A DNA stretch of 62,948 nt, filler included, from Stramenopiles sp. TOSAG23-6 (GCA_900128565.1; 7 parts of 7 records of this genome joined end to end with filler, not necessarily neighbours in it), one strand, 5' to 3'; positions 1 to 62,948 are shown, counted from the first letter of the whole stretch. Notes: generated from the sequence alone by a model not told the origin. Program-made: numbers and translations.

Positions 1-37
<37 letters not shown>

Positions 38-57
38 AATTCATAATGAAAACGTAC
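1..57 (-). mobile_element. Repeat-family intron, 5' part only (AT|GTACGTTTT)
   Basis: Family 5' consensus; truncated at window start. Confidence 0.7.
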
Positions 58-588
58 ATGAAACTCCGTGTATCCATTTCATCAGATAAATCTGAATCAA
101 AAGCAGAAAATAACCGATGTAAATTTTTTTCTTTAGCTCCACCATACGTTCTAACTTTTACAACCCCAGCAAATTGATTTCGTGTAATGCGGAATTCACT
201 TCCATTTTGAGCAGCTTTGTCCAATAATGCACCATACAATAATTCCAAATCAATGAAACCATGTATTTTGGAAAAATATGTCCAAAAAAAATCTAAAAAA
301 AAATATTAGGTACAAAATTTCGTATGAAAAAAAAAATTCATACAAAAAAAAAAAAAAAATCTAAAAAAAATTATTAGGTACAAAATTTCGTATGAAAAAA
401 AAAAAAAAAAAATAAAATAAAAAAAAAAAACGTACAGGTTTTCTATAAGATGATTTTTTCATAACTTCACATAATGCCATAAGTTCCCGCCATTTCATTT
501 GCCCTGGAATGCCTTTACTTTTCTTCTTTAATAAAAATATATTTTGTTGTTCTTTATTACTCTTAACTACTGTAAATCTTCGCCAATA
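58..588 (-). CDS. EF-hand protein, internal fragment (exons 588-436, 260-58)
   Basis: Removing 261-435 joins ...SYRKP|GFIDLELLY... and reads open to LHRLFSAFDSDLSDEMDTRSF (EF-hand-like loop); continues off the window after another element. Confidence 0.6.
261..435 (-). mobile_element. Non-canonical GT..AT intron with duplicated core (175 nt)
   Basis: GTACG...TACAT, phase 0, two copies of the GTACCTAA core. Confidence 0.75.
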
Positions 589-689
589 ATGTATTGTGAA
601 AAATATTTCAAAAAAAAAAAAAAAATTGTTAGGTACAAAATTTCGTATGAAAAATAAATTCGATTTTTTTGTAAAAAAATAAAACATAC
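589..689 (-). mobile_element. GT..AT family element (101 nt), flanks in discordant phase
   Basis: Full consensus; donor phase 2 in kinase, long downstream open frame is phase 0. Confidence 0.7.
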
Positions 690-2513
690 ATATTCCACGT
701 TGTGGGTAGTAATAATTTATGTGTATTACGAGGTCCAGAAGGTTTTCGTAGCTCTAATTCGGTGCATAATGTAATATCAGATGCAATGTTTTCAGTCATC
801 CAAGGGTGAGCTAATATATCTTCAGCAGAAGGACGATTTCTTGGATCTTTTGAGAAAATACGTGATAGTAAATCTATTAATGGTGCTGATAAAAATGATC
901 GAAGAGGTTGAAAAAAACGGGGATTTGGTTGAACTAATAATGTTTCAACTTGCTCTTCTAATGCTTCAAATGGTGACTCAGCAGTTCGCCAACCAGCTGT
1001 CCCTTGCCATCCTTGAGTATGTGAAATGGCAACGATGTGAAGCAATATAATTCCAAGTTGCCAGATGTCAGCAGGACCACCATCGTATATAGCATTTTTC
1101 TGCATTTCTGGGGCACAATAAGAAGCAGCGGCGTTAAATGTTTGTTTCACCAGATTACAAGGACGGCAGCTTGNTCTCNTTACANTTTTTTTNAATNTTC
1201 NTTTCATCTTGTTTTACATTTTGATCTTCTTTTTCTTTCCCACCAATATTAATCAAATTATTATTTGGTATACCAGAATCTCCAGGAAGCCTTTCTTGCT
1301 CAATTAATCTACCAAAATCTCCAAGTTTAAGGGACCACATGCCTGAATTAGTTTTAGCAACTAAGACATTATCTACTTTGATATCACGATGAAAGAATCC
1401 GTTTTTATGAAGATACTTTACAGCAGACAATAATTGCTTAAACATCTTCCTTGAAGAAGGCTCAGAAAAATTGGCTCCCAAAACACTCGTTTCGCCATTC
1501 TTTGGCCATAAAACACTTAAACCACTAGATATGAACCCAAAGAGTTCCCCACCACTGCAAAATTCATTCACAATGTAATGAATTCGTGCAGTTACACCTG
1601 ATTTAAGTTCGATACGTCGTGGAGAATATTTAGTAGTAACATCTATTACGCCAGCCAGATGAGGATGACGTATTTCTTTATCAATAATAGTACGATTCAC
1701 ATCTAGTTCAAGTTCTAAATCTTGTTCTACGCATGGTCCATCGTGGCGTGCTCGCATAGTGGCAAAAAATACTTTCCGAAAACCATCATCTGTTTTTTGA
1801 TGAAGATCCAAAGCCAACCAACCATGTTTATAACTACCAGAAGCCAAATGTTTCAAAATGTAATAGCGATTATGTACTGTTGCACCCAAAAGAGGGCAAG
1901 TTTTTGGTTGATTTATCTTTGCCATTCCAACTGGAATCGTCCAAAGCTCGGCAAAATGACCACCACGAAGTTTCGGGATGTCATTCTTGTCATACATTAC
2001 AAATATTTCTGTTGGAGGATAAACTTTCTCCGGGGCTCTCTTTGTTTTACGATGAATTGATTCTACAGCGGATGCCAATGTAGTCACAGCGCACATTGTT
2101 ACTAAGTCACATGCTGTTTGGTCTACTCCGCTCAGTGTCTCCAAGCCAAGAACTTCGCTTACTGCAGGTCTAAATAAAAACAAAGCAGACGCAATTTCGG
2201 TCATACCGTAACCTTGGCTAATTCGATGTTGAGCAAGCTCTTTGACAAAATTTTTTAGTGAATGATCATCCCCAGTTTTTAAATATGTTACATATGTACG
2301 CAAAAGATTTATATTATTTCTACTCAAACTGTCTGTTGCAAAAGTACTTTCTGGAACCTCTATAGAACAGGAATAACGCGGTGAACCTAAATGTTCTTCA
2401 CTATATGATGTGTAAGTTGAACGTATCATAGAGCAAAACGCACTAGAAATATCATTCAGTCGAAAGTTAATACGAGCAGCCAAATTTTGACCAGAAATTC
2501 CACCCAAAATCAT
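690..2513 (-). CDS. Ser/Thr kinase (CAMK-like C-lobe) with N-terminal globin/RsbRD_N-like domain
   Basis: HRDIKVDN, DFG, CAPE, DIWQLG motifs across ORFs 1155-2513 and 629-1207; frame break falls in the N-rich stretch ~1173-1201. Confidence 0.8.
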
Positions 2514-2812
2514 GTTTCACGCGAAATATGATAAATCGTCTCAAACTTCAAGGCTGTTGAAAAGCTGATGTTCTGTATGATTTATTGTTGTTTTCATTTT
2601 TTGAAAATTTTGTTGACCGCTATCCTGTTTTTGAAAAATTTTGACCGATGTTAAAATAGGTTTAGGGTTAGGGTTGCTTTTAGGGTTAGCTTAGGGTAGT
2701 TCCTAAAACGCCCAAAAACTAGAGTCAGAAGTTCAGAACATTGTTTGTTTTGTTTCGCTCTCTACTGTTTGCACAATTTTGTGTGCCTTTTCAGGTTTTC
2801 AACAAGCTGGAA

Positions 2813-5758
2813 ATGGCTCACACATCTGAGCAAAGTACAGAATTATGTATCATTTGTGCCGATGATAAAGAGATATTTTCTATTGGTCCGTGTGGGCATC
2901 GTGTTGTTTGTGGAGAGTGCACACTTCGTGCTAGGCATTTGCATAATGATTTTAAGTGTCCCATGTGCAGACAATCTCAACCTTCTGTTATACTAAGTCG
3001 ATCAGCATCTAAAAAGTTTACCGACTTTGAGACTGAAGATATGCCGTTTAATTTGTCTGTATATGGTATGTATTTTGAAACCAAAACTACTTTACAGTTG
3101 TATAAACAGTATATGTCACTACGTTGTCCTCTTTGTGTTAGAGCTGGCTTTGGTGTTCACGCAAACGACAAGGCAAAGTCTAGAGCAAGTAGGGTGTTTT
3201 CTAGTAGATCTGGACTAAAGCAACACGTTTCACAAGAGCATAAAATGTTTTTATGTGATTGTTGTGTATCGGAGCGTAATATTTTTCCTTTTGAACAAAT
3301 GACGTATACGTCAAAAGATTTGAAAAGACATATGAGAGAGGGAGATCTAGCTCTTCCACCTTCGACGTTATATCCTAATGGTATTAATGGTATCGAAGCT
3401 CATCCGTATTGTGAATTTTGTTTACCACGAAAGAAGAATAACAAGTCTTATCTTGGTGTTAATGGTAAAGACGTATTTTTTAATCAAGAATTGCTTGAAG
3501 TGCATATGAAAAGTCACCATCAGAAATGTGAAACTTGTGTACTGATGGGTCACGATATGCAATTTTTTCGAAATGTAGCTTCACTTGTTAGACACTATAA
3601 GAAAGATCATTATGTGTGTCCACACAAAGAGTGCCAAGAAGCCATTCATGTTGTTTTTAGAAGTGAATTTGAATTACGCAAACACTTGTTTAGCTCCCAT
3701 GGAGACAAAGATGCTCGAAGTTTAACTTCTTTATTGTATCAACCTCAACCTTCTTCTCGTCGAAGCCATCAAAATAATCGTCGTAATACTCGTAACTATA
3801 ATTATAATAATTATAATAATAATCATAATAATAATAATAATCATAATAATAATAATAGATCCCGTACATCGGGGAGCACGTTACATTTTAGTGAGAATAC
3901 TAGCAATAATAATTCTATACCAAACAATTCTTCACAAGTAAATTCTACTCAAAATTCTCGAAATTCTACTCAAAATTCTCAAAATATAGTCCACCGTATT
4001 GCTCCTTTATCGAAAGAAGAAATGGAGCAACGAAGTGCTTTATTAGAAAAGCGTATTAAACATATTATGTCTATTAGTGGCGTTGAGCATGTGAATGAAA
4101 AGTATAGCGATTTTCGTAGTCTTTCTCAAAAAGTTGTTCGTGGTGACATCTCTGCAAAACAATATGTTGACGAGTTTTTAGAATGGTTTTTGTATGTTCC
4201 TCAAATTACAGTAAACGTAACAAAGGAACAATGGGATGATGATATATTAGATGTATTTAAAGAACTTGTCGCATTGATTCCCTTGCGATTCAAAGCAACG
4301 TCAGAAGCTATGAGAACAGCCATGTCCGCACGGAAAAAAATATCATTGGATGCGATAAATAGAAAAAATAATCCTTCTCAAAATCATATAAATGAATCAA
4401 AGACCAACAATTATTCAACAAATATAACAAATACAACAAATATGGGACATCGGTTACAACAAGTATATACACGAGATATATCTCACAATGAGCATATCAA
4501 CCCTGTGATTACATCATCTACTGAACATTTTCCATCCTTACCGTGTGTAAAAGATCCTGCTTTAAGTGCTGAATTAGCCAAACGTGAACAAGATGCTTCT
4601 GAAGCAAAAGCAAACGCAAATGCTAAATGGGTTGCATCACACTCAAAAAAAGGTCCACAGTCAAAAGAAGAAAAAACCATCGCTGCTGCTGAAACAATTT
4701 CATCTATTGAAATCGTTGTTGACTCTGCAATTATCGAAGCTAATTTTCAACTTGAAAGACTCTACAGTAATGAAAAATCAAGGGATGACCCATTTTCCTC
4801 AATACCTATTTATACGTTGAAGAAAAGAATTCGTAGCCAACGCAATGCATGGATGATGTTACGACCACCGAAGGAGTTAGGACTTGCTAAAACTGTAGTA
4901 TATAATTGGAATTCTTCGATTAAACAAGCAGAAGATGAACACAAAGAAATGATTGAAAATGAGTCCGAAGGGTTTAGTAAAGTTCAATTAACATCTCATT
5001 TTAAGCTTCTGTTTTCTACCTTTCCTATGCAAGAATTATTTCGACTATTTTCATTTATTAAACTTGCACAAGAAGAAATAATTTTACGTCGTAAAAAATG
5101 TATGTTTTCATCATTAATTTAAAAAAACATTTCGTACCAAATTTTGTACCTAACGAATTTTTTACAAAGAAAAAATATTTTTTCACGATTCATTACTTGA
5201 TGCTGCAACAGCAGCTAAAGAGAGAGCTAATGCCAAACTAAAAGCTCGCGAAGAGGAAAAAATAAAAGTGGCACAAAGTATGTTTTTANTTTTTTTTTTT
5301 TGTATGATTTTTTTTTTATAGGAAATTTTGTACCTAACAATTTTTTTTTTTTTTTTTTGGAAATATTTTTCCAAAATACAAGTGCCAAGAGTAAAAAATG
5401 TAAAAAGAGGGAAATAGTAAAAAAGAGTCAAGATAAAAATACCGATATGAATTTCATAAACCAGTCATTGAATACTGTAAATATTAATCATGGTGCTGTG
5501 AACCAGAATTCAAATACGACAGCTAAGAATGATCAAAGTATAAGTAATAATGGTAATGATGTACATGATATTGTTCCACCCATACCACCTCCAGGTATTG
5601 TTAGTAGGGTTAGGGTTTTCAATCCTCCAGTTTGGCCAAATAATAGTAATAACCCTAACCCTAATGAAAAATCAAGTACGAAGAATACAAAGAAAAAGAA
5701 GAAGAGAGGTAGAAAGAAAAATCTTCTCTTTGCTTCTGGTGGGAGGGGAAATTATTAA
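2813..5758 (+). CDS. ZNF598: RING + C2H2 E3 ubiquitin ligase ZNF598/Hel2 (exons 2813-5099, 5194-5277, 5382-5758)
   Basis: CIIC..CGH..CGEC..CPMC RING, HPYCEFC, C2H2 fingers, EHFPSL, C-terminal KKK..LLF motif; spliced length is a multiple of 3. Confidence 0.85.
5100..5193 (+). mobile_element. Non-canonical GT..AT intron (94 nt)
   Basis: GTATG...TTCAT, phase 1, restores RRKK-L-LDAA frame. Confidence 0.8.
5278..5381 (+). mobile_element. Non-canonical GT..AA intron (104 nt)
   Basis: GTATG...TACAA, phase 1; needed to reach the ZNF598-type C-terminus. Confidence 0.75.
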
Positions 5759-6036
5759 TTAATAGGTACTATTAGACTCGCCATAAATAGAAATAGATGG
5801 AAATCGAAAATAAACTAGTGTAAAAAATAGTTTTTTTAATTAATTTAATAGTGTAATTAGTAGCCACGTGGCATTGAATCAGTTCAGCGGTCAGCAGCGC
5901 TAATTCGAATTTCGATGGGTACCACTACAGGATGTATACTAATACTATTCATGAATCATAGTAGCAAGTACACTTCAGTTCAATTTCAATTTATTATTGT
6001 TATAAATGTTTAAAGTGTTATAGATCATTTCGAGCT

Positions 6037-6816
6037 ATGATGTTTCCGAGAATTCGTTCCATTGTCGGAATGCGGTACAAATTCGAAGTGATAGAGCATA
6101 AACGATTCTTTGGTGTAATGCAAAGGGCGAGGCCCATGAATAAAGCACGACGAAAAGGAAGCAATAAAAGTAATAATATAAAGAAAAAAAATGCTTCAAA
6201 CTCGTGGCTACAACGCCATGTAAATGATCCTTTTGTAAAACATGCCCAAAAGTATGGGTTTCGTAGTCGGGCTGCGTTTAAGCTGGAGGAAATAGCAAAG
6301 AAAAATGGCTTATTGAAACAAGGGCAACGCGTAGTAGATATTGGTGCTGCACCGGGTGGCTGGACACAGGTTTGTGTTGAACGTGTTGGAGCTCTTTCTG
6401 GGAAAGGCCGTGTTGTTGCGGTAGATTTACTTCATATGGAGAATGTTCAAGGTGCTACATTTATTCGAGGGGATGCAACAGCGGCAGATACTCAGCAAGA
6501 AGTTCTTAAAACTCTTGGCGGATTTGCTGATGTTTTAATTTCTGATATGGCACCGTCTCTCTCCGGTCAAAAATCTGTAGATATGTCGCGCCAAATGGAT
6601 CTATGTGGCGCTGCATTGGCCGCTGTGGATCTTATGTTGCGTACAGGTGGCGTTTGTATCATGAAAGTATTTCAATCTGAGGAACTACGAGAACTGATGC
6701 AATCTGAAAAGTTGAAAGATAGTTTCAACGCGATAAAATTAGTAAAACCTGCAGCTTCCAGGTCTCGATCCTCAGAGATGTTTCTTGTTGCCAAAGGATT
6801 TAAACGAAATAAGTGA
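6037..6816 (+). CDS. MRM2: RlmE/FtsJ-family rRNA 2'-O-methyltransferase, likely mitochondrial
   Basis: WLQRHVNDPFV, FRSRAAFKL, DIGAAPGGW, SDMAP, KPAASRSRSSE; basic N-terminal extension. Confidence 0.9.
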   Translation: MMFPRIRSIVGMRYKFEVIEHKRFFGVMQRARPMNKARRKGSNKSNNIKKKNASNSWLQRHVNDPFVKHAQKYGFRSRAAFKLEEIAKKNGLLKQGQRVVDIGAAPGGWTQVCVERVGALSGKGRVVAVDLLHMENVQGATFIRGDATAADTQQEVLKTLGGFADVLISDMAPSLSGQKSVDMSRQMDLCGAALAAVDLMLRTGGVCIMKVFQSEELRELMQSEKLKDSFNAIKLVKPAASRSRSSEMFLVAKGFKRNK

Positions 6817-6930
6817 GTAAACAATTAATTACTTATCTGTTTCACAATGTAAAATATGCTTAATAAATGTCTTTTTAATAGTTGAATTATATTTTTTGTA
6901 AATTAAAATAACCGCTAAAAGGTGGATACA

Positions 6931-7925
6931 TCATACATCTATATATTTTGTAGAACGGCGATAATCCCCGAAACGCTGAAGTCGCTTGATCTCACGCAGA
7001 TCGTCTTCTTTACATGTGCTCACATCAAATATAGTAGACAACTCATCTTTAATTGCAATGAAAACATCGTCCGGAGACACTGGGCTGAGCATGGAAGGAT
7101 TTGATACTTTCGACGAAAACTGAGGTAAAACGTCACCTAATTTACATAAAAAATCTAAATGGCCTCGATCCTTTCTATATTTTGGTCTCTTTATTTCGGG
7201 TGGAATACATAGATATTCCATATTTTTATCATTAAAATCCCATAGCAATGAAGAATGATGAAGCCAACGATCTTTTGTGATAGACTGTGCGTTGCCACCA
7301 AACTTCCTGTCCCCGATTGTATAGTCATGTATTTTGGGGAAATATTTCAAAAAAAATCGTTAGGTACAAAATTTCGTACGAAAAAAAAAATCGAAATTGA
7401 AAAAAAAATAAAACGTACATGTTCAGATAGGTCAAAATGCATTGGAGGAATATCATTACTATCCCAATTATTTTTTTTATTTGAATCAGATATATCGTGA
7501 TTATTGTCTAATTGGCTATCTTTTCTATCTCTTGGTTTGACACCAAGACGGTGAAATACTCCAGTATAAAAACGTCGCGTCCAATCCATTATTGACTTTG
7601 GTGATTTGGGATTACACTCTCCTATCGGGATACAATCAGATCGAAAAATAAAAGACGCAAAAAGAGTGCCTACATCAACAACAACGGTTCCACCACCACT
7701 AAAACGGCGAATCGTTGGTATTTTTTCTTTGCGAACAAGTTCGACGTTTAGTAAGTCGTCCGGTTTTCCGGCCACACCCATGACAATCGTTGGTGGACCC
7801 GAGCACTCACTTAAAATGCACCAGTTGGCATTATCTCCTCGAAGAAGGGCTTCCTCGATCAATAATTGTTGCATTATTGGCATTGATGCCGGTAAGCGAA
7901 CCAATTTTACCAATGATCTTTGCAT
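6931..7925 (-). CDS. Lipoate-protein ligase A-like protein (exons 7925-7419, 7326-6931)
   Basis: IRRFSGGGTVVVD and EH|DYTIGDRKFGGNAQSITKDRWLHHSSLLWD. Confidence 0.88.
7327..7418 (-). mobile_element. Non-canonical GT..AT intron (92 nt)
   Basis: GTACG...TACAT, phase 0; restores E-x-D-Y before RKFGGNAQ; no AG near the 3' end. Confidence 0.9.
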
Positions 7926-8162
7926 TTATTGTCAGAGTTTGTGTTAATTCCTTGCTATAACGTAGTACTATATACTAATTAATCACCATCAATATCAGAT
8001 TACTACAAACATTTCTGCTGTGTCAAAAAAAAAGGAACAAACCTGCTCCTCGTTTTTGCAGTCAGTGTCAAAAAGTTGTCACAACAGCAAAATAGTACAC
8101 AGAACTACAGCAACAGATTGAGAAGACCCATTCGACTAAGCTTTTTAGACTATTGACTGAAA

Positions 8163-10102
8163 ATGGCTGATGTCGTCCGTGAGCTCGTTGAGCAAATGGT
8201 ACCAGAACTTGAGGATCTTGAGATCCTCGGTATTTTGTCACCTGAAGAAATTCGGAAAGTTGTGAAGCAGCGTCGTAAATTTGAGTATTTACTGAAAAAC
8301 CGTACTACAAGTAAAGTGGACTATCTAAAATATATTGAGTATGAAGTGAACCTAGAGGCATTGCGACAAAAGCGAAAGCAACGCCTCGGAATTCGTAAAC
8401 ATAGTATCAGTGATCATGCGGGGCGGCGTCGTATTCATCATATATTTGAGCGTGCTTTGCGCCGTTATAAAGAAGATGTTCGAATGTGGTTGCAATACGC
8501 TGCTTTTTGTCAGCGCACTAAAAGCCGCAAAGTTCTCAGTAAGTTATTTCCAAAAGCTTTACAGATACATCCTCGATGCACTGGTTTATGGATTCAAGCA
8601 GCGGCATGGGAATATTCTGACAATGGAAATGTATCAGGAGCTCGTGCGTTACTACAACGTGGCCTGCGAATAAATGAAGAATCTGAACAACTATGGTTAG
8701 AGTATTTCAGACTCGAGTTACTCTATGTTCATAAGATGGCAACACGACGAGCTACACTTGGCCTTGATGCAGGATCTGCTGATATTCGCGTAATGGAAGA
8801 TGGATCTGAGCCTTTGAATGCTTCATTTTATCGTGGCGTTGTGCCACAAGTTGTATACAAAAATGCTTGCAGAAGTCTTCCAAATAAGCTGAAGCTTAGA
8901 AAACAATTTTTGGATATTTGTGATACTGTTCCAGAATGCCCTAAAGAGTTGAAGCAAGCAATTATTTCATCTATCTCTCTTGAATTTCCCGATGATGCCG
9001 ATGCTATTATTTTATGTGCTCGAATGCATCAACATTCGTATAAAAGTGTTGATAAGAATATATTTGAGGACGCAATCCTAGCAAATAGTAATAGTTCGGA
9101 AAGTATGTCAACAAGTGCAAAGTTGTGGCGTCGCTACGTTGAATTTATCGCAGAGAGATTGAAGATATGTGTTGAATCACAGGATCAGCTGAAAATAGTT
9201 CAAGAAATTTGTTCGGTTTGTGAAAGAGCAACGAATTCTTTGGAGAAGAACAATGCAATTATGAATGCAGATGACATTGAACATGCAGCTGAGATCTTAC
9301 AAATTTGGGCTGGCATTTTATTGCGTTGTGGTAAAATTGATGAAGCTATTACTGTTGTGATCCGTGGTGAAACGATATGCCCGTCTGATAGTCGGATATG
9401 GCTTTTGCGAATTGATCTTGCAAAGCGTGCTCAAGTTCTTGGATATAAAACTGGTTGCAAAAATAACCCTAACCCTAAGAGAAATATATTTTGTACAACT
9501 GAAAATATCTCTGATCTCTATACTCGTTCTTTTGTAGCAGTGTCTGCTAATACAGAAGGGTTACGAATGTTACATATGCGCCGTATAAATGATCTTGTTG
9601 TTAAAGCTCATGTAAAGAATAGAAATAGTGTACGTTTTCATTATGAATTTCAAATTTAGTTTTTTTTTTCGTACGAAATTTTGTACCTAACAAATTTTCA
9701 AAAATAATTTTTTTTACAATACATGTTTGTACTGCTGATAAAAAAGCAAAATTGATGGATTCTTCCTCAAGTTCTGAAGAGGAAGAGGAACAAAGTAGTT
9801 TCACAAAAATGTGTGATGTAGAACGTGGTTTTCAAGCTGCACTAATGGCAATACCTAAAGATGAGGTAATTTGTTCTCATTGGATTTCGTGGGCTTCGAC
9901 TACTTCAGCCCTTAATCTTGTACAATCTGCCACGACAGGTTTGTCGTCTTCTTACCTGACTAAAGCGAGCCAATATATTTTGAATGCACCTTTTGGTTCG
10001 ATGACGTGGCCCTTATTTTCAATGTGTATTGACGCACACATTGCAAGACTTCATGCAATAGCTAATATTGCTTCATCATTGACGAAAAATACACTACTGA
10101 AT
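8163..10102 (+). CDS. UTP6: U3 snoRNA-associated protein 6, 3' truncated (exons 8163-9629, 9725-10102)
   Basis: MADVV..EQMVPELEDL..RRKFEY..DYLKYIEYE N-terminus plus HAT repeats. Confidence 0.88.
9630..9724 (+). mobile_element. Non-canonical GT..AT intron (95 nt)
   Basis: GTACG...TACAT, phase 0, joins to the frame of ORF 9752-10261. Confidence 0.82.
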
Positions 10103-10205
10103 GTATGTTTTTTTTTTTTTTTCAAATTCGATTTTTTTTTTTCGTACGCAATTTTGTACCTAACAAATTTTAGTTTTTTTTTTTTTGAAATATTTTTCCA
10201 AAATA
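10103..10205 (+). mobile_element. Repeat-family intron, truncated by contig end
   Basis: GTATG...GTACCTAAC...CCAAAATA then gap. Confidence 0.8.
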
Positions 10206-10305
10206 NNNNNNNNNNNNNNNNNNNNNNNNNNNNNNNNNNNNNNNNNNNNTTAATTAATTAANNNNNNNNNNNNNNNNNNNNNNNNNNNNNNNNNNNNNNN
10301 NNNNN
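10206..10305. other. Artificial contig spacer N-TTAATTAATTAA-N (also 20509-20608, 30797-30896, 41080-41179, 51326-51425, 61479-61578)
   Basis: Identical 100-nt linker with stops in all six frames, separating contigs of decreasing length. Confidence 0.97.
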
Positions 10306-10360
10306 CGTACGAAATTTTGTACCTAACGATTTTTTTTTGAAATATTTTTCCAAAATGCAT
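10306..10360 (+). mobile_element. Repeat-family intron, 3' part (ends TGCAT)
   Basis: Core plus 3' consensus at contig start. Confidence 0.8.
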
Positions 10361-10945
10361 GTTGTTTGCGCGTTTTGGTGTAAACAAGCTAGATTTGAGA
10401 ATGAATTAACAATGGAGCCAATTACTGGTGTATATGGTCATGATATAATGACTGCCCTTGATGCAATTCCCCCGGATTCAACGAACAGTCCACTGCCGAA
10501 AACTAAAAGAGAGAAGAAGGAGGCTTCGAGACAAAGGTCTAGAGACAGAGCAAGGGCAAAAAAGACGAAATTTTGTAACTTATGTAACGAACGCCCCGCT
10601 GGTCCAGATGTGTGCGTGACTTGTATACATCGCGGTTGTAATGTTGTCTTTCATCCTCTTTGTGGCCGCAATAGTGGCGTTTGTCATATGTTCCTTACCC
10701 GTGATGGTTTTTTGAAAGCTTACTGCAAGGAGCACAGTAGTGATTGGTTAGAAAGGGAAAAAGCTAGACTTCAGAAGGAATCGGAATTGGAATTAATAAA
10801 TTCAAAAATTGAGAACATTGATACAGACCCTGATAAAACGAATTCAATTGCAATTTCTGGCGTATCAGGAAATAGTAATACTGATGATAACGGTATTCAT
10901 AGTACGTCTGAGTATATTGAAGAAGAGGATGGTTCTGTCTTTTAG
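10361..10945 (+). CDS. Extended-PHD finger protein, last exon
   Basis: VVCAFW..CNLC..C..C..FHPLC..YCKEH pattern (BRPF/JADE-type second PHD). Confidence 0.8.
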   Translation, partial: VVCAFWCKQARFENELTMEPITGVYGHDIMTALDAIPPDSTNSPLPKTKREKKEASRQRSRDRARAKKTKFCNLCNERPAGPDVCVTCIHRGCNVVFHPLCGRNSGVCHMFLTRDGFLKAYCKEHSSDWLEREKARLQKESELELINSKIENIDTDPDKTNSIAISGVSGNSNTDDNGIHSTSEYIEEEDGSVF

Positions 10946-11010
10946 ATAAACATAAATTTCTTAACTAGTGATCGACGTAAAGAAAGTAAGTTAAGGATAT
11001 AATATTTTCT

Positions 11011-11424
11011 TTATTTCTTTGATTTTTTCTTCTTCTTTTTCTTCTTGTTTCCTGATAAGCCAGCACTGAGCAGTTCATCAACAGATGCACTCGGACCTTT
11101 TGCCTTTGGCTTCTTTTTAACTTTTTTGGCTTCACGTTCCTCTTCGAGTTTTTTCTTTTCTGCGGCCGCTTTCTTTGCTAATATTTTTAATTGAAGAGCA
11201 TCACCGTCCCTGTAAAGAAGAATATTGAAATAATTATGAAATATATATTATTTTTCGAGTACTTTTAGAATGAGGTGAATCATGGAAAGTAAGGGGAACA
11301 CTTACTTGGCATTGCGATCTCCGACATTTGCAGCACCTCTTAGATCACTGCCAGCATTGTTATGCTTGGCTTCACGGGCTTGTGCTCGTGCTCGATCCGT
11401 CACTCGCTGATTTCCGCGAGTCAT
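11011..11424 (-). CDS. SERF: SERF/4F5-family small EDRK-rich protein (exons 11424-11306, 11209-11011)
   Basis: MTRGNQRVTDRARAQAR N-terminus; Lys-rich second exon in frame after splicing. Confidence 0.8.
11210..11305 (-). other. Canonical GT-AG intron (96 nt), unrelated to the repeat family
   Basis: GTAAGT...TTCTTCTTTACAG; removes an in-frame TAA. Confidence 0.88.
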
Positions 11425-11676
11425 TAGAATACTTGTGGTGTGTGACCGTGTGTAGTACGAAATGATGAGGTGTTTTACGGCCACGTACACTCAGCGCATA
11501 ATTTGACTTGTGCGATTTCCAAACCATTCCCGGTACCAGCGCCAGCTGCCATCAAAAGTAATCTTCTTGGCACCTTCTTGACGTACCTTCCAAAATACAC
11601 GCTTAACCTATCCAATTGATCCAATTCGAATTGATCTCAAGAGAATCTTGGCTGAGGTAATAGTCTACTTGTGAGC

Positions 11677-13371
11677 ATGATCGCAAATCGCTTTGATCGT
11701 TATGTTATTAAGGAACAACTAGGTGTAGGGCTCCAGGGTGAAGTGTACCTCGGAGAAGATCCTCAAACTGGTGAGCAAGTAGCTCTGAAATTTGTTGATA
11801 AAATAAAATTGAGTGCTCGTTCGTTGCGTAATCTTAAGCGAGAAGTTGAGGTTATGACTGCCGTAAGTGACCATCCTAATGTAGTTCGTATTATTTCCGT
11901 TGATTGGGATGCATCTATTCCTGTTGATCTTGAGGATAATGTATTTAACTTTGACTCAATGGATTTGGATAGTAATACTTCAAAAAGTGTAGACGTTGTT
12001 GAAAATATGTCTGTTGATGACGGAGCTTCTGGAAGAACAACTACTAAATTTCATCCAACAGATGGTGACACAAAACCTGTTGTAGCCCTGATTATGGAAT
12101 TTGCAAAAGGTGGGGAGCTCTTTAACTATCTTATGTACTCTGGATGCTTTTCGGAAGTAATGGCTAGGTCATACTTCCGTATGATAATCTCTGCTTTGGA
12201 TCACTGTCATAAAGAGGGAGTAACACACCGTGATATAAAGGCTGAAAATATTCTCCTTGATGAAGATTTTAATTTAAAACTTGCTGATTTTGGTCTCTCT
12301 GCTCGGCATGAGGATCAAGATCAAGTTGACAATGACGTCAAAGTTGTTGTTAAAATGAATACGATATGTGGTACCGCGGGATATATGGCTCCAGAAATTA
12401 TTTCCCGGAAAGCTTGTGGTTATGATGGGCCTCCAACTGATGTATGGTCTGCTGGTATCCTCTTATTTATTATGATTGCCGGTTTCCCGCCAATGCAACA
12501 AGCGGCACGGGGAGATTGGTGGTATGACCGCCTGTATCATCGCCAGTTATCACATTTCTGGAAAGCACATATGCGTACTTGTCCTGATTTTCCAACTGGA
12601 GCCATGGAATTATTAAATAAGATATTTTTTGTAGATCCAGAAAAACGCATCACAATAGATGAAATAAGAAAGAATATTTGGTTCAATGGGGAGACGCTGA
12701 CACCCTCAGCAATGAAGCATGAATTATTAGAACGCCAGGAAAAAGTTAAACAGCATCGAGCGACGGAAAGGGCAAAGAAAGAGGCTACAATACGTAAAAA
12801 AAAACGTAGTAATCGATCACAGAATAGAGGCACCCGTGCAGATTATGGGACTACTGTGTACCGAGGTGAATCTACTGTTTCAAATAGTCAAAAATGTTCT
12901 ATACCAATAACGGCTACTGTTGCCTTGGCGCGATTGCGTGGTACTCATCATACTTGTTCTCTAAGAGGTACAATGACGGATGTATACGAAAGAATAAAAG
13001 AATCACTCACTGTAGCCGGTGCACAGCCAAAGACAATACTTCTTCAAGAATCCGGTCGAGTGTTTTGTCAAGTTTTATTAGAAGCGAAGAAATTCGATGT
13101 ATTATTACGATTGTTTAATAATGACAAACTTGAGGATAACCAAAAGAACAATAACAGAGAAATTGAATATTTTGTGTTAGTCAGGTTAGCTTCACCCGTA
13201 TCAACTTTAGTCTTCAACAATTTCTTTTGCAAATTCGAAAATAATTTAGATGGAATTAGTGAAGAAGAAACAGATTTTAATGACAGCAAATTTAACTGTC
13301 GGGTTTTGAAACCTCCACCAAATAGCATTCAAAGTCTAGTTGATGAAGAAGAGAAAATAATAATGAAATAA
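11677..13371 (+). CDS. CAMK/SNF1-like Ser/Thr protein kinase
   Basis: GVGLQG, VALK, HRDIKAEN, DFG, CGTAGYMAPE, DVWSAG; intronless. Confidence 0.92.
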   Translation: MIANRFDRYVIKEQLGVGLQGEVYLGEDPQTGEQVALKFVDKIKLSARSLRNLKREVEVMTAVSDHPNVVRIISVDWDASIPVDLEDNVFNFDSMDLDSNTSKSVDVVENMSVDDGASGRTTTKFHPTDGDTKPVVALIMEFAKGGELFNYLMYSGCFSEVMARSYFRMIISALDHCHKEGVTHRDIKAENILLDEDFNLKLADFGLSARHEDQDQVDNDVKVVVKMNTICGTAGYMAPEIISRKACGYDGPPTDVWSAGILLFIMIAGFPPMQQAARGDWWYDRLYHRQLSHFWKAHMRTCPDFPTGAMELLNKIFFVDPEKRITIDEIRKNIWFNGETLTPSAMKHELLERQEKVKQHRATERAKKEATIRKKKRSNRSQNRGTRADYGTTVYRGESTVSNSQKCSIPITATVALARLRGTHHTCSLRGTMTDVYERIKESLTVAGAQPKTILLQESGRVFCQVLLEAKKFDVLLRLFNNDKLEDNQKNNNREIEYFVLVRLASPVSTLVFNNFFCKFENNLDGISEEETDFNDSKFNCRVLKPPPNSIQSLVDEEEKIIMK

Positions 13372-13413
13372 TAAAGCATCTTTTTAAACAAATAAAAATA
13401 GACGAATTATATT

Positions 13414-15301
13414 TTAACCTCGAACTAGTGCAGCAGTGTCATATACTCCACATTGCATGTCTATGACATATTTACCTTTTAAAGCTTCCACAAGTTTGGG
13501 TGTAGTTTGATCCATCTTACAGTCATATCCTAATCTACCATGATCGCATTTACCCCACGTATACAATTCTCCAGTATCCGTAAGAGCAGCAGTGTGTGCT
13601 GTACCACACGCAATGCGTTTAACACCTCCTCCGATACCTTCAAGAACGACACGCGGAATTGGTGCGGAATTTCTATGCGCCTGGCCCAATTGACCAGATT
13701 TACAACTGCCCCATGTGTATACAGCGCCTTCTGAGGTTAGAGCAGCTGAGTGCCAACAACCACATGCTATCATTACAATATTCATTGCATCTAAATTCTC
13801 CACCTTGGTTGGTATAAATTTATGCCCCACTTCTCCATGTCCTAGTCTACCATCATCATCAAATCCCCAAGTGAATACGGTACCAGAAACACTCAAAGCA
13901 GCTGAGTGATGCCCTCCACAAATTACCTGAGAAATAGGTTCTGTAAATGACTGAACCTTTTTTGGACAAAGTACATTGGCTTCATCGCCATGACCAAGTC
14001 TACCATCTTTACCAAGGCCCCACATCCAGACACTCCCATCAATCGATATTGCAGCGGTGTGTAAGCCACCACATGCAACATCGGTAAATATTAGTTGCGG
14101 ATCCATAGATCGTGTTTTATGATGGGGAGTCGTAGATATCTCAATTTCTGAATCTGTAGCAAAATCTTCGGATGCAGGAGTAACTTGAGGAACAACACCG
14201 CGAACAGATCTCATGATTCTGAACAGATCACCATTTGAATGAACTCTTCCCATGATTCGATGATCAATTTCTATATTATCAACTTCTGAATGAACTTGCT
14301 GAGAATTTTCAAAATTTTCTTCTTCTTCAACATCAGGTATAACAAACCTAATTTTTTTTGGTGAAAAATGACTCTCTTTATCACCATGACCTAATCGACC
14401 ATTTTTGCCAAGTCCCCATGTATAGAGCTCGCCATCAACTGTAAGGGCAGCTGTATGCAATTCACCACACACGACAGTTTTTATTTGAATATGTTTTAGA
14501 CTTTGAAGTGCTTTGGGCACATATACTGTGAAAAATATTTTTTTGGAAAATTTGTTAGGTACGAAATTTCGTACGAAAAAAAAATCGAAATTGAAAAAAA
14601 ATAAAACATACTAAGACATCTTTTTCATCACCATGACCAAGACGCCCATCTCCACCATAACCCCATGTGAATGTTTCATTTTCAAAAGTTAGTGCGGCAG
14701 AGTGGCTTGTACCCAGGGAAATACATTTTATACGGCGAAACAGTAAAGCTGAAACAACTCGAGGGCTATGAATTGATCGGCGATCACCATGTCCAAGTTG
14801 ACCATATTCACCAATTCCCCAAGTGTATAAACAAGTTTGTTCTTCACTATCCATCACATGAAAATATACTAATTCCTCTTTTACAAGATCTGCATTGACT
14901 CCAGGAGGAATAAAGATTTTTCCGGTGCGATGGAAGTTTAGTACAGCTGAAAAAGCCTTTGGATCTCTGTCAAAGAAAAACTCACCGTTTACATCAGGTT
15001 TTAGAATTGCACGGTTTCTCTCAGAGAACATCGTTCCCAGCAAAGTATCTGGTACAGAGCATAACGTATCAATGCGTGTTTCAAAACGAACACCACCTAC
15101 ATTGAGCGTAACTCTATCCATAAATTCATTATCAATAGAATCAGACATATGGGTATCTTCTTTAGAAACCTGAAGCAAAGATTCATAGTTCAGAGTTTCT
15201 GAAGGCGGAACCTGTCTAGACAATTCAAAGCTTTTACGACGCATAGAAGCATCTTTATGCTTTTCAGAAGTATAATGCATTCCAGAAGAACTCGAAGCCA
15301 T
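13414..15301 (-). CDS. BTB/POZ (KCTD-type) + RCC1-repeat protein (exons 15301-14612, 14520-13414)
   Basis: VTLNVGG..FFDRDP BTB domain; repeated YTWG..G.LGHG RCC1 blades. Confidence 0.9.
14521..14611 (-). mobile_element. Non-canonical GT..AT intron (91 nt)
   Basis: GTATG...TATAT, phase 0; gives LGHGD-x6-P like the sister repeats. Confidence 0.9.
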
Positions 15302-15553
15302 AATGATGATATGTATCTATATTTAGGTAGTATTACAGATAAGACTCTTAAAAACTTAAAGTAGAAAAATGGTACAAATAAAATAAAATACGGATTTCGT
15401 GTTTTGGACATCCATTTGCGCATTTCAAAAGAAGATAAATCTTGTTGACTTCTTTATTATTATTATTGATTTACATTTACATTACATCACATGAAATCGG
15501 CTACTAAAACAATTGAAGATTTCATTGAAATCTTGTTTTATATACCAAGTTTA

Positions 15554-17065
15554 TTAAAATTTAAGTTTATCAGGATTATCCTTTTCATTAATAATATCAG
15601 CAAGAGCTAAAAGAGATCTATGACCAGTAACTAACGTGCTTATGGTATCTATAAGCCTAACAGTTTCTACCTTACCAGCCATTATCAGAGCCATTCCAGC
15701 AGCAAAAATATTTCCATCAAAATCAATATAATCAGGATTCATTGTTACAACACAAAGGTACGCGAAAGCTCCATAATAAATCACAAAAGCTAAACCATGT
15801 GCAGTTTCTTCGAAAACTAGTTTCATGAAAAAAAAATGAAAGGACCGCTTCCGATATACAAAAGCTGCTTCTGCCACTAACTTTGCTTTTTTATCAAGAT
15901 CTTCATTACTTTCAATGATATCGGATTTCATGACACGTTTTACTGTTGAAGCCACCAAGCTACCAAATCTCAACCTCCAAAGAAAACCTAGTTGTGCAAG
16001 CTCTTCTACTGGGTTTCGGTATAAAGAGAAGACCAAAATCACTAAAAGGTAGTTTACTATGGTTGTTCCTGCATAAAGAATATTTATAGTGTAACCATCT
16101 TTATCGCGTAGGTAAATTAAAGACGATACAACTGTTGTTAAAGTATATGCAGCATAATATGGAATCATGAAAGATGATCCCCATACTTTTATGATTGCGT
16201 CATCAATGCATGTGTCCTGAATTTGTACACAAGAAGATGGTGTCTGTCTTGCTCCAGCATGAACTTGGCCAGCACTTCTATCCAGCTTATTTGCTTTAAA
16301 ATTTCGATGTAACCTCAAGAGTCTTCTTTGAAAGACATGACGAAAGTGAAAACGAATTGCTGCTAGAGGTACATCAGTTTGAAATTGATAATATAAACGC
16401 GATCGTAACATCGCTAAAAACGTAATCACAGATAATACTATCCAAACATACGCCCAGTCTGAATCTTTTGGTGTCAACTCATCATCAGCAATTTGACTCA
16501 CACGAAGAGCAATCTGGGATACTAACCTAATACCAATTACTTTAATTATCCCGAGTAAAAATTGAATAAAAAAACATTTTCGGGCGTCATACTTCGCTTG
16601 TGGTAACGAATAAACAAATACACAAAAGTTCCAAGAATCTTTAAATAAACCTTGAGTATTTACCCCATTTGGCCACGGCAACTCCCCGACCCATTCACAT
16701 TCAGGTTTCAATATAGGCATTTCTATTGGGTCCAGTATTTTTGCGCAACAAGAACCGTCCCGCCAAATTTTGTGAAATAGTAAGTGATGCCAGCGAAGTT
16801 CTATTTTCCTTTCGCGTTCAATAGCTTGAGGTAATACTTTCCTCACTCTACTTGCCCGTCCATCAGCAAGACCGTGCGACTCTATAGAGTCAACAAATTC
16901 AGTACCTTGATCTACCTTTCGCATCATAACCTCACTGGGAAAACTTATTCTTCTTGTAACAGTTGTACTATCAATACTGCTTGCCACCGGGCGGGATGAG
17001 CTAGATACTTCAACCGACACAGTAAGTGGATTGCTGGTGTTTTTGCTGGTATCCTTTCCTTCCAT
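15554..17065 (-). CDS. Multi-pass membrane protein, possibly ABC-transmembrane-like
   Basis: ~500 aa ORF with about six hydrophobic segments; no ATPase motifs. Confidence 0.6.
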   Translation of the reverse strand: MEGKDTSKNTSNPLTVSVEVSSSSRPVASSIDSTTVTRRISFPSEVMMRKVDQGTEFVDSIESHGLADGRASRVRKVLPQAIERERKIELRWHHLLFHKIWRDGSCCAKILDPIEMPILKPECEWVGELPWPNGVNTQGLFKDSWNFCVFVYSLPQAKYDARKCFFIQFLLGIIKVIGIRLVSQIALRVSQIADDELTPKDSDWAYVWIVLSVITFLAMLRSRLYYQFQTDVPLAAIRFHFRHVFQRRLLRLHRNFKANKLDRSAGQVHAGARQTPSSCVQIQDTCIDDAIIKVWGSSFMIPYYAAYTLTTVVSSLIYLRDKDGYTINILYAGTTIVNYLLVILVFSLYRNPVEELAQLGFLWRLRFGSLVASTVKRVMKSDIIESNEDLDKKAKLVAEAAFVYRKRSFHFFFMKLVFEETAHGLAFVIYYGAFAYLCVVTMNPDYIDFDGNIFAAGMALIMAGKVETVRLIDTISTLVTGHRSLLALADIINEKDNPDKLKF

Positions 17066-17642
17066 TTTGTCGAAGTTCAAAAGAGAATTCGATATTAACT
17101 ACTTCTACTAATACTGGAGTATTGCATGATTATTAATGACAAAAATCTATCAATAAAATGAAAAAAACTTCAAAGATTCTTTAAAATAAAGATTCAGAGA
17201 ATTTGCGCCAACACCTGAATGAATAGAAAATCCTATGTGCAAATAGAAGTGCAAAAATATTTGAAGTCTTTTTTAAAGAGAGAACACGCCGTAAACATAT
17301 ATATACCTAAGTATGTTGATTGAATTGTTGTAGTACAAGAATGGCTACTTCTATACGATATTCTTTCATTCAAGCCAAGGATACTAAGGACAGTTCCCAA
17401 ACCTTTCCGGGCGAAAAAAAAGAAAGATTNNNNNNNNNNNNNNNNNNNNNNNNNNNNNTTTTTAGATTCGCGAATCTGAAATCTAAAAATCGCGACTGAC
17501 TTTCTTTTTTTTAATTTTTTCGTCATATATTTCGTGTTTCTAAGAAAAAATTAATAAATGCATGACGACGGACATCGACACATCGACATGACGTACAAAT
17601 TGAATTGAATTAAATAAAAATTAATGAAAAATTCAGAATTAT

Positions 17643-19016
17643 TTATTTTCTTGCCCCTTCGCCAAGAAACTTATCTTTTCGTGGAATCTTAGGTCTGTCT
17701 CCTCGACCAAATTGCCCACTAGGAAATGAGTCTTGTTCTTTATAAAGATGTTTCGCAAGTTTAGTATCATCTCCATAGAAATTAAAATAACAAGAGTTTG
17801 AGTACTCATCTGTGTCTTTTCCATCAGCTGGAGAATATTTCCTACAACATCCAAGACACTGACAAACTTTAAATGCAGGGTTCATACCATTATCACCACT
17901 TATTTTAGCATTCCAACTTGACCAAAAACCTTTTTTTATTGCAGTATCAACAAATTTATCACATTTTTCTCGCGTTCCTCGGAAAAGAGTTCCTGTATCT
18001 TTCCATATACCACCACGAGGTTTTCCTCCTATTTGTGGATCTATTGAACCTTGCTTCTCCATTCCCTTTTTCAAAGTTGAAGAAGCATAAGATCCCAAAG
18101 AGGTGCATACACCATATCCTGCATATTTATTTGCAAATGTTAAAGTTACACCTTTACGACATATAAGACATGCATTAGAAACTTGAAGAGTTGGTTTTAT
18201 TCCCGTTTCTGGGTCTATTTCTTCTTGAAAAGCCCTATCTTGAGTACATATTGGGTGAGGTAATATAGGAGTTAAAATGTTATTTCCATAGATTTTATCT
18301 TCTACCCATGCGTGTAGAAATGGATCATTCCTTTCACAGCATTTCCCAACTACACACATTCTTGCCACAATAGGTGCACAAAGTGCTGCTTTTATCGATG
18401 GATCTTCTCCTATAGGTGCAAAAAGGGTTTCTTTATCTTCAAGCTTGTTATTCAGCTCAACTGAGCACGTTGCCATTCCAACTTTTAAGCAAAATGTAAG
18501 GCAATAATCACGATTACATTGATTCAGTGTATTGAGTACAAAGTAATCTGAACCAGCGTCATTCTTATGACTCTTCATATCTGGATCATATCTACAATTC
18601 TCTTTGACTAATTCTGGACAAATTCCATTACCACTGAGCCAATCACCGGAGCTGGGTTGTTTTATGTCTTTCTGACCAAATTCTAAATTCTTGAGATTAT
18701 CTCTGTAACCTATGATACCAAGATTATCCATACCTAATTCTGCTGCTTTTTTCCCTAAAGCATTCATACTTTTCTGAGCATCTATAAGTTTTTGCTTTGC
18801 GTCAACACTTTCCTGTGCTCGAAGCTCAGCCATTCCCTCCTTTACTTCTGCAGACCATTCTTTCAGGACCTTTAACTCTTCTGGACTTAACTTTTCTTTC
18901 ACCAAGTCTCGGAAAGAATTTGTATTATCGGCACTGTGATGAGGGCAAAATAAATGAAACATTATCATTACTTTCATCAACATGTATACCATCGTTATCC
19001 TAAGAAAATCTACCAC
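17643..19016 (-). CDS. Cys-rich hypothetical protein, possibly secreted
   Basis: 457 aa ORF, hydrophobic N-terminus, many Cys. Confidence 0.6.
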   Translation of the reverse strand: MVDFLRITMVYMLMKVMIMFHLFCPHHSADNTNSFRDLVKEKLSPEELKVLKEWSAEVKEGMAELRAQESVDAKQKLIDAQKSMNALGKKAAELGMDNLGIIGYRDNLKNLEFGQKDIKQPSSGDWLSGNGICPELVKENCRYDPDMKSHKNDAGSDYFVLNTLNQCNRDYCLTFCLKVGMATCSVELNNKLEDKETLFAPIGEDPSIKAALCAPIVARMCVVGKCCERNDPFLHAWVEDKIYGNNILTPILPHPICTQDRAFQEEIDPETGIKPTLQVSNACLICRKGVTLTFANKYAGYGVCTSLGSYASSTLKKGMEKQGSIDPQIGGKPRGGIWKDTGTLFRGTREKCDKFVDTAIKKGFWSSWNAKISGDNGMNPAFKVCQCLGCCRKYSPADGKDTDEYSNSCYFNFYGDDTKLAKHLYKEQDSFPSGQFGRGDRPKIPRKDKFLGEGARK

Positions 19017-19232
19017 GATAGCTAGTATACGTGTTACAGTACTACGCTAGGATCTCCTCCTCTCTCGATCTCCTCCGCTCGGAGATTTTTACAGCCTATA
19101 AATTCGAAATTCATTTTTGATGTTTCAAACTTTTGAATCAAATTATAATTCGCGGGAGCTCAAAACGAAGAAAAGAAGGTTATAATCCAAAAGAGAACAT
19201 TTCCAATCTCAAATCATAGTTTAATCAAGCAG

Positions 19233-20508
19233 ATGAATTCTGCTGACAAGGAAAATGACGTCTGTACTTCACGCACATCTCGAAGCTTAGTGCGAAATGG
19301 TCTCAAAGAACGAGTTGATTTAGATAGTCTTTCCTCAGCTGAAATATATAAGGAAAAACGTAAGAAGAGGACGCCGCTCCCACCAAGGAGTATATCACGT
19401 ACAAAGAGGGCCCGTGCCATTAATAAAGTTAATGAAAAGAAACTTTTGAGAGAGAAACAGCATAATGAAGATAAAAAAGGGGAGCATACCATGACTTTCA
19501 CAGAAGCGTCTCTTGGAAGTTCAACAATTTCGAAGGAGAAGATTTCTTCAGGGACCAACCCTGTTCTATCCAAAGTTGCTCTACGGAAAATAAATCGCAA
19601 GGCTAGACTCACTAGACTTGGTCAAGCACCTCTTCGTGTTGCTGCAAAAATTCCAAACAAAGAAAATGCTTCGGAGAGAATTTCATCTCACGCACCCTCA
19701 TCATCGACAGTAATGACTGTCGCTGCGGCAGTGGCGACGGTTGGTGCCGCGACAGCGGTTGCTTCCTCTGCAGCGCCTATTGCACTTGTTGCAGCTGCTG
19801 CGTCTGCAGTAGTTGCTTCCGGTTGTGGCGGATCATCGGGTAGTAGTCGACAACAGCAGAAGAAAAATATTTCTAAGTNNNNNNNNNGAAGAAAAATATT
19901 TCTAAGCAGAATGAATTCTCTCATATTTTGAATTGGGAACCAACTCGAAAGTTTAAACACTCTAAACCGTCCACGTCTACAAAACCTGTGAAAAAAACTA
20001 CTCAACCAGTAAAAAACAAAAGGATAATGTATCTCAGCGTATGTATCTCGATGATGACGATGTTGAGGAAGATGAAACAGGTAATGTTGATATGGAAGAA
20101 GGAACAGTATGCTTCAAAAATTATAGTGCTATAATAGATGCTTTGGATGAAGAAGATGAAGACGGTGGTACTGTCTGCTTTAAGTCTAGGCCAGGTGTAT
20201 CTAGAGAATTTAAATCGCAAAATTCCAAAATGAGAGAAAATGAAACTCTTGTAATTAACGATAAAAAGAGACACACTGCTTCTACTCTAGAAAAGTCCTC
20301 CAAAATTTCAAGAAAATTCAAAAATAGTAATATACAAGCAACGAACACATCAATACAACAACCAGCACATAATCACTCAAAAGTTCCGATGCATTCGTCT
20401 TTCATTACATATATTGAGAATAAAAATTCTTTGGAAGATGTTACTATGGGAAGTGAACCTACACTTGTTTTGCAAAAACGTAGATCTAAAACAACAAAGA
20501 AGAGAGCG
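19233..20508 (+). CDS. Low-complexity hypothetical protein, partial (frame broken near Ns, 3' truncated)
   Basis: Consecutive ORFs 19233-19931 and 20041-20556. Confidence 0.5.
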
Positions 20509-20608
20509 NNNNNNNNNNNNNNNNNNNNNNNNNNNNNNNNNNNNNNNNNNNNTTAATTAATTAANNNNNNNNNNNNNNNNNNNNNNNNNNNNNNNNNNNN
20601 NNNNNNNN

Positions 20609-23600
20609 GTTGCCGTTGAAGGTTGTTATGGTACTGGTGAATGCTCCGACAAAACCCAAGAAAATACATGCAATCTCACTGAACAATGTACGTGGACTGC
20701 AGCTGGAACTACATTACTGGAAAGAGAAAGTTTTAAAACATGTGAGACACCAAATGATACAGGAAATGTTGGTACTTGGTATGGTCCTTTTTGTATTAGC
20801 GCCGAAGGTTGCTTTGGTGGAAATGAATGCAGACAATATACAGAAAGCAGTACATGTATAGATGATACAGCAAATGCGTGTTATTGGGTTAATGCAAATA
20901 GTATACTCTTGTCTGATCGTGTTGGTGAAACAGATTGCATAAGCGTAAATGCTACAACTAAAGAGTTTGGAGTCTGGACAAAATTAGATGTATGTATACT
21001 TGAAAACTCATTTGTTTCTTTGCTATCGCGTGATACACGGACTAGCTGCATTGCTGAAACAGATGGAAAAGTTGGTATATGGCGTGGTTATGCAGATGAT
21101 GATATATTATGCCCTGAAGATCATTGGATAGAGGGTCGCGACAGAGGAACTTGTTGGTATGGTGATCCAGCAACTGATGTGACAAAGGATGCGCCTACTG
21201 AAGAAATATGCAAACATGCTGGAGCTAATTGGGAACGCGAAAAAACTGCTTTTTATTGTGGAGGTGGAAATGGCAGCCCTACTGCTTGCAAAATAGGTTA
21301 CTATTGTCCTTCTTCTGGAAATGAAATTATATGCGGCAATGAAGGCAAGGGAAATGGGGATTATTGTCCTGAGGGAATCAAGGAAAAACTTGATTGTCCA
21401 ATGGGGTATTTTTGTCCAACGCCCAGTGAAAAGTATTCATGTTTATGGAGTGATTTAGTCGACGCCCAGGGAGGGATCGAAAAGCAAAGACAGTTAGAGT
21501 ATTTAGAAGATAAATCATTTGGATATATTTGTCGAGGAAGAAATGCTACACCAATTGGTTGTCCAGAAGGGTATTTTTGCCCCGATGGGATTTCAATGTA
21601 TGAGTGCTCCGAAACATACTTATGTGAAGCGAAGAGTAGTGCGATGCAGATTTGTCCACTTGGTTATTATTGTGAAACTCCACGCCAAAAAGTTAAGTGT
21701 GCAGATGAGCTCACATCAACTAAAGAAACAGAGGGATATTACTGCCCGGAAGGTTCCACTGCGATGAAAAAGTGTCTTGATGGGTATTACTGTCCTGATG
21801 ATACAAAGCAAAAGAGTTGTATATTTAATTCAGATGATGTGGATGAAAATTTGGTGTCAGCAAATAATTCTTGGACATGCCCTGAAGGATCAAAGTCACC
21901 TCAAGAATGTGATGGAGGGAGATTGTGCAATGGTTCTGGGACAACTATTGAGTGCCCTCCACAATATGTATGCAGAAAAGGAATGCAAAAAGAAAGATGT
22001 GAAGAGGGTAAAAAATGTGTGGCGGGTTCATCCTCAGTAGATATTTGTACAGTGGGGTACATATGTGTGCTTAATGAAGCGAAAGATTGCCCGGACGTTC
22101 ATTGTGAAGATGGCGAAATAACTATAGGTATATGTTCAAAGGGACGGATGTGTGTGCCAACACCAGATAAATTAGATGTAGAACAAGTTCCTTGTAAAAA
22201 AGGACATTTGGAAACAAAATACAAAAATGGAGATTTAGCAACATACTGTGAAGATGGAAAACATGAAATCTGTCCAGCTGGATATGAATGCCCAAATAGG
22301 GAGACCAAAACTGCTTGTGCAGAAGGGACATTTTGTGAAAGAGGAACATTCCATGCTCAGGATTGCGAGGTAATGTGGAGATGTCCTAGACCTGATTTAC
22401 CAAGAATACAATGCAATTGGGAAGAAGGCGAAAAGGAAAGAGGTTCATCGACAGATAATGTCAGCCATTATTGTCCTAAGCGAACACATACAGTCATTGA
22501 CTGTGAAACTGGATGGGACTGCGCAGATCATGATAATAAAGACGGTAAATCTGTTTGCGTGATCGATGAAGGGTGTTATGGTAATCTAGCATGTACAAAA
22601 ATTTTAAATGAATCCCTCTGTAATAGGTTTGTGGCTGATGGTTGCAAATGGACTAAAAGTCGTTCAGAAGTTATAAATTCTTTAAAAGAGTGCACGGAGG
22701 AAAATATTGAAAGATTAACTTTTGAAAATTGTGCGCGCCCTTTGGACCAATGTACAACAGTAGATTCAATCACAAAGCGTCAAGGAAAATTAAGGGGATC
22801 GAACACTGTTTGTGTATCTGTGGAAGGCTGTTTTGGATCAGGCGACTGTGAAGATCTCGTGGACCAATGCACAAAAGCACAAAATTGTGAATGGGTATTC
22901 TCAAATAGAGTTCTCTATGATCGTAACAAAGATACATGTGGAACAGAAAACAATTGGGGATTGAAAGGAACATGGTCCGAAAAGTATAGTCAATGTCTTG
23001 CAGTTGAAGGATGTTATGGATATGGAAATTGTCATGGTTTACGGAATGAATGTTCAATGACAAGTAGATGTTCATGGGCACAATCTGATGAAATACTTTT
23101 GAGCTCTCGAATTAATATATATTCGTGTGCTAGAAGACATAAAGAAGGGTATCAAAAAGGATCATGGCAGGAAGGGCGACGACCATGTCCGTCCGCGTTC
23201 TACTGCCCAGAAGCGGAATTACCAGCTAGTTGTAAAAGTACCTCTAATGAAGCCAATTATTGCCCCAGTGGAAGTAGTACTGTTAAAAAATGCCCTGAAG
23301 GTTACTATTGTCAAAATGAAGAAGAAATATACTCATGTAGTGAACGATGTAGAATTAATGATATAGATGATCCCGTCACAAAAGATAGACAAACTTGTAT
23401 AAACAAAAATAACGATGAGGATAAAGCAGAGTGGGTAGATATTGAAGCATGTAAAGATAATTCGACGTGTAAAGCATATTATTGCCCTGCAGGTAGCTCG
23501 GCGGCTACATATTGTCCTAAGGGTAGTTTTTGTGAAAATCCAATGAGAGTAGCAGATTGTTCAAATACTGGATGGTACTGCCCCGAGGGATCTTTCGAAA

Positions 23601-26600
23601 AGAAAGATTGTCCTGCAGGATTTTACTGTAAGCTTTCTTCGTCGAAAAGTAAGTGTACATATGACAAGAATGTGGAAGATGATATTATAGATGATCCAGA
23701 TGTATCTTGGCTTTGTGAAGAACATCAGATTAGACCAATTGTTTGTCCAGCTGGGATTAATTGCGGTTTGGATGCCAAAAAAAAAGAACCGTGTACGCCA
23801 GGTTTTTATTGTCCGTTGGGGAAATTCCCGCTGAGCTGTTCTCGTGATGACGCCAACGATGAAGACGGTAATGATGAGCTGGGAGATGAAGCTTGGGTTT
23901 GCGTTGAAGGCTCCACTGAGCCAACGATATGCCCTGAAGGATATTACTGCGAATTAGGGATGTTTAAATATTCATGTGATTTTCCTTTTTATGGTTGTAT
24001 GGTGGGAACGAAAGATCTCGCAGTTCATGTTGGCAAAGATGCGTGTATCGATGAAAATAATGGACATGCTCTTCTATCTGATAAGGGTTATTGTTCTTTT
24101 GTAGCGGGTGCAACCCCCATGAAGTATAAGTTTTTTGGGGACAAATTTGGGGTTGATTATGCTGGAACAGGTGTGAATGCTGTGCCGGGTTCTGATCTAC
24201 CTTTTACAATGAAATCAAATACAACTTATATTTTTGATTCAGTTCAAGAATATGATGAAATTCCATATGGTTTAATACATAGCACCAGAAGTAAAGAGGA
24301 CTGCGAGAAAAAAGGAATATGGGCAATTATCGCAGCAACAACAGATTCAAACGAAGAAAAATTGTGTTTGAACCCAAAGACAAATGAACCCCACGCACCG
24401 AGGCGTGAAAAAGAAGATTGTACCTTGGTTGGTACGTGGCAGGAAAAGTCGCACGCCGACACGCGATCTGAATTGGAATGTACCATGAGTAAGTGGGCCC
24501 CAAAAACAGTCGACCGAATTCCACTTGGAACGTTTTATTCTGCAGTCCATTCAAAAGAAGAATGTGATGCAATAAACGGAGAATGGTCTGATGACAAAGA
24601 AGATCCAACCAAACCAATTGTAGAAAGGGGCGGAGTCTACAAAGGAACTGCATTCAGATGTCAACAAGGAAGTCACATCCCCCATCTATGCCCGTCAGGA
24701 TACTTCTGCGAAAATTCTAGAATTAGTACTAAGTGTGAGGGAGAAGGATCGTATTGTGGTCCTCAAGTCAACCCAGCCGTGGTTACAAACGGTATCACCC
24801 GAGGAGGATGGTATGCTGAGAGTATCTGCCCCAAAAGTTTTTATTGCATGAATCCATCAATCAAGACAGCTTGTAAAGAACAAGAGTTTTGCGATTCTGG
24901 GCAAACTGTTCCACTGGCATGTCCTAGATGGGGTGATATCAAAATGGTTACTGGTGATATTATTGGTGGTGCTCGTGATCGCTGCGAATGCCCCGCAAAC
25001 TATTATGCCCATCTAGGAGGAAATAATATATATTGGGCTCCCAATGGAGCATGTCAAGGTCAATCAGCGGAGAATCCAGAAGCTTGTTTATCATCAAGGG
25101 AGTTCCAGGAAACATATACATTGGAATATTTCAACTCAAAATACTTTGAATTTTCAGATGATTGCAATGGTAAGAGACCCAAAGGCGCTACTCATGGGAG
25201 TCGCACATTTGCAGAAAAACATAACTGTAATACGACAGACATTCTCACTTTCGAATCAATTCCTATAGATACATTAATGGGAACAGATACTTGGGCGCAG
25301 AAATGTCAACCTTGCCCGAGGGGAGCTCTATGTGATCGCCCTGGTGTTGCATTACAAACTAGAGAGGATGCTCGACGCATTCACCTTACTCCGTGTACTT
25401 TTGAAAATGGATACTGTAAACCCAAATGTGTTTACAACTCCATGGAAGACAAGCCTGTGGTAGAGGGAATCACTTATCTATACGATTGCCCGTTAAGTGA
25501 GATGGACAATACAGAAAAGGAACTATTTTTATCACAAGGTATTCTCCCAGAAGGCCCAAAAGATTTAGGTGAATTTGGTTACTGGCAAGACCCAGAACTA
25601 CTAAAGTTGCACCCAGATTACTTTTGCGCGAAAGATCTGACTGAAAATTGCAAAAAGGACCCATGTAATCTGTGTCCTTGCTACAAACAAGTGAGACCCG
25701 ACCCCGACGCTTCCTCAAGGACGTTTCTAGAGTGCTCATTACGTCGATGTTTCGCACCACAAGTATGCGAAGCCGGAGAATTGCGTAACAATACGGAAAC
25801 TGGTGAAATGTACGAAACAAATTGGCAGAATTGCAGGAAAGGACATGAAGGGATTATGTGTGCTATATGTAAAAGAGGATATGTGTTGCAAGCCGATGGA
25901 ATCCACTGTGAAATATGTAAAGGGAAAAAGGACGCGAATGCAAAAGATAACCAACTTGCTGTTTATATCTTCACTTTATGTATTGGTTTCATTTTTTATC
26001 TTTGTTCTTGCTGTTTTATGATGTCAAAAGCCGATAAAGGGTATTATAATGACCAGCATGCAGCTAAAGTGAAGAAATTAAAGTTTAAGATGAAAGTGGC
26101 GTCAAGAAAAGCATTGTTGATGACTAAAATGCAACATGCAATGACAGATACCGTGCAATTTAGTGAACAAGATGTCTCTCAAATTATGCATGTAAAAAGA
26201 AACGCCACAATAGCATTGAAGCGAGTAAATACATTGTCCAAACGAGTAACAACAAAGAAAGGACGAAACAAACTGATGAAAAAATTGAGTAAAGCTGCAA
26301 CAATACCAGGTGGTCGAATTGAGAAACATAAACTCAAAAAAAGGAAACGATTACACTCCCACGACGATGCTAAAGACAGAAAAGCGCAAATGTTCTCTGA
26401 GTGGGGTGCGACAATTAAACTTTTAGCTAGTTTTTGTCAAGTCATGTCGCAACTCAAGCGAACAACAGGCGACAGAATGCCAAAGAAATTTATTAAATTT
26501 TGTGACCAATTTGATGTTGTTAACCTGGATTTGATGAAATTTGCCACAATGATTGAACCTTGTACATTTAGTACAGATTATGCTACAAAATTCTATGGGC

Positions 26601-28087
26601 ATTTTTCATTTGTACCAATGGTTTTAATAGTCATCTGCTTAGCATTACTTTCTGCCCGTGCTTGTAAAAAAATAAAGGGGGACAAAGCAAAATATTCTTT
26701 ACTAAGTATCAAAATGAATGGTGTGCGTATTCTGATAGGTGTAGTATTTTGTATTTATCCTGGTCTTTCTGTTAAGTGTTTTCGTGTGTTTAATTGCATG
26801 GAAGTCAATGGGAAATCATATTTGATGGCTGATCTTTCAATATCCTGCGATGATGCTAATTATGCCCAGCTTCAGTTGGTAGCATTAACTGGTGTTCTTG
26901 CTTATGTCATTGGAATTCCTTTGGTTGGATATTTACTTATGCGACGTTGGAGAATGTGGCTGATTCCCGAGGATGAGATGGGAAACTCAATGTATGAGGC
27001 TTTGTTGTCACAACCGGAGCTTCGAGCTCAACACTATCGCCTAACACAAGAATATGGTGCATTATATTTGAGTTATAGGCATGGTATCTGGTGGTATGAG
27101 TTTATAGAAATGATGCGCAAGGCTAGTATGACAGGTTTTCTTGCAGCTCTACCCAAAGGTATCCCACGAGCTTCTGTTGCGGTAATGCTTTCATTTTTTT
27201 TCCTTGGCGTTACTGCATTTGTGAAACCATTTCGATACAAAATTGATTTCTCGCTACAGCTTACATTGCTTTTCACTGTGTGTATGTCATTTTATGCGTT
27301 CTTACTACTGGAGGGCAATGCATTTGTTCGAACCCACGAGCAAGATACTCTTGCGTATTGTCTCATTGCTTTATTAATGTTTGCTATGGCACAAGGAGCC
27401 TTTTCTATAATTTTTATGCATCCCTGGGTCCGAATGAAAATGGATAAAAGAATGGGAAAGAAATATAAAAGGCGAAAAAAAATGAAAGAAGCGAGACGGA
27501 AAGAATTAGAAAATAAGCTAGCAGAAGAGAGGCTAAAACCCAAAGAAAAAAAGAAAAAAAGTAGATCCAAAAAAGATAAAAAGGGTACATCCAAGAAAGT
27601 TGTACCCCAGAGCTCTATTAAATCAGATAATGCATCTGATGGCGAATATTCTTATAGCTATGGTGAGTATTCATATGGTGATTATTCTGGTGAAGGTTAT
27701 TCATACTATTCCGATGGTGGTTATTCATACGATTATTATTCTGATGATCCAGTTACTGCAGGTGCTAGTTCTGAGAAAGATATAAAAGTGCTTGTAAAAA
27801 AAACACCAAACGTTAAATCAAAGCTAGATAAGAAACAAGCTAAAAAAAACAAATCAAATGCGAAAGCAGATAAGAAACAAGCTAAAAACAACAAATTGAA
27901 TACGAAAGCAGATAAGAAACAAGCTAAAAACAACAAATCAAACACCAAAGCAGATAAGAAACAAGCTAAAAACAACGAATCGAACACCAAACATATAAGT
28001 GATAATCAGCGTTCTGATGGGGCTTCATATTACTCCGATTATTCTGATCAAGGTGTTGGCAATGGAACTAATGTTGTTTTACTATGA
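20609..28087 (+). CDS. Giant Cys-rich cell-surface protein (CPxGyYCP repeats, GCC2/GCC3-like) with C-terminal multi-pass membrane region; 5' truncated
   Basis: Frame open from contig start; dozens of CPEGYYC repeats, GIMCAICKRGY, YGALYLSYR..WWYEFIEM.RK, basic repeat tail. Confidence 0.88.
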   Translation, partial: VAVEGCYGTGECSDKTQENTCNLTEQCTWTAAGTTLLERESFKTCETPNDTGNVGTWYGPFCISAEGCFGGNECRQYTESSTCIDDTANACYWVNANSILLSDRVGETDCISVNATTKEFGVWTKLDVCILENSFVSLLSRDTRTSCIAETDGKVGIWRGYADDDILCPEDHWIEGRDRGTCWYGDPATDVTKDAPTEEICKHAGANWEREKTAFYCGGGNGSPTACKIGYYCPSSGNEIICGNEGKGNGDYCPEGIKEKLDCPMGYFCPTPSEKYSCLWSDLVDAQGGIEKQRQLEYLEDKSFGYICRGRNATPIGCPEGYFCPDGISMYECSETYLCEAKSSAMQICPLGYYCETPRQKVKCADELTSTKETEGYYCPEGSTAMKKCLDGYYCPDDTKQKSCIFNSDDVDENLVSANNSWTCPEGSKSPQECDGGRLCNGSGTTIECPPQYVCRKGMQKERCEEGKKCVAGSSSVDICTVGYICVLNEAKDCPDVHCEDGEITIGICSKGRMCVPTPDKLDVEQVPCKKGHLETKYKNGDLATYCEDGKHEICPAGYECPNRETKTACAEGTFCERGTFHAQDCEVMWRCPRPDLPRIQCNWEEGEKERGSSTDNVSHYCPKRTHTVIDCETGWDCADHDNKDGKSVCVIDEGCYGNLACTKILNESLCNRFVADGCKWTKSRSEVINSLKECTEENIERLTFENCARPLDQCTTVDSITKRQGKLRGSNTVCVSVEGCFGSGDCEDLVDQCTKAQNCEWVFSNRVLYDRNKDTCGTENNWGLKGTWSEKYSQCLAVEGCYGYGNCHGLRNECSMTSRCSWAQSDEILLSSRINIYSCARRHKEGYQKGSWQEGRRPCPSAFYCPEAELPASCKSTSNEANYCPSGSSTVKKCPEGYYCQNEEEIYSCSERCRINDIDDPVTKDRQTCINKNNDEDKAEWVDIEACKDNSTCKAYYCPAGSSAATYCPKGSFCENPMRVADCSNTGWYCPEGSFEKKDCPAGFYCKLSSSKSKCTYDKNVEDDIIDDPDVSWLCEEHQIRPIVCPAGINCGLDAKKKEPCTPGFYCPLGKFPLSCSRDDANDEDGNDELGDEAWVCVEGSTEPTICPEGYYCELGMFKYSCDFPFYGCMVGTKDLAVHVGKDACIDENNGHALLSDKGYCSFVAGATPMKYKFFGDKFGVDYAGTGVNAVPGSDLPFTMKSNTTYIFDSVQEYDEIPYGLIHSTRSKEDCEKKGIWAIIAATTDSNEEKLCLNPKTNEPHAPRREKEDCTLVGTWQEKSHADTRSELECTMSKWAPKTVDRIPLGTFYSAVHSKEECDAINGEWSDDKEDPTKPIVERGGVYKGTAFRCQQGSHIPHLCPSGYFCENSRISTKCEGEGSYCGPQVNPAVVTNGITRGGWYAESICPKSFYCMNPSIKTACKEQEFCDSGQTVPLACPRWGDIKMVTGDIIGGARDRCECPANYYAHLGGNNIYWAPNGACQGQSAENPEACLSSREFQETYTLEYFNSKYFEFSDDCNGKRPKGATHGSRTFAEKHNCNTTDILTFESIPIDTLMGTDTWAQKCQPCPRGALCDRPGVALQTREDARRIHLTPCTFENGYCKPKCVYNSMEDKPVVEGITYLYDCPLSEMDNTEKELFLSQGILPEGPKDLGEFGYWQDPELLKLHPDYFCAKDLTENCKKDPCNLCPCYKQVRPDPDASSRTFLECSLRRCFAPQVCEAGELRNNTETGEMYETNWQNCRKGHEGIMCAICKRGYVLQADGIHCEICKGKKDANAKDNQLAVYIFTLCIGFIFYLCSCCFMMSKADKGYYNDQHAAKVKKLKFKMKVASRKALLMTKMQHAMTDTVQFSEQDVSQIMHVKRNATIALKRVNTLSKRVTTKKGRNKLMKKLSKAATIPGGRIEKHKLKKRKRLHSHDDAKDRKAQMFSEWGATIKLLASFCQVMSQLKRTTGDRMPKKFIKFCDQFDVVNLDLMKFATMIEPCTFSTDYATKFYGHFSFVPMVLIVICLALLSARACKKIKGDKAKYSLLSIKMNGVRILIGVVFCIYPGLSVKCFRVFNCMEVNGKSYLMADLSISCDDANYAQLQLVALTGVLAYVIGIPLVGYLLMRRWRMWLIPEDEMGNSMYEALLSQPELRAQHYRLTQEYGALYLSYRHGIWWYEFIEMMRKASMTGFLAALPKGIPRASVAVMLSFFFLGVTAFVKPFRYKIDFSLQLTLLFTVCMSFYAFLLLEGNAFVRTHEQDTLAYCLIALLMFAMAQGAFSIIFMHPWVRMKMDKRMGKKYKRRKKMKEARRKELENKLAEERLKPKEKKKKSRSKKDKKGTSKKVVPQSSIKSDNASDGEYSYSYGEYSYGDYSGEGYSYYSDGGYSYDYYSDDPVTAGASSEKDIKVLVKKTPNVKSKLDKKQAKKNKSNAKADKKQAKNNKLNTKADKKQAKNNKSNTKADKKQAKNNESNTKHISDNQRSDGASYYSDYSDQGVGNGTNVVLL

Positions 28088-28745
28088 ACAAAACTGATCA
28101 TACAGTATAGTTAAAACTGATGTTGTTTTACTATAAACAAAACTGGTCATACTGTATAGTAAAAATATAAAATATTGATAATACGATTTGTTAAATATTT
28201 AATCTAGATTATATTAGCACTCTCTTTTTTTTTTTAATTGAATAGAAAATGTAATTGAAAAATCAAAGGTTTCACAGTTTCACAAATTTGAAATGCATTT
28301 GAAATAAATATTGAGTAAATGTTGAGTACATACAAAAGCTCTCCGCCAGGAGCCCGCCTGGAAGGCATGTTAATATATTACTTCAATTGTCCATTTTCAT
28401 GATAAAAAACCTAATAAAACAATAGAATATTATTATGAAATTGAAATGATAAATAATTTTAGCATGAATCACATTTACATAAGTTTTTATATTATATTAC
28501 TGTTGCAGTATTGTTTTTTTTGTGCCATGTATAATTGTGTGTGCATTTTCTGATTAAATCAATAAAGTGATAATCACTAAAGTGAAAACATTCTGCGCAA
28601 ACCTGCTTCAGCTTGTCGAACACTACAGTTTAGTGGTCAAATCTTGCGGTGTTATGACTAAAACACTTCTATAGTATCGGGTACCACGTAAAGCCTCCGT
28701 GTATTCCGTGAGCGGCTGACCCCACTCAGAATAAGTGACCCCACG

Positions 28746-30467
28746 ATGGATTCTAGGGAAGACATCGGATCTCGAACATATTACAATGCGGGTCATAACA
28801 CAGCAGTGGTAAAATCAAGCACAGGACCCAGCTCTAGAGGAGTGTCTGATAATACTGAAGAGCGCAGTCATGGTAAGACTAATTTTGATGGCAGAGTCTG
28901 GAGGTCTCCTCCTGTTCACGTATCAAACAAACCTCAGGGACATTTTAGAGAAAATCATGTATCGTATTCAACGAGTATGTACAAGGATTATGGTAATATG
29001 CATCGAGACTTTCGCTTCACATCATCTCGGGAACTTTCTGAAGGAGCTCGAAGAAAACGTGGTGAAATGTTTACTCGTCAACCAACACAAAAAACCTTTG
29101 TGAAACCTGCTGTACGCCCACTCAAATCTGCGTGGAAGACAACAGAACACGTAAACCCTATAGATATTAGAAGTGCACGGCGTTGGAAAGCTGATGCGAA
29201 ACCGTTCCAACCGAAGGATTCGGGAACTATTGATTCTATTGGGCTTCCTGAGAAACATGAACAAATGAGTGGATCTTCGCTATTGATAAATAGTAGCGAC
29301 CAAGCTAGTGTAAACAAAAAGACCAAGCCTTCCAAAATAGTATCATCAGAACCGACCATATTGTCAAAATCACTTTCTGTTGCTCCTTGGGCGAATATAA
29401 AAAAAGTTTCAGTACCACTATTATTTGAAGAAAATACGACCAGCCAAGATGTAGAAATCACAAGAAAAAGGAAACAAGCAAACACTTCTGTTTCTCGTGT
29501 GAAATCTTTACATCGTCTGAGTAATCATTATCAACCTCAAATATCTAGTAATACAAATAAGAATCAAAACCCAAGAAAAATTGCGTGGAATCGTGGGTGG
29601 GAGGAGGGAAATATTTCAAACCAACAAAAAGGTCTTCGAATGGCGAATAAACCTAACCCTAATCCTAACACATTACGCTCACGGTATGATTTAGGTAAGA
29701 CTCAGATTTTAAAACGTAGTACAAGTGGAACCTCTCCCCAGTCTGCGAAATTAAATGTTTTTGGTGGTATAGGTAAAAAACAAATAAAGAAAACAAATGA
29801 AAGAAATAAAAATAAAAAAAAATTGATTCATACACAAAAAAAAAACAAACTGATTAAAAATACACAAAAAAAAACAGAGAAAAAAAATTTGACCAAATCC
29901 ACATTCCATTCAATGATGAAAGAGTTACATAGCAAAGTTGATCATAGAAAAAATAAATTGGGGTCAAATCATGATTTTATGAAAACTAAGATTCACACAG
30001 AAACTCGAAAGAAGAAGAAAAAATACACTGCATTGAAGCGATCTATTTTGATGGATCGTATGTTTTATATGAATTTCTAATTTATTTTTTTTTGAAATGT
30101 TTTTTCGTACGAAATTTCGTACCTAACAATTTTTTTAGTTTTTTTTTTGAAATATTTTTTCACATAATATGTGCTTTGAAATGGACTGAGAATCATCCAG
30201 GCGAAATGTTTAACCCCGGATCTGATAATAGTAGTTGTGATAATAGTAAGGATCAAGAGAAAACACATTCCGATTGTGATAATAGTAAGGATCAAGAGAA
30301 AACACATCATGGGAAAGATCTGGATGGTGACAATGAAAAAGATATAAATGATAGTATTGTAAAGGAGAATATATCTAAGAAAAACAATACCCAGGACGAT
30401 GATGATGATATTCATGAAGAAAAACAGAATGCTGAAGATACGTATGTGAATATTGACACAGAATCAT
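28746..30467 (+). CDS. SECISBP2: Putative SECIS-binding protein 2-like, N-terminal part (exons 28746-30057, 30171-30467)
   Basis: KADAKPFQP resembles SBP2 LSADVKPFVP; KKYTALKRSILMDR resembles KKPTSLKKIILKER; L7Ae domain not present in window. Confidence 0.5.
30058..30170 (+). mobile_element. Non-canonical GT..AT intron (113 nt)
   Basis: GTATG...AATAT, phase 1, ILMD-R-ALKW. Confidence 0.78.
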
Positions 30468-30561
30468 GTATGTTTTATTTTATTTTTTTCAAATTTGATT
30501 TTGTTTTCGTACGAAAGTTTGTACCTAACGATTTAAGAAAAAATATTGTTTTACAATGTAT
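30468..30561 (+). mobile_element. GT..AT family element joining exons of two different genes (94 nt)
   Basis: Donor phase 1, acceptor phase 2 at consensus end CAATGTAT. Confidence 0.7.
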
Positions 30562-30753
30562 GAACCGCCAAGATACTAAAGAAGCTCTTCATGTTGCTCA
30601 TTCACCAAACGCATCAAAACAATGGCCAGGTCCATCAGCTCATTGGGTATATGAAAAGGTGTACAGTGCTTGCAACGAAGATTCCATGCCAGGTGCGAAA
30701 TCAATGATTGACTTTTATCGCTATATTGCACCCAAATTACGTACAACTATCGT
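30562..30753 (+). CDS. Serine carboxypeptidase (S10) internal exon
   Basis: NRQDTKEALHV...W...SMIDFYRYIAPKLRTTIV matches the YLNRxDVxxALHV...SM..Y..L..LRxxxYxGD region. Confidence 0.65.
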
Positions 30754-30796
30754 GTATGTTTTTTTTTTTTTTTTAAATTTGAAATTGAATTTATTT
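30754..30796 (+). mobile_element. Repeat-family intron, 5' part, truncated by contig end
   Basis: GTATGTTTT plus T-tract. Confidence 0.65.
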
Positions 30797-30896
30797 NNNN
30801 NNNNNNNNNNNNNNNNNNNNNNNNNNNNNNNNNNNNNNNNTTAATTAATTAANNNNNNNNNNNNNNNNNNNNNNNNNNNNNNNNNNNNNNNNNNNN

Positions 30897-31543
30897 ATAA
30901 TAATACTACAAATAATAAAAATAAAACAAATACCTACACAAATACAAAAACTACAAATGTACAAGGAACATATCACGATATTTCTCATCGTTTCATTATT
31001 TATTCTCTTGACATTAATAATGATACAGAAAATAATAGAAATAATGATGATTCATTAGTGTATAGATATGATCCAATTGATAATAAAGCATATACAAAAG
31101 ATGAGTTTATAGAATATTATGGTGGAGTGCAAGAATGGAATGTAGCAGATGAGGCAGAGTATATACCAGAAAATGATATCCTTTATATATATGCAGGTGA
31201 TGAACCAGCCGATGTTGTACATACATTTGTATCTGAGCGTTGGTTGCCAGACGAACAAGTTCGTGTATCAAATGCATTATTAGTTCATTTATGCTCGGAA
31301 ATTGTATGTACTCGAACACTCCCTAAAAGTGCTCTATTTGTGTTTAATGTTGAGTGGAAAGGGAAAAAGCACGAAATGCATATTTCTGAAGATGATGATA
31401 TACACGCGAGAGCTCGGGCATTTTGTAATCCATTGAATGGAATTAATTGCGATGATGAATTTATTCAGAAAACTACACAAGCGATAGAAGCTGAATTGAT
31501 AAAGAGAGAAGTTATCGTAAGAAAACAAGCACCAAAACCATAA
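30897..31543 (+). CDS. Hypothetical protein, 3' part
   Basis: Open frame containing RYDPIDNKAYTKDEFIEYYGGVQEW. Confidence 0.55.
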
Positions 31544-31668
31544 ATAAATGAAAATCTTTTCAGTAATATTGTTGAAAGATTATCATAAGTCTCAAATTTG
31601 AATATACATATATTATATACTTCGGGCAATAAATTGTGCTATCGATATTTTAAATATACAAAGAACTT

Positions 31669-32451
31669 TTATTTTTCTTGCTTTTCATCNTTTTCTTCTT
31701 CACTNTCCTTACTTTGTTTATCTCTCTCTTCGTTTTCTTCTTCATCATNGCTTTCTTTATCACTCTCTTCAGTTTCTTCTTCNTCATCGCTTTCTTCAGA
31801 ACTCTCTTCTTTTTCTTCTTCGTCACCGCCATCACTGCATTCCTCCTCCCATCGATACTTTAAGTTCAAATTTCCTTCTCCTACACATTTAAAACATACT
31901 CCAAGACCTTCAATTAACCAACCATCAGCGCCGCCAAATGGACGTTTATCAAAAGGTATCCAAGTGAATCCAGAACCATCCTCAGGTTTATCACTTCGTT
32001 TTTCACCTTTTTTATAAGCCCATTGGAGTGCACTACCAGCATCAAGAGCTTCTATTATATCAAAATCTATTCCANAATCAAAATCAATTGCAATTGAGCG
32101 ATAAGAATCATATGATGCTATAAACAAGACATCCCCAAGTTTCATTTTAATCTCTTTTGGGAAATCCAAATCCTCCTTTTCCCCACCGTGATCCCATAAA
32201 ACATATGTAGTATTAGTGAAACGTTCAGCATCAACAGGATCATTAGCAATTGTGCGCAAAGAACATCTTTTTTCTAAAGTACAGTACCGAGATATTGCTT
32301 CATTATTAGGTTNGTCTAATGATACCCAATTCCCCGAACGTGTTATTGAAGAATCTTTCTTCCAGGCACACCATACTGGTTTTACTATTTCATGCTCTCC
32401 AGCTACACTTATTTTTATCTTGCGCCTGTCAGTAAGTCGTTTCCAAACCAT
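31669..32451 (-). CDS. Hypothetical protein with acidic tail
   Basis: 260 aa ATG-initiated ORF. Confidence 0.55.
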   Translation of the reverse strand: MVWKRLTDRRKIKISVAGEHEIVKPVWCAWKKDSSITRSGNWVSLDXPNNEAISRYCTLEKRCSLRTIANDPVDAERFTNTTYVLWDHGGEKEDLDFPKEIKMKLGDVLFIASYDSYRSIAIDFDXGIDFDIIEALDAGSALQWAYKKGEKRSDKPEDGSGFTWIPFDKRPFGGADGWLIEGLGVCFKCVGEGNLNLKYRWEEECSDGGDEEEKEESSEESDXEEETEESDKESXDEEENEERDKQSKXSEEEXDEKQEK

Positions 32452-32874
32452 TTTTTACTTCTTTAATTTTTAATGAGGCATAGTCAAAGTTGGAGGCTAA
32501 AATAGCTGACATGAGAAATAACCAGATGCAAACATCACGCGGCAATAAAATTTTAATTGTTTCCTTTTCTAAAAGTTATTTTTTTTGTTCGTTATTTCTT
32601 TCGGTATACGGTAGGAGTATGACGATTTTAAACCGTCGTTGTCAAATCTACTACTTATTATTCTGTCATGTCAAACCCTAACCCTAGTATAAGCGTACTA
32701 CTAGTGTCTTTTTTTCGCACCACACGAGTCTTTTTCATGAGTCATAACAGACTTCAGCTAGTTGTTAGCTGCAAAGACATTACTGAGTGGTACATCTANA
32801 GGCTATATTGTAGCTAGACAACGGAGTAGTATTGATTGAAATACAANAGATTGATCCATACAGGTATTGCATAT

Positions 32875-33615
32875 ATGTTATCCTTTGTAGCCCGTAGTAT
32901 TAGGTCACGCATTTCACGGCAAATGACNACCGTGACNAGCTGCTCTCTTCAAAAACCTGTGGAAACTTTTGACGTCTCTATTTTTGCAAATATTGATGTC
33001 CGAATTGGTTTGATAACAAACGTATGGCCTCACCCTAANTCTGATAAATTATGGTGTGAAGAAATTGATCTTGGGGAAGAGGAAGGACCACGTCAAATAC
33101 TTTCAGGTCTACGTCAACATTATCCAAAAGCAAGTGACGTACAAGGCAGAAAAGTATTAGTTGTATGTAATTTAAAACCTGCCAAATTAGGGGGTATGTT
33201 ATCCAATGGTATGGTACTCTGTGCATCGAAGGNTTCATCTTCTAACGAAGTAAATGAAACAGAAACTGTTGAATCGATTGATGTTGAATTTATTGATGTA
33301 CCTGATGATTCAGTTATAGGTGAACGTGTTGTTGTTCATGGTGNAAAAATTCCCAAAAAATCTATTTATCCCTTTACTAGTGTTTCCAATTCATTAGACA
33401 TTNAAAATCAATATAAAAAAGTGTCTCTTGAAATGTTGGAAAAGTATGGTCCTCCAGCAACTGCAAATCGAGTGAAACGAAAAAAATTATGGTTTCAATT
33501 AGTTAGTGATTTAGAGAGTGATAGTGATGGAGTTGCTACTTGGAAAGGTTTACCTCTTTTGACATCTGCGGGGTATTGTAAAGCTAAAAGTCTACGAAAC
33601 GCAAAAATTGTTTAA
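32875..33615 (+). CDS. tRNA-binding OB-fold protein (EMAP II/Arc1p/MetRS-C family)
   Basis: DVRIGLI..HP.SDKLWCEEIDLGEE.PRQILSGL..VVCNLKPAKLGG..SNGMVLCA. Confidence 0.85.
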   Translation: MLSFVARSIRSRISRQMXTVXSCSLQKPVETFDVSIFANIDVRIGLITNVWPHPXSDKLWCEEIDLGEEEGPRQILSGLRQHYPKASDVQGRKVLVVCNLKPAKLGGMLSNGMVLCASKXSSSNEVNETETVESIDVEFIDVPDDSVIGERVVVHGXKIPKKSIYPFTSVSNSLDIXNQYKKVSLEMLEKYGPPATANRVKRKKLWFQLVSDLESDSDGVATWKGLPLLTSAGYCKAKSLRNAKIV

Positions 33616-33625
33616 GTGGTGGAAA

Positions 33626-33755
33626 TAGTGTAAGGAAACAAACATAAATTTTAGTGTAAGTAGAAAAACATAAATTTTANTGTAAGNANANAAACATAAA
33701 TTTTAATGTAAGTAGAAAAACATAAATTTTAGTGTAAGTAGAAAAACATAAATTT
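33626..33755. repeat. 27-bp tandem repeat (~4.5 copies)
   Basis: AAACATAAATTTTAGTGTAAGTAGAAA units between convergent genes. Confidence 0.85.
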
Positions 33756-33768
33756 ATTTGATTCAAAG

Positions 33769-34182
33769 TTACTCTTCTAAGGGCTGAAGGATAATTTCTT
33801 TCAATTTATCTCGTAAGATTTCGCCAGGAATAGAAATGTCTCTCGTCAATTGACGAATTTTATCTACTGATGTCAGTCGTTCGAAATTTTTTGCATCCAT
33901 TCTCTGGTTTGTAAATAAAAATAAGTTCTTCAATAATTTGTCTTTATCAGAGCCTAAAATAGCAAATTGATTTGGTTCTGTATCAAAATGATGTATTTCA
34001 CTACCTGATTTTTGGAATTCTTGTCGTTTACCTTTGACAATGTCAAGAAATACATCACCTAAGAGGACATTATTTTGTGAATTCTGTTCCCAAAGGGATT
34101 CGACTTCTGTAATGGTTGGGATACCAAATTCTGAGCTTAACGCAAACAGTGATTGTTGAAAACGTGTTTTAGTAAAAGTCAT
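33769..34182 (-). CDS. Hypothetical protein
   Basis: 137 aa ORF, no recognised motif. Confidence 0.4.
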   Translation of the reverse strand: MTFTKTRFQQSLFALSSEFGIPTITEVESLWEQNSQNNVLLGDVFLDIVKGKRQEFQKSGSEIHHFDTEPNQFAILGSDKDKLLKNLFLFTNQRMDAKNFERLTSVDKIRQLTRDISIPGEILRDKLKEIILQPLEE

Positions 34183-34572
34183 TGAACCTGTTTGCTTATT
34201 TTTTACACCAAAGCATGTAATTGCCCATTGCTCTGGAGATTTTTTACTTCATTGGTCGTCATGATATCAAACGAGATGTTGTTTTTTTATATATCGATGG
34301 GAGAGGTATCTCTGAGAAAAAAAAAAAAAAATGAAACTGTGTAAATTTTGACACGAAATCCTGCTATTATTTTTCAAGTTCAGTTTATTTNTTTTGAGAA
34401 TTTTTTTTTTCTTCTTTTCTTTCGCACGCAAATAAAAATACGTATTATTATTATTATTACGTAATATTATAGTCCCCATTGGAACAGAAATTGAGTACTA
34501 TGAATACATCGAATAATTGACNTATATTCTATTTATTCACTGGGTAGTGTGCACGAGCCACGTTGAAAGAGA

Positions 34573-37500
34573 ATGTTCTCAAAGAGTACTGCAAACGACG
34601 TCACGAAAACTTCTAGATTAATAACAATAGAAGAAGATTTTAGAAGTCACGAGGAAGACGTCAGCAGTGTACTGGCAAGTATCACTGATCCAAATATACT
34701 TCGCAGTGTGTGTGTATCTTTATNTACCCAATATCAAGTCCCTATTTGTGTCCTTCGAAGTTTGATTAAACGGGGTATATCTTCCACAAGTTCTACTTTT
34801 CCTAGTTTTGTTGAGAAAGTTCTTCCAACAGAAGATAATGATAATAATAATGATAATAATAATGATAATAATAGGAGTGACCAATCAAAGAGCCTTTTAC
34901 AAAACATTTCATGTAAANCTCNTGAAGGTTCTCCTTTTTGCAACGACAGAAATGAAAATTCTGTTTTGTCTGTTTCCTTAGTAGAAAAAANAANAGAAAA
35001 AAAAAACGAAAGAAATGTCGTTTACTCCGACTTCACTAAAAAAAAAACAATCAATTGACTTTCTCGACTGTCTGAAAGAAACTCCTGAAATCATTCGTTT
35101 ATTTCATGTATGGAGTATGGGTGAACCTAGAATGACGATGAATCGACTNAGAGAATTTTATCATACCATACAAATGGAAACAATTGACATTTCAACGCTT
35201 TCACTCTCAACAAAAGAACGGAAACAAGGTATAAAAATTATGCGTTTCATCTTGCTACTTATCAATAGTACTATCAATTGTGCATTTGAGCCGTCTCATA
35301 GACACGTGTATCAGGATATGAATCAACCTTTAGCTCATTATTTTATATCTACAACTCATAACACATATTTAGAAGGAAATCAGTTGATTTCAAGATCATC
35401 TACTGATGCAATACGTAATGCTTTACTTGCAGGATATCGTGTCATTGAATTAGATTGTTGGGATGGAAATGCTAAACATTTTAAAAACAGCTCAAAATAT
35501 TCAGGCTATTCAGGACCCGTCGTCCGTCATGGTATTTCATTAAATAATTCAATTCCGTTTGAAATAGCTGTTGATGCAGTGTATGCTAATGCTTTTCTGA
35601 CGTCGAAATATCCTCTTATTCTTACTTTAGAAAATCATTGTACAATAGAAAATAGAATTATAATGGCAAAAATATTACGGTCTGTATTGGGATCTTTATT
35701 ATTTATTCCAACAAAAAACTGGATAAATAATCGAAAATTTTCCTCACCATTTTCCTTGAAACATAAAATAATACTACGAATGAAAGTTAATCGGACAATG
35801 CATTTTGAAAAATATGAAAAAAAAAATGTTGGAGGGTTAGGGTTAGGAGGTGTTATAACAGAGTATGGAAATGACACAATGGATAAAAATATTGAAACAA
35901 TTGAACATCTTACATCAGACAAAACATCTAAAAAAGTCGGACAACAAACAACAGAAATTNCTACAGATTCATTTTCAAATATACCAAGTAGCTCTATTCA
36001 GACAAATCATGGGGATAGTTGTACAACGACAACACTACCACCATCAAAATCATTACCAATAACAACAAATAATTCAAATCATGATACAATAGATAGTAGA
36101 CAAATGAATAAGCGATATAAAAATATTGAAGGTTGGTTATATAAAGGTACAGGTGTCAAAAAGAAATTTCGATATTTTGTATTGGATGGTACGACTTTGT
36201 TGTATTATAAAACAGAAATGTGTAAAATTATGAGTGGATATATTTGTCTAGGAAACGCTTCAATAGGAATTATTGATCATAATAATGTACTTAATAGGAC
36301 AAAGATAAATTCTGATATTGCTGTCAAATATTCTTCAAGTACACGAAATAATATAATTTCATCTAGGGTTAGGGGAATGACGACTAAACATTTGACCACT
36401 GAAAAATCTCTTACTTTCACGATAGATTCAATTCGACCTAAACGAAAGACTTATGTACGTTTTCAACATTGATTTTTTTTGATAGATTTTTTTTTTACTA
36501 AGAAACTAAAAAACTAAAAAAACTAAAAAACTAAAAAAAATATATATATATATTTTCACTATACATACTTTAAGTGCACAAAATGAGAAAATATTTTGGG
36601 AATGGATTGATCATATTGCATATACAATAGAGAATTCAATGAATTCCAATAACAAGTTCCTCAAAAATCAAAATTATAAGAAGCAACAAAAACAGGAAAT
36701 ATATAAACAAAAACAACAAAATCATCAACATTTTGATACATTGGAAGAAATACCAATTGTTCCTGAATTAGATGAACTTGCTGCTATTTGGAATGAACCT
36801 TTAAAAAAAGGTCAATTGAATGCAGCAGCAGGTTTGTCACATGCATCATCGTGTTCGTGGGATGAACTAAAATTAGGTAAAATGCGAAGAGCCAATAAAA
36901 AAGGTGTTTTACAATATGCAGAGCGACATTTATTGCGAGTATATCCTGCATTTTTTCGTGTCAATTCGTCTAATTTTAATCCCCAACGTACATTTTTATT
37001 ATTCATTTTAATTTTGCATTTTTTTTTTCATAGAAAATTCTTTATCTAACATTTGTTTTAACTATATAAACATATAATTTCAAAATACATGAATGTGGAC
37101 TTCTGGTGCTCAACTAGTTGCATTAAATCATCAAACAGCAGGGCCAATGACGTCATTAAATCGTGCGAAATTTGCTGATAATGGTGGTTGTGGATTTGTT
37201 TTAAAACCAGAATGGATGAGGAAATCTCCGATTGAATTACCTAAAAAAGGAAAACGAGGTCGTGAAGCATTGCCATGTTCTATTTATCAACGTACTTTAC
37301 GTCTACAGGTTTTAGGTGTTCAGTTGTTTCTTCCTGGATTTTTCAATGGTACAATTAAAACACAAAAAACACAAAATATGTCAAGTGTAGAGGACAATAA
37401 AAACAGAAACATATTGGCAACAACTTCAAAAGTATTTACTATTCAGGTTGAAGTTGTCAGTAAAAAACATGGAAGTTTTAAACAAAGTATTCGATGGGAC

Positions 37501-37914
37501 CGTAGAAAAAATCTAAAATTACCAATTTTAGAATTTCCATTAGCACAACAAGGGGATGGTATAGAAATTATACATATACGAATTTATGATGCGATGATAA
37601 GAGTGTTGACATCACCAAAGGTCATAGCTGATACGGCCATTACAATCGCTAATTTAAGACAAGGAATTCGTGTTCATAAGTTGTATGACATTCCCAATAC
37701 AAATAATAATTATAATAGTGAGTCATCAGAACAACAAACAGAAAAAATATGTGGTTCTATTTTATGTGCTTGTAATATTATTGATGAACAATGGAATGAA
37801 AAAGGAACAAAAAAAGATCCGAAAATTGAATTTCGTGTGTTATCAAATTGGGTTGCAGGAATGAGCACAGATACTGATGCTGATCGAGGATTTACTGAAA
37901 CTGATGATAAATAA
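34573..37914 (+). CDS. PLC: Phosphoinositide phospholipase C (X - PH - Y - C2-like); exons 34573-36454, 36567-36987, 37091-37914
   Basis: QDMNQPLAHYFISTTHNTYL, IELDCWDG, LENHC, RVYP..RVNSSNFNP..W..G.QLVALN.QT; frame break at Ns near 34990. Confidence 0.9.
36455..36566 (+). mobile_element. Diverged GT..AT intron (112 nt)
   Basis: GTACG...TACAT, phase 0; restores PH end RKTY|TLSAQNE..W.EWI. Confidence 0.85.
36988..37090 (+). mobile_element. Diverged GT..AT intron (103 nt)
   Basis: GTACA...TACAT, phase 1; restores NFNP-QRM-W spacing. Confidence 0.9.
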
Positions 37915-38030
37915 ATATTTTGTTTTCCTTTATGCAGTTTTTATTTTTTAACTTACTCCTTTTGAATCTACAAAAATGAAGTTGCGTTTTTTTTTTNCTT
38001 NATTNATTTTNTCCNGTAGTAATCTTTCTT

Positions 38031-40754
38031 TCATTTTTCTCCATTAATATTTGTCATAGATTTGACAATTTCTTCCCCTTTTTGCTTCACCAACATTTCA
38101 AATACTTTAAATATAGAATGACTCCAGTTGAGAGATTTTGCTTTTGTTAAAACATCTGAGACATTTGCTTTCACATTAGCTTTCGATGACAATGAAATTT
38201 CTGTGTATAGTTTCTGCATTTGTATAATAAATTCACTTCTATCCTTGTGATGAAACTTTCGTTTCAAACGTAAACTTTCAATGATTCTGTAGGCATTTCG
38301 ATATATAATTGGTTGTTTATCCTCTATGGACACCATACTCTCATCATTGTATCTATAGTGAAATGTCCACAATAATGAGTAATATTTATGATACATTACA
38401 TCAGTATTCAATTTGGATTGTAAAATGTCTACATCTTTGAGTAGCTTTTCAAGCATCGCCGCAGTTGTTCCATTTGCAAATTCAAGTTTTATCGTGATCT
38501 CCTGTTTTATCTTTAATATCTCTTTGAATGTAGTATCACACAATGTAGCTACATGTAATGCATATGGTCGACTATGAAGTAAAATAAGAGGATGTTCTTT
38601 ATAAAAGCTTTTCTGTACATGGTACATCATATCTAGCAAATGCAACAATTGAATTTCAAGAATTATTCGCCGTGCTGGTGATAAAGTAGCAAGATTTTCA
38701 TCCGCAAAATCAATTTTTTCTGATAGGGCAATATACTGTGTTAAAAACTTTTCATCTACATAAAAATTCAACAATAATTCCATCTCTTGCTCTGTGTATT
38801 TTTTCTCAGGTTGTACTATAGAAATTTTATGCGACATTTCCTTTTCAAGAGTAGCTAAACGACTCTTCCATAGATGAAGTTTAGTTTCAAGTTCTTTCTT
38901 TTTTATATCTCCCATTTCTTTCCCGTCTTTCTTTTTTATATCTTCCATTTCTTCCCCGTCCTTTATGTCGAACTGAAGGTCATAGATGTTATCTAAACAT
39001 TCGTACTTTTTGTATTCATATTGGTCTTGCACATCAAAAGCATCTGAAACTTCATTAACAATTGAGGTGACTTTTTCAATTATTTTGATTGCATAGTCTT
39101 GGGTGTTTCGTGCAATCATTACTTTCTGTCTTATTTCATCTAACTTTGCTTGCCTCTCTGCATCATTTTTACGCTTCACTTTTTGTTTCTGTCGTTTCCT
39201 CCGTTTTCGTGCTTTTTTTACTTCCTTTGCTTTTGCATCTGCTTCTGCCTTTGCAGCTAAATCTGTTTTTGATTTCTCAGCAGCCTCCGTTGCCCTACGA
39301 GCTGCTTCACGACGATCATTATAATCAAGATATACTGATTGAATTACACTCGCTGCTTTCCCCTGAGTTTTAATATGAGTTAATTTCGCACGATCTCTTT
39401 TACCACGATATATTGATTGAATATTTGTAGCTGCTGTGTTAAGGCGAGCTTCTTTCTTCAGAGTTTTAATATGAGTTACTTTCGCACGATCTCTTTTACC
39501 ACGATAAGAACTCTGTATTTTAGCAGCTGCTTTTATACGAGTTTTAAGTCGAGTTACTTTCGCACGATCTCTTTTACCACGATATAAAGATTGAATATTT
39601 GTCGCTTTATAACTTTGAGAAATTTCCTTTATATAATTGCATGATTTTAGAAGATTTTCAAGAGTATTACGCCGTAATGTAAAGTCATATGCAGCCTTTA
39701 TCGAAACATTCACTGCCGCTTCAGTGAAAATATCTTCCACTCCAATGAGTGATAATATATTATCCTCATTCTCCATTGAATTTCTTAATTTATCAAAACT
39801 TTCTTGAACGTTTTTTATACGAAATTGTTTTTCCCCAGCATTTACCAATTTATGAGTGAATGCAGGATCCTGAATGAAGAATCCGGATCCCCTGTGTTCA
39901 CTACGTTCACCACCGAGAGCGTGATGTGATAGATGTGGTTGTGGTAAAAAGTACATATATGAATTAATACCTATATACTTACTTTTCGTTCCATAGAACT
40001 CCAAAAAATGATATAGAATTTGTCCTAGGGTTTCATTCCTCGAATTCATAGAATGTTTTAACAAAACAGTATACATTGTCTCTAGAAAGAATCGCATCAT
40101 TAATACTAAAACATATGAACTCATAGTACCTTCAAACGGTACATTTAATTTCTCCTTACTTAAATACATTTTAAGTAATAGTAATATTTCTGCCGGGTGT
40201 TTTGAAGCATGTATTGAGAGCGTATTTTGTATTTGTCCTATTGTTTCAGTGTATCTTCTTGAATCATTGATTAGTGAGATATCCGCTTTCAGCCCATCTT
40301 TAAAAACAACTTCAAACTTATCCAAATATCCATGACTATTCGCAGTATGTATAGAATCAAGTGAGTTGAGGTGTTGTATCATATATTTTACACTTGGTGG
40401 GTTACGCCATCGACGTGTCCTATCAAAGTTCAAAACAAAATCAATATCAGAGACACCTGGAATAAAGAGACCATACGCTATTGAACCATATTCACTCAAA
40501 GTTATATCAGAGTATAACTTTTGTAATTCATCCTCAAGGAATGTTTTGTATTCGTGTAGATTATGCTTCGCAAGAAATTCAATTTGCCCTTTTTTGATTA
40601 TATATGCTGCACCAAGTAATGATGTCTCGACACTTGTTGGGATGTGTTGATGAACTTGATCTTGATTGGACTGCATAGCTTTACACATTTTGCACATGTA
40701 CGCAATGACTATCAATGTACGTAGAAAGCGCATCATTGAGTATTTTTTAATCAT
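38031..40754 (-). CDS. TRF4/TENT4-like nucleotidyltransferase with IQ motifs
   Basis: YGSIAYGLFIPGVSDID, DIS, GTMSSYVLVLM, FLEFYG, IQDP; IQSxYRGKRDR x3. Confidence 0.8.
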   Translation of the reverse strand: MIKKYSMMRFLRTLIVIAYMCKMCKAMQSNQDQVHQHIPTSVETSLLGAAYIIKKGQIEFLAKHNLHEYKTFLEDELQKLYSDITLSEYGSIAYGLFIPGVSDIDFVLNFDRTRRWRNPPSVKYMIQHLNSLDSIHTANSHGYLDKFEVVFKDGLKADISLINDSRRYTETIGQIQNTLSIHASKHPAEILLLLKMYLSKEKLNVPFEGTMSSYVLVLMMRFFLETMYTVLLKHSMNSRNETLGQILYHFLEFYGTKSKYIGINSYMYFLPQPHLSHHALGGERSEHRGSGFFIQDPAFTHKLVNAGEKQFRIKNVQESFDKLRNSMENEDNILSLIGVEDIFTEAAVNVSIKAAYDFTLRRNTLENLLKSCNYIKEISQSYKATNIQSLYRGKRDRAKVTRLKTRIKAAAKIQSSYRGKRDRAKVTHIKTLKKEARLNTAATNIQSIYRGKRDRAKLTHIKTQGKAASVIQSVYLDYNDRREAARRATEAAEKSKTDLAAKAEADAKAKEVKKARKRRKRQKQKVKRKNDAERQAKLDEIRQKVMIARNTQDYAIKIIEKVTSIVNEVSDAFDVQDQYEYKKYECLDNIYDLQFDIKDGEEMEDIKKKDGKEMGDIKKKELETKLHLWKSRLATLEKEMSHKISIVQPEKKYTEQEMELLLNFYVDEKFLTQYIALSEKIDFADENLATLSPARRIILEIQLLHLLDMMYHVQKSFYKEHPLILLHSRPYALHVATLCDTTFKEILKIKQEITIKLEFANGTTAAMLEKLLKDVDILQSKLNTDVMYHKYYSLLWTFHYRYNDESMVSIEDKQPIIYRNAYRIIESLRLKRKFHHKDRSEFIIQMQKLYTEISLSSKANVKANVSDVLTKAKSLNWSHSIFKVFEMLVKQKGEEIVKSMTNINGEK

Positions 40755-40798
40755 GTGCAGTAGTGTGGCCGATGTTTTGTGCTGACTCGTAACGAATA

Positions 40799-40827
40799 CC
40801 CGAAAGCCCGAAAGCCCGAAAGCCCGA
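40799..40827. repeat. (CCCGAAAG)n short tandem repeat just upstream of the NTase gene
   Basis: About 3.5 perfect copies. Confidence 0.8.
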
Positions 40828-41179
40828 TGATCGATATATCAGCTGACGTGAACTCAACACTGTACCATTTTTTTATACCTGAATCAGATGTGAAAAATCA
40901 AGATTCGTTTTTATAGGTACCCGGTACTATTGAAAAATAAACAAAGTAAGAAACAAAATTATCACTATAATTTTTAAATTTTATTATCCAACACACGGCA
41001 CTTGTTATCATTATACGCTTATAGGCACTGTGGGCTATAAAAACCTTAACTCTAATCTATGCTACTAGAACTTTCATCANNNNNNNNNNNNNNNNNNNNN
41101 NNNNNNNNNNNNNNNNNNNNNNNTTAATTAATTAANNNNNNNNNNNNNNNNNNNNNNNNNNNNNNNNNNNNNNNNNNNN

Positions 41180-42284
41180 TTTTGGACTAACATTGTCCCC
41201 TTGTCCTCTCGGTATTGGAACCATCATTGCCTTTGCCAACCCACTTTTAAAAGGTGATGGTTTAATCCCTAGTTTGCACCGGATTGTGCGTTTTAATAAA
41301 GATGTCATTATATAAGCAACACTTCCTTTTCGCGTTTCACTATCTGAGCAACAACGCTTTGTAATATCACATATACTTTGCAATGGGCCATGATCATCAG
41401 AACAACATATTTCAAATTTGAGTTTTACCGGAGTAGTTCTTTGTCCACTTTTTACTTGAACTACAATATATGTAGGTGGATTTTTAGGACCTAGTGCACG
41501 TCGGAGAGACGCCGTTGTTGCTCGTTCAAACACTGAACGTAGATGAGGAGTTAGTTGATCTTTGGATACTCCATTAAGGATGACAACAGATCTGGCAATA
41601 GGTGTTACTTTGACAAGTGTTTTTTTCTTTGTTTTATCATCAAGCATGGATTTCTTCGGAGAGCGAATATTTTGCACAGGGCGTAGTTTCGATGGTTTAG
41701 AACGAGTGCCTGTATTAATTGCAGATGGTTTATTCAATTTCGCAATGTTTCTATCGACCTTTTTAGGAGGTGGTAGAGGTGGAACCTTTGATGCTTTCTC
41801 TACTAAAAATTTTGGACTGACCTTTGATGCTTTCTCTACTGAATGAACATTTTGGACTAACATTGTCCCCTTGTCCTCTCGGTATTGGAACCATCATTGC
41901 CTTTGCCAACCCACTTTTAAAAGGTGATGGTTTAATCCCTAGTTTGCACCGGATTGTGCGTTTTAATAAAGATGTCATTATATAAGCAACACTTCCTTTT
42001 CGCGTTTCACTATCTGAGCAACAACGCTTTGTAATATCACATATACTTTGCAATGGGCCATGATCATCAGAACAACATATTTCAAATTTGAGTTTTACCG
42101 GAGTAGTTCTTTGTCCACTTTTTACTTGAACTACAATATATGTAGGTGGATTTTTAGGACCTAGTGCACGTCGGAGAGACGCCGTTGTTGCTCGTTCAAA
42201 CACTGAACGTAGATGAGGAGTTAGTTGATCTTTGGATACTCCATTAAGGATGACAACAGATCTGGCAATAGGTGTTACTTTGAC
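41180..42284. repeat. 435-bp direct duplication (41180-41614 = 41850-42284)
   Basis: Copies look identical by eye; at contig end. Confidence 0.85.
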
Positions 42285-44233
42285 GAGAGATTGAGTATCA
42301 ATTTTCTTTGTTGTAGATTCTACTGTCGATGTTGTTTTTGTACTATTTTTCTTCATTGGGGATTCTACTGTTAATATTTTTTTAATATCGTTTTTGTTTA
42401 TATTAGCTATGGGTATACTTGGTGATTGACTATCTACGTTTTTCTTCCGCACTGTATCCACTGTACCAAGATCATCATCAGATATCTGCCGAGTACTAGT
42501 ATCTTCAACATCCTCCCTCTTTGCTTCAGCAGAATTTAATATCACACTATTTAATTTTAGTTCATCACTCCCTTTAGATATTTCATCCATTGATACATCT
42601 TCATCTTCTTGAATATCAACAACATTTTCCATCTTTGTTTCATCACAATGTACTATCTCAGTATTTTCCATCTTTGTTTCATCACAATGTACTATCTCAG
42701 CATTTTCCATCTTTGTTTCATCACAATGTACCATCTCAATAGATGCTTCATCGTCAATAGTCTTTGTAGAGGGTTTAATATCACTTAACAAAGTTGTATC
42801 TTGATGCTCATTTGGAATCTTGGGTGGTAATCGCTTTTCATTCACGACATTTATATTTGTTTTATCTTTATCAGAAATTACATCTGGTATAAATTCAGCC
42901 AAGTCATCAGAATCAAAATCATCAAATGACCCATCAAAATCTTCAAATGACTTATTATCACTTTTCATTTCATCTACATTTTCTACTCTCGAAGCAGGTA
43001 TAACTGGCTTCTCCCAGCAAGACTTATGAGTATATATATTGTAATAATACAATTCACCTGATCGAGATATATTTGTCTTCCACCCCTTTGGCAAAGTTTT
43101 ATCTTCCTTTTCTTTCAACATTTTCTGAGTAACATCAACTTTCATTTCATCATTTGATTCGATCTCATTGTGATGACAATTTGGCTGTGGTATTTTTTTT
43201 ACTCGCCGTAGACGTTTGACTTTTACACGAACTTTTTCTTTTGCAAAAATTTGTTGACTACTTTGTTTATGATCTAGTCGAAGGTCTTCTCGATTTACTT
43301 TTTTAACTTTTCTGGCGGCAAATATATCAAACTCTCCACCTTCAAGTCCAGGATCAATTCGTAGGTCATATTTTTCACCACAACTACGGACTTTGGAAAT
43401 ACGAGCATGTATTGTGAATATATATTTTTTTTTACGAAAAAAAATCGTTAGGTACAAAATTTACTATGAAAAAAAAATTGAAATTTATCATGAAAACGTA
43501 TATCGACCCATTTACCTTGAAAAGGACCATCTTTAACTCTTACCTGAACGAAGTTGTTAACAACAAAATGGATCGGATCTTTTTTATGGCTAATGTCTTG
43601 ATTTCCTTCGAGATCGTTTGGATTAGAAAATGATTCTTTGATTTCATAAAGTCGTTCTTCATCGGTATAGTCATCGAATTCTTCATCAGTTGTAGGGTTA
43701 GGGTTATCGAATTCTTCATCAGTTTTTACTTCATCAGTTTTTACTTCATACTCCTGATTTGACTTTTTCAAAATTGAGTCATCTTGTAGAATGTCACCAC
43801 TAGCAGTATCTCCGGGATAAGAAAATACAAGTTGTTTTTCTGTGTCTTTTTTCAACATATTCATTAAATTTGAAACCTCCATATTTTTAACATTGATGTC
43901 ACCAATTGCAACCAGTTGCATACCAGCAAGAACTCCATGAGAATCCAGTATTTGTCCAGGATCTCTGGTCAAACCAATAACTTTTAAACCCGTGCGAGAC
44001 TTCTCGTTGAGTACTTCAAAGTTTACACCTAATCGGCCAGATGCTACAGTAACTTTTACAATATTATTATCAACGTTACCCCAAGCTGAGTCAGTATCTT
44101 CGATGTGTCGATTCATTTCTTTCTCAAATTTGTTGTCAAAGTCACTCCAACGAACACTTTCACTGTTACTCGCATCTTCTAAAAGTTCTGTACTGAGTGT
44201 ATTCACACGATCTGGCTTTTTCAGTTTCTCCAT
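41180..44233 (-). CDS. PDZ + Tudor-like + WW domain protein, 3' end unreliable (exon 44233-43502, then from 43406)
   Basis: GRLGV..GMQLVAIGD (PDZ), GKWVD|ARISKV..YDL, LPKGW..G.LYYYN..T..S.WEKP (WW). Confidence 0.72.
43407..43501 (-). mobile_element. Non-canonical AT..AT intron (95 nt)
   Basis: ATACGTTTTCAT...TACAT, phase 0 on both sides. Confidence 0.78.
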
Positions 44234-44572
44234 ATCTACGTCGAATAATAGTGATTGTTCAAGGAAAAAGAACCCGATGGTGGGTGTAATACGTATATGC
44301 GATAATAATAATATCAAGATACGCGAAAAAAACAGTTACGAATCAGCAAAATGTTACCCGGGACCGAATTTTTCATTGAATTTTTGAAATTTGAAAGAGA
44401 TGTACTTCTTACTGATATATTTAGTCGTGATAATTTAAATTATAACTTTCTTCAATGGAGCACAACCTGCGTCATTTTGGCATGTCACTGAGTATGTTAC
44501 TTTTGATATTATAATCTGAATTGGTCTTTATCCCTTTAGCACCTTTTTCTGAGTAGTCAAATTGTAAATATA

Positions 44573-47346
44573 ATGGCCGAAAATCCATCAAATCATGATA
44601 CTGCCACCAGTACTTCTCCTAGAAATCATTGTGTCGAAGTAGAAGAACTAAAAAGGCAACTTAAAGATATGAACTGCGAATTAGATTCTATATCAAATAT
44701 GATAGACTGTACTCTTGAAAAAAAAATGAGCATATCAAAAAAGCTTACTCAATTTAGTGAAGAACTCCGCCACCGCAGAGGTAAACAAAAAACAGCCAAA
44801 AACGAGTCTAATCAAATCAAAGATGAACAAGAATTGGAACCAAATGAGTCTGATCAAATCACGAAAAGGTCAGTGTCTACTAACAATAAAGGAACAAGAA
44901 TTTCACACATGAACAACTTATTGGATTCCAAACTGAAGCTCCTTTTTACAAGGTTTCTTGATTCATCAGTAAATGCAAATTATCGCACAATAAATAATAG
45001 AATGAAACTAGGGAAACTCGTCGAGGTAATCAATTGCAAAAATAAGTTTCGGGTGTATTTTAGTGAAGGTATGACTTTCTATATGTTGCTTTGCGAAGCA
45101 ATGAAATATTGGTCTATTCCTTTAGATGATGCACCGAGGTATACGCTACTAGACCAAAATGGTGGTTGTATGTATGTTTTATTTTTTTTAAATTCCAATT
45201 TTTGTTTCGTACGAAATTTTGTACCTAACAATCTTTTTTTTGAAATATTTTTCCAAAATACATTCATCTCCAGTTAAAAGTCCAGGGTTTTTGTAAAAGC
45301 ACATCAATGATGCCTCTTTTTTATCTTGTATATGTGACAATTCCAGAGGAAAATATCATTGAGGAGTTTGAACATATTTCTTATTTCAAACAAAATAAGG
45401 AAGAAAATATATTTTCAAATTTAAAAAAGCGGTCCATTTCGACTCCAAAAGAAATCATTATGAAGCATATAACAAAATGGTATTCAGTCATTGCTTCATT
45501 TTTCTTGGCTATTTTATTACTTACTACTATAGCTTTAGAAGATTCAAAGACACCTTTTGAAATACCAAATTTTCAATTTTTACTCAAGACTAAGGCATAT
45601 AACGATTTAAGTTTAGTAAATAATGATCTTGAAGAATACTCTCTTGAAAATTTATACCAAGTGATTGAAGGAATCACGCAATTAAATATTCAAGAATCTC
45701 ATTCATTTCTTCATAATTATTTCGGTATGACCACAACAATGGCATCACATGCTGTTTTACACCAAGTTCGCACACCACCATGGAGTGAAACGTGTTGTGT
45801 TTTAAGTGTCTCTACGGAATGCCAGTGCAATTATGTATCCAGTATATCCGCATCAAAAGATGTCTACGGAAAACAATATCCAAGTGAAGAGGGAAGTGTC
45901 GTGTGTATTACTCCAGGATATATTAGTGTCGTATCATTATATATGGTGTATTTAGGTTTAGAGGTGGCGGATGAAAATAATAAGTGTGGCTTTTTTTGGC
46001 AAAGTGCAAATGGACAATCTGAAAACTATTTCACGGGATTATTATCAAATTATCCATATGAGGGTTACAAGACTCTTCTGGGTCTGTCGAGCCCAGAAAA
46101 AGTTTTTGAGGATTTGAAAGAAAGACGTTGGTTAGACGATAGGTCAACATTTGTTTCAATCACATTTTATTACAAAGTTGATGGAACAGATTTTCTCTTT
46201 TCCAAAATATATACTTTTGAGAAGTTATCGAATGATATATTTATTCTACGAGTAAGAATATCCGAAAAAACAAAATATTTCCCAGAATATAGTCTTGCAA
46301 TTAATGTTATGATACTTTTGATTCATTTGTATATATATGGTAAAAAGATAATTAAAGATTGCCGTGTTCATAGAAATGCTGCAAGACAATACAACATTAA
46401 GGATTCGGATACTTATTTAAGACGAAAACTAGGCGGATTTTATGATATAATGAAGAAAAGTTCAATTTGGTATGATGCATGGTTTTGGATAGATACAATT
46501 TTCATTATAGTATTGATCATCGCTATCGTTCTTCATAGAAATGTTATACAGCAAAAAGATTTAAGTACGGACTTTTTTCAAAATGGAATAGACACTCCAA
46601 AATTTTCTCCCATTCTACTTCGAAACGGAATCAACAAAAATGCGCGACAATTACAAGCATTTGTCTGTTTCATAGGGTGTCTTAGATTAATGGATTTGTG
46701 TGCAGCAATCCCGGCTACAAGAGTTTTTATGATGACATTTTGGTCCGAAGCAAAACGAATATTGGCAGTATCTATGTGTTCAATGTTTATTTTAGTGATG
46801 ATATCGACATACGAAGTTGGTGCATACGGAACGAAGATTTTCCGAATATCAAGCTTGGCAAAAGCATTACTTTGGAATCTAAATCTCATGACCGGCGGAG
46901 CCTTCTCTGTTGCCAAGGAAATGGATTACGCGTCGCCTTGGGACTCACCAGCAACAGAACTTTTATTTCTAATATTTTTGGTTTTTTCAATTCAGTTTAT
47001 TATACCATGTTTCTTCTTTGTCATTTTGCGGATTGGATACAAAAAATCTAAAAAGATTTTGGAAAATATGTCAGAATATAGTCTGGCAGAAGTAACTTTT
47101 TCCTTCTCACATTTTTATCAGTCAATCAAATTAGCACAACAACAGGTAGAAGGCGCATTTGATCAAAATGAGACATTTTGCAAATCTCCCATTTATGTAA
47201 AAAGTGAAGATAAAAAGCAGAAAAAGTTTGACACCTACAAAGATAGTAATATCAAGAAAGAAGATGAAATATACGATACAGGAAAAAAAGAAACAAAATT
47301 GGACTATGAAAGTTTTGCATTTGATTTCAGAGATAAATTTGAATAA
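44573..47346 (+). CDS. Polycystin-2 (PKD2/TRPP)-like channel (exons 44573-45171, 45264-47346)
   Basis: LHQVR, YPYEGY, LKERRWLDDRSTFV polycystin-domain motifs followed by a multi-TM region. Confidence 0.72.
45172..45263 (+). mobile_element. Non-canonical GT..AT intron (92 nt)
   Basis: GTATG...TACAT, phase 2, joins ORFs 44573 and 45307 in frame. Confidence 0.82.
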
Positions 47347-47657
47347 ATCAATTTAAGGCCGATATATTTCAACATAATATAATATATATCAGATATTTGA
47401 ATGACTTTTTTTTATTAAATATAACGAAATCCGGGGAAATAAATCGTCAATTATTTTTTTTTTGAAAAGTGACAACTTCAGCCATCACAGAAACTTAGGA
47501 CTACGACTACGTAGAAGTTGAACTCTCTTTGCTTGAGATCTCTCTTCCTAAAAAAAATATTTTTCTCTTCCTATAGAGATTGATTTGTTGGAAATGTTCA
47601 TTGATAAAATGTAGAGTGTCATTGTCAAGTTTATTTTTAGGTAAAGCATTTTCAATA

Positions 47658-50600
47658 ATGATAACCAAGTACATGTCAAATAGATTAGAACAAACTTGTT
47701 CTCTTTTATGGACTTTGATTAATGTTTTCTTCTTCCTCATGTTCATTTCTTATCACTACGCAGACTTCAAATTATATAACAACTATGCCATTCTCTCTGA
47801 AATATCAAGACCTAATTTACCATTTCCTACACGTAGTATATATAATCCGAATGCCAATTCTGAAAAGGCAAGCAACAGTATAGTAGAATTTTTTCCTGTT
47901 ACAATATCACTCAAGATTCTCGCGTGCGATCGCCCAAAATCTTTAGAAAGGCTAATAGCTTCAATTGACGCTGCCGAGTACCCGAAAGCTGCCATCATCG
48001 ACGTGGATATATTCATTGATTATCCGTCTGCAAATAGTGGAGTATTTCGTGTCGATCGTCACAAGCTTGTCATTAATATTGCTCATGCTTGGCAGTGGCA
48101 ACGAGGCCAAAAACACGTTCATGTCAGGAAAAATAATGTAGGTTTGTTACGTCAATGGCTTGAAGCATGGGAGCCTCGTATAGATCTAGTGAGAAGTACC
48201 AATGATGATATGTCTTTTTCCTCTTCAAAAGGATACAAGCATTATACAACTGCTCTTATTCTTGAAGATGATCTGGAACTTTCCCCAGTATATTATGTTT
48301 GTTTTCATCACTAATTTTAAATTTATTTTTTTTTCATAGAAAATTCCGTACCTAACGAATTTCACAATGAACATATTGTTTTTACAATACATTTATGGTT
48401 ATCAAAGACATTATGGACATATGGCCATCATGTATGTTTTATTTTTTTTCAAATTCCAATTTTTGTTTCGTACGAAATTTTGTACCTAACAAATTTTTTT
48501 TGAAATATTTTTCCAAAATACATCCATCTATTTCTGGCATATCACTCCAACGTCAGCTACTCGTTGCTAAAGGTGGCACATTTGATTTACCGTCACGTTT
48601 AATGTCAAATAATACTCAAACTCCATCCTATCTCTATCGGTTACCCGGTTCATGGGGATTTGCACCAGATGCATTACATTGGCACAATTTCCTCATTTGG
48701 TATCGATATAGAAGTGGCACTCAGGATTCTTTAGGTAAAGAATTTGGTACGGATTCAGTGAAATGGTCACCACTGTATAAAGGCTCTCCCACTGGTCCCA
48801 ATAGATGGTCACCAGTATATGTCCGTTTTCATCATGAATTTCAAATTTATTTTTTTTTTCATACGAAATTTTGTACTTACAAAAATTGTTTTTTTTTTTC
48901 GAAAATATTTCTCAAAATTTATGATTGTGAGGCCAAAAATGATGCATCGATAAAAGATTTGGTCACTTCAGAATGGTATTTACAATTAGAAGCGAGAGGC
49001 CAAGGCAATTCCATGTGTATTTTTTTATGATGAGCCCTACCTCTAATTTTTTATATTTTTTTGTATGAAAATTTCTTACCTAATGATTATTTATTGTTTG
49101 ACATATTTTTTAACCAACATGGACAATTTGGTTTATTTGTTATTGTGCAGAAAATGACTTATTTACTCTATATCCTAACTTTCACCCATATGCTATTGTA
49201 CGTCATTGGACAGATTCTAAAAGTCTTCATGACACGAATCATTTCGAAAAAACAAAAGATTCATTAGGTACAGGATTTAGTATAGAAAAAAATAACAAAA
49301 ATGATTCTATTTTTGTTTCCCCTAGAATCAAAAATACTGAGAATGGTATATATAATAGATTAAATAGAGATTATATACCCCAGCACGACATTGCTGGTGA
49401 TTCAATTTTCAATTTATTAAAAAATGTAAAAAGTGGTGAAAGAACTGACAGGAAAATATTATTTTTTGATTCTTTTCTTGTATCATTGAATATATACAGT
49501 AAAAAGTCTATTATGTCTTCTACGATACTTTCAATAGCAACAAAATTCAAATATGATTGGAATGGTGAAAAAATCCCAAATATTCAAAGTGATAATATGC
49601 ATGATTATAAATACTATAATAGTGATAATTTCTTTTCAGAAAATGATATTATACTCGCCAAATCTATTTGGCTATCTTCGAATAACAAAATATTAGTTGT
49701 GGCATCTGTCACTTATGGATTTCGTGCGCTTGCCTTAAATTGGTTGTGCTTTCTTGACAGACACGAAATATCGAATTATATTTTGATTGCACATGATATA
49801 CAATCTTATCTTTTTTTTACGGAACAAAATCGGAATGTTATTCTTTTTAAATATCCAAAAAATCTAAAACAAGCTGATAAAAGTAAAGGTAAAAATAATC
49901 ATACAAATATACATAAAAGTATATATAATTTGAAAGCGAATGATAACAAGCATTATATGTTTGGTACATTTTTATATCAACAGATGATTCACGAAAGATG
50001 TATTGCAGTGTTGACATTTTTAAAACTTGGAATGTCAACGCTAATCGCTGATATTGATTCAGTTTGGTTGAAAAATCCATTTCCTTTCATACCCTCTGGA
50101 AGCCCTAACCCTAAACATGATACACATATTCCTCTCATTTCAGCTACGCTGGATGGCTACAGGCGAGATGCATATTCAAATGAGTATACACGTCCTTGGG
50201 TTTGTGGTGGTTTTCTTTTATTGCAATCAAAAAGTGTTGTAATTTCACTTTGGACTGAACTAATTAAGAGACATTCATTTCTGTTGAACGATGCAAATTT
50301 GAAATTCTCTAATTCCAAAAATTCCGCAAAATCCAAAAATTCAGCCAAACATGAGGTCTCATTTTCGGAGCAGATTATTTTAAATGAACTTCTCTTGGCT
50401 AATAATGATTTCAATAATTTCAATAATCAATCATCAAAGGAAGTACTCAATTATAATTCAATCGAGATCCTTTCAAGAATTTTTTTTCCCAGTGGTAACT
50501 TAATCAAGTGGGAAAATTTCAAAGAGTTAAATTCAGAGGAAAAATCTAAAAGAAATAGTGCAATTATCATTCACAATAATTATATCAAAGGATTGCAGGC

Positions 50601-50661
50601 AAAGATTCTGAGATTTCAACGTGCTGGACTTTGGTTAGAATCTTGTCAACAACATGTATAA
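47658..50661 (+). CDS. Type II membrane protein with two glycosyltransferase domains (exons 47658-48296, 48393-48431, 48524-48820, 48923-49016, 49121-50661)
   Basis: DRPKSLERL, GLLRQWLEAW, LEDDLELSP, LYPN; second domain ADIDSVWLKNP, SEQ, HNNY..K..R (nucleotide-diphospho-sugar transferase/GT77-like). Confidence 0.8.
48297..48392 (+). mobile_element. Non-canonical GT..AT intron (96 nt, GTTTGT donor)
   Basis: Restores SPVYY|LWL; contains an in-frame stop. Confidence 0.85.
48432..48523 (+). mobile_element. Non-canonical GT..AT intron (92 nt)
   Basis: Phase 0 after a 39-nt exon; HH|PSISGISLQRQ. Confidence 0.85.
48821..48922 (+). mobile_element. Non-canonical GT..AT intron (102 nt, in frame, GTCCGT donor)
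   Basis: Family consensus; ORF reads through as a Phe-rich insert. Confidence 0.72.
49017..49120 (+). mobile_element. Diverged GT..AT intron (104 nt)
   Basis: Phase 1; restores SM-W-TIWFI and the frame into ORF 49486. Confidence 0.78.
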
Positions 50662-50933
50662 AATAATTGAGAAAAATATTTAGTTTTCAAATAAAATAGA
50701 TTTTTTTTTGGAAGTTTTTTTTTGGAAGTTTTTTTTTTCTCTTTTGATGGAACAAACCTGATTTGTTGGAGGTTTAAACTTTTTCCGAATTTCTCAGACC
50801 TGCACGTAGAGCCAGTGCACCCACATGCGCTCGCGTTCACACGCAGAGTTGTCTGGTAGAAGACAATAAAGGGCACCAATAATAATACCACAATTCAAAC
50901 ATAAGCATTGGCAAGGCTACAGTTCAATTCAAA

Positions 50934-51325
50934 ATGGATGCAAGCAATTCACGTAGCAGTTTCTATCAACGTTTGAAAATGTCTGCAAAACAAGGCGACA
51001 TGGCAGCACAGTATATTCTTGGTGCGTGTTATTATAAAGGTAATGGTGTAACTCAATGTTACAAAACAGCACTTATATGGTTTACAAAAGCTGCAAATCA
51101 AGGCCATGTAGAAGCACAGTTTAATCTTGGTGTGGGTTATTATAATGGTGGTGGTGTGACTCAATGTTATAAAACAGCAGTTAAATGGTATAAAAAGTCT
51201 GCAAAACAAGGCTATGTACAAGCACAGTATAGTCTTGGTGACAGTTATTTGAATGGTCATGGTGTCAATCAATGTTATAAAACTGCTGCTGAATGGTTTA
51301 CAAAAGCTGCAAATCAAGGCCACAT
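50934..51325 (+). CDS. Sel1-like repeat protein, 3' truncated
   Basis: 36-aa repeats AQYxLGxxYxxGxGVxQxYxxAxxWxxKAAxQG. Confidence 0.9.
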
Positions 51326-51425
51326 NNNNNNNNNNNNNNNNNNNNNNNNNNNNNNNNNNNNNNNNNNNNTTAATTAATTAANNNNNNNNNNNNNNNNNNN
51401 NNNNNNNNNNNNNNNNNNNNNNNNN

Positions 51426-51519
51426 AAAAATATTTCAAAAAAAAAACTAAAAATTGTTAGGTACAAAATTTCGTACGAAAAATAAATTCGATTTTTTGTT
51501 AAAAAAAAATAAAACTTGC
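51426..51519 (-). mobile_element. Repeat-family intron with GC donor, truncated
   Basis: AT|GCAAGTTTT, full core, contig end. Confidence 0.7.
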
Positions 51520-54500
51520 ATAAAATGTATCCAGATTTTGACCACACACGCCAATGAGTTTATACGTATCGGCATGTCTATTTTTAATATCTTTGAGGAG
51601 GTTTTCTTCATCACATGTATCATCAAACGACATATCATCATCACCGACAGAAAAAGCTGAATCTGAAAAACTAATAATTTCACAATCAATTGTAGCTGTG
51701 ACAATTCGAGCTCTGTTGTAAGCAAAAGAGGCTAATGAAGCAGCAATCTTTCGCACAAAAATCATAGCAAACGGTCTATGCGATTTTTTCAAAATTTCTT
51801 TTAATGTAATTTTCTTTCCACTATTGATTGTAGTAACTGTAGCTTTGTATATTGTGAAAAATATTTTAAATTTATGTGATTTTTGTTAGGTACAAATTTT
51901 CATACGAAAAAAAAATAAATTTGAAATTCATAAGGAAAACATATTTTCAATAATCGATTCGCTTCTTTTTTTAGATTTTTAATATCTTCCTCCATGCTTC
52001 CATCTTTAGGAAACTGCTCATGCATAGCGACCTCTTCCCATTTTATTGTAGAATCAAAATTATTTAAAGCTGATCTTGAACGGTTTCTGCATTTCTGGTC
52101 TTTGACGGAGGAAGATTCTAGCAAGCGATCATACGCAGAGTAGCGATATCTGAGACGATTCATTTTAATCTGATTTTTGACAGATTGATAGTCAGATTTC
52201 TGATACATCAAGGAAGCATGACGAGCGGCAATAACGATGCCTTTCAAAACTTTTCCTACTGCATCATCATTGACATCATCGACATTAGACATTACACATA
52301 GTGCAAAATATGTCAAATGCAACATTCCACTTGCAGGATCTATACGATCTATACGATCTATACTAGATGAATTTACAATTGGTAAAAAAGCCATGTATTG
52401 TGAAAAAATATTTCAAAAAATATTCGTTAGGTACAAAATTTACTACGAAAAAAAAACGAACTTGAAAAAAAAAATAAGACATACATCTCAATGAAATTTT
52501 GATCAAACAATCTATCGACGCATTTTTTTACACCATTACGAAGAATTTGTATTGGTGACTGCGTGACGAGTGTAGAATCACTGTCAATACCAAATGGATT
52601 GGGAGGAGGCGGTCCATATCGTAACACACTTTTATTTTTGACACCCTTTGAATTCGTATGAATTAATAAGCGCCAGGGTTCGCCTGGTAAAACTTCGACA
52701 TCAGCATTATTTCCATTAACTTCTAGAACCTTTGCTTTCAAATATGTTTTATTTATAACATCGCTTCTTGAAATACAAACGCCAACCTGATCACCTACAT
52801 TTAAAGCATCATCAGTATCATTAGTATCAAAACAACGCAATGGGATTTGTCATGTATTTTATTCTAAGTATGTCAAAAAAAGATAAATTGTTAGGTATAA
52901 AATTTAGTACAAAAACCAATATTTGAAAAGAAATGTAGAAAAAAAAATGAAAACGTACTATATATTCTTTTTGACATTTCAGAAATATTTACATTATTTT
53001 CAGAAAACTTCTGACAAATATTCTCCGTGTTTACTGCATCTTGAATATCTGCAGGTGTTAATATGTTTTTTTGTTTTTTTGTTTTTTGTGTTTTTTGTTT
53101 ATTGCAATTGTTTTTGGACGACGGGTACGATGTCGGAGAAACAACTTCGGCGTATTTAAACAGATCGACTTCAACTAAATTAACCTTTGATATAGCTTCA
53201 TTTGTTTTCAGATGTTTGATTGTTTCCTGACTATTTCGAGTTGATATTGTCAGTGGCAATACATCGATAAATGGCGAATTACCTCCAGAACCAGCACAAA
53301 CTTTACGCATAGTTTCTGGTGAGTGATAAGCGCGAAACATCAACTCAAAAGGAACAGGGCGGCCAGCATTAAAAACGCGATAGCCAAACATTCCATTCGA
53401 TTCTACACCATGTAGAATTTGAACTCCATCGAGCTTTCCTTGTAAACCAGATCCCTGCGAATGGAGATAACCTAGATTTAATGGTGTTCTATACAAAGGT
53501 TTATTTCCGACCATGTGCACCAACACAGCAATTTCATTTTTTCCATATTTGTTTCCAGGAAATCGACATATATTGTGAAAAGTATGTTATATTTGAAATT
53601 AAGTTAGATGTAAAATTTGATATAAAGAATAAATTTAGCATTTGAAAATAATCACATACAAGAGTCAAATGTTTTTGGTGCTAAATAATTTCGATCTCCA
53701 GTTGACGCAAGCCCTGTACAACAAGCTTGTTGTAAATGTGTAGCATTTACAAAATCATCCAAAATTGTAGAATCGATTTCATTTTCCAAACTTTTTAGTG
53801 TTTGTACAATATTTTCATGTGATATGACATTCAAATTGTTAAATGTTTTCGCAATGTCGACATGTGAAACTGGCGAAGTTTTTTCACAACCAGAAACATC
53901 GGAATGATATCCCATTTTGGGATGAAATGTTAAATAACGAATTCCACCAAAAGTAGGAGACACAATTTTATCAATCGTTCGACAATCATAGACATCAATG
54001 GCTGTAATAGCAGCACAAAGAAAATCAGTCGCACGAGCTCCAACCCTTATATTTTCTTTTTCAATATCGGTTTTCGGTTCTCGAGTTAGATCACTGGCCG
54101 CAATTGTTGCCTTTTTAAATGCGATATTAGTAATACCATGTAATAAAAAATATATTTCAAAAAGAATAATTGTTAGATATAAAATGTAAAACAATTTACA
54201 CAGATATAATATGTTAGAGAATAAAATACATTTGCAATTAATTTGTGACCCAAATTATTTTTAATGAAATCGTTTCCGGCCGGTGGAAGTGCAGTAGATT
54301 CATCAAGCGAATGGGTATCACGATACATCTGTTCAAGAATACCTCGATCTCGCGGATTATTTGAATATGATCGCATCGTGCAAGAAAACACAGATACATA
54401 TCGTTTCAGACAAAACTCTTGACCACGAAAACGTTCCGGCATTATTTCCTCATGTGCCGATTTGATCTTACTCCAAGTCTCGGCATTTCGTCTATTTTCT

Positions 54501-55987
54501 GGTTGGCCATTTGCTTTTGTATTACTTGCAAAAGCTTTACCGGAACTTAACGACCTACACATATCATCATTGTGATGAAGAATGCGCATTACCATGTTTT
54601 GAATCGTGTCTTCTTCGGTGACATTTAACGCAACCTTTGCTGCATGGGGGAGTTTTGAAATTATGCCATCTAACACATTTTTTACCTCAATAAAGCAGTT
54701 TTTTCCATTTACCAAAAAAAATATTTGAAATCGAATTTTTTTGTTAGGTACAACATTTCGTACAAAAAAAAAATAAATTCCAAAATAATACATTCGAATG
54801 ATGAAACCTACATATCTTCCATGTAAATAAATTTCATCTGGTTGATGCTCATAGAGCAAACCAATGAGGAGAAATAACGACTCCTTGGAAACTTTCGGTA
54901 AATCTGTATGGCCATGAAACGATACCTCAGGTTGCGTGAACTCTCGATTGATGAGTGGCAAACCATGCTTTTCCAAGAGATTCGCAATGTCGCAATAGTT
55001 TATTCCAACACAATCCGCAACATTTTCCAAAAAAAAAGATTCGACAAATTGGGCGTTGGTTTTATTTGGATATGTTGGGTGTTTTGGTAGATATCCTTTG
55101 CCAAAATCAAGACGACGATATGGACATTTTGGATCGAAAGTTCCTGGAGAAATGATATATTGTGAAAAATATTTCAAAAAAAAAGAAAATCGTTAGGTAC
55201 AAATTTTGGTACGAAATTGATACAAAAAAATAGAAATTAAAACGTACGTCCCGTCATCACCATTAGGTTGAGCATTAGTTGCTGCTGCTACATCTGCTGC
55301 TGCTACATCTGCTGCTTTATCTGCTGCTGCTGCTGCTTCATCTGCTGCTGCTGCTGCTTCATCTGCTGCTGCTGCTGCTGCTGCTTTGTCTGCTGCACAT
55401 TTGAGTATTTTTTTATACTCTCTTGAATACCAAGATTTGGCATCGTTAATTACATGATGGGCTTTAGCTGATGATTTTAAAATGCACTTGCCTAGGCTGT
55501 TCACATGCAAGTGATCCATGATTCTTTTTATCAATTTATCACCGTGTGTGATATTGCAGATTGCATGTCCAATAATTAATGGAACGACTTCATCACCAAA
55601 TGTCGTGTACATGTTGAATTCTTTAACTCCTCTTTTAATGCACAATTCACGACCAATATTAATCAGATAGGTTCTGAAAAACCCGTTTGTTCCAATGGCG
55701 ACACCACCAATGACCTCAGTTTGAAGTTCTTTGACATCTTCCTGGATCGTATTGCACAAATTAGATGCAATGGTTTCAGCGGTTTCTTCGTCAATATCAT
55801 CCAAAGAGGACAATTTCAACTTTAGAGTTTCCTCTGCGTGTTGATTTGATAAATAGCTCCTACCAACATCAGTCAGTAATGTTTCCAAACCAAAATTTTC
55901 ATCGAGTATCGCATCTCGAATATCATTAGCATTATCCATATTGGAAAGTGATCGTTTAACTAAATCATTGATTGTTGATTCGGTCAT
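51520..55987 (-). CDS. Large hypothetical protein, at least 1263 codons in 8 exons, 3' truncated
   Basis: Exons 55987-55248, 55154-54812, 54706-54230, 54137-53660, 53567-52959, 52851-52485, 52392-51945, 51846-51520 stay in one frame after removing seven elements. Confidence 0.75.
51847..51944 (-). mobile_element. Family member with AT..AC termini (98 nt)
   Basis: ATATGTTTT...CAATATAC, phase 0 on both sides. Confidence 0.75.
52393..52484 (-). mobile_element. Non-canonical GT..AT intron (92 nt)
   Basis: Phase 2, FIE-M-AFLP. Confidence 0.82.
52852..52958 (-). mobile_element. Non-canonical GT..AT intron (107 nt)
   Basis: Phase 1; shifting both ends by -1 or -2 creates TGA/TAA. Confidence 0.82.
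53568..53659 (-). mobile_element. Diverged GT..AT intron (92 nt)
   Basis: GTATGT...ATCTAAC...TATAT, phase 1. Confidence 0.78.
54138..54229 (-). mobile_element. Diverged GT..AT intron (92 nt)
   Basis: GTATTT...ATCTAAC...TACAT, phase 0. Confidence 0.78.
54707..54811 (-). mobile_element. GT..AT intron (105 nt, in frame)
   Basis: GTAGGT...GTACCTAAC...TAAAT; boundaries from consensus only. Confidence 0.65.
55155..55247 (-). mobile_element. Non-canonical GT..AT intron (93 nt)
   Basis: GTACG...TATAT, phase 2. Confidence 0.82.
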
Positions 55988-56719
55988 TCTTTGATTCGAT
56001 TAATTTATTTAAGTTTTCGGACAAAGATAATATTGTGTTAAAAACATGAGTGGAGGAGCTCTCATACGTAGTACTACTGCCGAAATTGACATTCAAAAAA
56101 ATGTAACTGACACAGAAACGGAACTCTACTAGTACTAGTAACGTATATCTACGTAAGTCAAAACTAAATCTTATCATTATCCCACACTGTAAAATCTTTT
56201 CTTTTCATTATACTCCCTATACCATTACCTGGTGATCCATAGGTAATGTAGAAGTTTCGAATGGTGTCTTTATAATACTCGCGTATTTCTTGCAGTGTTT
56301 CACATTTAGTGAGATGGTGTTTCTTTCTTAGCTGCGACGAAAAAAGTGTCGTTAGTTGTCTTTCGCATTGATACTTTCTGACCAATGTTTCGGCCGTAGC
56401 GTTGAAATAACCTTGTTGAAAACAAATAAAATGAGTCATCCTACATTCTTAGTAATAAATATCCGTAATATCTATTACTGGTTGAAGTTTCGTTGTTATC
56501 ACGTTTGAATCTATCATGATTGACATATTGACTTTCGCAATTCATTCAATTTTGTACCTGACATTTATTTTTGTAATTTTTTGTATACACTTATATAAAA
56601 GCTGTGAATAGCTTGTACCCAATAGTAAAGTTGAATGCAGTTTTGGTAACTTATCGAAAGAAAAAGTTAGAAGAATATATATTGGTTTAATTGGATTATA
56701 AACGTTTTTACATAAGAAA

Positions 56720-57037
56720 AAATATTTCGTAGATAATATTGTACCTAACGATTTTCGATTAAAAACGATTTTTGATTAAAAAAAAAAAAAAAATTTTGAA
56801 AAATTTATTACATTCCATATTTTTTGTTGTTTTTCAATTACAATTACGTAGGATATTTTTCTTATTACATATTATATTAGAAATTATATTGTTTATCATG
56901 TGTATCATCACTAAAATACGAAAAAATGTTCAAAAATTGTCAAAAATATTTCGTAGATAATATTGTACCTAACGATTTTCGATTAAAAACGATTTTTGAT
57001 TAAAAAAAAAAAAAAATTTTGAAAAATTTATTACATT
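56720..57037 (+). repeat. ~95-bp direct repeat carrying the family core (about 56720-56815 and 56943-57037)
   Basis: TTCGTAGATAATATTGTACCTAAC...TTACAT twice, outside recognisable genes. Confidence 0.75.
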
Positions 57038-58115
57038 CACGACATAATTAATGTCTCTAGTTTATTACAATCACTCACAATACAATTTATATTGCACATG
57101 TATATTATATATTATATGTATTACATGTACAATGATGTACAAACATTGTTGAAACACATTTTATATCTAGGGTTAGGGTTATAACGTTTTGGTAAAAAAT
57201 TTCTTACCAAAGAAAAAAAAATTCAAATTAGGATTTTGTCACAATTATTTCAGAAATTTGATCAAAAACTGATGTTCTAATAAAAGATAAAAGATAAAAG
57301 TCAGCAAAGAAAGTTCAAAAGATTTGCTAATGACAAATCATCCATAAATCCAATGATCGTGCGTGACGAAAAAAATATCTTTTATTTTATTATATGAAAT
57401 GCGGATTTCGTGTTTTTTTTCCATCAAATCAGTAAATATTAAATATTTCATGATTTTTTTTATTATACATATGCCCTAACCCTAACCCCACCCATCCATA
57501 CTATCACGCTTCGCTATTAAAACCCTAATTATATTAGTAAATGTGAAAAAAAAAAGAATATTTTCAACATATTGTAAATATTTCAATGTTTTTCATTTAT
57601 ATATTTTTTTGCATAACAATAAAATATTCTTGGATATAACCCGTAATATTTATATATATTCCTGAAATGAATAATATATTGTATATATTTATATCATATA
57701 AATTATAATTATATTTACATATAATTTATTGTTGATATCAATGTACATTCAAAAAAATGTACGAAATACATTGAAACTTTTTCGTAAGAAACTTTGTACA
57801 TACATTTTTTTTTGTAAAAATTTTCAAATTTTTTCAATTTGAGATTTTGCGTAATGAGAAAAAATATTGAAAAAAAAGTCGAAATTCGTGTTTGCGGAAT
57901 AATCACTCCAATACAAATTCAAAATTATTTTATTGATACAAAGTGTAACAGTTCCTCAGCCCAATTTTTACAGTTACTGGATGGGCTCAGTGACAGTTTC
58001 AATATACTTTGAATATAAATATATTTCCAAAGTTCCATATGTATTGCTATAGTGTAGTTCAGTTTGCTGGGGTCCAGAAGTAATTATACTTTGTTCATTT
58101 TCTTCCATCACCTAA

Positions 58116-58262
58116 GTAAATGCGAGAGTTCCGTAAAGTACGAGAGTTCCGTAAAGTGCGAGAGTTCTGTAAAGTGCGAGAGTTCTGTAAAGAACGAGAG
58201 TTCCGTAAATGCGAGAGTTCCGTAAATGCGAGAGTTCCGTAAATGCGAGAGTTCCGTAAATG
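58116..58262. repeat. 18-19 bp minisatellite (~8 copies)
   Basis: GTAAA(G)TGCGAGAGTTCC units head to tail. Confidence 0.9.
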
Positions 58263-58649
58263 ATCTTTGAACAGTGTTACCGGTTTCCTATTATTGATTC
58301 GACACGGAAACCTATTGCTTCACGAATTCATATATGTCAAATCTTCCCTCCCTCTCTTTTATTGACCTCTCTTATAAGAATGTCCTATTGGTCCACACTG
58401 TTTAGTGCGTCAGCAATTCAAAAATTCAAAAATTCAAAATTTCAAAATTTCAAAATTTCAAAAATTCAAAATAAATTGAATTCAAAAATTCAAAAACCGT
58501 CAGTGACCATAACCGTTTTTTCAGTTAAATTTCTAAATCTATACTACTACTAGCTAGTAGCTACTGTATACTACTCGTAGTCTCTTGCAAGTATACACTA
58601 CAAAGCTACAAAGAAAACAAAAAATGTTATAGCAATGTAAATTTTATTA

Positions 58650-59975
58650 TTATTGGCCAAGAGAGGATATTATATCACGATCTTTTTCTCTTAATGATTC
58701 AATGTGGTGATATGGTGGTAGGTTTACAGCTACTCGTTCATCTTCATGAGGCCAGCCTATGGTAAAATGGTAGACATCCGTCCAGTCAGTAGCACCTACT
58801 TTAAGTAATGCTTGTACCCATGGTGCAAAGAAGCAACCAATACCTGTTGCTTGAAGTCCAGTGCTTTTACCTGCTGCACCAGCTGCTAGATATAGTGCAC
58901 CACCTAGTGCACAGCTTTCCCAGTGTGCCCGTTTATACCACCACGCACCATATTTTTCAAGCGTTTGAATGTACTCTGCTAGAAAAACAACAGCAAATGC
59001 AGAATCTGATGCAATATCTTGGACACACGATCCTAATTTCGCTTCCTCTGTAAAATCACCCCTTTTTAACAAGACAAAGGGTATATCGGACGGGGTATCT
59101 GGGAGAGTATCCCATAGAAAGTTATTTTCTTTGTCAATTTGTGGTTTCAATGTCTCACAAGTTTTTCCTCTACATAAAATGTAAATTCCGGATGGAACAT
59201 TTGCAACACGGTGTACAAAAAACACTGGTTGAACTTTAGGTGTCCATGGAAACCACATTGGTTGGTGTATCATTCGACGAAGAATATCATAAAATAAATG
59301 AGATGGTAATCCATTTGTTGGTGCTGCATCTGCGTTATAACTTTGTGCACTTCGACGAGTGTGTATAAGATGCCGTATTGACAATGGACTTGAAGTCCAT
59401 ATTTTGTGTATACTACGTAAAGGTTTTTCATTATTCCAAAACGTTACTGGAACTAAAGTAGTCCGTCGACTGGCTTCTCGTGCAGCTGCAATAATAGGTC
59501 TAGCATCTGCTTCAGATTTACCATAGTACGAAATAATTGGAGTTGCGTGATATTTGGGTAGAGGTTCACCATGCCAAAAAGAACCACCCGTTGAAAAAGA
59601 CTGCCACCATTTTAATGGTGATTCTTTATCTTTAGTGTTATTATTTTTAGTGTTATTTTTAGTACTACTACTACTACTATTAGTATTATCTTTAGTACTA
59701 CTACTATTACTATTAGTATTATCTTTAGTACTACTATTACTATTAGTATTATCTTTAGTACTACTACTGCTATCTTTAGTACTACTACTACTAGGGAAAA
59801 CTGCAAAAATACATACTGGTTCTTCGGGTTTGTCGACACGTACAAAATCTAAAAGTTCAGAATCTATCATTGAATCAAGTAAAACTAGAGATAAATTTTG
59901 TGTCGCTGCACTAAAAGCAAATGACGAAAGTAAGTGACCAACATCATGATGTGTATATCTAAATCCAGGATCACC
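58650..59975 (-). CDS. SagB/nitroreductase-family protein, last exon
   Basis: G..GFRYTHHDVGH, IHTRRSA, FVHRV..V..GIY, SCVQDIASD.AF, ATGIGCFF, YHFTIG. Confidence 0.8.
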   Translation of the reverse strand, partial: GDPGFRYTHHDVGHLLSSFAFSAATQNLSLVLLDSMIDSELLDFVRVDKPEEPVCIFAVFPSSSSTKDSSSSTKDNTNSNSSTKDNTNSNSSSTKDNTNSSSSSTKNNTKNNNTKDKESPLKWWQSFSTGGSFWHGEPLPKYHATPIISYYGKSEADARPIIAAAREASRRTTLVPVTFWNNEKPLRSIHKIWTSSPLSIRHLIHTRRSAQSYNADAAPTNGLPSHLFYDILRRMIHQPMWFPWTPKVQPVFFVHRVANVPSGIYILCRGKTCETLKPQIDKENNFLWDTLPDTPSDIPFVLLKRGDFTEEAKLGSCVQDIASDSAFAVVFLAEYIQTLEKYGAWWYKRAHWESCALGGALYLAAGAAGKSTGLQATGIGCFFAPWVQALLKVGATDWTDVYHFTIGWPHEDERVAVNLPPYHHIESLREKDRDIISSLGQ

Positions 59976-60063
59976 ATGTAATTTAGAAAAATATTTCAAA
60001 AAAAAAAACGTTAGGTACAGAAGTTCGTACTAAAAAAAATGCAATTCATGAAATATAACTTGC
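59976..60063 (-). mobile_element. Family element joining a DNase I exon to a nitroreductase exon
   Basis: GCAAGT (or GT at 60059)...GTACCTAAC...TACAT; phases discordant. Confidence 0.65.
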
Positions 60064-60745
60064 AGTCTGCGTTTAAATCACCCATAAGAATGACACCAAT
60101 ACCAGCCTTCTCAGTTGAGACAACACTATCTACAACTTTCGCAAGGTGATCTATTTCAACAATGGTAATTCTTTTATCTGGTTTTACATGAATCCCAATG
60201 GTAGAGAATACATCTTTAGCTTCAACTTTTGAATTCTTTGAGTTTTTTGAGTCATTTGCAGCTGGGACATTTATACTCCAATAAAGTTGTTGTGGTGGTC
60301 TTTCCCACACATTTTCTTCATCAATAATGACCTTGCCATTATGTACCGGGGCAACACGTGAAGATTTATAAAACCAAACATATTGCTCTTTTGAACGAGT
60401 CCGTCCAAGACGCTCACTTTCAATGACTGAGTACAAATCTTTTGTTTCTGCTTTTTCATTCACTAGTCGTAGCAATTCTTTCACAGCACCTCCCGAGGCA
60501 TCCCTCACTTCTTGTATGAACAATAAATCAAATCGATGAATAATTTTTGTTATTGTCTGCATTACGTCCTCCTTTTTCTTCTTCGACTCACCAAAAACTT
60601 GTATATTAAAGCTGCCTATCTTGAGCTGACTGCTCGAAGAATGCACAAAGCAAACGCAAAGACACAAAACCAAACAAAANNNNNNNNNNNNNNNNNNNNN
60701 NNNNNNNNNNNNNNNNNNNNNNNCACGGTAATACATGATTTTCAA
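60064..60745 (-). CDS. DNase I-family endonuclease, 5' part
   Basis: Signal-like segment, SFNIQVFGESK, IQEVRD, SERLGR..KEQY, HVKP, MGDLNADC. Confidence 0.88.
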
Positions 60746-61060
60746 CTACCCGTAAGTATTTGAAAGAAGTTCTAGCTAGAGGCAGCTCAGGTGAACAGTA
60801 AAAAATAGCAAAACACCAAAATATAATAAAAAAGTCGATTTGACAGCCACGCGGTGGTCGGATCAAAATGTGATGTATCATCGTCATCATCATTGATTTT
60901 TTTTACCTTCTTGAATCTTGGGTTCTTGATTTCAAGACTCTTTACTTCTTCGATGATTTTGATCTCCAAGCAAAGGAAGATATAATTGAATATTTATTAT
61001 TGATAGCAAGGGTTCCTCTCGATCGATCTCTCCATTTATTGCAGCGATTGATATCATAGT

Positions 61061-61478
61061 ATGCAACTATTCCACGTTGTGATATTAATCTCAGTATTTG
61101 CAATAGTTAGCTCCGTTGCTAAGCAACTTGTTTCTACAGATTCGCCAATAGATGGTGAGGTATCCCCTGTAAGCTTGAGTGTAGAAGATGTCACATCTTT
61201 GACTCTTGAAGAGCAAGCTGCACTTAATCAGCTGGAAAAGGAGCGCGTGCTAGCAAAACTAAAGAGCGAACTCCGCGTGCAGCGTGATACGCATGAGCTT
61301 ATGTGGGCAAACTTAGTAGATTTAAAAGCTAGGATTGGTCACCTGGAAAAGGAGTTGAATAATCGAGCTAGTGCTTTAGACTTATTGATGGAAGCAACTA
61401 CTATAGAACAGGAAGATGTTAATACTATACTGGAAAACACCAAAAAGTTACAAACCGCATACGAACTTCATCGCGATT
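61061..61478 (+). CDS. Secreted coiled-coil protein, 3' truncated
   Basis: Signal-peptide-like N-terminus and heptad pattern. Confidence 0.55.
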
Positions 61479-61578
61479 NNNNNNNNNNNNNNNNNNNNNN
61501 NNNNNNNNNNNNNNNNNNNNNNTTAATTAATTAANNNNNNNNNNNNNNNNNNNNNNNNNNNNNNNNNNNNNNNNNNNN

Positions 61579-61632
61579 CGTACGAAATTTTGTACCTAAC
61601 GATTTTTTTTTGAAATATTTTCCAAAATACAA
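61579..61632 (+). mobile_element. Repeat-family intron, 3' part (ends TACAA)
   Basis: Core and 3' consensus at contig start. Confidence 0.72.
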
Positions 61633-62837
61633 AAACTCTACTAGCTGATAGAATTGCTAGATTTGATGGACATATATTAGCTATGGTTCTTCAAACCCGT
61701 TTTAGAGACTTTGCAGTTGCAATTGCAAAGGGTATTTTGTTCAGGTCTTTCCTCGCTGTATTTGATGCGGGTACAATTTCATGATGAATTTCGAATTTAT
61801 TTTGTTTTCGTACGAAATGTTGTACCTAACGATTTGTTTTAACCAAAAGAAAAATATTTTTTTCACAATTCATGAATTTCTCGACACAAATGGTATCTCA
61901 ATTTAGAATGGCGAAAACGTCTGAGACATTATTTGATGAATTTATATTTTACCACAGACAACTTTTTTGTTATTAAAAATAAGGACTCGAGGATTGATGA
62001 CCCTCAAAATCGAATTACGGAACAAGTAGAGCAACTTTCTATAGTGATAACCGATCTTTGGACATCTTTATTGCGACCGTCATTTGATATTTGTTTCAAT
62101 TCCTTCATGTACGCTTCATTTTCATTTTCATTATGATTTTTTTTTTTGTTTTCATTTTCATTATGATTTTTTTTTTTTTTTCATTTTCATTAGGATTTTC
62201 ATTTTCATTTTTTTTTTTTTTGGTATGATGTTTTCATAGTAAAACAAAAATGATTTTGTTTTGTTTTTTGACATGGACGTGCTCGTTATTATTTGTATTT
62301 TTCTTTTAATGATTTTTTGTTAGTTGTCGATATTCACCATTACTTTCAAATTTTGTTTTCATATGAAATTTTGTACTACACCGAAAGTTTTCAAAAAAAA
62401 TTGTTTTTTTTATTAGGTACAAAATTTCGTACCAAAAAAAAAAAATATCGTACCAACAATTTTGTTTTAAAATATTTTTTTCACAATTTATGCTACTTAG
62501 AGTATTAGGCACATGTGGAGCAACTTATATTTCAGTGTATATGATAGGTGCTGCACTTGTAATGCAAGTATTTGTACCAAATTTTCGTTCTCTTCGAAAG
62601 ATTGAGTTTGATCTCGAAGGTAAATTTCGTTTTGTACATTCTCGATTACTTCAACACACAGAGTCCGTAGCATTTTTTGGTGGTGGTGCCGTTGAAGAAC
62701 GTATTTGCAATTCTCGTTTTGATGATCTTGCTAATCATATCGAAACGTCCCAATTACAAAAATTACGATTTAACATATTCAATAATTTTATAATAAGGCG
62801 TACTCCTGATGTTATGGCATTTTATCTTCGTATGTAT
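61633..62837 (+). CDS. ABCD: Peroxisomal ABCD-family transporter, internal exons 61633-61770, 61874-62108, 62492-62837
   Basis: DRIA..G, L.LEWRKRL, DDPQNRITE, LEGKFRFVHSRL..H.ESVAFFGGGAVE (EAA-like motif). Confidence 0.85.
61771..61873 (+). mobile_element. Non-canonical GT..AT intron (103 nt)
   Basis: GTACA...TTCAT, phase 1; a -1 shift gives TGA. Confidence 0.85.
62109..62491 (+). mobile_element. Expanded GT..AT intron (383 nt) with nested and inverted cores
   Basis: Phase 2, NSF-M-LLRV; inverted core at about 62411-62432. Confidence 0.78.
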
Positions 62838-62948
62838 GTATGTTTTATTTTTTTTTTTTACAAAAGAATCGAATTTATTTTTTTATAAAAATGTTGTACC
62901 TAACAAATTTTAGTTTTTTTTTTTTTGAAATATTTTTCCAAAATACAT
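62838..62948 (+). mobile_element. GT..AT family intron (111 nt) ending at the window end
   Basis: GTATGTTTT...GTACCTAAC...CCAAAATACAT. Confidence 0.8.

Follow-up and report, generated by a model that had tools for sequence, protein, structure and literature searches.

Within a genome stretch of Stramenopiles sp. TOSAG23-6 (GCA_900128565.1) we found an intron-like element of 98 nt which, judged by sequence comparison, belongs to a highly repeated intron family of this AT-rich microbial eukaryote. With cut points that we infer from the family alignment, this copy seems to run from AT to AC where its relatives run from GT to AT. The stretch analysed (the window) comprises 62,948 nt and consists of 7 record parts that are joined with filler. 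The AT..AC element, called the focal copy in the following, is a single case, and as far as sequence comparison can tell the larger result is the GT-AT family to which it belongs. In our preferred reading, to which we assign a probability of roughly 0.55, the focal copy is a diverged family copy that would be removed, at the aligned cut positions, by the U2-type spliceosome presumed to act on the GT..AT copies as well.

Read in 5' to 3' direction (51944 to 51847), the focal copy starts with ATATGTTTT and ends with TTTTTCACAATATAC (TATAC); its parts are collected in Table 1 together with the other family copies discussed below. It is flanked by open frames of 156 codons upstream and 102-112 codons downstream, where the latter number varies with the counting start. 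Both frames are in phase 0 and sit in DNA of about 31% G+C. By our own arithmetic 156 open codons have a chance of about 3e-6. The junctions that are permitted by the frames include TAC|AAA. An AT..AC intron of 98 nt with phase 0 at both sides had already been proposed here by a first-pass annotation, and sequence and flanking frames agree with it, with the ends being placed by alignment.

Table 1. Positions of the focal copy, its flanking exons and further family copies in the window.
Feature	Position	Strand	Basis
Focal intron, 98 nt, AT..AC at the family-aligned G1 and last-T positions	51847..51944	-	sequence, frames, alignment, nhmmer E=4.9e-15
Focal donor ATATGTTTT; family consensus GTATGTTTT	51936..51944	-	sequence and family alignment
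Focal branch-like box TACCTAAC; presumed branch A at 51886 (39 nt from the intron end)	51885..51892	-	
Focal 3' block TTCACAATATAC; exactly 7 nt from the end of the TTCAC box to the intron end	51847..51858	-	
Upstream exon, 448 nt, last codons ...CGA TTA TTG AAA	51945..52392	-	
Downstream exon, 327 nt = 109 codons, first codons AAA GCT ACA	51520..51846	-	
Adjacent family intron of the host gene (GT..AT, 92 nt)	52393..52484	-	
Host gene introns, all GT..AT	55247, 54811, 54229-54138, 53659, 52958, 52484	-	
GC-start family copy, truncated at the contig end (51426)	from 51519	-	nhmmer match 51517-51426
Second of the two A-start copies of the window, AT..AT (ATACGT...ATACAT)	43407..43501	-	
Family intron in the phospholipase C gene	36988..37090	+	PI-PLC-Y profile, translations
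Copy 5278, AA before GT and AA as last two letters (GT..AA)	5278-5381	+	

The branch-like box of the focal copy, TACCTAAC, occurs 26 times in the window compared to 0.99 expected occurrences, and a number of 26 was reached in 0 of 100 shuffles. When an nhmmer profile made from 13 family copies was run on the window, 36 matches were obtained, with the focal copy being matched over profile positions 2-121. Its similarity to the family extends over the whole element, its 3' block aligns without gaps, it lies in sense orientation within a gene and its excision restores the frame; family membership and frame restoration are in this sense directly seen. For the 18 frame-consistent copies we tallied the end letters at the aligned positions. 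GT..AT was found in 15 copies, and GT..AA (copy 5278), AT..AT (copy 43501) and AT..AC (the focal copy) in one copy each, i.e. the terminal AT is kept in 16 of 18 copies (15 GT..AT and one AT..AT). T2, CTAAC and A(-2) are invariant throughout these 18 copies. Position +1 is occupied by G in 16 and by A in 2 of them, and position +5 by G in 16, by A in 2 and by C in none. A TT[CT]A[CA] box is present in 12 of 18 copies and ends 7 nt before the intron end in all 12. The distance from the branch A to the intron end is 33-44 nt over all copies. Branch box and 3' block are separated by T runs, with the focal copy having TTTTT right before CAC. Within the window the family represents the dominant intron class.

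For 22 full-length copies we further asked whether their flanking frames are restored by the aligned 3' end, where the chance of a fit is 1/3. The automated test provided a fit for 17 copies. One more copy (48297), with a downstream exon of just 39 nt, was found to fit by hand reading, copy 48821 gave no call, and the copies 30468, 60063 and 689 failed. Two of the latter, located at 30468-30570 (+) and 583-689 (-), start with GT and have their aligned AT end one base off the frame-permitted junction; this misfit may be due to a draft-assembly indel or to other cut points. The third one at 59970-60063 (-) is a GC-start copy (GCAAGT) with flanking frames of 205 and 425 codons that misfit its ...ACAT end. 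Here the frames permit the ends ...TTAC or ...ACATG, and the copy may have another register or an assembly indel. For the phospholipase C gene, the PI-PLC-Y profile places the end of the upstream exon at position 72 and the start of the downstream exon at position 74. Exactly one split codon is absent, such that this intron must be exactly 103 nt long. Shifts of its cuts by -1 and -2 create a TGA (hand reading), which rules out an AC-ending register at this junction.

The gene that hosts the focal copy occupies the minus strand between about 56000 and 51426, where the contig ends. It comprises about 1,300 or more codons in at least 9 exons and contains at least 8 family introns. One of them, a 92-nt GT..AT intron at 54138-54229 (-), has GTATTT as donor, ATATCTAAC as box and TTACAT at its end. 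It was missed by the exact-motif search and connects, in phase 0, two overlapping ORFs (54173-55192 and 53652-54254). Word-based searches (longer and near lengths) provided no homologues of the host exons at E <= 0.001, and a full HMMER search of 1.84 billion representative proteins provided none for the host exon that was tested. Pfam gave nothing above threshold for seven host exons, with ATG19 (E=0.041) being below the cut-off. By these searches the host gene is a lineage-specific orphan. The window as a whole is eukaryotic in content (kinases, RCC1, UTP6, phospholipase C) and has a G+C content of about 26-42%. Its contigs are joined at 10206-10305, 20509-20608, 30797-30896, 41080-41179, 51326-51425 and 61479-61578, and the joins are written as 44 N + TTAATTAATTAA + 44 N. 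The contig ends at 10206, 10306, 51426 and 61579 are located inside family copies, which indicates that the assembly breaks at the repeat.

The flanking frames fix the length of the focal intron alone. Moving both ends by an equal number of bases leaves the frame intact, so that the register depends on the family alignment. It is supported by the donor, where focal ATATGT aligns with GTATGT of the family, by the 3' block, where focal CACAATATAC aligns gap-free with CACAATATAT in copy 55247, and by the intron end, which is found exactly 7 nt past the TTCAC box as in 12 of 12 boxed copies. The positional match of both ends is thus directly seen, and in the focal copy the aligned donor and the aligned 3' position enclose 98 nt in phase 0, as required. 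A register matrix made from the 17 other copies yielded +14.5 bits for the AT..AC register (shift 0), -11.0 bits for AA..AT (shift -2), -16.7 bits for AT..AA (shift +2) and -29.8 bits for GT..AG (shift +4). The matrix was derived from the same alignment, such that these scores are not independent of the alignment argument. At the 5' end the focal copy scored 9.9 bits, with the leave-one-out range of the family being -2.6 to 16.5 bits. Between branch box and intron end, an internal AG is bypassed in 5 of 18 copies and 4-7 AT dinucleotides are bypassed in all of them. The machinery would therefore take neither the first AG nor the first AT.

Two of the shifted registers would lead to different proteins and have to be weighed against the aligned one. 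If the G1-to-A change had disabled the family donor, the canonical pair GT(51940)..AG(51843) might be used instead, which corresponds to a shift of +4, again removes 98 nt and gives ...LLKI|STVTT. This pair preserves the frame, and among 22 copies none but the focal one has AG at exon positions +3/+4 (hand reading), but an AG at this place is expected by chance in about 1/16 of the copies. Moreover, the donor GTTTTC at 51940 lacks A3 and G5 of the family, the register receives -29.8 bits where AT..AC receives +14.5 bits, and the skipping of an internal AG by 5 of 18 copies argues that AG is not what the machinery seeks. We consider the use of this pair highly improbable. With both cuts moved by -2, the intron would read AAATATG...CACAATAT with AA..AT ends, and the protein ...LL N KATV. 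Such an intron is in frame as well, obtains the second-best score and keeps the terminal AT of 16 of 18 copies. Its 5' cut, however, is placed 2 nt off the family-aligned ATATGT and its 3' cut 5 nt past the TTCAC box instead of the 7 nt in the 12 of 18 boxed copies, and at the phospholipase C junction a shift of this size meets the stop described above. This register appears improbable. A register with TA..CA ends would yield an mRNA identical to that of the AT..AC register.

Judged by its motifs, the focal copy most likely uses the ordinary (major, U2-type) splicing machinery. The focal donor ATATGT matches GTATGT at 5 of 6 positions and the branch box is TACTAAC-like. Apart from its first letter the donor is thus the good match to a major-type 5' site that is typical for type II AT-AC introns (5 of 6 positions; 9.9 bits), and an AT start and an AC end are placed by frame and alignment, with equal shifts being also in frame. 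Motifs of U12-type introns are less well matched. For the 5' motif RTATCCTT with C at +5/+6 the focal donor reads ATATGTTT, for the branch motif TCCTTRAC at 8-30 nt the focal TACCTAAC agrees at 6 of 8 positions (hand reading) with its A being 39 nt out, and in place of a region with no obvious pyrimidine tract T runs are present. RTATCCTT occurs 7 times in the window compared to 4.9 expected occurrences and TCCTTRAC 2 times compared to 3.7, both being at chance level, and Rfam provided 0 snRNA matches within the window. The first-pass annotation had pointed to the absence of the diagnostic CC at +5/+6. This holds, since GT occupies these positions and C at +5 is found in 0 of 18 copies. It had also left the choice between a relaxed major and a remodelled minor spliceosome, of which donor, +5 position, branch distance and T runs favour the major one.

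A remodelled minor (U12-like) spliceosome that removes the whole family including the focal copy, after an expansion by mobile elements as in Physarum, would account for the purine (G or A) at +1, for the long and highly constrained 5' and branch motifs, which are U12-like, and for the ungapped 6 of 8 match between TACCTAAC and TCCTTAAC (hand reading). Transposon-like U12 introns are described for Physarum, where the U12 snRNA was altered together with the branch motif and where the end pairs comprise 29% AT-AG, 27% AT-AA, 17% GT-AT and 8% AT-AT (10.1101/2020.10.12.336362). The distances of the family disagree with such a machinery: the branch A is 33-44 nt out, compared to the range of 8-30 nt from the 3' end in which Sheth et al. 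searched U12 branch sites (PMC1557818) and to the 9-12 nt from the end for the Physarum U12 branch motif TTTGA (10.1101/2020.10.12.336362). T runs fill the region from box to end in the family, while U12-type introns are described as having no obvious pyrimidine tract (PMC1557818). The GT at +5/+6, the lack of C at +5 in all 18 copies, the chance-level occurrence of RTATCCTT and TCCTTRAC in the window and the position of the family as its dominant intron class speak against a minor spliceosome too, as does the family donor, which is the yeast-type U2 consensus. Removal by a minor spliceosome is thus very unlikely. It could also be that the focal copy is unspliced or poorly spliced, either since the intron was disabled recently, within an orphan gene that is decaying, or due to an assembly or amplification error in one of the odd end letters. 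This would agree with a host protein that has neither a homologue in the searches nor a Pfam domain, with a draft assembly that contains many single N and contig joins, such that a base error at one end is possible, and with the failure of 3 of 22 family copies in the frame test. However, open frames of 156 and 102-112 codons flank the copy at about 31% G+C, the host gene has at least 6 further frame-consistent family introns, and to derive the focal ends from a GT..AT copy errors at both exact ends are needed. We regard a loss of splicing or a sequence error as improbable.

A nonconventional intron of the euglenid type, in which the ends are joined by RNA structure, was also considered and rejected, as no stable structure that pairs the ends was found. 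The focal copy folds with -6.8 kcal/mol (z = -0.05), and the consensus structure of the family has -0.71 kcal/mol and 4 pairs, none of them at the ends. A pairing of positions 1-4 with -3 to -6 was dismissed as well, since copies with C at +4 retain A at -6 (hand reading).

According to the preferred reading of removal by the U2-type spliceosome, the focal copy would be a moderately diverged, sense-oriented member of a high-copy, introner-like intron family. It appears to lie in a long lineage-specific gene, from which it would have to leave as exactly 98 nt in order to join two long frames. Its internal signals seem to be yeast-type and major-like, consisting of an RTAYGT donor, the TACCTAAC branch box, T runs and a 3' block with A(-2). 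Changes of G1 to A and of the last T to C relative to sisters such as 55247 (GT...CACAATATAT) would have produced the focal copy. The spliceosome that removes the GT..AT copies would presumably remove it by cutting at the aligned positions, and the 3' cut is apparently set by position (7 nt past TTCAC, 33-44 nt past the branch A) rather than by the first matching dinucleotide. The focal copy may thus be the family's equivalent of a U2-type ('type II') AT-AC intron.

The terminal A..C had initially been regarded as the pair that can substitute for G..G. The aligned family ends are, however, G..T in 15 of 18 copies. With G..T as the default pair of the family, A..C replaces G..T and not G..G. 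Compared to sisters that end with ATATAT, such as 55247, the focal copy carries two transitions, one from G to A at position 1 and one from T to C at the last position. In U2-type introns of yeast and human, a G1-to-A change is rescued in the second step by a change of the last G to C (PMC1557818). By analogy, the second splicing step in this organism might pair the first G with a final U instead of a final G, with the AT..AC copy being a natural compensated variant. We consider this idea attractive but rather unlikely. Since an A-C wobble pair would presumably have the same shape as a G-U pair, a retained contact between first and last letter would be an appealing interpretation. If true, first and last letters would still recognise each other and the 3' rule would have changed from YAG to YAU. 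The window contains 2 A-start copies, one with a final C and the other one (43501) with a final T at the aligned position. The latter suggests that A1 may not need a final C, as it reads AT..AT. Its upstream exon ends with AT, however, such that an ATAT..AC intron with the cuts moved by -2 would also give A..C and yield an identical mRNA. By our arithmetic a single final C lands by chance in one of two A-start copies with 2/18, and the co-occurrence of A and C could be chance.

With U2-type AT-AC introns, of which SpliceRack contains 24 among 610,067 introns, e.g. in human SCN4A and SCN5A (Sheth et al. 2006, PMC1557818), the focal copy shares the probable AT and AC ends, a donor that otherwise follows the major consensus and a presumed branch point far from the 3' end. 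It differs from them in that the default of its family is GT..AT and not GT..AG, so that A..C replaces G..T, and in that it is a copy of a repeated element and not an old conserved intron. Resemblance to U12-type introns is seen at the positions +1 (purine), +2 (T), +3 (A), +4 (T) and +7 to +9 (T) and in the long constrained motifs (PMC1557818, Table 2) as well as in the tolerance of AT, AC and AA 3' ends, and to the Physarum U12-type introns in a possibly transposon-like origin and the large numbers (10.1101/2020.10.12.336362). Unlike in U12-type introns, +5/+6 is GT and not CC/CT, the box is 33-44 nt and not 8-30 nt (Physarum 9-12 nt) from the end, and T runs are present. The non-canonical introns of the tunicate Fritillaria mostly escape GT/AG and are nonetheless removed by the major spliceosome, and the authors discuss how they may relate to introner-type transposons whose splice sites are weak (PMC13326754). 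Here the lineage is another one, and a strong donor is combined with a strong branch box, so that the deviation is confined to the last letter. With introners, the intron-generating repeats of Micromonas, Aureococcus and others (PMC9860276, PMC12130899), the family has in common that many near-identical copies of about 100 nt occur in sense orientation in unrelated genes. Contig breaks inside copies, short GTAT...ATAC inverted repeats and AT-ending upstream exons in 8 of 18 copies may be further introner-like traits of the family. To our knowledge, published introners splice at GT-AG. The present family differs from these by its AT end and the focal copy by its AC end.

In a limited literature check we found no paper on a repeated GT-AT or AT-AC intron family in a marine protist, and in a paper on single-cell stramenopile genomes (PMC5778133) the word 'splice' occurs 0 times. 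Should the ends be confirmed, the focal copy would represent a natural two-letter swap from G..U to A..C within near-identical introns. It would then test the pairing between first and last letter in a spliceosome for which AT suffices at a place where almost every eukaryote needs AG. Gene prediction for this organism would be affected as well, since standard models cannot remove GT..AT or AT..AC introns.

We also searched for related sequences elsewhere. No look-alike of the focal stretch was found in the other genomes compared, and a scan of viral contigs gave 0 matches. A scan of genome contigs with an 18-nt family core gave 4 bacterial matches, which were attributed to chance. A donor-plus-branch scan of metagenomes returned 25 loci, just one of which scored on the family profile, and weakly so (E=0.00087, 12.7 bits), and all of these were taken as chance. 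Additional DNA of this organism was not detected in the three collections scanned.

Marks of a mobile element are found at the ends of the family copies. The ends GTAT...ATAC form a 4-nt inverted repeat. In 8 of 18 copies AT stands at the end of the upstream exon, while a duplication is absent from ten copies. Copy 5278 carries AA on both sides, where AT is common in both places. In the sequence the AA and AT flanks resemble a target-site duplication of 2 nt whose letters depend on the insertion site. For the focal copy, removing the element together with one AA copy would break the frame. A different repeat, with two near-identical copies at 56723-56764 and 56947-56988 (+), is found where the window is richest in AT (25.7% G+C). 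This repeat shares the TCGTAG...TTGTACCTAAC core but continues into GATTTTCGATTAAAAACGATTTTTGATT and a long A run, with no donor upstream. Tandem and head-to-head overlapping partial copies of the intron family with TACCTAAT boxes occur at 255-400 (-) and at 62340-62502 (both strands); these are perhaps nested insertions.
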